Virus record (IMG/VR): IMGVR_UViG_2671180460_000004
Coordinates: 1-6,775 of that record
Length of the DNA: 6,775 nucleotides
Direction: 5' to 3' (one strand)
DNA from: a virus
Taxonomy: Duplodnaviria; Heunggongvirae; Uroviricota; Caudoviricetes
Positions within the stretch are counted from its first letter, which is position 1, and the number at the start of each line of letters is the position of its first letter. This document shows positions 1 to 6,775 of this stretch, piece after piece. Position numbers and translations under genes: made by a program. The notes under the pieces are model-generated. The model made no database searches, was not told the origin of the DNA, and saw only the letters and a program-made list of their open reading frames with translations.

Positions 1-95
1 ACTGGCTGGTCGTCCTGATTAACCTGGTGTTCTGCGTGCTGGTGATACGAGCACGCGGGAACGTATCAAAAATCCTTGTATTACGAAGGCGCTGA
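1..95 (+). CDS. Probable holin, C-terminal fragment (5' end lies outside the window)
   Basis: Frame 3 is open from the window start to TGA at 93-95 and reads WLVVLINLVFCVLVIRARGNVSKILVLRRR: a hydrophobic segment followed by a basic tail, as in holin C-termini. The stop lies 1 nt before the endolysin ATG at 97. Only about 30 aa are visible and no homology was recognised. Confidence 0.35.
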   Translation, partial: WLVVLINLVFCVLVIRARGNVSKILVLRRR

Positions 96-96
96 T

Positions 97-642
97 ATGA
101 AGTCGAAAGATGAAATTTTTGACGAAATTCTGGGAAAAGAGGGCGGTTACGTCAATCACCCGGATGATAAAGGTGGTCCGACTAAATGGGGCATCACTGA
201 AAAAGTTGCCCGTGCACACGGTTATCAGGGCGATATGCGTGACCTGACGCGTGGGCAGGCGCTGGAAATACTCGAGGCGGACTACTGGTACGGACCACGA
301 TTCGACCAGGTTGAGGACCTGTCTCCTGATATTGCCGCAGAGTTGTGCGATACGGGCGTGAACATGGGGCCAACTGTGGCGTCCAGAATGCTTCAGCGCT
401 GGCTGAACGTTTTCAACCTGCGCGGGAAACTCTATCCGGATATGGATGCTGATGGACGCATCGGGCCGCGTACTCTTAATGCATTACGGGCATATCTGAA
501 AAATCGCAGCAGGGATGGTGAACTGGTACTGGTGAAAGCCCTGAACTGTACGCAGGGCGAGCGTTATCTGGAGCTGGCAGAGAAACGCGAGGCCAATGAG
601 TCGTTTGTCTATGGCTGGATGAAAGAGCGCGTGGTGGTTTAA
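97..642 (+). CDS. Endolysin, glycoside hydrolase family 108 type with C-terminal peptidoglycan-binding region (181 aa)
   Basis: ATG at 97 is preceded by GAAGG at 84-88; stop TAA at 640-642. The N-terminus MKSKDEIFDEILGKEGGYVNHPDDKGGPTKWGIT matches the GH108 motif (EGGY...D...KGG.T.WGI) as I recall it. The track ORF 76..642 begins at an upstream TTG, which I consider less likely. No signal peptide or SAR-like N-terminus is visible. Confidence 0.85.
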   Translation: MKSKDEIFDEILGKEGGYVNHPDDKGGPTKWGITEKVARAHGYQGDMRDLTRGQALEILEADYWYGPRFDQVEDLSPDIAAELCDTGVNMGPTVASRMLQRWLNVFNLRGKLYPDMDADGRIGPRTLNALRAYLKNRSRDGELVLVKALNCTQGERYLELAEKREANESFVYGWMKERVVV

Positions 643-740
643 AAACTGACACTGAAGTGCTGAACACCCTCAACTCATGCAGGCTCTTTTCTGGGGCTAC
701 GATGAGCGAAAGTAAGGGGCATAGCATCAGATAGCAAAAA

Positions 741-777
741 CCCCGGCTGCGGTAACAGTCCGGGGTTTTCTGTTTCT
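741..777 (+). terminator. Rho-independent terminator
   Basis: GC-rich hairpin CCCCGGCTG / CAGTCCGGGG (741-765, one bulged T) followed by TTTTCTGTTTCT (766-777). An A-run at 736-740 precedes it, so it could act in both directions. Confidence 0.6.
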
Positions 778-802
778 GGCCCTGGGTAAGGCAAAGGAGA
801 AC

Positions 803-985
803 ATGAGGAAGTATAAACTAATTCTGTTGAGGTTGACTATGAAAAACGGCCTTGAATTAAAAGCGCCTGTAACTGATGACATCAGCAGAGCGGTGGCTTT
901 TGCCATTAAGTGGGTGGCTGTCGGTATCGCTGTGTCTCCGATTCTGTATGGGATGGCAAAATTGATCATTGCTGTGAAATCGTAA
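803..985 (+). CDS. Hypothetical small membrane protein (60 aa; alternative start ATG 839 gives 48 aa)
   Basis: AAGGAG at 795-800 is only 2 nt from ATG 803; the alternative ATG 839 has GAGG 9 nt upstream. The C-terminal half FAIKWVAVGIAVSPILYGMAKLIIAV is hydrophobic and transmembrane-like. No recognisable homology. Confidence 0.3.
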   Translation: MRKYKLILLRLTMKNGLELKAPVTDDISRAVAFAIKWVAVGIAVSPILYGMAKLIIAVKS

Positions 986-1002
986 GTGGGGCAGGGGTAA
1001 AT

Positions 1003-1137
1003 ATGTCAGATAGCATTATAAAACTGGCGCGAATTCTCTGTGTGGTTGTTGGCCTTTCATTTTCAGCAATGTTGGTTGCCATTTTCATTTCCACCGCCTG
1101 GCGAGTATTGAGCTTATCCGGATTGATTGGTGGATAG
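1003..1137 (+). CDS. Hypothetical small transmembrane protein (44 aa)
   Basis: ATG 1003 with AGGGG 6 nt upstream; stop TAG 1135-1137. Product MSDSIIKLARILCVVVGLSFSAMLVAIFISTAWRVLSLSGLIGG has one clear hydrophobic helix. The track ORF 910..1137 starts further upstream without a good RBS. Confidence 0.4.
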   Translation: MSDSIIKLARILCVVVGLSFSAMLVAIFISTAWRVLSLSGLIGG

Positions 1138-1141
1138 CGAG

Positions 1142-1324
1142 ATGAAGCGAAAACACTGGACACACAGAATGCCGCGAACGGCAGCGAAATGGGCACTGGT
1201 AGCGATACTGGTGCCTTTTTTATTGGTGGGATGCGTCAGCCTGGATAAGGCGCGTCAGTTTTTCGATACAGCTTCTCAGGTCTGTGAAATTGTCGACGGT
1301 GTCCGGCAGTGCATGCAGAACTGA
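1142..1324 (+). CDS. Predicted small lipoprotein (60 aa precursor, about 30 aa mature, Cys-containing)
   Basis: ATG 1142 with GGTGGA 7 nt upstream; it overlaps the preceding ORF in a different frame. N-terminus MKRKHWTHRMPRTAAKWALVAILVPFLLVGC has a basic n-region, a hydrophobic core and a lipobox-like LVGC. The mature part CVSLDKARQFFDTASQVCEIVDGVRQCMQN has V at +2 and two further cysteines. Confidence 0.45.
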   Translation: MKRKHWTHRMPRTAAKWALVAILVPFLLVGCVSLDKARQFFDTASQVCEIVDGVRQCMQN

Positions 1325-1486
1325 TCGCCTGTAAGAGCAGAATATTTTGCTGAAAAATGAAGGATGCGCCAGCGTCCGGAAAGCATGAAATTCTGCTGCG
1401 TGTACCAATTTTATCTTATTCATTCTAAATCTTGCCGAATCAAGCAACTGCCCGGGCGGCAAGGGGTATTTTTATCCGGAGGGGAT

Positions 1487-1711
1487 ATGAAGAGATTACT
1501 GGTAACCGTAAAGCCCTTTAACGGAACGATTCCATTCAGGGTTTTGCAGCGTGGACGTGTTCTGGTTAAGGATATCTTCAGTGGTAAATGCACGGAATGT
1601 TATTCCCGGACATATGAAGTGGATGCCACGGATGAAGAAATTTCTGTTGAATGTGATCTGAACGCGAATATGGCGGGGATTGTAACAGCCACGTTGTTGC
1701 CGGTTTCATGA
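1487..1711 (+). CDS. Hypothetical protein (74 aa) with a CxxC motif
   Basis: ATG 1487 with GGAGG 4 nt upstream; stop TGA 1709-1711. Product MKRLLVTVKPFNGTIPFRVLQRGRVLVKDIFSGKCTECYSRTYEVDATDEEISVECDLNANMAGIVTATLLPVS. The antisense ORF 1578..1925 has implausible composition. Confidence 0.45.
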   Translation: MKRLLVTVKPFNGTIPFRVLQRGRVLVKDIFSGKCTECYSRTYEVDATDEEISVECDLNANMAGIVTATLLPVS

Positions 1712-1751
1712 ATGACATAGAATGTCTCTGGGTACCCAAAAGGAGAACACT

Positions 1752-1967
1752 ATGTTTGTAGAAAATAACCTGAAGGCTGATCCTGATAATCAGGGATGGG
1801 TTCTGGGTTGGGCTGTAGTACGTGACAAACCGTGGCATCTGGTCGGTATTTATGCGACGGAGGATGGCGCAAAGTCTAAACGCTCTGAATTGAATGGGGA
1901 GTATGAAGTTCGTTATGGTTCCCATCGTTTAGGTAGTGATGATTTTATGTCTGTCGGACTTAGCTAA
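1752..1967 (+). CDS. Hypothetical protein (71 aa)
   Basis: Strong RBS AGGAG at 1741-1745, 6 nt before ATG 1752; stop TAA 1965-1967; followed by the terminator at 1989-2016. Product MFVENNLKADPDNQGWVLGWAVVRDKPWHLVGIYATEDGAKSKRSELNGEYEVRYGSHRLGSDDFMSVGLS, Trp/Gly-rich and mildly acidic. Confidence 0.6.
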   Translation: MFVENNLKADPDNQGWVLGWAVVRDKPWHLVGIYATEDGAKSKRSELNGEYEVRYGSHRLGSDDFMSVGLS

Positions 1968-1988
1968 CTGGCTGTGATGCCTGTTTGT

Positions 1989-2016
1989 AGCCCCGCAAAT
2001 GCGGGGCTTTTTATAT
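1989..2016 (+). terminator. Rho-independent terminator
   Basis: Near-perfect hairpin AGCCCCGCA-aa-TGCGGGGCT (1989-2009) followed by TTTTTAT. Confidence 0.65.
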
Positions 2017-2028
2017 TTGGAGACGATA

Positions 2029-2325
2029 ATGAAAAAAACAGAAAATAAACCGGTTGCAATTGGTGCCGCTGTTGTTCCGTTTAAGTTTGAGTTGTCTCAA
2101 CTGGTGGAGATGCGCATCAGTGATGAATGGGGTGAGGTTAAAGCCCGCGCGCAGTATGCGGATGGCGAAAATCAGTACTTACTCTACTACAAGGCTGCTG
2201 ATGGTCGCGCCACAACGGAGTGGTTTGGTGAGTCAATGCTGGAAGCAACAGAAGATGATCGCCATCCGGGCTGTCCGGTATTTGCCGGTATGAAATTACC
2301 GGAAGGCGCGGTCGTTACTGAGTAA
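2029..2325 (+). CDS. Hypothetical acidic protein (98 aa)
   Basis: GGAG at 2019-2022, 6 nt before ATG 2029; stop TAA 2323-2325. Product MKKTENKPVAIGAAVVPFKFELSQLVEMRISDEWGEVKARAQYADGENQYLLYYKAADGRATTEWFGESMLEATEDDRHPGCPVFAGMKLPEGAVVTE has about 17 acidic and 11 basic residues. The overlapping out-of-frame track ORF 2054..2293 is rejected. Confidence 0.6.
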   Translation: MKKTENKPVAIGAAVVPFKFELSQLVEMRISDEWGEVKARAQYADGENQYLLYYKAADGRATTEWFGESMLEATEDDRHPGCPVFAGMKLPEGAVVTE

Positions 2326-2539
2326 CAGCAGGCATTATCGCAGCCCTTCACTGAGGGGCCGCGATAATGTGAGGAATAAAAAACCGGTCACAGGGAGCAG
2401 CTACACAGAACCGGCTGGCGAAGACTGCCAATATCACCCGGGCATCGGTACAACATACTTATGACAATAGACGGTATTGATGTAAATGCAATATCATATC
2501 AGAAAATAATAATTTATTGTATGAAAAGAATATTGAGAT

Positions 2540-2570
2540 AAAAATGCCAACCCATTATCTATGGGCTGGC
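2540..2570 (-). terminator. Rho-independent terminator for the minus-strand gene 2597..2797
   Basis: On the minus strand: hairpin GCCAGCCCAU-agaua-AUGGGUUGGC (2570-2546; 10-bp stem with one G-U pair) followed by AUUUUUAU. It sits 26 nt beyond the gene's stop. Confidence 0.5.
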
Positions 2571-2596
2571 ATAATGATTAGTCCGAAAGTGAATAT

Positions 2597-2797
2597 TTAA
2601 AGAAACTGATTAAATTCCTTAACTGAATCATGCAGTTCGTATTCTTTCAGGTTTTTGATAATCGCTTCCCTTCGCTCTGGTGGTAGTTGAGCCATGAGGA
2701 AACCGACGACACATTTTAGCTGCCCAATTTCTTTATTGAGATCATGAATGTTTTTGGCATTACATTCCATCTGTAATCTGAAATTCTTCTTAATCAT
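2597..2797 (-). CDS. Hypothetical small protein (66 aa) encoded antisense to the late operon, in an AT-rich island
   Basis: Minus-strand ORF with ATG at 2797-2795, preceded on the minus strand by AAGGGA about 7 nt upstream. Product MIKKNFRLQMECNAKNIHDLNKEIGQLKCVVGFLMAQLPPERREAIIKNLKEYELHDSVKEFNQFL is Lys/Glu-rich and probably helical. Its own terminator lies downstream at 2540-2570. No homology recognised. Confidence 0.5.
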   Translation of the reverse strand: MIKKNFRLQMECNAKNIHDLNKEIGQLKCVVGFLMAQLPPERREAIIKNLKEYELHDSVKEFNQFL

Positions 2798-2880
2798 ATT
2801 TATTCCCTTATGATGATGTGGAAGAGGTATTTATCCTGGAGAGTGGCAGTAATGGCCACTGACCGAGCAGGTATTTTAAC

Positions 2881-2946
2881 CAGATTCATGATTAATGAAA
2901 ATATTGATAATTGATCAGATTCATATGAAATTAATAATGATAATTG
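2881..2946. repeat. Imperfect tandem direct repeat (two units of about 33-35 bp) in AT-rich DNA upstream of cosN
   Basis: Unit 1 (2881-2915) is CAGATTCATgattaatgaaaataTTGATAATTGat and unit 2 (2916-2946) is CAGATTCATatgaaattaataaTGATAATTGct. Both begin with CAGATTCAT and end with TGATAATTG. Confidence 0.4.
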
Positions 2947-2949
2947 CTC

Positions 2950-3160
2950 TCATTTGTGCGGGTCCTTCCGGTGGGGTGGCCTGCCACGGGGCGGCAGCGG
3001 CGCGGATTTTCGCTATTTATGAAAATTTTTCGGGAAAAAGCGTGTCGGTACTTCTCGTGTATAACTCATTGTTTTTTCATCAATCACATCCGTAAAAGGT
3101 CCGACATGAAAGTGCCCGAAAAAGACGTTTTTGAGCACTTCCATGTCGGACCCTGCATTT
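2950..3160 (+). other. cos: cos site: cosQ-like segment, cosN (predicted 12-nt cohesive end at 2989-3000) and cosB with three R-like elements
   Basis: 2960-3035 (GGGTCCTTCCGGTGG...CCACG GGGCGGCAGCGG CGCGGATTTTCGCTATTTATGAAAATTTTTCGG) aligns with the lambda cos junction as recalled from memory (GGGTCCTTTCCGGTG...TTACG | GGGCGGCGACCT CGCGGGTTTTCGCTATTTATGAAAATTTTCCGG). cosB candidates: an R3-like GTGTCGGTAC at 3042-3051 and a perfect 11-bp inverted repeat GGTCCGACATG (3098-3108) / CATGTCGGACC (3142-3152), laid out like lambda R3/R2/R1. The Nu1-like gene starts immediately downstream. Confidence 0.75.
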
Positions 3161-3176
3161 GATATGGAAATGTTTT

Positions 3177-3725
3177 ATGAAGGTTAATAAAAAGAAGCTC
3201 GCGGAAATTTTCAACGTGGATCCACGAACGATTGAACGCTGGCAGTCTCAGGGGCTCTCTTGTGTCTCTGGTGGTAGTAAGGGGGTTGAATCTGTATTTG
3301 ATACCGCCATGGCAATTCAGTGGTATGCGCAACGCGAAGCCGATATTGAAAACGAAAAACTCCGCAAAGAGACCGAGGATTTGCGTGCGGCTGCGGAATC
3401 AGATTTACAACCCGGCACCATTGACTATGAACGCTACCGACTCACAAAAGCACAGGCTGATGCACAGGAACTGAAAAATGCCCGCGAAGAAGGGCTGGTA
3501 CTGGAAACGGAATTGTTTACCTTCATTCTGCAACGTGTGGCACAGGAGATTTCGGGGATACTTGTACGTGTGTCGCTGACATTACAGCGTAAATATCCGG
3601 ATATTTCACCGTCACACCTTGATGTGGTGAAAACTGAAATCGCAAAAGCCTCCAACGTTGCAGCTAAAGCTGGTGAGAACGTAGGCGGGTGGATTGATGA
3701 TTTCAGACGCACAGAAGGCAGCTAA
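3177..3725 (+). CDS. nu1: Terminase small subunit (lambda Nu1 homolog, 182 aa)
   Basis: [41 protein letters not shown]... closely parallels lambda Nu1 MEVNKKQLADIFGASIRTIQNWQEQGMPVLRGGGKGNEVLY..., and later stretches match too ([32 protein letters not shown]). ATG 3177 is chosen by this alignment; the track ORF starts at TTG 3159. Stop TAA 3723-3725. Confidence 0.9.
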
Positions 3726-5613
3726 TGCAGCCGGTGCGATAGCAACAGGGCTTGTATCTCTCAATATTCCGGTACCACTGACGACAGTTCAGTGGGCTGA
3801 TCAGCATTATTATCTGCCAAAAGAGTCTTCATATACTCCCGGGCAATGGGAAACACTGCCGTTTCAGGTTGCCATCATGAACAGCATGGGGAATGACCGG
3901 ATCCGCACCGTTAATCTGATTAAATCGGCGCGTGTTGGTTACACCAAAATGCTGTTGGGGGTGGAGGCTTATTTTATTGAACACAAATCCCGTAACAGCC
4001 TGCTTTTTCAGCCGACAGATTCTGCGGCAGAAGATTTTATGAAATCCCATGTCGAACCAACGATAAGAGACGTTCCTGTATTACTGGAGCTGGCTCCGTG
4101 GTTTGGCAGAAAACATCGGGACAACACGCTTACCCTGAAACGTTTCTCCTCCGGTGTGGGATTCTGGTGTCTGGGCGGAGCTGCTGCCAAAAACTACCGT
4201 GAAAAATCTGTGGATGTGGTCTGCTATGACGAACTCTCCTCGTTTGAACCGGATGTGGAAAAAGAAGGTTCACCAACCCTGCTTGGCGATAAGCGTATCG
4301 AAGGTTCGGTATGGCCTAAATCCATACGCGGCTCAACGCCCAAAATTAAAGGTTTTTGCCAGATTGAAAAAGCCGCGAACGAATCTGCACATTTTATGCG
4401 GTTTTATGTGCCATGCCCTCATTGTGGTGAAGCCCAGTATCTGAAGTTTGGCGATGATGCGACAACCTTTGGCCTGAAATGGGAGAAGGGCAAGCCGGAG
4501 ACGGTGTATTACCTGTGTGAACATAATGGCTGCGTGATCCGTCAGTCGGAACTTGACCAGACCGACGGGCGGTGGATTTGTGACAATACCGGGATGTGGA
4601 CGCGTGACGGTCTGACATTTTACAGCGCCGGTGATGAGGAAATCCCGCCACCGCGCTCAATCTCGTACCACATCTGGACGGCATACAGCCCGTTCACCAC
4701 CTGGGTACAGATTGTTTATGACTGGCTTGATGCACTGAAGGATCCGAATGGCGTCAAGACGTTCATTAACACCACGCTGGGGGAGCCTTATGAAGAGGCT
4801 GTGGCAGAAAAACTGAGCTTTGAGTTGTTGCTGGAAAAAGTCTGCCACTATGATGCGCAGGTTCCCCTGCGGGTGGTTTACCTGACCGCAGGGATCGACT
4901 CTCAGAAAAACCGTTATGAGATTTATGTCTGGGGCTGGGCTCCTGGCGAAGAAGCTTTTCTGATTGACAAGCAGATCATCATGGGGAGACCGGAAGATGA
5001 GGACACCCTTAAACGCGTTGATGCCGTGATCCGGAAAAAATACCGTCATGCAGATGGCACTGAAATTTCCATTTCCCGCGTCTGCTGGGATACCGGTGGT
5101 ATTGACCAGGACATTGTGTATCAGCGATCCAGAAAACACGGTACTTTTTTTGTGCTCCCCATCAAAGGGGCGTCGGTGTACGGCAAGCCGGTAATCACCA
5201 TGCCAAAAAAGCGAAACCAGCGTGGGGTGTTTTTGTGTGAGGTGGGTTCCGATACCGTCAAGGAAATGCTGTATGCGCGTTTTGCACTGCCGGTGGTATC
5301 TGCCAGTGAAGTCGCACCGTATACCTTCCGTTTTCCGGATAACCCGGACATTTTTTCTGATGTTGAAGCTAAACAACTCGTGGCAGAAGAGCTGGTTGAA
5401 AAAGTTGTGAACGGGCGGGTGAAACTCCAGTGGGATGCCAGAAAACGGCGTAATGAAGCCCTGGACTGTCTGGTGTATGCCTATGCAGCGCTGCGCATTT
5501 CCGTTCAGCGGTGGCAACTGGATCTGGATGCACTGGCCCGCGCCAGAAGAGATGAACAGGACGACGATGAAATGACTATTGAAGAAATCGCGGCTGCTCT
5601 GAGTGGAGGATAA
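3697..5613 (+). CDS. A: Terminase large subunit (lambda gpA homolog, 638 aa)
   Basis: Similar to lambda gpA along its whole length, e.g. [25 protein letters not shown], the atypical Walker A-like KSARVGYT at residues 76-83 (nt 3922-3945) and the C-terminal [23 protein letters not shown] 3697 follows the TTG at 3694 used by the track. The gene overlaps the Nu1 3' end by 29 nt in another frame, as lambda Nu1/A do. Stop TAA 5611-5613. Confidence 0.95.
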
Positions 5614-5616
5614 GTG

Positions 5617-5826
5617 ATGATTTATACGCATGAAATGCTATGCGATGCCCGCCGGGCGTTACATGAACTGATGATCGGACGTGCTGTGGTTTCCGTCAGC
5701 AAGGACGGGCGTCAGGTTCAGTATTCGCGGGCGACAATTGGTGAACTGCGTCAGTATATTGAAGAGCTGGAAAGTGCGCTGGGTGTATCCGGACGGCGTC
5801 GTGGCCCGGCAGGAGTGTGGCTGTGA
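5617..5826 (+). CDS. W: Head-tail joining / head completion protein (lambda gpW homolog, 69 aa)
   Basis: GGAGGA at 5605-5610, 6 nt before ATG 5617. Product MIYTHEMLCDARRALHELMIGRAVVSVSKDGRQVQYSRATIGELRQYIEELESALGVSGRRRGPAGVWL aligns with lambda gpW (...[26 protein letters not shown]...YIAELE...RRRGPAGFYV). Stop TGA 5824-5826. Confidence 0.85.
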   Translation: MIYTHEMLCDARRALHELMIGRAVVSVSKDGRQVQYSRATIGELRQYIEELESALGVSGRRRGPAGVWL

Positions 5827-6775
5827 ACGGTGAACTGGTGGATATTCATGGGCAGCCTTTACGGCAAAGCATGGGATATTCTGGTGGTGGTTCCGGGTTC
5901 GGTGGGCAAATGGCAGAATGGCTGCCTGCACCGGAAAGTGCCGACGTGGCGCTCTTACCTTCCATTCATCTGGGTAACGCCCGCGCGGATGATCTGGTCC
6001 GTAACAACGGTATTGCATCGAATGCAGTGGAAATTCATAAGGATCATATTGTCGGGCACATGTTTCGTCTGAGTTACCGTCCCAACTGGCGCTGGCTGGG
6101 GATGTCGGAAGCAGATTCACATGCTTTTATTGAAGATGTTGAGGCGGCGTGGATGGAATACTGCGATCCGGTGTTTGGTACGATGGATGTGGAAGGGCGT
6201 CGTTCGTTTACCGAATTCATTCGTGAAGGGGTGGGTGTCCATACTTTTAATGGAGAAATTTTTGTCCAGCCTGTATGGGATGCGGAATCCACGTCATTAT
6301 TCCGGACGAAATTCAAAACCATCAGCCCGAAGCGTGTCAGTACACCCGGTTATGGTACCGGCGATCGTTTTATGCGTGCCGGGGTGGAAATAAACCGACA
6401 CGGAAAAGCGCTGGCCTACCATGTTCAGGATGATGACTGGCCCGGCTACGGTGTCAGTAAATGGACACGAATTACGGCAACACTGCCTTCCGGACGACCG
6501 GGAATGATCCATGTGTTTCAGCCACAGGAAGACGGGCAGACCCGCGGGGCCAACCAGTTTTATTCTGTAATGGAGCGTCTCAAGATGCTCGACACACTGC
6601 AGGCCACGCAACTGCAGTCGGCGGTGGTTCGCGCCATGTATGCCGCCACGATTGAATCCACACTGGATTCGGAAAAAGCGTTTGAATATATCGCCGGGGT
6701 GGGAGATGGAGGTAAAAATCCCCTGAACACCATCATGAAAGGCTACGCGCGTTATTACGCCACCAATACGGTAAA
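5823..6775 (+). CDS. B: Portal protein (lambda gpB homolog), 5' partial; the reading frame continues past the window end
   Basis: Frame 3 is open from 5763 to the window end, which is why the supplied track (complete ORFs only) does not list it. The translation ...GYSGGGSGFGGQ...LPSIHLGNARADDLVRNNGIASNAVEIHKDHIVG...FIREGV...FNGEIFVQ...IHVFQPQEDGQTRGANQFYSVMERLKMLDTLQATQLQSAVVRAMYAATIES closely matches lambda gpB. The proposed start is GTG 5823, with AGGAG at 5811-5815 seven nt upstream, overlapping the gpW stop (GTGA). Confidence 0.9.
   Translation, partial: MNGELVDIHGQPLRQSMGYSGGGSGFGGQMAEWLPAPESADVALLPSIHLGNARADDLVRNNGIASNAVEIHKDHIVGHMFRLSYRPNWRWLGMSEADSHAFIEDVEAAWMEYCDPVFGTMDVEGRRSFTEFIREGVGVHTFNGEIFVQPVWDAESTSLFRTKFKTISPKRVSTPGYGTGDRFMRAGVEINRHGKALAYHVQDDDWPGYGVSKWTRITATLPSGRPGMIHVFQPQEDGQTRGANQFYSVMERLKMLDTLQATQLQSAVVRAMYAATIESTLDSEKAFEYIAGVGDGGKNPLNTIMKGYARYYATNTV

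Follow-up and report, generated by a model that had tools for sequence, protein, structure and literature searches.

Breakage of the outer membrane is the least diverse step known in phage lysis, carried out mostly by spanins and, in one characterised case, by a disruptin. The Rz/Rz1 genes of lambda sit in the late lysis operon, tightly joined to the upstream gene, and encode an i-spanin together with an outer-membrane lipoprotein, made as a precursor of ~60 aa with conserved periplasmic cysteine(s). The mature part of Rz1 contains 10 prolines in 40 residues (PMC6139136). In the 2018 census of Kongari et al. (BMC Bioinformatics 19:326, PMC6139136) the combined periplasmic length of spanins ranged from 62 to 300 residues. 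The shortest pair in the published table, with 62 periplasmic residues in total, is that of phiP27, a singleton ‘separated’ spanin family in which an o-spanin at 20706..20861 (30 periplasmic residues, 83% helix) is paired with an i-spanin at 20348..20542. Another very short o-spanin, that of Pf-WMP3, has 32 periplasmic residues and a partner i-spanin whose periplasmic domain comprises 131 residues (PMC6139136). The disruptin gp28 of coliphage phiKT is a small, highly cationic, amphipathic helical peptide, not described as a lipoprotein, which takes the place of spanins but does not bridge the periplasm (Holt et al., bioRxiv 10.1101/515445).

Llp of T5 and Cor of phi80 and N15 are small phage-encoded outer-membrane lipoproteins that block the phage's own receptor, and their genes lie with receptor-binding or tail genes. 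T5 Llp contains cysteines. Colicin lysis proteins and entericidin B are made as lipobox precursors of ~45-60 aa, which yield lipopeptides of ~30 aa that permeabilise or lyse the envelope.

We analysed a stretch of 6,775 nt from a tailed phage (Caudoviricetes), referred to as the window. The features discussed here are:

3..95, plus strand: 3′ end of the second holin gene, a homologue of phiP27 L29 (tblastn) in the Phage_holin_3_7 family
97..642, plus strand: endolysin, with Glyco_hydro_108 (E 1.2e-26) and PG_binding_3 (E 9e-27) domains (Pfam)
~737-775, both strands: bidirectional intrinsic terminator hairpin (A-tract, stem-loop, T-tract)
803..985, plus strand: ORF1, 60 aa, single-pass membrane protein (phrog_1115, E 2e-40; hydropathy)
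810..839, minus strand: sigma-70-like promoter match, TAGTCA-N18-TATACT, within ORF1 codons 3-13
1003..1137, plus strand: ORF2, 44 aa, single-pass membrane protein (phrog_4906, E 1.6e-19; hydropathy)
1142..1324, plus strand: ORF3, 60-aa lipoprotein precursor (phrog_7528, E 8e-38; lipobox; synteny; family alignments)

The window opens in a lysis cassette. The second holin protein ends at 92 and its stop codon (93-95) is one base 5′ of the endolysin ATG; a full-length homologue in the E. coli R1 prophage belongs to Pfam PF05449 (E 8.5e-21). The endolysin matches the endolysin family phrog_315 (E 9.5e-54) and is of the canonical type, a GH108 enzyme without a signal-anchor (SAR) sequence. The terminator stem, CCCCGGCTG/CAGtCCGGGG followed by a T-tract, folds with −31.1 kcal/mol on the plus strand (z −2.9) and −31.7 kcal/mol on the minus strand (z −4.35). 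It marks the 5′ edge of the ORF1 module; both cassette types retain it upstream of ORF1, and the two arms of its stem differ by compensatory changes. A simple terminator scanner overlooked this hairpin. A search of positions 1-3300 against Rfam gave no match. Further downstream, a low-GC island occupies 2400-3100 and terminase genes begin at 3159.

The endolysin, the terminator, the two membrane ORFs (803..985 and 1003..1137) and the lipoprotein ORF (1142..1324) had all been located in an earlier sequence-only reading, and we confirm each of them. For the signal peptide and the membrane segments we relied on a regular expression and on hydropathy. The ORF3 signal peptide comprises residues 1-30 (1142-1231), has a long basic n-region and is the sole hydrophobic segment of the protein. 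It ends in the lipobox AILVPFLLVGC, a PROSITE-type match that places the lipidated residue at Cys31 (1232-1234). The mature peptide is 30 aa long including Cys31, and also contains Cys48 (1283-1285) and Cys57 (1310-1312); the LVGC signal, the mature part of about 30 aa and the two further cysteines proposed earlier are thus all present by this analysis. The peptide is amphipathic and predicted to be helical (hydrophobic moment 0.60-0.65), carries a net charge of −1 (3 K/R, 4 D/E) and has no prolines. A hydrophobic seam, L34-A37-F41-A44-C48-V51, includes Cys48. The AlphaFold2 model, built from an alignment of 23 sequences, is one long helix with a pLDDT of 67, too weak for a fold search. The start codon is the conserved ATG at 1142, 4 nt past the ORF2 stop; the earlier description of ORF3 as overlapping ORF2 is correct only if the frame is read from a TTG at 1127. 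Many gene callers begin the gene at Met10, giving 51 aa. We rejected this start because many homologues have Thr, Val, Ile or Gln at position 10 and because conservation extends over residues 1-9.

The ORF3 family is small. It comprises only 21 clusters among 1.84 billion representative proteins, and a scan of one genome per species found only three loci. In tblastn against 50,697 phage records (E ≤ 1e-3) five records were matched, all of the same family and none of them T5-like. Leaving aside some fragments and a handful of longer gene calls that appear to be chimeric, members measure 54-71 aa and follow the pattern C-x16-C-x8/9-C, and the 21 clusters include none with a longer periplasmic domain. 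Every member has Cys48, and nearly all have another cysteine 8-9 residues further on (P0102 is the exception). At residue +2 nearly all aligned sequences have Val, Ala, Thr, Gly or Ser and none has Asp; the most distant member, P0138, has Glu. Conservation of the signal peptide, with its basic n-region MKRKHWTHRxPR, at least equals that of the mature part in the main subfamily; the distant subfamily (P0137, P0138) does not conserve the n-region. Searches of Pfam (E ≤ 0.1), PADLOC, NCBIfam and PDB sequences gave no match to ORF3, and the PHROG family is of unknown function.

The gene is present in 306 of 5426 complete E. coli genomes. The phiP27 homologue is 92% identical to ORF3, and the E. 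coli R1 prophage is 96% identical over 77% of positions 1-3200 of the window. The phiP27-type cassette, common in E. coli, also occurs in Salmonella, Citrobacter and relatives; Shiga toxin 2e/2k and LT-II toxin genes are carried near such cassettes. Our comparison covered ~95 related loci, drawn from the best 80 of 265 and the best 80 of 411 database matches; these are not independent, being mostly E. coli prophages that are 90-98% identical in ORF3. Across relatives dN/dS (Nei-Gojobori) is 0.18 for ORF3, 0.26 for ORF1 and 0.25 (at dS 0.65) for ORF2. Together with the PHROG matches these values establish all three as real genes.

ORF3 is the last gene of the lysis cassette across the ~95 loci, in the order Phage_holin_8 protein, Phage_holin_3_7 protein, canonical endolysin (GH108 or M15), ORF3 lipoprotein; the two holins and the endolysin are its only conserved neighbours. 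An endolysin lies 5′ of ORF3 in 87 of the 95 tabulated loci, and most of the others end at contig edges. In 41 of these 87 the ORF3 ATG lies no more than 15 nt after the endolysin stop, with a gap of exactly 14 nt in 35; the junction is an overlapping ATGA in L028 and a gap of 3-6 nt in L101 and L102. This placement is constant with either endolysin type and with three holin arrangements (holin_8 plus holin_3_7; Phage_holin_3_1; and, in Lelliottia, a 117-aa membrane ORF not typed to a family). The order is kept even for family members only 37-43% identical and across at least five packaging modules, and the cassette is found with Mu-like myovirus (phiP27) and lambda-like siphovirus virions alike.

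The position of ORF3 is one that other phages fill with Rz. Similarity to PhiR12_3 stops at the ORF3 ATG, which is the exact start of Rz in that phage. Of the 80 loci that have an ORF2 homologue, 41 continue with ORF3 (at +4/5 nt) and 36 with Rz, the other three running into a contig end; Rz follows within 7 nt in 32 of the 36, in 30 of them at +7 nt. A short ORF1-like gene adjoins ORF3 in an Stx2k phage and Rz in GER2 through an identical TGGTGGTGAnATGAA junction. We found lambda-type Rz in no locus with an intact ORF3. The ORF3 copies that lie within other cassette types are all decayed: in GER2 and L158 a copy with four in-frame stops lies beside an S-R-Rz cassette, and in E. coli EC12 a copy truncated at nt 113 lies 3′ of a lambda-holin/GH24 cassette. 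In the loci compared, intact ORF3 and lambda-type Rz are mutually exclusive. In a survey of 279 Stx phages Rz was present in 277, and a metallopeptidase (canonical) endolysin in two, exclusive to cluster C (PMC8136144); we infer that the two phages lacking Rz are the two with the metallopeptidase. Two LT-II toxin prophages have the same holin-holin-endolysin cassette with toxin genes replacing ORF3, which is therefore dispensable for prophage maintenance.

ORF1 has a basic N-terminus and one C-terminal hydrophobic segment (approximately residues 30-57), and ORF2 has one hydrophobic segment at approximately residues 9-31, leaving both products with almost no periplasmic residues by hydropathy. 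No Pfam, NCBIfam, PADLOC or PDB sequence match was found for either, nor any BLASTP similarity to 933W Rz1, and their PHROG families are of unknown function. ORF2 homologues occur in 276 phage records, among them 933W, where the gene is unannotated. A unit made up of all three ORFs is not supported. ORF1 and ORF2 are missing from about half of the lipoprotein-bearing loci, and the same module lies between R and Rz in Stx-type phages, as ORF1 does in PhiR12-type phages. ORF2 is always directly 5′ of the gene for the outer-membrane step, ORF3 here and Rz in Stx phages. We rejected ORF1 and ORF2 as spanin subunits on their scarcity of periplasmic residues and their absence from about half of the loci. 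The two small inner-membrane proteins form a pair of their own, encoded by an optional insert that separates the endolysin from the outer-membrane-step gene, and may have a minor part in lysis timing or be toxin-like cargo (moron).

A more specific role for this pair is possible, though we would rate it as doubtful: ORF1 could be a type I toxin-like membrane protein controlled by antisense RNA, or ORF1 and ORF2 could tune holin timing, in either case as accessories to the outer-membrane step. Purifying selection on both genes and the conserved bidirectional terminator, with its compensatory stem changes, on the 5′ side of ORF1 are consistent with such a role, and Lcc6 of LambdaSo offers a precedent for a small membrane protein required at the holin step. 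Speculatively, the minus-strand match at 810..839 could start an antisense RNA of ~65-70 nt that covers the ORF1 ribosome-binding site and ends at the bidirectional terminator; its −10 element is TATAAT in L010 and L025. The match is only 9/12 and lies inside coding sequence, where its conservation is inseparable from the ORF1 coding constraint, and about five such matches are expected by chance in 3.3 kb. The interval from the terminator to the ATG leaves no space for a promoter dedicated to ORF1, neither protein matched a toxin or holin family, and about half of the cassettes do without both.

We propose, with moderate confidence, that ORF3 is the outer-membrane-step gene of the phiP27-type lysis cassette, a putative partner-less outer-membrane disruptor in the slot of Rz/Rz1. 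Our assignment relies on where the gene lies and how tightly it is coupled to its upstream neighbour, on its lipobox and conserved cysteines, on purifying selection, and on the exclusion of Rz and the lack of a partner described below. ORF3 would be made from a Q-antiterminated late transcript reading through the 737-775 terminator. The precursor would leave the cytoplasm through Sec, receive its lipid at Cys31 and be processed by signal peptidase II, and residue +2 (Val/Ala/Thr, not Asp) predicts delivery by Lol to the inner leaflet of the outer membrane. Cys48 and Cys57 would be oxidised in the periplasm, to a disulfide either within or between chains; the location of Cys48 on the hydrophobic seam would fit a disulfide-linked parallel dimer. 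After removal of the peptidoglycan by holins and endolysin, the lipid-anchored helix could destabilise the outer membrane locally, with no bridge to the inner membrane. That a lipid-anchored, disulfide-bonded amphipathic peptide of 30 residues suffices by itself for the last lysis step is a more tentative suggestion, which we think somewhat less probable than its converse.

ORF3 resembles Rz/Rz1 in its late lysis operon slot, its tight junction with the upstream gene, the size of its predicted outer-membrane lipoprotein precursor and its conserved periplasmic cysteines. It differs in lacking an i-spanin, in being too short to reach the inner membrane and in a mature part that is predicted to be helical and has no prolines; no BLASTP similarity to the Rz1 of 933W was detected. 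Since 30 residues are unable to span the periplasm, the spanin fusion mechanism is inapplicable to ORF3. Nor does it have the C-terminal transmembrane domain that a unimolecular spanin of the T1 gp11 type joins to an N-terminal lipoprotein signal within a single polypeptide. Precedents for the proposed mechanism, namely the disruptin gp28 and the small bacteriolytic lipoproteins, are loose. With gp28, ORF3 would share the replacement of spanins by a small amphipathic helical peptide that does not span the periplasm; it is unlike gp28 in its Sec/lipoprotein signal, lipid anchor and two extra cysteines, and there is no homology. The mature charge of −1 also sets it apart from a cationic disruptin. 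We note that lambda bor is an unrelated lipoprotein cargo gene sitting beside lysis genes. No spanin was identifiable in 91 of the 677 phages surveyed, which infect Gram-negative hosts, about 13% (PMC6139136), so having none may be tolerated.

ORF3 could instead be a moron unrelated to lysis, conferring receptor-masking superinfection exclusion in the manner of T5 Llp or phi80 Cor, or some other lysogenic-conversion trait. We consider this unlikely. It is indeed a small, Cys-containing, prophage-borne predicted outer-membrane lipoprotein, and cargo genes do cluster in this region: ant, bor and (in the same slot) LT-II toxin genes in relatives, with the low-GC island at 2400-3100 in the window itself. 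ORF3 itself, however, has a GC content of ~50%, the same as the cassette, and is neither preceded by a promoter-like site nor directly followed by a terminator. It points the same way as the late gene before it, the two being coupled through a 4-15 nt gap or an overlap, and the only copies found in other cassettes, S-R-Rz or lambda-holin/GH24, are decayed. Llp-like receptor blocking, raised in the sequence-only reading, is poorly supported: ORF3 travels with the lysis cassette rather than with tail or receptor-binding genes, and is common to a myovirus and siphoviruses, a linkage across tail types unexpected for a receptor-specific blocker. Outside its own family no similarity to T5-like or other phage records was seen at E ≤ 1e-3, none to Llp or Cor, and the Pfam, PADLOC and NCBIfam searches were equally empty.

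It is improbable, in our judgement, that ORF3 is the o-spanin of a minimal two-component spanin, bridging to an i-spanin nearby or elsewhere, to a holin or to a host protein. The phiP27 homologue, of the same protein family with the same 30 mature residues and post-endolysin position, was catalogued as just such a separated o-spanin (PMC6139136), and Pf-WMP3 shows that the census holds another very short one. ORF3 also has a lipobox Cys without Asp at +2, conserved periplasmic cysteines and a site downstream of the endolysin, all typical of an o-spanin. What is missing is a cognate i-spanin and a membrane-bridging length, the 30 residues being the total. The published assignment is bioinformatic only and depends on its partner at 20348..20542, which starts at a TTG, occurs in only phiP27 and L089 of the ~95 loci, is cut to 36 aa in L089 and runs antisense to a 90-aa ORF conserved at full length. 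As this ‘i-spanin’ is a non-conserved shadow ORF, the ORF3 lipoprotein is an orphan. In the phiP27 GenBank record the o-spanin region is annotated in the wrong frame, as L32.

Nor did a wider search find a partner. From the endolysin to the terminase genes (3159 onward) of the window no ORF combines a membrane segment at its N-terminus with a long hydrophilic tail, and within −3 to +2.8 kb of ORF3 in 89 loci no conserved ORF with an N-terminal membrane segment exists in any frame. In the 41 loci where ORF3 follows the endolysin by 15 nt or less there is no space for one, and ORF1 and ORF2, nearly without periplasmic residues, are optional. Annotation and a de novo scan revealed no recognisable spanin in phiP27 or in the R1 prophage, each covered in full; the scan recovered Rz, Rz1 and Bor in control phages, including Rz and Rz1 in 933W and PhiR12_3. 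Individual candidates were rejected. Neither L31 of phiP27 nor a related 42-aa Lys-rich ORF located after ORF3 contains a membrane segment, and they are present in ~5 loci; L22 of phiP27 combines an N-terminal membrane segment with charged helices, but this 409-aa protein is of the GIY-YIG type and the R1 prophage has no annotated counterpart. A DUF1482-annotated ORF and a secreted 67-aa ORF of the R1 prophage are unrelated early-region genes, the former presumably resembling Qin YdfD. The earlier view that the window has no canonical spanin pair, with a lipoprotein in its slot, is upheld, and a pair elsewhere in the phage, which would have overturned it, is not recognisable in either of the two closest relatives with complete sequence. 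Of the two descriptions then offered, a non-canonical spanin agrees with Kongari et al. (PMC6139136); a degenerate one is at odds with purifying selection and occurrence in 306 of 5426 genomes.

Least probable is that ORF3 works as a colicin lysis protein or entericidin does, with precursor, mature form and stable signal peptide jointly perturbing the envelope, perhaps through activation of outer-membrane phospholipase A. Such a mode of action would be a narrower mechanism inside our preferred explanation, not a separate identity. The architecture is the same (60-aa precursor, LLVGC-type lipobox, ~30-aa mature lipopeptide), and the well conserved signal peptide of the main subfamily is reminiscent of release proteins, whose stable signal peptides are functional. 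Against it, the distant subfamily does not conserve the n-region, the context is a phage late operon and not a colicin operon, ORF3 matches neither Lysis_col nor Entericidin (Pfam, E ≤ 0.1), its composition differs, and release proteins are not known to have the two extra cysteines or to be helical.

If the peptide does suffice on its own, ORF3 would add to spanins and cationic disruptins a third mechanistic class of outer-membrane disruptor, one that serves a prophage lineage present in ~5-6% of complete E. coli genomes as well as Stx2e and Stx2k phages. Completion of lysis by such cassettes bears on the release of toxin and phage, with Stx2e/2k and LT-II genes nearby. Should the orphan lipoprotein work alone, it would be a minimal, genetically tractable outer-membrane-breaching peptide, and a published spanin assignment would be corrected; should it prove inert in lysis, the lineage would be a clean spanin-less model in which to find the actual factor. 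Common E. coli phages with the ORF3 cassette may use a final lysis step that has not been described before.

The window comes from a lambdoid prophage, of which it is the late region, and the phage is a lambda-like siphovirus. Among complete E. coli genomes, the best match covers 77% of window positions 1-3200 at 96% identity. The features of the window are:

stop codon at 93-95, plus strand: holin 3′ end, last 30 codons
97..642, plus strand: endolysin with GH108 and PG_binding_3 Pfam domains
about 737-775: terminator hairpin with T-tract (-31.1 kcal/mol, z -2.9 on folding)
803..985, plus strand: ORF1, 60 aa, basic N-terminus and a single C-terminal hydrophobic segment
1003..1137, plus strand: ORF2, 44 aa, a single hydrophobic segment
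1142..1324, plus strand: ORF3, 60 aa, PROSITE-type lipobox AILVPFLLVGC ending at Cys31
1487..1711, 1752..1967 and 2029..2325, plus strand: small ORFs without membrane segments, matching phrog_2571, phrog_4280 and phrog_1935, respectively
2572..2544, minus strand: terminator-like hairpin
2597..2797, minus strand: 66-aa ORF, phrog_6806, unknown function
2822..2793 and 2901..2873: promoter-like sites
from 3159: lambda-type terminase (Nu1/A-like), head-tail joining (W-like) and portal genes

The terminator, both membrane ORFs and the LVGC-type lipoprotein ORF with two further cysteines were all found where the sequence-only reading had placed them. The overlap it described between ORF3 and ORF2 exists only with a TTG start at 1127; from the conserved ATG at 1142, ORF3 begins 4 nt past the ORF2 stop. 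Its statement that no long periplasmic coiled-coil is encoded also held: by rule-based signal-peptide and membrane-segment assignment, no ORF between endolysin and terminase joins an N-terminal membrane anchor to a long hydrophilic tail. The small ORFs downstream of ORF3 are conserved, and homologues of 1487..1711 and 1752..1967 are recognisable in a distant locus (L100, 1359..1604 and 1663..1878). We note a low-GC island at 2400-3100 (GC 0.34-0.36 against about 0.5 around it); its 66-aa ORF, shortly before the terminase genes, has the look of a cargo gene (moron) with its own transcription.

On comparative evidence ORF1, ORF2 and ORF3 are genes. They match PHROG families of unknown function (E 2e-40, 2e-19 and 8e-38, respectively), with pairwise Nei-Gojobori dN/dS among relatives of 0.26, 0.25 (at dS 0.65) and 0.18. 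ORF3 DNA is present in 306 of 5426 complete E. coli genomes, in up to seven places per genome.

Cleavage at the predicted lipobox would leave a mature ORF3 peptide of 30 residues containing Cys48 and Cys57. The family is small and narrow: 158 clusters result at 90% identity, a set of 1.84 billion representatives contains just 21 clusters at 50%, and all its named sources are Enterobacterales. Setting aside some fragments and a small number of oversized gene calls that appear chimeric, members measure 54-71 aa and lack any longer periplasmic domain. In the alignments, the Gly-Cys of the lipobox and Cys48 never vary. A second cysteine follows Cys48 by 8 residues in subfamily A and 9 in subfamily B, the family protein P0102 being the exception. 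Residue +2 is never Asp, and outer-membrane sorting is thus expected under the established Lol rule for E. coli lipoproteins. The net charge of the mature peptide is -1 and its hydrophobic moment 0.60-0.65; residues L34-A37-F41-A44-C48-V51 form a heptad-like seam along it. The n-region of the main subfamily, MKRKHWTHRxPR, is unusually long, basic and conserved, and differs in the distant subfamily. An AlphaFold2 model (single long helix, pLDDT 67) was not informative, and no similarity was detected to Rz1, PDB chains, or Pfam, NCBIfam or PADLOC models.

ORF3 loci were compared from IMG/VR (the best 80 of 265 matches), three species-representative genomes (Salmonella, Citrobacter and Lelliottia), phage records and E. 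coli chromosomes. This set consists largely of E. coli prophages that are close relatives, and some contigs are present twice, so locus counts are not independent events. When the ORFs of all six frames were clustered over -3 to +2.8 kb, no more than three neighbours proved conserved: a Phage_holin_8 protein (phiP27 L28; 78 of 89 loci), a Phage_holin_3_7 protein (phiP27 L29; 79 of 89) and an endolysin of the Peptidase_M15_4 (45 loci) or GH108 (37 loci) type. With these, ORF3 makes up a conserved lysis cassette, in which it is the fourth gene. The ORF3 ATG lies at most 15 nt past the endolysin stop in 41 of the 87 loci with a visible endolysin (14 nt in 35). In the remainder inserted small genes fill the space: ORF1 with ORF2, giving a 499-nt gap as in the window; a short ORF1-like gene (247-334 nt); a 93-aa ORF; or, for phiP27, an ORF of 90 aa on the minus strand. 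ORF3 looks translationally coupled to the upstream gene, the junction reading GTATGA in locus L028 and GAGGATGAGCGATG in L101. The most distant family members, which came from an exhaustive profile search, have this position too. P0135 (37-43% identity to the window protein) stands after an M15 endolysin, itself preceded by a Phage_holin_3_1 holin and, before that, a Q gene; P0138 stands after a GH108 endolysin. The Lelliottia copy also follows GH108; a different 117-aa membrane ORF before the endolysin is probably the holin of that cassette. The Actinobacillus phage vB_Apl-pPE4 (L003) has the same cassette at about 94% DNA identity to the E. coli prophages; its recorded host is Actinobacillus pleuropneumoniae, and host label or isolate origin may deserve a check.

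Downstream packaging genes vary (lambda-like at 99% or 65% identity, P27-type TerS, others at about 23%) and the phiP27 tail is Mu-like and contractile. Because packaging genes and tail types differ among carriers, ORF3 travels with the lysis module and not with the virion or receptor module, which argues against an unrelated lipoprotein cargo gene, for example an Llp/Cor-like exclusion factor; we regard that reading as unlikely. ORF3 is missing from two LT-II prophages that retain the holin-holin-endolysin cassette, and is therefore not needed for prophage maintenance. In both (L095, Rac-SA53, 5798-6938; L096, SerU-LTIIb, 5219-6368) eltIIA/B come right after holin-holin-GH108, in the ORF3 slot, and neither ORF3 nor Rz is present.

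ORF3 alternates with Rz/Rz1, the lambda two-component spanin. The megablast match of PhiR12-type phages covers window 761-1145 (ORF1 and ORF2) and stops at the ORF3 ATG, at the exact start of their 155-aa Rz gene. ORF2 homologues occur in 276 phage records, mainly of Stx-converting phages. Among 80 IMG/VR loci (the best 80 of 411 matches), the ORF2 homologue is followed by ORF3 at +4/5 nt in 41 cases and by Rz, overlapping or at +7 nt, in 32; another 4 have Rz at a greater distance downstream, and in 3 the contig ends first. The short ORF1-like gene adjoins ORF3 in phiSTEC1575-Stx2k versus Rz in GER2, with nearly identical junction sequences. P27-type holins always accompany ORF3 and S-R-type cassettes (SAR endolysin) always Rz; intact ORF3 together with lambda-type Rz was never seen in the loci compared. 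In GER2 and in L158, the ORF3 copy downstream of Rz has four in-frame stops, and in E. coli EC12 (lambda-holin/GH24 cassette) only the first 113 nt of ORF3 remain. These comparisons identify ORF3 as the occupant of the Rz/Rz1 slot. Pinto et al. found Rz in 277 of 279 Stx phages, and a metallopeptidase (canonical) endolysin in two, exclusive to cluster C (PMC8136144); we infer that these two are the ones without Rz. The 933W homologue of ORF2 (L090 2501-2629; 933W 27438..27566) is unannotated, between ant and Rz. This 43-50-aa membrane ORF family (dN/dS 0.25) is also found in about 270 Stx-phage records besides 933W, most of those examined leaving the region, or the whole record, unannotated.

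The terminator at 737-775 is part of the ORF1 module rather than of the endolysin gene. Both cassette types have it ahead of ORF1 (L001 and L158 included), with compensatory changes in its stem arms (GGCTG/CAGtCC versus GTTTG/CAAGC or CAAAC); a conserved A-tract and T-tract flank the hairpin, so termination is expected in both directions. A minus-strand promoter-like element within ORF1 codons 3-13 (TAGTCA-N18-TATACT; TATAAT in two relatives) could specify an antisense RNA, about 65-70 nt long, that would overlie the ORF1 ribosome-binding site, an arrangement similar to type I toxin-antitoxin pairs; the promoter match is weak and inseparable from ORF1 coding constraint. Insertions clearly have a hot spot in the interval from the endolysin to the outer-membrane-step gene, where relatives carry ant, the 93-aa ORF, the minus-strand 90-aa ORF or LT-II toxin genes, besides ORF1 and ORF2. 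ORF1 and ORF2 are treated as optional accessory, putatively inner-membrane, proteins.

Kongari et al. (2018) assigned phiP27 a two-component spanin of the 'separated' type, the shortest of those they surveyed, with an i-spanin at 20348..20542 (64 aa, 32 periplasmic) and an o-spanin at 20706..20861 (30 periplasmic residues, 83% helix) (PMC6139136). This o-spanin is the ORF3 homologue. We dropped the published i-spanin: it starts with TTG, its insert is found only in phiP27 and L089 (where the copy is cut to 36 aa), and it is antisense to a 90-aa ORF conserved at full length (45% identity, E 3e-19). It is an antisense shadow of that minus-strand ORF of 90-91 aa, located between endolysin and ORF3 (phiP27 locus L002, 3654-3926; L089, 3042-3317). 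In 41 loci no gene would fit into this interval. ORF1 and ORF2 cannot be the inner-membrane half because they are essentially without periplasmic residues and because about half of the cassettes lack them. A 42-aa Lys-rich helical ORF (MKKKKNLNKKDAAS...ELLALFDKT) lies directly 3′ of ORF3 in L019 (7223-7351), L037 and L038, and phiP27 L31 is its homologue fused to an out-of-frame endolysin-gene tail; it is too rare among relatives to be a required partner. The phiP27 RefSeq CDS L32 (L002 3952-4183; phiP27 20630..20861) runs in the wrong frame over the conserved lipoprotein gene, which is unannotated in phiP27 and vB_Apl-pPE4.

A de novo scan sought two kinds of ORF, one with a lipobox and one combining an N-terminal membrane segment with a hydrophilic tail. 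In the positive controls 933W and PhiR12_3 it recovered Rz, Rz1 and Bor. Over the whole phiP27 genome it returned ORF3 and no other candidate of either kind, and over the whole E. coli R1 prophage (about 49 kb, int through tail-fibre assembly, between potC and potB) ORF3 only; neither has an annotated spanin. A spanin pair elsewhere in the phage, which would have counted against the earlier reading, is thus absent from both relatives, and the result for the window's phage rests on them. That ORF3 is a true o-spanin whose partner is yet to be found accordingly seems quite improbable. The early region of the R1 prophage has a DUF1482-annotated gene beside dicB (L185 13486-13743), unrelated to the late lysis cassette; its product resembles the small membrane-anchored protein YdfD of the K-12 Qin prophage.

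In the best-supported reading, on which our judgement is evenly balanced, this cassette type has ORF3 as its outer-membrane-step gene, acting without an inner-membrane subunit. What is observed for ORF3 is where it lies, its coupling to the upstream gene, purifying selection, mutual exclusion with Rz and the lack of a partner. The protein would be expressed late by read-through of the terminator, lipidated and then sorted to the outer membrane, where it may form a disulfide and disrupt the membrane. Spanin-type fusion is impossible, since 30 residues cannot bridge the periplasm; nor is ORF3 a disruptin in the defined sense, being non-cationic and, as predicted, lipid-anchored. The closest architecture, without homology, is that of the small bacteriolytic lipoproteins, for example colicin lysis proteins and entericidin B. 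A release-protein-like mechanism, a special case of ORF3 acting alone, is hardly to be expected.

ORF3 may, tentatively, represent a new mechanistic class of outer-membrane step, a question open to a direct lambda Rz/Rz1 complementation assay. Its resemblance to an o-spanin is not new, because a homologue is already catalogued as a putative o-spanin. What is new is that the published phiP27 partner is spurious, that a widespread cassette invariably ends with the lipoprotein gene, and that it alternates with Rz/Rz1 in one slot.

Follow-up and report, generated by a model that had tools for sequence, protein, structure and literature searches.

The stretch of DNA analysed here (6,775 nucleotides; hereafter the window) comes from a lambdoid E. 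coli prophage, of which it forms the right end, and its packaging genes are of the phage-21/lambda type. Alignment to phage 21 places window position 2989 at base 1 of that genome, its annotated cos segment, and a Pfam match identifies a GH108 endolysin at 97-642. Three small open reading frames, ORF1, ORF2 and ORF3, occupy the slot that separates the lysis genes from cos, on the same strand as the lysis and packaging genes. An initial reading of the window from its letters (the sequence-only reading) had located them there, and the endolysin and cos matches bear this out. The features of the locus are:

97-642: GH108 endolysin (Glyco_hydro_108, Pfam match)
1142..1324, + strand: lipoprotein gene, 60 aa, with the lipobox LVGC (from its translation; phrog_7528), the usual left neighbour of ORF3
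1469..2019, + strand: exchangeable cassette of ORF1, ORF2 and terminator, between the lipoprotein gene and ORF3 (from locus comparison)
1487..1711, + strand: ORF1, 74 aa, predicted soluble and all-beta; PHROG 2571, a family of unknown function
1752..1967, + strand: ORF2, 71 aa, predicted soluble, beta-beta-alpha-beta-beta; PHROG 4280, a family of unknown function
1989..2016, + strand: intrinsic terminator (stem and T-run) at the end of the ORF1-ORF2 cassette
2029..2325, + strand: ORF3, 98 aa, with a core domain spanning residues ~15-73; homologous to L33 of phiP27; PHROG 1935, a family of unknown function
2332..2370, + strand: very stable hairpin (by folding energy) with no T-run, just 3' of ORF3
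2989..3164, + strand: cos (cosN/cosB) of phage 21/lambda type (alignment to the phage 21 genome)
3177-3725: Nu1 gene, 3' of cos (Phage_Nu1, E 3.3e-82)

The ORF listing also allows longer upstream starts for the three frames, at 1364, 1722 and 1999. The starts chosen here are those annotated by RefSeq in the closest relative (L001), and each has a Shine-Dalgarno sequence (GGAGGGG for ORF1, AAGGAG for ORF2 and GGAG for ORF3), in agreement with the three + strand frames of 74, 71 and 98 aa proposed at the outset. Median pairwise dN/dS was 0.109 for ORF1, 0.121 for ORF2 and 0.142 for ORF3, with gpW (0.080) and Nu1 (0.176) from the same loci as references. Because the values for the three ORFs (0.11-0.14) are comparable to those of gpW and Nu1, it is near certain that ORF1, ORF2 and ORF3 are real protein-coding genes under purifying selection; the conservation and synonymous bias among relatives on which the sequence-only reading had made its case depend are present. 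An identical ORF1 protein occurs on 827 contigs and an identical ORF2 on at least 1000 (E. coli and Salmonella).

None of the three proteins has hydrophobic segments, or membrane or export signals. The G+C content of the region is 44-54%, like that of neighbouring genes and not atypical. A consensus scan of the + strand from 1330 to 2030 returned no sigma-70-like promoter (a weak or non-sigma-70 promoter could escape such a scan), and Rfam gave no family above threshold. The strong terminator hairpin noticed earlier between ORF2 and ORF3 held up on analysis: an 8-bp stem at 1989-2008, with seven GC pairs, is followed by a T-run, and the whole element (1989-2016) has a folding energy of -17.1 kcal/mol (z -3.65) that none of 200 shuffles equalled. 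The hairpin at 2332-2370 is more stable (-27.1 kcal/mol, z -5.4), and an inverted-repeat match lies at the corresponding site of loci that carry only ORF3. A minus-strand ORF at 2597-2797 sits in an AT-rich island.

Families and predicted structures of the three proteins

Searches of Pfam (E≤0.1) and NCBIfam gave no match for ORF1, ORF2 or ORF3, while that search did recover Glyco_hydro_108 and Phage_Nu1 for the neighbouring genes. The PADLOC defence models likewise gave no match, and the PDB, searched by sequence with both single queries and profiles, returned nothing below E 0.29. The Pfam, NCBIfam and PDB results agree with the early impression that none of the three resembles a lambda structural or lysis protein. 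All database names of the homologues are 'hypothetical protein', and the literature, searched by accession number and PHROG id, held nothing relevant. Members of PHROG 2571, 4280 and 1935 are true homologues, which place the genes in families and explain no function.

ORF1 matches phrog_2571 (E 2.6e-28) with residues 1-73, covering only positions 100-172 of the 291-position profile. The CxxC motif to which the sequence-only reading had drawn attention is present (C35/C38), but relatives have L, S or G at position 38, and the distant members of the family share no conserved Cys. For want of conservation we ruled it out as a functional motif. Profile comparison of ORF1 with ORF3 showed no homology.

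ORF2 matches phrog_4280 (E 3.8e-41) with residues 1-69 of its 71, and its family reaches Pseudomonas, Serratia and Halomonas. Its description as Trp/Gly-rich is better put as three Trp and eight Gly among its 71 residues, with every Trp inside conserved motifs. The predicted structure is a compact, confident beta-beta-alpha-beta-beta fold (pLDDT 94); neither PDB nor BFVD yielded a significant match to it, and known toxins gave none either. DUF2188, the UniRef name of one ORF2 relative (P0161), was rejected, as it matched none of 43 family members at E≤10, P0161 included. Taken one by one, ORF2 relatives (n = 43) gave weak matches to DUF7336 and DUF7457, with five members each.

ORF3 matches phrog_1935 (E 2e-58) over residues 1-98 and is 91% identical to L33 of the Stx2e phage phiP27 (NP_543085), a true homologue in the equivalent position, past a small lipoprotein gene and ahead of the packaging genes. 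Its core domain occurs in 653 cluster representatives (E≤1e-3), with no Pfam family covering it. The AF2 model is all-beta and of low confidence (pLDDT 52). A Tudor/SH3-like fold was considered and dropped, since the Tudor-knot match of one relative (P0201) lies in a separate N-terminal domain. ORF3 had been called markedly acidic; with 17 D+E against 11 K+R, a net charge of -6 over 98 aa and a pI of 4.78, it is only mildly so.

Distribution and neighbourhood among related loci

The expectation that the three genes might travel together failed on comparison of loci. Of 71 loci with ORF3, 62 had neither ORF1 nor ORF2; Stx-type ORF1 lacked ORF2 in 55 of 56 loci, and distant ORF2 stood without ORF1 in 25 of 29. 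ORF1 and ORF2 were together in 32 of 35 loci, even with ORF1 diverged to 29-52% identity, and the cultured phage mEp237 carries an ORF1-like/ORF2-like pair (gp60/gp61). The existing combinations are ORF1 alone, ORF1 with ORF2, ORF3 alone, all three, and ORF2 alone; the terminases beside them are of the Nu1/gpA, DUF1441, P27+HNH and P2 gpM types. Many close relatives with the same lysis and packaging genes carry none of the three. In one locus (L006), ORF1 is 92% identical to that of the window and ORF2 only 56%, with a mosaic joint between them; such loose pairing argues against a tightly co-evolving pair of binders. That ORF1-ORF3 are three separately exchangeable accessory genes, and not one system, is near certain.

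The boundaries of the exchanged segment could be read from individual prophages. In one (L003), the cassette lies directly after Rz and before Nu1, with 84% identity over window positions 1469-2019; in prophages with ORF3 only, an unrelated 87 bp takes the place of window positions 1396-2012. The left edge of the cassette is 18 bp before the start codon of ORF1, and within it ORF1 and ORF2 are separated by 40 bp, have separate Shine-Dalgarno sequences and do not overlap. ORF3 is an older resident of the slot, and ORF1, ORF2 and the terminator form one exchangeable cassette. The terminator at 1989-2016 is the 3' end of this mobile cassette and no divider between two operons of one system.

The neighbours of ORF1 and ORF2 vary with the host phage. 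Relatives of ORF1 are present in Stx1 and Stx2 phages, where they directly follow Rz; in L177, whose junction was read, the ORF1 start overlaps the Rz stop codon in an ATGA. In other prophages ORF1 starts 24 bp past Rz or overlaps the Rz stop codon. The ORF1-ORF2 pair adjoins an Arc/Ant immunity-like region in some phages. In Pseudomonas and Halomonas prophages, ORF2 relatives stand by themselves within the tail operon and are oriented against it, and the ORF2 homologue of Pseudomonas phage YMC11/02/R656 is likewise opposite-strand within the tail operon.

ORF3 has a lipoprotein gene within 900 bp upstream in all 71 close relatives. A functional pair of the two was rejected, as the linkage breaks down in Salmonella, whose gene at the upstream position encodes no lipoprotein. 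Small-terminase genes of four unrelated types adjoin ORF3 relatives, and in P2-like phages a 65-aa homologue sits, with a gap of 2 bp, between the TerS gene gpM and the head-completion gene gpL. Around the core domain in 75 diverse viral contigs, we found RecT, RdgC, primase, methylase, KilA-N, DNA polymerase and integrase in addition to late genes, and Bcep176 gp32 lies among small genes, away from annotated late genes. We rejected a fixed bond of ORF3 to packaging genes on the heterogeneity of these 75 neighbourhoods, early genes included.

Known conflict genes of late operons and possible roles

Published work describes this slot, from the lysis genes to cos, as a hotspot of defence and counter-defence genes (PMC11364771); the sequence-only reading had noted that small prophage genes of this kind can alter host phenotype or act in phage-phage and phage-defence conflict. 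In phi80, taiEcA lies on the opposite strand and a 76-aa counter-defence gene, atiEcA (orf64), is in the Q-dependent operon in this slot; AtiEcA counters Tai, a tail-assembly inhibitor (PMC11364771). The Pseudomonas phage JBD26 encodes Tab and anti-Tab, both of 83 aa, between its terminase genes; of the two, it is Tab that runs against the late operon, and the opposite-strand gene has a promoter to itself (PMC10884400). Position in the slot fits almost any accessory function.

ORF1-ORF3 resemble AtiEcA in slot, in late strand and in size (71-98 aa against 76 aa), but have no sequence or profile similarity to it. Comparison of AtiEcA, TaiEcA, Tab and anti-Tab with the three proteins gave short, chance-level blastp matches (E≥1.6) and hhalign probabilities of at most 0.4%. 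The window has no Tai or Tab homologue, TaiEcA and AtiEcA were unmatched in all fetched loci, and no conserved opposite-strand partner gene stands beside ORF1-ORF3 in related loci. The minus-strand ORF at 2597-2797 was considered as a Tab/Tai-like partner of ORF3 and rejected, as it was never found beside ORF3 elsewhere; it is absent from the neighbour patterns of 160 loci, and 5,426 complete E. coli genomes held no place covering 80% of window positions 2029-3000. Like Tab of JBD26, the three are small and in a late operon near terminase genes, and the Pseudomonas ORF2 relatives are opposite-strand in a late (tail) operon. They differ from Tab/anti-Tab in that ORF1 and ORF2 are both on the late strand in E. 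coli, are not obligately linked and have no homology to them. In position and strand, all three compare with phi80 orf64 and JBD26 gp30, as small late-strand genes close upstream of the packaging genes or among them, the setting of AtiEcA and anti-Tab.

The reading we favour, that ORF1-ORF3 are separate, non-essential accessory genes encoding late-expressed protein binders with a possible role in conflict, falls as a whole a little short of an even bet. Recombination has brought the three genes to their place past the lysis genes and ahead of cos. During the lytic cycle they would be transcribed from the late promoter, with Q-antiterminated RNA polymerase passing the internal terminators, and each would yield a small, soluble, single-domain protein that binds another protein, with no part in catalysis or in building the virion. 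The most likely arena would be conflict between phages, in which such proteins may neutralize or exert a prophage-encoded block. A role in phage-phage conflict, taken by itself, is possible rather than probable; it is argued by analogy with AtiEcA of phi80 and anti-Tab of JBD26, both of them small, characterised late-operon proteins encoded beside packaging genes.

Classical lambdoid morons, such as lambda bor and lom and HK97 gp15, are extra genes inserted between late genes. One or more of ORF1-ORF3, and ORF2 above all, may be morons of this kind, active in the repressed prophage under a promoter of their own and conferring a new phenotype on the lysogen, for example a block to superinfection, which we consider unlikely. 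They share with morons in the Hendrix/Juhala sense their position between late genes, their presence/absence polymorphism among relatives and, for the ORF1-ORF2 cassette, a 3' terminator of its own, a moron hallmark; the opposite-strand ORF2 homologues in Pseudomonas and Halomonas tail operons cannot belong to the late transcript, and the Arc/Ant immunity-like region beside the pair in some phages also points this way. However, ORF1-ORF3 differ from classical morons in having no detected promoter of their own, no atypical composition (their G+C is like that of their neighbours) and no membrane or export signals. The E. coli genes are on the strand of the late operon with no promoter-like site found upstream, and PADLOC gave no match. 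With the cassette beginning 18 bp before ORF1, and ORF1 elsewhere starting 24 bp past Rz or overlapping its stop codon, any promoter would have to lie within coding sequence. The textbook moron of the window is the minus-strand ORF at 2597-2797, rather than ORF1-ORF3. The three might instead be auxiliaries of the phage's own late functions, ORF1 serving lysis and ORF3 DNA packaging or head completion. This appears quite improbable: Stx-type ORF1 does directly follow Rz, to the point of the ATGA overlap in L177, and mostly lacks ORF2, and ORF3 relatives do adjoin four unrelated types of small terminase and wedge between gpM and gpL, but many close relatives keep the lysis and packaging genes with none of the ORFs, lambda and phage 21-type packaging functions do without them, and the ORF3 core domain has varied neighbours and no fixed partner across the 75 viral contigs, with Bcep176 gp32 away from late genes.

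Two narrower readings fare worse. The sequence-only reading had raised the idea that ORF3 is an acidic DNA mimic, or another anti-restriction or anti-defence protein. ORF3 is small, soluble and net negative, and its gene lies close to the right-hand cos end of the packaged DNA. Against this, its net charge of only -6 does not match the very dense surface carboxylates of mimics of the Ocr/ArdA type, its all-beta model is of low confidence, and it has no similarity to solved anti-restriction proteins or PADLOC models, leaving the idea scarcely credible. We judge a two-gene toxin-antitoxin or abortive-infection module made up of ORF1 and ORF2 to be most improbable too. Such a module would suit adjacent, small, co-oriented genes inherited jointly in most loci despite ORF1 divergence, but each gene is widely found without the other, so that the obligate co-occurrence of a type II toxin-antitoxin pair fails; the 40-bp gap, the separate Shine-Dalgarno sequences and the mosaic joint in L006 are further points against it, as are the lack of any toxin or antitoxin match in Pfam, NCBIfam and PADLOC and of a significant toxin match to the ORF2 fold.

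A further reading, and something of a long shot, is that ORF2 is a new single-protein anti-phage or assembly-blocking factor and ORF1 its late antidote, like Tab/anti-Tab or Tai/Ati with unrelated folds. Such roles would account both for the persistence of the pair across ORF1 divergence to 29-52% identity and for the occurrence of each gene alone elsewhere. The lone ORF2 of Pseudomonas would then be a defence that needs no self-protection, and the lone ORF1 of Stx phages an orphan counter-defence that would permit growth on ORF2 lysogens.

Apart from ORF2, whose confident predicted fold lacks a significant match in two libraries (PDB and BFVD), and from their location, ORF1-ORF3 are typical members of a very large class, the small 'hypothetical proteins' of phages, and would not surprise a phage biologist. 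Their families are common and have no Pfam entry, and they occupy a slot in which defence and counter-defence genes have recently been shown by experiment, which makes them reasonable and cheap candidates for plating and interaction screens.

Gene content of the late/packaging junction

The 6.8-kb window spans the late/packaging gene junction of a lambdoid E. coli prophage, with genes in the order endolysin, three tiny ORFs, ORF1–3, AT-rich island, cos and Nu1:

97–642, GH108 endolysin with a peptidoglycan-binding domain (Pfam E ~1e-26)
803–985, small ORF of 60 aa with a C-terminal TM segment (from translation)
1003–1137, small TM ORF of 44 aa (from translation)
1142–1324, lipoprotein gene of 60 aa, lipobox LVGC (from translation)
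1487–1711, 1752–1967 and 2029–2325, + strand, ORF1, ORF2 and ORF3
2400–2950, AT-rich island, 34–36% G+C (base composition)
2597–2797, minus strand, 66-aa ORF inside the island, assigned to the function-unknown family phrog_6806
2989 on, cos, identified from the phage 21 genome, whose base 1 and annotated cos segment align here
downstream of cos, Nu1 gene (Phage_Nu1 profile, E 3e-82)
after Nu1, ORFs taken to be gpA, gpW and the 5' part of a portal gene; the closest relative has the counterparts annotated as terminase large subunit, head-tail joining protein and portal protein

With cos at 2989, ORF1–3 fall at the far right end of the chromosome packaged in the virion, where a sequence-only reading had placed them. 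The lysis cassette is of the phiP27 type, and no Rz/Rz1 spanin is recognisable in the window. The mature lipoprotein has 30 residues, 3 of them Cys. Homologues of the ORFs at 803–985 and 1003–1137 are also found 5' of Rz in Stx-like phages; because they coexist with Rz there, these two ORFs are not simply a spanin replacement. In a close relative, a prophage of E. coli C311 (L001), both are replaced, between endolysin and lipoprotein gene, by an opposite-strand gene for an ais-like LPS core heptose(II)-phosphate phosphatase (4959–5540), a further cargo gene of the same region.

ORF1–3 are real protein-coding genes under selection. All three are present as the sequence-only reading described, preceded by the Shine-Dalgarno sequences GGAGGGG, AAGGAG and GGAG, respectively; upstream alternative starts are available, but the starts with a Shine-Dalgarno sequence agree with the annotation of the closest RefSeq relative. 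Poor conservation, which that reading held would count against the genes, was looked for by Nei–Gojobori dN/dS across homologues taken from the retrieved loci and was not found: medians were 0.109 (ORF1), 0.121 (ORF2) and 0.142 (ORF3), compared with 0.080 for gpW and 0.176 for Nu1 as controls from the same loci. The terminator reported between ORF2 and ORF3 was recovered by a terminator scan (1989–2008 plus a T-run; −17.1 kcal/mol, beating 200 of 200 shuffles). Directly 3' of ORF3 is another hairpin, lacking a T-run (2332–2370; −27.1 kcal/mol, z −5.4); ORF3-only loci show a matching inverted repeat in the same place. It may act as an RNA 3'-end stabiliser, a processing site or a protein-binding site.

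None of the three proteins matched Pfam, NCBIfam or PADLOC (a defence-system profile library), or PDB sequences by phmmer or profile search; the Pfam and NCBIfam results bear out the earlier remark that they resemble no lambda structural or lysis protein. Each belongs to a function-unknown PHROG (phage protein family), and source names are all 'hypothetical protein'. The CxxC noted in ORF1 is present but is not a conserved motif, since relatives carry L, S or G at the second Cys and distant family members share no Cys. From its sequence pattern, ORF1 is predicted to be all-beta.

Cassette structure and distribution of ORF1–3

Among complete E. coli genomes, a 1-kb query across ORF1–3 matched 345 records, only 24 at ≥80% coverage; in a spread sample of records, matches stopped at the terminator (window ~2004–2019). 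Pairwise comparison with prophages carrying only ORF3 gave two common blocks, 1139–1395 (the lipoprotein gene with the sequence just 3' of it) and 2013 onward, separated by 87 unrelated bp in those prophages versus 617 bp in the window. Conversely, a different prophage (L003) has exactly window 1469–2019 in common, comprising ORF1 with its Shine-Dalgarno sequence, ORF2 and the terminator, placed between Rz and Nu1 without ORF3. On these comparisons, ORF1, ORF2 and the terminator are an exchangeable cassette and ORF3 a separate gene. Co-occurrence was counted in IMG/VR loci.

Co-occurrence in IMG/VR loci, by anchor gene and its identity to the window
ORF3, close relatives: 71 loci; lipoprotein gene upstream in 71, ORF2 upstream in 9
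ORF2, at least 85%: 15 loci; ORF1 upstream in 14, ORF3 downstream in 13
ORF2, 61–70%: 35 loci; ORF1-like gene (29–52% identical) upstream in 32, ORF3 in 0
ORF2, 60% or less: 29 loci; ORF1 upstream in 4
ORF1, Stx type (60–70%): 56 loci; ORF2 downstream in 1

Whether the three genes travel together, a question raised with the sequence-only reading, can thus be answered in the negative (ORF2 lies upstream in 9 of 71 ORF3 loci): they are not one unit.

Relatives of ORF1 (66–67% identical) occur in Stx1a, Stx2a and Stx2c phages and H-19B, directly after Rz and without ORF2. The ORF1–ORF2 pair is gp60/gp61 of the cultured phage mEp237, after Rz; in another group of viral contigs it follows a tail tube gene and a DUF6246 gene and precedes an Arc/antirepressor region. 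ORF2 relatives extend to Pseudomonas, Serratia and Vreelandella. Solitary copies were found 3' of the lysis genes in Serratia, and in a Pseudomonas genome, a Halomonas-group genome and Pseudomonas phage YMC11/02/R656 near gpI-, gpJ- and gpK-like genes; these latter lie on the strand opposite the tail genes and hence outside the late transcript. A Pseudomonas-type viral contig (L077, 4001–4586) has two ORF2 copies in tandem: an intact one and, immediately 3' of it, a second that appears to be frameshifted.

ORF3 is a homologue of phiP27 L33 (91% identity). Its core (residues ~15–73) is a domain of ~58 aa that is widespread and often makes up a whole protein of ~60 aa; it has 653 cluster representatives at E ≤ 1e-3, with no Pfam family covering it. 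The AlphaFold model is all-beta at low confidence (pLDDT 52), and structure searches with it were uninformative; a Tudor-like fold was discarded because the Tudor-knot match sits in the other domain of one relative (P0201). ORF3 relatives adjoin unrelated terminase types (Nu1/gpA, DUF1441, P27-type with HNH, Salmonella types), and P2-like phages have a 65-aa version between gpM and gpL. This adjacency prompted a test for a packaging role on 75 more distant core-domain homologues, and these show no constant partner: Rz, lysozyme, P2 capsid/TerS/gpL and gpA occur beside them, but so do genes for RecT, RdgC, primase, methylase, KilA-N, DNA polymerase and integrase. The lipoprotein gene accompanies ORF3 in every close relative, but this linkage breaks down in Salmonella, so the pairing comes from a mosaic segment inherited from a common ancestor.

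The 3'-terminal ~60 bp of ORF3, together with the hairpin that follows (2266–2387), match many other prophages as well as phages cdtI (orf60) and phi458 at ~97% identity; the 5' part of the gene differs there, indicating a recombination joint inside the ORF3 C-terminus. A common longer form (130–141 aa; P0002, P0006, P0030 and P0038) has ~32 extra C-terminal residues (consensus ...ELQPGEVFVMTDIIDGKPQYSRIE.NGK...), and the 98-aa ORF3 of the window stops just short of this extension. In two independent sequences, Yersinia phage vB_YpM_44 (L262, 3195–3908; E 2.2e-5) and P0186 (weaker match), the N-terminal part of Caudo_TAP, a tail-fibre assembly protein, runs in frame into the ORF3 domain. This fusion is either left over from recombination or a hint that the domain can stand in for the fibre-binding half of a Tfa chaperone.

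Expression, precedents and possible role

ORF1–3 lie on the late strand, each with its own ribosome-binding site. In lambda, Q-modified polymerase reads past terminators. From this biology and the phi80 Tai study, we infer that Q-modified polymerase would transcribe ORF1–3 of this prophage together with its lysis and packaging genes, passing through the internal terminators. In phi80, orf64, in the same slot, was assigned to the Q-controlled late operon, Q-dependence having been shown for another gene of that operon (PMC11364771).

The phi80 slot between Rz and cos holds taiEcA, on the opposite strand and expressed in the lysogen, which blocks tail assembly of rival phages, and the 76-aa atiEcA of the late operon, which neutralises Tai when phi80 itself grows lytically (PMC11364771). 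Pseudomonas phage JBD26 similarly carries, between its terminase genes, an 83-aa Tab on the opposite strand with its own promoter and an 83-aa anti-Tab in the late operon (PMC10884400). In position, strand and size ORF1–3 resemble Ati and anti-Tab, and the distant opposite-strand ORF2 genes are arranged like Tab; however, neither sequence nor profile comparison related ORF1–3 to any of the four. Nothing homologous to Tai or Tab was found near ORF1–3, and no conserved opposite-strand partner in the related loci compared. The minus-strand ORF at 2597–2797, with promoter-like sites (2822–2793 and 2901–2873) and its own minus-strand terminator (2572–2544), is a classic example of a moron; it lies shortly before cos, where phi80 has taiEcA and Stx-like phages a DUF3950 gene. 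ORF3 was not found joined to the AT-rich island elsewhere: 0 of 5,426 complete E. coli genomes cover 80% of 2029–3000.

The products of ORF1–3 would be small soluble single-domain proteins; as none carries a catalytic signature, they are most simply read as binders or inhibitors. We rank first, with modest confidence, that they are late-operon accessory proteins acting in phage–phage conflict. A competing explanation is that one or more are morons expressed in the lysogen; a consensus scan detected no sigma-70-like promoter between 1330 and 2030, and the cassette starts 18 bp 5' of ORF1. Another is that they are intrinsic helpers of lysis or packaging. In the Stx2a phage Stx2_EH2201 (L177, 3001–3004), the ORF1-homologue start overlaps the Rz stop as ATGA, which suggests that in Stx phages translation of ORF1 may be coupled to that of the final lysis gene. 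The proposal that ORF3 is a DNA mimic we set aside as close to excluded: the protein is mildly, not markedly, acidic (net charge only −6, pI 4.78) and would be made late. Equally close to excluded is a toxin–antitoxin pair, given that ORF1 and ORF2 each freely occur without the other. That ORF1 and ORF2 form a new defence/antidote pair, ORF2 being the defence and ORF1 the antidote, with the solitary ORF1 genes of Stx phages as orphan counter-defences, strikes us as improbable.

ORF1–3 are real, selected, independently exchangeable and dispensable: uncharacterised small phage accessory genes in a recognised recombination/cargo hotspot. Their families were already catalogued as function-unknown PHROGs, and ORF3 was in GenBank as phiP27 L33. 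New here are the division into a two-gene cassette and a separate gene, a map of the taxa and positions in which each occurs, the dropping of the CxxC and DNA-mimic ideas, and the tie between the three families and a locus with demonstrated defence and counter-defence genes.

What the first reader, a model, noticed from the sequence alone, without database searches (positions are those of the whole stretch)
2440..2950. AT-rich island with an antisense small gene and tandem repeats wedged between the late-region small genes and cos
Seen in sequence: 2440-2950 is visibly far more AT-rich than both flanks. It contains the only convincing minus-strand gene in the window (2597..2797, 66 aa, Lys/Glu-rich), which has its own RBS and its own terminator (2540-2570), so it is transcribed against the late operon. 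Just upstream of that gene's start, and directly abutting cosQ/cosN, are two imperfect tandem repeats of about 33 bp (2881-2946). Inference: the composition and antisense layout are what a horizontally acquired, independently regulated insertion would look like, but whether this is an insertion was not tested against related phages. The protein is unrecognised, so its role is open; the repeats could be operator or nucleoid-protein sites, or part of cosQ.
Basis: partly seen in the sequence, partly recalled or inferred. Interest (0 to 1): 0.65.

Follow-up and report, generated by a model that had tools for sequence, protein, structure and literature searches.

The report
Antisense moron gene cassette beside cos
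A self-contained, AT-rich cassette of about 420 bp (promoter, gene for a 66-residue helical protein, terminator) has replaced a shorter segment right next to the DNA-packaging site of a lambda-like E. coli prophage and points against the late genes; it is a typical phage 'moron' of unknown function from a small mobile family found in many enterobacterial phages.

Summary
Window 2440-2950 has 31-36% GC against 49% overall. ORF 2597-2797(-) is a real gene (dN/dS 0.02-0.10, PHROG 6806, about 24 homologue clusters). It has an SD, a strong terminator (2544-2572) and a sigma70-like promoter (2901-2873). The two ~35-bp repeats are non-random.

The insertion reading is supported, with refinements. Relatives 96-99% identical in both flanks carry a different 154-bp segment where the window has ~2513-2934. 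Positions 2440-2513 are shared with relatives and are not part of the insertion.

The gene is a mobile cassette. In 35 loci it lies antisense inside late operons of lambda-, HK97- and P22-like phages, at the lysis-terminase junction or beside tail genes, always at low GC.

Most relatives add a covarying structured 5' leader and a convergent late-strand partner ORF. The window has a degenerate leader and only a decayed trace of the partner.

The proximal repeat covers the promoter's -35 region. The distal repeat straddles the insertion junction and includes a conserved cos-flank TGATAAT element. Neither is part of the 7-bp cosQ (2960-2966).

The protein is a three-helix bundle with no informative match, so its function is inferred only: a lysogen-expressed accessory factor, with Tab/anti-Tab as the closest analogue by anatomy. 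Verdict: a new member of a known kind.

The parts
2440..2513 (.). AT-rich end (GC 0.31) of a conserved intergenic module (about 2376-2513) that relatives lacking the island also have. It is not part of the insertion.
   Evidence: BLAST: window 2319-2512 matches L004 3490-3687 at 90% and 2332-2492 matches L003. Sequences read side by side. GC.
2514..2930 (-). The island itself: an autonomous antisense 'moron' cassette (GC 0.35) that replaces a 154-bp module found in relatives.
   Evidence: The BLAST gap is window 2513-2934 against L004 3688-3841. Junctions were refined by eye. No complete E. coli genome has it.
2544..2572 (-). Rho-independent terminator of the 66-aa gene. It is unidirectional, with no T-run on the + strand.
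   Evidence: 12-bp stem plus T-run; -19.7 kcal/mol, z=-4.6. A homologous hairpin (ATGCCAGCC...GGCTGGCAT) follows the gene in Salmonella and Enterobacter cassettes.
2524..2610 (+). Decayed trace of the convergent late-strand partner ORF ('ORF2') that accompanies the gene in other phages. Here it has 4 in-frame stops.
   Evidence: tblastn of the Enterobacter ORF2 gives KRILR*KCQPI-IYGLA**LVRK*IFKETD. Intact partners are listed.
2597..2797 (-). Gene for a 66-aa soluble protein (pI 8.7, GRAVY -0.47): a disordered N-terminal ~16 residues followed by a three-helix bundle. Member of PHROG 6806, function unknown.
   Evidence: dN/dS 0.02-0.10; AlphaFold pLDDT 87.
2804..2809 (-). Shine-Dalgarno AAGGGA, 6 nt upstream of the ATG.
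   Evidence: Read from sequence. AAGGA is invariant at this position in all homologous leaders.
2798..2866 (-). Inferred 5' leader of about 69 nt. It is a degenerate, AT-rich derivative of the family's structured leader.
   Evidence: The TSS is inferred at about 7 nt after the -10. Residual similarity (CTGATCA, CTGGTTAAAAT, GTCAGTGG, ACCTCT) appears in alignment A2. The covariance model of the family leader does not match (9.1 bits, E=6).
2842..2860 (-). 5'-proximal hairpin of the leader (AGUGGC / 7-nt loop / GCCACU).
   Evidence: Present in the MFE structure, though z=-1.3 is not significant on its own. A hairpin sits at the same position in all three leader types and covaries in relatives.
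2873..2901 (-). Sigma70-like promoter: -35 TTTTCA (2901-2896), 17-nt spacer, -10 TAAAAT (2878-2873).
   Evidence: 9/12 match; the number of such sites in the region does not exceed shuffles. The -10 aligns with the conserved TAAGGT/TAAAGT/TATGGT of all homologous cassettes.
2879..2913 (.). Proximal copy of the ~35-bp tandem repeat. It lies inside the island and covers the promoter spacer, the -35 hexamer and upstream DNA.
   Evidence: 0 of 1000 shuffles reach the match.
2914..2948 (.). Distal copy of the tandem repeat. The right junction of the island (about 2927-2934) falls inside it, and its cos-proximal half is conserved phage DNA.
2938..2944 (.). TGATAAT core of a cos-flank element conserved in relatives. 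In lambda the equivalent is the palindrome TGATAATCATTATCA just upstream of cosQ.
   Evidence: lambda 16/19 to the Fur-box consensus; window 14/19, not significant; relatives 13-14/19 at the same place.
2960..2966 (+). cosQ (GGGTCCT), outside the finding's repeats.
   Evidence: Identical to lambda 48473-48479 as read from L027. PMC4669245 describes cosQ as a conserved 7-bp site.
2989..3000 (+). Inferred 12-nt cohesive end within cosN (GGGCGGCAGCGG). It differs from lambda at positions 8, 9, 11 and 12.
   Evidence: Alignment with lambda's ends. Variation in positions 7-12 is common among lambda-like phages (PMC4669245).

Best explanation
Window ~2514-2930 is an autonomous 'moron' cassette that recombination placed into the lysis-to-cos interval of a lambda-like E. 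coli prophage, displacing a different 154-bp module.

Its parts, read on the minus strand, are: an AT-rich upstream region with a sigma70-type promoter (-35 at 2901-2896, -10 at 2878-2873), a leader of about 69 nt starting with a hairpin, an SD, a 66-codon gene and an intrinsic terminator.

Shown: the indel, the atypical composition, purifying selection on the gene, the terminator, and the mobility of the gene among unrelated late-operon slots, always antisense.

Inferred: host RNA polymerase transcribes the gene in the lysogen, independently of the phage's late programme. During lytic growth, Q-antiterminated late transcription runs through it head-on and damps it. The product is a small cytoplasmic three-helix bundle that acts by binding a partner macromolecule to benefit the lysogen. 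The most plausible role is interference with superinfecting phages. A host-regulatory role is second.

The tandem repeats are the cassette's promoter-upstream DNA joined to a similar, conserved cos-flank element. They are not a packaging signal.
For: Indel against close relatives.

Composition: (gene GC 0.36 and GC3 0.39, against GC3 of 0.45-0.57 for Nu1, gpA, gpW and the endolysin).

Real gene.

Terminator and promoter. The -10 and the terminator hairpin are conserved in homologous cassettes.

Mobility and constant antisense orientation: this holds in 35 loci with 23 distinct upstream sequences. The architectures are lambda-like (Nu1/GpA), HK97-like (Terminase_4/HNH) and P22/Sf6-like, plus slots beside the tape-measure gene and between tail genes M and L. 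A 552-bp cassette is 95% identical between two different Salmonella tail contexts. The gene's GC is 31-42% whatever the host phage's GC (45-56%).

Precedents: lambda itself has minus-strand bor and lambdap78 in the same lysis-cos interval. Antisense, own-promoter prophage morons are transcribed in lysogens (STMMW_20121 of ST64B; PMC7067206). Tab of phage JBD26 is an 83-aa minus-strand, own-promoter gene in a late operon that gives anti-phage defence (PMC10884400).

Protein: confident three-helix model, not hydrophobic.
Against: There are no transcript data, and the promoter is a 9/12 consensus match in a region where such matches are no more frequent than in shuffles.

The window's leader has lost the conserved structural elements of the family leader, and the late-strand partner ORF is decayed. 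This copy could therefore be misregulated or on its way to decay.

This exact cassette is rare. It was found on 19 contigs of one prophage lineage.
Confidence: 0.7

Rival explanations
1. The cassette serves the phage's own lytic cycle. Either the protein modulates terminase, cos recognition or late gene expression, or antisense transcription from its promoter tunes late transcripts that cross cos.
For: Most copies sit at the lysis-terminase junction, next to terS or cos. The promoter is only about 60-90 bp from cosQ.
Against: Very close relatives with 99% identical cos and terminase lack it. The same gene sits among tail genes in Salmonella phages and serves phages with three unrelated terminase types. 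Antisense orientation is the opposite of what co-expression with packaging genes would need.
Confidence: 0.1
2. It is one half of a two-gene defence/counter-defence or addiction module that works like Tab/anti-Tab. The antisense protein blocks virion assembly or packaging of incoming phages. The convergent late-strand partner (M[T/N]LEQRVEALEK...) neutralises it during the prophage's own lytic cycle. In the window the partner has been lost because this lambda-like host phage is not a target.
For: Intact convergent partners overlap the 3' end of the gene in Salmonella and other cassettes, and also in paralogous second cassettes. Their N-terminal 12 residues are identical across 5 synonymous DNA changes. 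JBD26 tab and anti-tab have the same geometry: convergent, with a 47-nt 3' overlap. The cassettes sit next to tape-measure or terminase genes.
Against: There is no sequence similarity to Tab (hhalign probability 0.15%). The partner ORF varies from 37 to 72 aa and is absent, truncated or decayed in the Enterobacter, Klebsiella and window versions. Its C-terminal 'conservation' coincides with the terminator hairpin of the antisense gene. The coding test among close relatives is uninformative. There is no PADLOC hit.
Confidence: 0.2
3. It is a type I-like toxin-antitoxin or post-segregational module: a small toxic protein controlled through its structured leader by an antisense RNA read from the late strand.
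For: A long covarying 5' leader. A late-strand terminator at the upstream edge of most cassettes could end an antisense RNA. The coding region is small.
Against: The protein is hydrophilic with no membrane segment (GRAVY -0.47). No promoter for an antisense RNA was identified. The window's copy lacks both the leader elements and the upstream late-strand terminator yet keeps an intact gene. The G.U pattern places the structure on the mRNA strand.
Confidence: 0.05
4. In this prophage it is a hitch-hiking remnant with no current function: a cassette fragment caught by illegitimate recombination, with a degenerate leader and a lost partner.
For: The leader no longer matches the family model. The partner ORF is decayed. 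The lineage is rare.
Against: The ORF is intact and identical on all the contigs returned. The window-to-homologue comparisons show dN/dS of 0.05-0.10. The SD, terminator and an improved -10 (TAAAAT) are all retained.
Confidence: 0.1

Closest known systems
Phage 'morons' in the sense of Juhala, Hendrix et al. 2000 (for example lambda bor, and lom-type and HK97 gp15-type insertions)
   Same: Extra DNA present in one phage and absent at the same site in close relatives. Its own promoter and terminator, atypical low GC, and a location in a late operon. Lambda's bor lies on the minus strand in the same lysis-cos interval.
   Different: The product is not a membrane or lipoprotein and has no known function. 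The cassette replaced another module rather than simply adding DNA. Expression in the lysogen is untested.
Tab / anti-Tab of Pseudomonas phage JBD26 (Patel et al. 2024, PMC10884400)
   Same: A small (83 aa against 66 aa) helical protein encoded on the minus strand with its own promoter inside the late operon near the terminase genes. In relatives of the window's gene, a convergent, 3'-overlapping small late-strand partner is present, as for anti-tab.
   Different: No sequence similarity. The host clade and phage type differ. The window's copy has no intact partner. No defence phenotype is known.
SPN3UB_0029 / PHROG 6806 (hypothetical proteins of Salmonella phage SPN3UB and enterobacterial prophages)
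   Same: True homologues: 84% DNA identity and 86% protein identity. Same length, same antisense orientation and a homologous terminator.
   Different: The SPN3UB copy lies next to the tape-measure gene and carries the structured type-I leader, an upstream late-strand terminator and an intact partner ORF (SPN3UB_0028). The window's copy lies beside cos, with an AT-rich degenerate leader and no partner.
STMMW_20121 locus of prophage ST64B (Owen et al. 2020, PMC7067206)
   Same: [quoted passage not shown] This is a direct experimental precedent for the expression logic proposed here.
   Different: It is not shown to be homologous. tblastn finds the 66-aa family only in SPN3UB/KK-2013 among 50,697 phage records, so ST64B very probably lacks it.

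Membership tests
Moron (Hendrix/Juhala definition) | Present in one phage and absent at the same position in close relatives | tested here: met
   Relatives with 96-99% identical flanks have 154 unrelated bases instead. In 207 E. coli genomes the flanks occur without the island.
Moron (Hendrix/Juhala definition) | Its own terminator downstream of the gene | tested here: met
   2572->2544, z=-4.6. Conserved in homologues.
Moron (Hendrix/Juhala definition) | Its own promoter upstream of the gene | tested here: inconclusive
   TTTTCA-17-TAAAAT matches 9/12, and the -10 aligns with a conserved -10-like hexamer in all homologues. Consensus matches in the region are no more frequent than in shuffles, and no TSS data exist.
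Moron (Hendrix/Juhala definition) | Nucleotide composition unlike the surrounding phage genes | tested here: met
   GC 0.35 against 0.49, and GC3 0.39 against 0.45-0.57. The same holds in all 35 loci.
Moron (Hendrix/Juhala definition) | Expressed from the repressed prophage | not testable with these tools
   Needs RNA-seq or 5' RACE of a lysogen.
PHROG 6806 protein family | Full-length significant match to the family HMM | tested here: met
   E=1.9e-28, residues 1-66 on profile positions 1-66 of 70.
Type-I structured leader of this cassette family (model R1, built here) | Match to the covariance model (UCAGCC/GGCUGA helix, covarying 8-bp hairpin, conserved GGAUGGCUGAUUA loop) | tested here: not met
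   The window scores 9.1 bits, E=6, and only over the SD-proximal part. Relatives score 60-100 bits.
Tab/anti-Tab defence system | Small minus-strand gene with its own promoter inside the late operon | tested here: met
   JBD26 layout.
Tab/anti-Tab defence system | Adjacent late-strand partner gene giving self-immunity | tested here: not met
   The window has only a trace with 4 stops. An intact candidate partner exists in relatives.
Tab/anti-Tab defence system | Sequence homology to Tab | tested here: not met
   hhalign of family alignment A3 against JBD26 gp31: probability 0.15%.
Tab/anti-Tab defence system | Blocks tail assembly of incoming phages | not testable with these tools
   Needs phage challenge and electron microscopy.
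cosQ (lambda packaging-termination site) | The 7-bp GGGTCCT about 22-29 nt upstream of the cosN nick | tested here: not met
   For the repeats: cosQ is at 2960-2966 and the repeats end at 2948. Relatives with the same cosQ lack the proximal repeat.
Fur box | Match to GATAATGATAATCATTATC beyond what base composition gives | tested here: inconclusive
   Best match is 14/19 at 2933-2951, and 8-11% of dinucleotide shuffles reach this. The positional conservation of TGATAAT next to cosQ (16/19 in lambda) remains unexplained.
Type I toxin | Small hydrophobic or membrane-active peptide | tested here: not met
   GRAVY -0.47 and a soluble three-helix model.
HTH / winged-helix transcription regulators | Significant fold or profile match to an HTH family | tested here: inconclusive

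The most novel reading that the evidence does not exclude
The 66-aa protein and its paralogues may form an undescribed family of prophage-borne, lysogen-expressed anti-phage factors carried on a portable two-gene cassette. The full cassette would hold a riboregulated antisense gene plus a late-strand antidote, bounded by conserved ends that let cassettes swap between late-operon slots of unrelated phages. The window would hold a stripped-down 'solo' version that has acquired a stronger AT-rich promoter. In the virion this copy lies within about 60-475 bp of the right DNA end, which established lambda biology says enters the cell first. It could therefore be the first gene available for transcription on infection.
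Probability: 0.15. Interest if true: 0.7.

Novelty: new member of a known kind. Interest (0 to 1): 0.4.

Why it matters
On its own the island is an ordinary moron. It shows once more that the lysis-to-cos interval of lambdoid phages is a swap site for antisense accessory units.

Its value is as an entry point to a small, wholly uncharacterised cassette family, for four reasons:
1. The family moves between lambda-, HK97- and P22-like phages.
2. It is always antisense.
3. In most members it has a covarying, possibly pseudoknotted 5' leader with no Rfam counterpart.
4. It often comes with a convergent late-strand partner, an anatomy so far characterised only for Tab/anti-Tab.

If the protein proves to be a defence or host-modulating factor, the family would add a compact and easily testable system. 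The window's partner-less, leader-less copy would be a natural experiment on what those accessory parts do.

Tried and rejected

2. Rfam on the window, on L004 and on four relatives found nothing in the island or in the leaders.

3. Are the neighbouring modules A and B known prophage sRNAs? AgvB/AsxR-type anti-sRNAs lie at the PR' moron site, not at cos. The Pas sRNA preprint describes Q/holin-proximal loci. Module B has no promoter-like site. I left this as unexplained.

4. Fur box or H-NS motif in the repeats. The 14/19 Fur match is not significant, and there is no H-NS motif match of 8/10 or better inside the repeats.

5. STMMW_20121 as the Salmonella homologue. This could not be shown, and tblastn argues against it because ST64B is not among the hits.

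6. A coding test for the partner ORF among close Salmonella relatives had too few substitutions to say anything.

7. My first pseudoknot bracket string was misregistered by one column. It was corrected.

8. An apparent co-oriented neighbour in L048, L050 and L051 turned out to be a shadow ORF of tail gene L.
Full report
**Setting.** The window is the late region of a lambda-like E. coli prophage. In order it holds a GH108/PG_binding_3 endolysin (97-642), several small plus-strand ORFs (PHROGs 2571, 4280 and 1935, all of unknown function), cos, Nu1 (3177-3725, Phage_Nu1 E=3e-82), the large terminase, gpW and the start of the portal gene. By alignment with lambda's ends, cosQ (GGGTCCT) is at 2960-2966 and the 12-nt cohesive end (GGGCGGCAGCGG) at 2989-3000. 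It differs from lambda only in the variable right half, as is usual for this group (PMC4669245). Six public E. coli draft contigs carry the same prophage at 99-100% identity.

**Checking the observation.**
- GC falls to 0.335-0.36 across 2401-2900, against 0.54 and 0.51 on the two sides.
- ORF 2597-2797(-) has an AAGGGA Shine-Dalgarno 6 nt before its ATG.
- A 12-bp-stem terminator with a T-run lies at 2572->2544. It folds at -19.7 kcal/mol, better than all 200 shuffles.
- The repeats are best delimited as 2879-2913 and 2914-2948, with 26/35 identity. Their best ungapped 18/22 match was reached by none of 1000 dinucleotide shuffles.

**Is the ORF a gene?** Yes.
- It matches PHROG 6806 over its full length (E=1.9e-28).
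- It has 24 homologue clusters at 52-100% identity in Escherichia, Salmonella, Enterobacter and Klebsiella. There are about a dozen more distant ~70-aa relatives among 1.84 billion representatives.
- Nei-Gojobori dN/dS against homologues is 0.02-0.10, with dS near or beyond saturation.

**Is it an insertion?** The closest relative found is a prophage of E. coli NS-NP030. It is 96% identical over the endolysin and 99% over cos through portal, but carries 154 unrelated bases where the window has 2513-2934. Phages phi458, cdtI and phiSTEC1575-Stx2k carry the same ~150-bp alternative ('module B'). In 207 of 5,426 complete E. coli genomes both flanks are found about 410-418 bp apart, and none holds the island. 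So about 417-422 bp has replaced about 154 bp.

The AT-rich stretch 2440-2513 is conserved in NS-NP030 and the Stx2k phage, so it is not part of the acquired DNA.

**Mobility.** The ORF with its RBS is 84% identical in DNA to SPN3UB_0029, a minus-strand gene just upstream of the tape-measure gene of Salmonella phage SPN3UB. I examined 35 loci with 23 distinct upstream sequences. Homologues occur in these slots:
- lambda-like prophages, next to Nu1 (the window);
- HK97-like prophages, between the lysis genes and HNH/Terminase_4;
- P22/Sf6-like prophages, between Rz and terS;
- either side of tape-measure genes;
- between tail genes M and L.

The gene is antisense to both neighbours in every one. 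One apparent exception was a shadow ORF of tail gene L. The gene's GC is 31-42% in phages of 45-56% GC. A 552-bp cassette is 95% identical between two different Salmonella tail contexts. This is the classical signature of a moron. Lambda itself has minus-strand bor and lambdap78 in the same lysis-cos interval.

**Anatomy of the family cassette, and what the window retains.** Most family members share a 'type-I' upstream region, which holds:
- a late-strand intrinsic terminator at the outer edge;
- a -10-like TAAGGT/TAAAGT/TATGGT hexamer;
- a leader of about 80 nt.

On 15 distinct leaders, my proposed structure pairs 92% of cells, against 45% or less for slid controls. Eight pairs show compensatory changes, which 0 of 500 shuffles reach. 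Its three helices are:
- an invariant helix, UCAGCC/GGCUGA;
- a nested 8-bp hairpin with five compensatory pairs;
- a crossing helix with three compensatory pairs around the conserved loop GGAUGGCUGAUUA, just 5' of the SD.

The hairpin pairs 115/118 cells on the gene strand, including 12 G.U pairs. On the opposite strand it pairs only 103/118. The structure therefore belongs to the mRNA. No Rfam family matches it.

A covariance model of this leader finds every type-I member at 60-100 bits. Unexpectedly, it also finds second copies in SPN3UB and three related prophages. Each second copy sits in front of a ~71-aa distant paralogue (SPN3UB_0033, 36.9 bits against the family profile).

Many cassettes also carry a convergent late-strand ORF of 37-72 aa beginning M(T/N)LEQRVEALEK, which overlaps the 3' end of the antisense gene. 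Between the two SPN3UB paralogues, its first 12 residues are identical across five synonymous DNA changes.

The window has kept these parts:
- the gene;
- the SD;
- the terminator (about 80% identical to the Enterobacter version through the hairpin);
- the -10, improved to TAAAAT;
- a 5'-proximal hairpin (2842-2860).

Its leader does not match the model (9.1 bits). The outer late-strand terminator is absent. The partner ORF is reduced to a trace with four stops.

**The repeats.** Read on the gene strand, both copies have the form CAATTATCA(A/T)TATT...CAT(A)TGAAT-CTG(A/G)T.
- The proximal copy holds the promoter spacer and the -35 hexamer.
- Its CTGGTTAAAAT and the distal CTGATCAATTAT align with CCTGGTTAAAGT and ACTGATCATTTGT of the type-I upstream region, at the same 35-nt spacing.
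- The right junction of the island (about 2927-2934) lies inside the distal copy.
- The cos-proximal half of the distal copy (AATAATGATAATTGCTCTCA) is ordinary cos-flank DNA present in all relatives. In lambda the equivalent is the palindrome TGATAATCATTATCA, 7 nt from cosQ.

So the repeat is the cassette's promoter-upstream DNA abutting a similar resident element. That could be a recombination joint at microhomology or a local duplication, and I cannot tell which. It is not part of cosQ, which is a conserved 7-bp site. The repeats' Fur-box resemblance (14/19) is not significant.

**The protein.** AlphaFold with the family alignment gives pLDDT 87: about 16 unstructured N-terminal residues followed by helices at 17-36, 40-52 and 56-65. 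It is soluble (GRAVY -0.47, pI 8.7). Invariant residues across the wider family are E23, K28, R43 and F65, and helix 1 carries the motif GQLKxVxG. No library or fold search gives a usable assignment.

**Mechanism.** The cassette anatomy and its horizontal origin are shown. The expression logic is inferred. I propose host-polymerase transcription in the lysogen, opposed by read-through late transcription after induction. The terminator is unidirectional, so it does not block the late operon.

The experimental precedent is STMMW_20121 of ST64B, an antisense own-promoter gene transcribed in lysogens (PMC7067206). The nearest analogue by anatomy is Tab/anti-Tab of phage JBD26. There an 83-aa minus-strand, own-promoter gene in the late operon blocks tail assembly of incoming phages, and a convergent late-strand partner protects the phage itself (PMC10884400; layout). 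There is no sequence relationship, and the window lacks the partner. I therefore file this as a moron of unknown function, with a defence role as the leading but unproven guess.

**Verdict.** The island is a new member of a known kind. It is moderately interesting, mainly because of the cassette family it reveals.

Noticed in passing
Relatives: L013 5913-6003, L015 5916-6003, L001 4199-4289(-) and 7293-7379(-), and others: A conserved 5' leader of about 80 nt precedes the antisense gene in most family members. It has 8 compensatory base pairs and a possible pseudoknot (invariant UCAGCC/GGCUGA crossing a stem around the loop GGAUGGCUGAUUA). No Rfam family matches it, and the window's copy has lost it.
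   Followed up: yes
L001 (SPN3UB) 7080-7295(-), L013 2907-3122, L032 from about 1874: Some Salmonella phages carry a second cassette with an almost identical promoter and leader but a highly diverged ~71-aa paralogue (SPN3UB_0033). The regulatory ends are far better conserved than the cargo, as if cassettes swap by recombination at their conserved ends.
   Followed up: partly
L001 3808-4020(+) and 6905-7111(+); L011 6182-6394(-); window 2524-2610(+) (decayed): A small late-strand ORF beginning M(T/N)LEQRVEALEK converges on the 3' end of the antisense gene and overlaps it. The antisense gene's terminator hairpin lies inside its coding region. The geometry matches tab/anti-tab of JBD26 (L053 1378-1629 and 1583-1834).
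   Followed up: partly
window 2376-2513; L004 3548-3687 (module A) and 3688-3841 (module B): Two conserved non-coding modules lie between the last late small gene and cosQ in relatives. Each begins on the + strand with AAAAAACCGG..., which is a terminator-like hairpin plus T-run if read on the minus strand. Module B folds well (z=-2.9), but no promoter-like site and no Rfam match were found. The island replaced module B. Their nature is unknown; they may be minus-strand small RNAs.
   Followed up: partly
window 2333-2369: An 18-bp-arm hairpin sits immediately after the stop codon of the 98-aa ORF. It shows compensatory differences from relatives (ATCGC/GCGAT here, ACAGC/GCTGT in L004 and L003) and is followed by no T-run on either strand. 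It is a conserved structure of unknown role at the end of the late small-gene block.
   Followed up: no
L027 3448-3466 (lambda 48447-48465); window 2933-2951; L004 3840-3858; L002 4204-4222: Lambda has a perfect palindrome, TGATAATCATTATCA, 7 nt upstream of cosQ. The surrounding 19-mer matches the Fur-box consensus at 16/19. Relatives keep a TGATAAT core at the same place. I know of no assigned function.
   Followed up: partly
window 647-2318: The whole block of small plus-strand ORFs between the endolysin and the cos-proximal modules is absent from the otherwise 96-99% identical NS-NP030 prophage, which has a single 93-aa ORF there. The entire endolysin-to-cos interval is therefore mosaic, not just the island.
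   Followed up: no
window 3026-3053, 3098-3122 and 3128-3152: Three copies of a (C/A)TGTCGG(T/A)CC-type motif lie between cosN and the Nu1 start, two of them as a 25-nt inverted repeat. They have the layout expected of cosB R sites for the small terminase subunit. Their sequence differs from lambda's R sites, which suggests a different packaging specificity.
   Followed up: no
window 2895-3095(+): A 66-aa plus-strand ORF runs across cosQ and cosN. It would be cut in two in virion DNA and has no family match, so it is almost certainly spurious.
   Followed up: no

What the first reader, a model, noticed from the sequence alone, without database searches (positions are those of the whole stretch)
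2950..3160. cos site with a predicted cohesive end and cosB repeats that differ from lambda
Seen in sequence: the cosN-proximal segment aligns almost base for base with lambda, but the inferred 12-nt overhang is GGGCGGCAGCGG (2989-3000) where lambda has GGGCGGCGACCT. The putative terminase-binding elements are built on a GTCGGACC core (an 11-bp perfect inverted repeat at 3098-3108 / 3142-3152 plus a related copy at 3042-3051) where lambda has a CGTTTCC core, although the R3/R2/R1-like layout is kept. The Nu1 DNA-binding N-terminus is correspondingly diverged from lambda. Inference: packaging specificity is probably distinct from lambda. The lambda sequences are from memory, and the exact nick positions are inferred by alignment only.
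Basis: partly seen in the sequence, partly recalled or inferred. Interest (0 to 1): 0.5.

Follow-up and report, generated by a model that had tools for sequence, protein, structure and literature searches.

The report
Phage-21-type cos site, variant cohesive end
This is the DNA-packaging (cos) site of a lambda-like E. coli prophage whose terminase-binding repeats are the long-known phage 21 type and whose 12-base sticky end is a natural variant also found in Salmonella phage Fels-1, so it is real but ordinary.

Summary
cosQ is GGGTCCT at 2960-2966. The predicted overhang is GGGCGGCAGCGG at 2989-3000. Three GTCGG(A/T)(C/A)C boxes lie in an R3-I1-R2(inverted)-R1 layout just upstream of intact Nu1-family terS and gpA-family terL genes.

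The repeats that "differ from lambda" are the R boxes of phage 21. R3 matches phage 21 at 15 of 16 bases, with the same spacing and the same critical bp 56 and 59. TerS is 93% identical to phage 21 gp1 and 52% identical to lambda Nu1, and it has the same recognition helix as gp1 (E20, S24). Packaging specificity is therefore very probably the phage 21 specificity, characterised by the Feiss laboratory.

The overhang differs from lambda and phage 21 at bp 8, 9, 11 and 12. The literature describes this half of cosN as naturally variable and tolerant of change. The same 12-mer with the same flanks occurs in Salmonella phage Fels-1 and in 68 IMG/VR contigs with at least four different sequences to its right. 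Near-identical alleles occur in Gifsy-1, mEp460 and phi458. One TerL cluster is linked to three different alleles, so TerL need not co-vary with the overhang.

Verdict: a real cos site and a mosaic member of a known kind. Interest is low. The virion ends have not been tested.

The parts
2960..2966 (+). cosQ (GGGTCCT), the packaging-termination element. It lies 22 bp from the predicted top-strand nick, against 23 bp in lambda and phage 21.
   Evidence: The heptamer is identical to lambda 48473-48479. It was present in 91 of 92 unique lambda/21-like cos sequences sampled. The 22-bp spacing is shared with the viable phages mEp460 and phi458.
2987..3002 (+). cosN: CG | GGGCGGCAGCGG | CG. The predicted 12-nt 5' overhang is 2989-3000. 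The predicted nicks are after 2988 on the top strand and after 3000 on the bottom strand.
   Evidence: Ungapped alignment to lambda and phage 21, whose records start at the first overhang base. The left half GGGCGG and both flanking CG dinucleotides are conserved. Differences are at bp 8, 9, 11 and 12. The same 12-mer and flanks occur in Fels-1 and in 68 IMG/VR contigs. The nick positions are inferred, not measured.
3003..3037 (+). I2-type spacer between cosN and cosB (GGATTTTCGCTATTTATGAAAATTTTTCGGGAAAA).
   Evidence: Nearly identical in lambda, phage 21 and the window. M81255.1 annotates an I2 IHF site in this segment. PMC4669245 lists I2 as needed for efficient termination.
3038..3053 (+). 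R3, the critical TerS-binding box (AAGCGTGTCGGTACTT, bp 50-65).
   Evidence: 15 of 16 bases identical to phage 21 R3 as annotated in OL657228.1. Same distance from cosN. bp 56 is G and bp 59 is G as in phage 21, against T and C in lambda. The core is invariant in 26 unique 21-type cos sequences.
3062..3074 (-). I1, an IHF-binding-site candidate (AAACAATGAGTTA on the minus strand).
   Evidence: One mismatch to WATCAANNNNTTR. It sits exactly at bp 74-86, where OL657228.1 annotates I1 of phage 21. The consensus match alone is not significant: 9 matches in the window against 7.2 expected. The evidence is positional homology.
3096..3111 (-). R2, a TerS box in inverted orientation (AAGGTCCGACATGAAA on the plus strand).
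   Evidence: 16 of 16 bases identical to phage 21 R2, shifted by +1 bp. Invariant core.
3139..3155 (+). R1, a TerS box (TTCCATGTCGGACCCTG).
   Evidence: Homologous to phage 21 R1, TTTCATGTCGGGCCTTG. CATGTCGG is invariant. It forms the palindrome with R2.
3177..3725 (+). terS (Nu1 / gp1 family), 182 aa.
   Evidence: Pfam Phage_Nu1, E = 3e-82. 93% identical to phage 21 gp1 and 52% to lambda Nu1. Residues 16-26 ([11 protein letters not shown]) are identical to phage 21.
3694..5613 (+). terL (gpA family), 639 aa, full length.
   Evidence: Pfam GpA_ATPase and GpA_nuclease. 64% identical to lambda gpA over 638 aa. 81% identical to phage 21 gp2: ATPase 93%, nuclease 75%, C-terminal tail 45%.
5614..5826 (+). 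gpW-family head-completion gene. The start of the portal gene follows (about 5823 or 5871 to the window end).
   Evidence: Pfam gpW, E = 3.6e-25. The open portal-like reading frame runs to 6773. The gene order matches the complete lambda-like prophage of E. coli R1.

Best explanation
This is the functional cos site of a lambda-like prophage of cattle-associated E. coli, and it works as phage 21 cos does.

Proposed mechanism. TerS dimers bind R3 and the inverted R2, with an IHF-induced bend at I1, and also bind R1. This anchors TerL so that its gpA-type endonuclease nicks cosN 12 bp apart, giving 5' overhangs of sequence GGGCGGCAGCGG. cosQ, cosN and I2 at the next cos site terminate packaging.

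Specificity. It is set by cosB and the TerS recognition helix, and is the phage 21 specificity rather than a new one. The overhang is a natural allele in the tolerant right half of cosN. It affects which ends can anneal, not which DNA terminase selects.

Origin. The site looks mosaic. The cosQ-to-cosN part resembles the Fels-1, mEp460 and phi458 lineage, and the I2, cosB and terS part resembles phage 21.

Shown here: sequence homology, positions, conservation and linkage. Inferred: binding, nick positions and function.
For: - **Closest records.** Phage 21 is the closest phage record across cos, terS and terL.
- **Site mapping.** The annotated phage 21 R3, I1, R2 and R1 map onto the window with identical cosN-to-R3 spacing.
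- **Specificity determinants.** They match phage 21: R3 bp 56 and 59 are G and G, and TerS has E20 and S24 with an identical recognition helix (criteria from PMC4669245).
- **Footprint.** In 26 unique 21-type cos sequences the R boxes and I1 are invariant while the spacers vary.
- **Intact genes.** terS, terL and gpW are intact. A closely related cos-terminase stretch (about 98% identical) lies in a complete lambda-like morphogenesis cluster in E. coli R1.
- **Conservation of TerL.** TerL is 99.2-100% conserved in 14 IMG/VR contigs that carry this cos.
- **Spread of the allele.** It occurs with conserved flanks in Fels-1 and in 68 IMG/VR contigs with at least four different sequences to its right.
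- **Viable relatives.** Isolated or induced phages carry other non-canonical alleles: mEp460 and phi458 are 1-2 bases away and share the same cosQ-to-cosN left part, and PhiR46_1 has GGGCGGAAGGCG.
- **No need for TerL to co-vary.** One TerL cluster at 97% identity or more is linked to three alleles.
- **Literature.** bp 7-12 vary naturally and tolerate change, while bp 1-6, the flanking CG dinucleotides and cosQ are conserved. That is exactly the pattern seen here (PMC4669245).
Against: - No virion DNA ends have been determined for this lineage. No record in the phage collection carries this exact cosN joined to a 21-type cosB.
- The best-matching complete prophage (E. coli R1) has an IS66 insertion in its early region, so at least some copies may be defective.
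- TerS differs from gp1 at 8 of 68 DNA-binding-domain residues. Four of these (positions 28, 30, 32 and 37) lie in or next to the stretch that corresponds to lambda's wing, residues 31-39. R3 differs at bp 52. A subtle shift of specificity is therefore not excluded.
- The cosQ-to-nick spacing is 22 bp rather than 23 bp.
Confidence: 0.85

Rival explanations
1. The site defines a packaging specificity different from both lambda and phage 21. On this view the TerS wing substitutions and the small differences in the R-box flanks retune recognition, so phage 21 terminase would not package this DNA efficiently, and the reverse.
For: 8 of 68 residues of the TerS DNA-binding domain differ from gp1. 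Positions 28, 30, 32 and 37 lie in or near the stretch that corresponds to lambda's wing, residues 31-39. R3 bp 52 is G where phage 21 has T. R1 and the spacers differ, and the R3-to-R2 distance is 1 bp longer. Murialdo and Feiss suggest that wing variation may change specificity in the related Rpp proteins (PMC9026076 section heading).
Against: The recognition helix is identical to phage 21. The experimentally defined discriminating contacts are the phage 21 versions: TerS residues 20 and 24, and R3 bp 56 and 59. The R-box cores are invariant across all three 21-type sub-lineages. The wing varies in the same way in the ETEC sub-lineage, whose cosB also occurs in an isolated phage, IdasGreatGrand.
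Confidence: 0.07
2. The site is a decaying, non-functional cos in a defective prophage. On this view the four changes in the overhang are drift, not a working allele.
For: Many E. coli lambda-like prophages are defective. The E24377A relative is a remnant in which terS is followed by a lom pseudogene. The E. coli R1 prophage carries an IS66 insertion. No isolated phage with this exact cos is in the phage collection.
Against: The 20-mer ACGGGGCGGCAGCGGCGCGG is exactly conserved in 68 viral contigs with at least four different sequences to its right, and in Fels-1. Drift would not reproduce one haplotype. The changes spare every position reported to be under selection: bp 1-6, the flanking CG dinucleotides and cosQ. 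terS and terL are intact, and TerL is 99-100% conserved across hosts. Downstream virion genes are complete in E. coli R1.
Confidence: 0.06
3. The R2/R1 palindrome (3098-3152) acts mainly as an RNA or DNA hairpin, for example a transcription terminator or attenuator ahead of terS, rather than as protein-binding boxes.
For: It is a strong hairpin: -19.8 kcal/mol, z = -8.5. The simple scan flags a terminator-like site at 3139-3169.
Against: No T-run follows the main palindrome. The flagged site has only 3 G-C pairs and a weak tail. There is no Rfam match. Conservation follows the box sequences in all three copies, including the unpaired R3, not pairing. The same elements are annotated TerS-binding sites in phage 21.
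Confidence: 0.02

Closest known systems
Phage 21 cos (cosB21 with gp1/gp2 terminase; records OL657228.1 and M81255.1)
   Same: The layout is R3-I1-R2(inverted)-R1. R3 matches at 15 of 16 bases at the same bp 50-65, and R2 matches at 16 of 16. I1 is at the same bp 74-86. The I2 spacer is the same. TerS is 93% identical with an identical recognition helix. The TerL N-terminus and ATPase domain are 90-93% identical.
   Different: The cohesive-end sequence differs at bp 8, 9, 11 and 12. The 20 bp between cosQ and cosN are largely different and 1 bp shorter. The R3-to-R2 distance is 1 bp longer. The TerL nuclease domain is only 75% identical and the C-terminal tail only 45%.
Phage lambda cos (cosQ-cosN-cosB with Nu1/gpA)
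   Same: The architecture is the same, as are cosQ GGGTCCT, the cosN left half and flanking CG dinucleotides, the I2 spacer and the position of I1. The terminase genes belong to the same families.
   Different: The R boxes are CGTTTCC-type in lambda and GTCGG-type here. TerS is 52% identical, with Q20 and E24 in lambda against E20 and S24 here. The overhang right half is CGACCT in lambda and CAGCGG here.
Salmonella prophage Fels-1 (NC_010391.1), and the Gifsy-1, mEp460 and phi458 cosN alleles
   Same: Fels-1 has the identical CCACG|GGGCGGCAGCGG|CGCGG. Gifsy-1 has GGGCGGCAGCGT, mEp460 has GGGCGGGAGCGG and phi458 has GGGCGGGAGCGT. mEp460 and phi458 also share the window's cosQ-to-cosN spacer, CCGGTGGGGTGGCCTGCCACG.
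   Different: The sequence to the right of cosN is unrelated to the 21-type cosB. TerL in the non-21-type contigs that carry this allele, mostly with Fels-1-type right flanks, is only about 22-25% identical to the window's. Fels-1 has GGTACTCC where cosQ would lie.
Natural cosN variation in lambda-like phages (Feiss et al. 2015, PMC4669245; Vahanian et al. 2017, Virology 509:140, not readable here)
   Same: Variation is confined to bp 7-12. bp 1-6, the flanking CG dinucleotides and cosQ are conserved. N15 and phiD326 differ from lambda at bp 9 and 12, and Gifsy-1 at bp 8, 9 and 11.
   Different: This allele differs at four positions (8, 9, 11, 12). I found no text that names it. Its pairing with a 21-type cosB is not described in the papers I could read.

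Membership tests
Lambda-like cos site (12-nt 5' cohesive ends, Nu1/gpA terminase) | cosN with the conserved left half GGGCGG and 5'-CG-3' dinucleotides flanking both nick positions | tested here: met
   aCG|GGGCGGCAGCGG|CGcgg at 2987-3002. Ungapped alignment to lambda and phage 21. Criterion from PMC4669245.
Lambda-like cos site (12-nt 5' cohesive ends, Nu1/gpA terminase) | 7-bp cosQ (GGGTCCT) about 23 bp upstream of the nick | tested here: met
   GGGTCCT at 2960-2966. The spacing is 22 bp, against 23 bp in 88 of 92 sampled sequences. The 22-bp spacing is shared with the viable phages mEp460 and phi458.
Lambda-like cos site (12-nt 5' cohesive ends, Nu1/gpA terminase) | Complex cosB: three R boxes with R2 inverted, and an IHF site between R3 and R2 | tested here: met
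   R3 at 3038-3053, I1 at 3062-3074, R2 at 3096-3111 (inverted) and R1 at 3139-3155.
Lambda-like cos site (12-nt 5' cohesive ends, Nu1/gpA terminase) | Adjacent Nu1-family terS and gpA-family terL | tested here: met
   Pfam Phage_Nu1 at 3e-82, GpA_ATPase at 1.5e-54 and GpA_nuclease at 1.2e-68.
Lambda-like cos site (12-nt 5' cohesive ends, Nu1/gpA terminase) | Virion DNA actually carries 12-nt 5' overhangs generated at this site | not testable with these tools
   This needs end sequencing of packaged DNA. The positions are inferred from alignment to records that begin at the lambda and phage 21 left ends.
Phage 21 packaging specificity (cosB21 / gp1) | 21-type R3 with G at bp 56 and G at bp 59, at the same distance from cosN | tested here: met
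   Window bp 50-65 is AAGCGTGTCGGTACTT and phage 21 is AATCGTGTCGGTACTT. bp 56 and 59 are G and G in both, and T and C in lambda. Criterion from PMC4669245.
Phage 21 packaging specificity (cosB21 / gp1) | TerS recognition helix of gp1 type, with residues E20 and S24 | tested here: met
   Residues 16-26 ([11 protein letters not shown]) are identical to gp1. Lambda has Q20 and E24.
Phage 21 packaging specificity (cosB21 / gp1) | Packaged by phage 21 terminase and excluded by lambda terminase, a difference of more than 1000-fold in the literature | not testable with these tools
   This needs a helper-packaging or cosmid transduction assay (design in PMC4669245).
Phage 21 cos in the strict sense | cosQ and cosN identical to lambda. 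[quoted passage not shown] | tested here: not met
   cosQ is identical, but cosN differs at bp 8, 9, 11 and 12. This is not a determinant of initiation specificity according to PMC4669245. It lowers the claim 'is phage 21 cos', not the claim 'works like it'.
Fels-1-type cosN allele | Overhang GGGCGGCAGCGG with CCACG on the left and CGCGG on the right | tested here: met
   Identical 22-mer in NC_010391.1. The exact 20-mer occurs in 68 IMG/VR contigs.

The most novel reading that the evidence does not exclude
The discrete right-half cosN haplotypes (CGACCT, CAGCGG, AAGGCG, GAGCGG/T) may act as cohesive-end compatibility groups. Chromosomes cut at the cos sites of two different co-resident lambda-like prophages would carry ends with 3 to 6 mismatches, depending on the pair of alleles, and would cyclise poorly. 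Allele switching would then partly isolate a phage lineage from chimeric packaging with neighbouring prophages or cos-bearing satellites. New combinations such as this 21-type cosB joined to a Fels-1-type cosN would arise by heteroallelic end joining at cos.

The evidence does not exclude this:
- Alleles appear as linked multi-base haplotypes with few single-step intermediates.
- They reassort against cosB and TerL types.
- A 2-base mismatch already costs about fourfold in yield (PMC4669245).
Probability: 0.12. Interest if true: 0.5.

Novelty: new member of a known kind. Interest (0 to 1): 0.15.

Why it matters
It matters little beyond annotation.

- **Practical use.** It gives a correct label for this prophage module: phage 21 packaging specificity with predicted GGGCGGCAGCGG ends. 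That helps in setting genome start coordinates, in predicting which helper phages could mobilise cos-bearing elements, and in judging which prophages in a polylysogen could exchange DNA through cos.
- **Natural cosN variation.** Across natural sequences the right half of cosN reassorts freely against cosB type and TerL type. This agrees with the laboratory result that these positions are not read by terminase.
- **Open point.** Only if the alleles proved to act as end-compatibility groups would this become of wider interest.

Tried and rejected
1. **Species distribution by genome scan.** I scanned genome contigs for the exact 20-mer. Nearly all of the 39 hits were chance matches in high-GC taxa (Streptomyces, Arthrobacter and others), and only a Klebsiella MAG looked plausible.
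2. **Isolated phage with this exact cos.** None is in the phage collection. The best full-length matches are about 80% identical, and short exact matches stop at bp 17 in mEp460-type phages.
3. **Literature search for the overhang string.** The 12-mer, the ETEC 12-mer and their reverse complements returned only unrelated papers.
4. **Vahanian et al. 2017.** This is the dedicated survey of natural cosN variation. It is not held in the library, so I could not check whether this allele is listed.
5. **TerL co-variation with the overhang.** Rejected as a requirement. One TerL cluster at 97% identity or more carries three alleles, and another carries two. The window-type TerL is always linked to CAGCGG, but simple linkage explains that.
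6. **IHF consensus as independent evidence.** Matches are not enriched in the window: 9 against 7.2 expected. Only positional homology to the I1 site of phage 21 counts.
7. **RNA-element or terminator reading of the palindrome.** Rejected.
8. **Per-position diversity at bp 7-12 versus the cosQ-cosN spacer.** I computed it.

Full report
**1. The observation**

- GGGTCCT lies at 2960-2966.
- The candidate overhang GGGCGGCAGCGG lies at 2989-3000, flanked by CG on each side.
- GTGTCGGTAC lies at 3042-3051.
- GGTCCGACATG at 3098-3108 and CATGTCGGACC at 3142-3152 form a perfect 11-bp inverted repeat.

That repeat is the core of a 25-nt, 88% complementary palindrome. As single-stranded DNA it folds far better than shuffled versions, at -19.8 kcal/mol with z = -8.5. 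The core motif GTCGGWMC occurs 5 times in the window against 0.59 expected, and none of 200 shuffles reached 5. Three of the five copies lie within 110 bp here.

Lambda reads ...GGGTCCTTTCCGGTGATCCGACAGGTTACG|GGGCGGCGACCT|CGCGGGTTTTCGCTATTTATGAAAATTTTCCGG..., and its R boxes carry CGTTTCC. The window aligns without indels from the nick to R3. The overhang differs at bp 8, 9, 11 and 12.

**2. The context**

Three intact genes follow the repeats.
- A 182-aa Nu1-family terS at 3177-3725.
- A 639-aa gpA-family terL at 3694-5613, with ATPase and endonuclease domains.
- A gpW gene at 5614-5826, followed by the start of a portal gene.

A GH108 endolysin and several small genes lie upstream. The best whole-window matches are prophages of cattle E. 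coli strains R1, RM8082, C5 and EC11, at 97.6-99.1% identity over 77-89% of the window. In strain R1 the module sits in a lambda-like prophage that runs from integrase to tail fibres with a full head and tail gene set. That copy carries an IS66 insertion in its early region. No Rfam family matches anywhere in the window.

**3. The cosB repeats and TerS are the phage 21 type**

The closest phage records across cos, terS and terL are phage 21 and its relatives, at about 82% nucleotide identity. The phage 21 records annotate R3 (bp 50-65), I1 (74-86), R2 (107-122, inverted) and R1 (150-166). These map onto the window as follows.

| Element | Window | Phage 21 | Match |
|---|---|---|---|
| R3 | AAGCGTGTCGGTACTT | AATCGTGTCGGTACTT | 15 of 16, same distance from cosN |
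| I1 | TAACTCATTGTTT | TAACTTTTTGTTT | same bp 74-86 |
| R2 | AAGGTCCGACATGAAA | AAGGTCCGACATGAAA | 16 of 16, shifted by +1 bp |
| R1 | TTCCATGTCGGACCCTG | TTTCATGTCGGGCCTTG | homologous |

The I1 candidate has one mismatch to the IHF consensus. That match alone is not significant, so positional homology is the evidence for it.

Feiss and colleagues report that lambda and phage 21 each package their own DNA more than 1000-fold better than the other's. They attribute this to the TerS recognition helix and the R sites. R3 bp 56 and 59 and TerS residues 20 and 24 are the determinants identified by genetics (PMC4669245). The window has G56 and G59, as phage 21 does, where lambda has T and C. Its TerS has E20 and S24 within a helix ([11 protein letters not shown]) identical to gp1, where lambda has Q20 and E24.

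TerS identity, by region:

| Region | vs phage 21 gp1 | vs lambda Nu1 |
|---|---|---|
| Whole protein | 93% | 52% |
| DNA-binding domain (residues 1-68) | 88% | 56% |

An alignment of 26 unique 21-type cos sequences shows three sub-lineages: phage 21, the ETEC and IdasGreatGrand type, and the window type. Their spacers differ, but R3, I1, R2 and R1 are invariant. That is the footprint expected of binding sites. The sequences came from E. coli genomes, isolated phages and IMG/VR contigs.

So the inference of a specificity 'distinct from lambda' is right. It is the well-known phage 21 specificity.

**4. The cohesive end**

Phage 21 itself has the lambda overhang GGGCGGCGACCT, so the overhang is the one feature in which the window departs from its closest relative. 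It is a recurrent natural allele, not a private oddity.
- The identical CCACG|GGGCGGCAGCGG|CGCGG occurs in Salmonella prophage Fels-1.
- Gifsy-1 has GGGCGGCAGCGT, which matches the published statement that it differs from lambda at bp 8, 9 and 11.
- The isolated phages mEp460 and phi458 have GGGCGGGAGCGG and GGGCGGGAGCGT. They also share the window's whole cosQ-to-cosN spacer.
- A further allele, GGGCGGAAGGCG, occurs with a 21-type cosB in ETEC H10407 and E24377A. It occurs with a lambda-type cosB in YDC107_1 and in PhiR46_1, a phage record whose listed host is strain ECOR13.

In a truncated IMG/VR sample that was unbiased at bp 7-12, the allele counts were as follows.

| Allele | Contigs |
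|---|---|
| CGACCT | 108 |
| AAGGCG | 8 |
| CAGCGG | 5 |
| CGACCG | 1 |

An exact scan for ACGGGGCGGCAGCGGCGCGG found 68 viral contigs, with these sequences to the right of cosN.

| Sequence to the right of cosN | Matches |
|---|---|
| Fels-1 type | about 40 |
| 21 type | about 23 |
| mEp460 / Gifsy-2 type | a few |
| Other | a few |

The literature already states the following. Differences at bp 7-12 'are common' among lambda-like phages. Mutations there have minimal effect. The bottom-strand nick is made by TerL anchored to cosB and is insensitive to sequence. By contrast, bp 1-6, the CG dinucleotides flanking the nicks and cosQ are conserved (PMC4669245). The window fits this pattern exactly. 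A dedicated survey exists (Vahanian et al. 2017, Virology 509:140), cited in PMC9026076 and PMC12315714. It is not held in the library.

**5. TerL does not have to co-vary with the overhang**

I clustered TerL (C-terminal 560 aa, at least 97% identity) from 86 loci and cross-tabulated the clusters against alleles.
- One 36-member lambda-type cluster carries CGACCT (32 members), AAGGCG (3) and CGACCG (1).
- A Gifsy-2-type cluster carries both GAGCGT and CAGCGG.
- The window-type cluster (15 members, including the window and a relative) carries only CAGCGG. Its TerL is 99.2-100% identical across 14 IMG/VR contigs. That pattern fits a conserved, mobile and probably functional module, and also simple linkage.

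The same overhang is used with TerLs that are only about 22% identical to the window's, in the non-21-type contigs that mostly have Fels-1-type right flanks.

Compared with phage 21 gp2, the window TerL is mosaic.

| TerL region | Identity to phage 21 gp2 |
|---|---|
| N-terminus | 90% |
| ATPase domain | 93% |
| Nuclease domain | 75% |
| C-terminal portal-binding tail | 45% |

I read this as recombination with a different head module, not as adaptation to cosN, given the cross-tabulation above.

**6. Mosaic origin (inference)**

To the left of bp 17 the window matches the mEp460 and phi458 lineage almost base for base. To the right it matches the lambda and phage 21 I2 spacer and the 21-type cosB. 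IMG/VR locus L160 joins the CAGCGG cosN to the ETEC-type cosB, and other loci join that cosB to the canonical cosN. So junctions fall inside cos.

Two routes could produce this. One is a crossover in the short conserved cosN and I2 homology. The other is packaging from one prophage's cos to another's, followed by resolution of the mismatched ends, a process shown experimentally for lambda and N15 (PMC4669245). I did not test this further.

**7. Mechanism, with what is shown and what is inferred**

- Shown by sequence: all cos subsites are present at the phage 21 positions, the terminase genes are intact, the binding boxes are conserved across relatives, and the allele recurs.
- Inferred from phage 21 and lambda biology: TerS dimers bind R3 and R2 across an IHF bend at I1. 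TerL is positioned to nick after 2988 on the top strand and after 3000 on the bottom strand. The ends separate, and packaging proceeds rightward through terS to the next cosQ and cosN.
- Not shown: binding, nick positions and virion production.

**8. Rivals**

- A specificity distinct from phage 21 as well (0.07). It rests on substitutions near the TerS wing and small flank differences. The identical recognition helix and the identical critical base pairs argue against it.
- A decayed cos (0.06). The exact conservation of the haplotype with several different right-hand contexts and the intact, conserved terminase argue against it.
- A hairpin or terminator role for the palindrome (0.02). There is no T-run, no Rfam hit, and conservation follows the box sequence, including the unpaired R3.

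**9. Novelty and score**

[quoted passage not shown] The particular combination is widespread in public E. coli genomes, with 22 complete genomes at 95% identity or more over the cos region. I found no paper that names it.

It is a new member of a known kind, and interest is 0.15. The most novel reading not excluded is that cosN haplotypes act as end-compatibility groups between co-resident lambda-like prophages (probability about 0.12).

Noticed in passing
L006 (E. coli H10407, NC_017633.1) 743-1288; L005 (E24377A) 743-1297: The ETEC prophage TerS is a natural hybrid. Its N-terminal DNA-binding domain is 21-type and its C-terminal TerL-binding half is lambda-type. It is paired with a 21-type cosB and a third cosN allele, GGGCGGAAGGCG. 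The E24377A copy is a remnant in which terS is followed directly by a lom pseudogene.
   Followed up: partly
window 3694-5613: TerL is mosaic relative to phage 21 gp2: N-terminus 90%, ATPase 93%, nuclease domain 75% and C-terminal portal-binding tail 45% identical. This suggests a recombination joint inside terL that links a 21-type front end to a different head module.
   Followed up: partly
window 2960-2988: The cosQ-to-nick spacing is 22 bp, against 23 bp in lambda, phage 21 and 88 of 92 sampled cos sequences. The shorter spacing travels with the GGTGGGGTGGCCTGCCACG spacer, which is also seen in the ETEC prophages, mEp460 and phi458.
   Followed up: partly
L160 (IMGVR_UViG_2579779116_000006): This contig joins the window-type cosQ, cosN (CAGCGG) and R3 to the ETEC-type cosB spacers, R2 and R1. 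It is a recombinant with its junction inside cos.
   Followed up: no
window 2544-2901, minus strand: A 66-aa ORF lies on the opposite strand (2597-2797) with no Pfam match. It has promoter-like sites upstream and a strong terminator-like hairpin (2572-2544, 12 pairs plus a T-run) downstream. It looks like an autonomous, reverse-oriented moron immediately upstream of cos.
   Followed up: no
window 1142-2369: Small genes without Pfam domains lie between the lysis cassette and cos. They are 92.5% identical to hypothetical genes of Stx phage phiP27. The SerU-LTIIb prophage also matches the window's endolysin and terS regions (two aligned pieces), and the LT-IIb enterotoxin genes are among the features listed under that match, so this slot may be a cargo site. 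I did not inspect the gene order.
   Followed up: no
window 2900-2954: There is a direct repeat, AATATTGATAATTGATCAGATT / AATAATGATAATTGCTCTCATT, with 33-bp spacing just upstream of cosQ. A related GATGATAAT...TC motif precedes cosQ in lambda and phage 21 as well. Its function is unknown.
   Followed up: no
L004 (E. coli EC11, NZ_CP027255.1) 1-75; L242 (E. coli R1) 9997-12309: Insertion sequences sit in related prophages: an IS3-family transposase gene ends about 470 bp upstream of cosN in EC11, and an IS66/ISEc8 element sits in the early region in R1. At least some carriers are probably defective even though cos and the terminase genes are intact.
   Followed up: no
window 1127-1324: A 65-aa ORF has a lipobox-like LLVGC after a hydrophobic stretch and lies downstream of the endolysin. 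It is a possible o-spanin or lipoprotein. It has no Pfam match.
   Followed up: no
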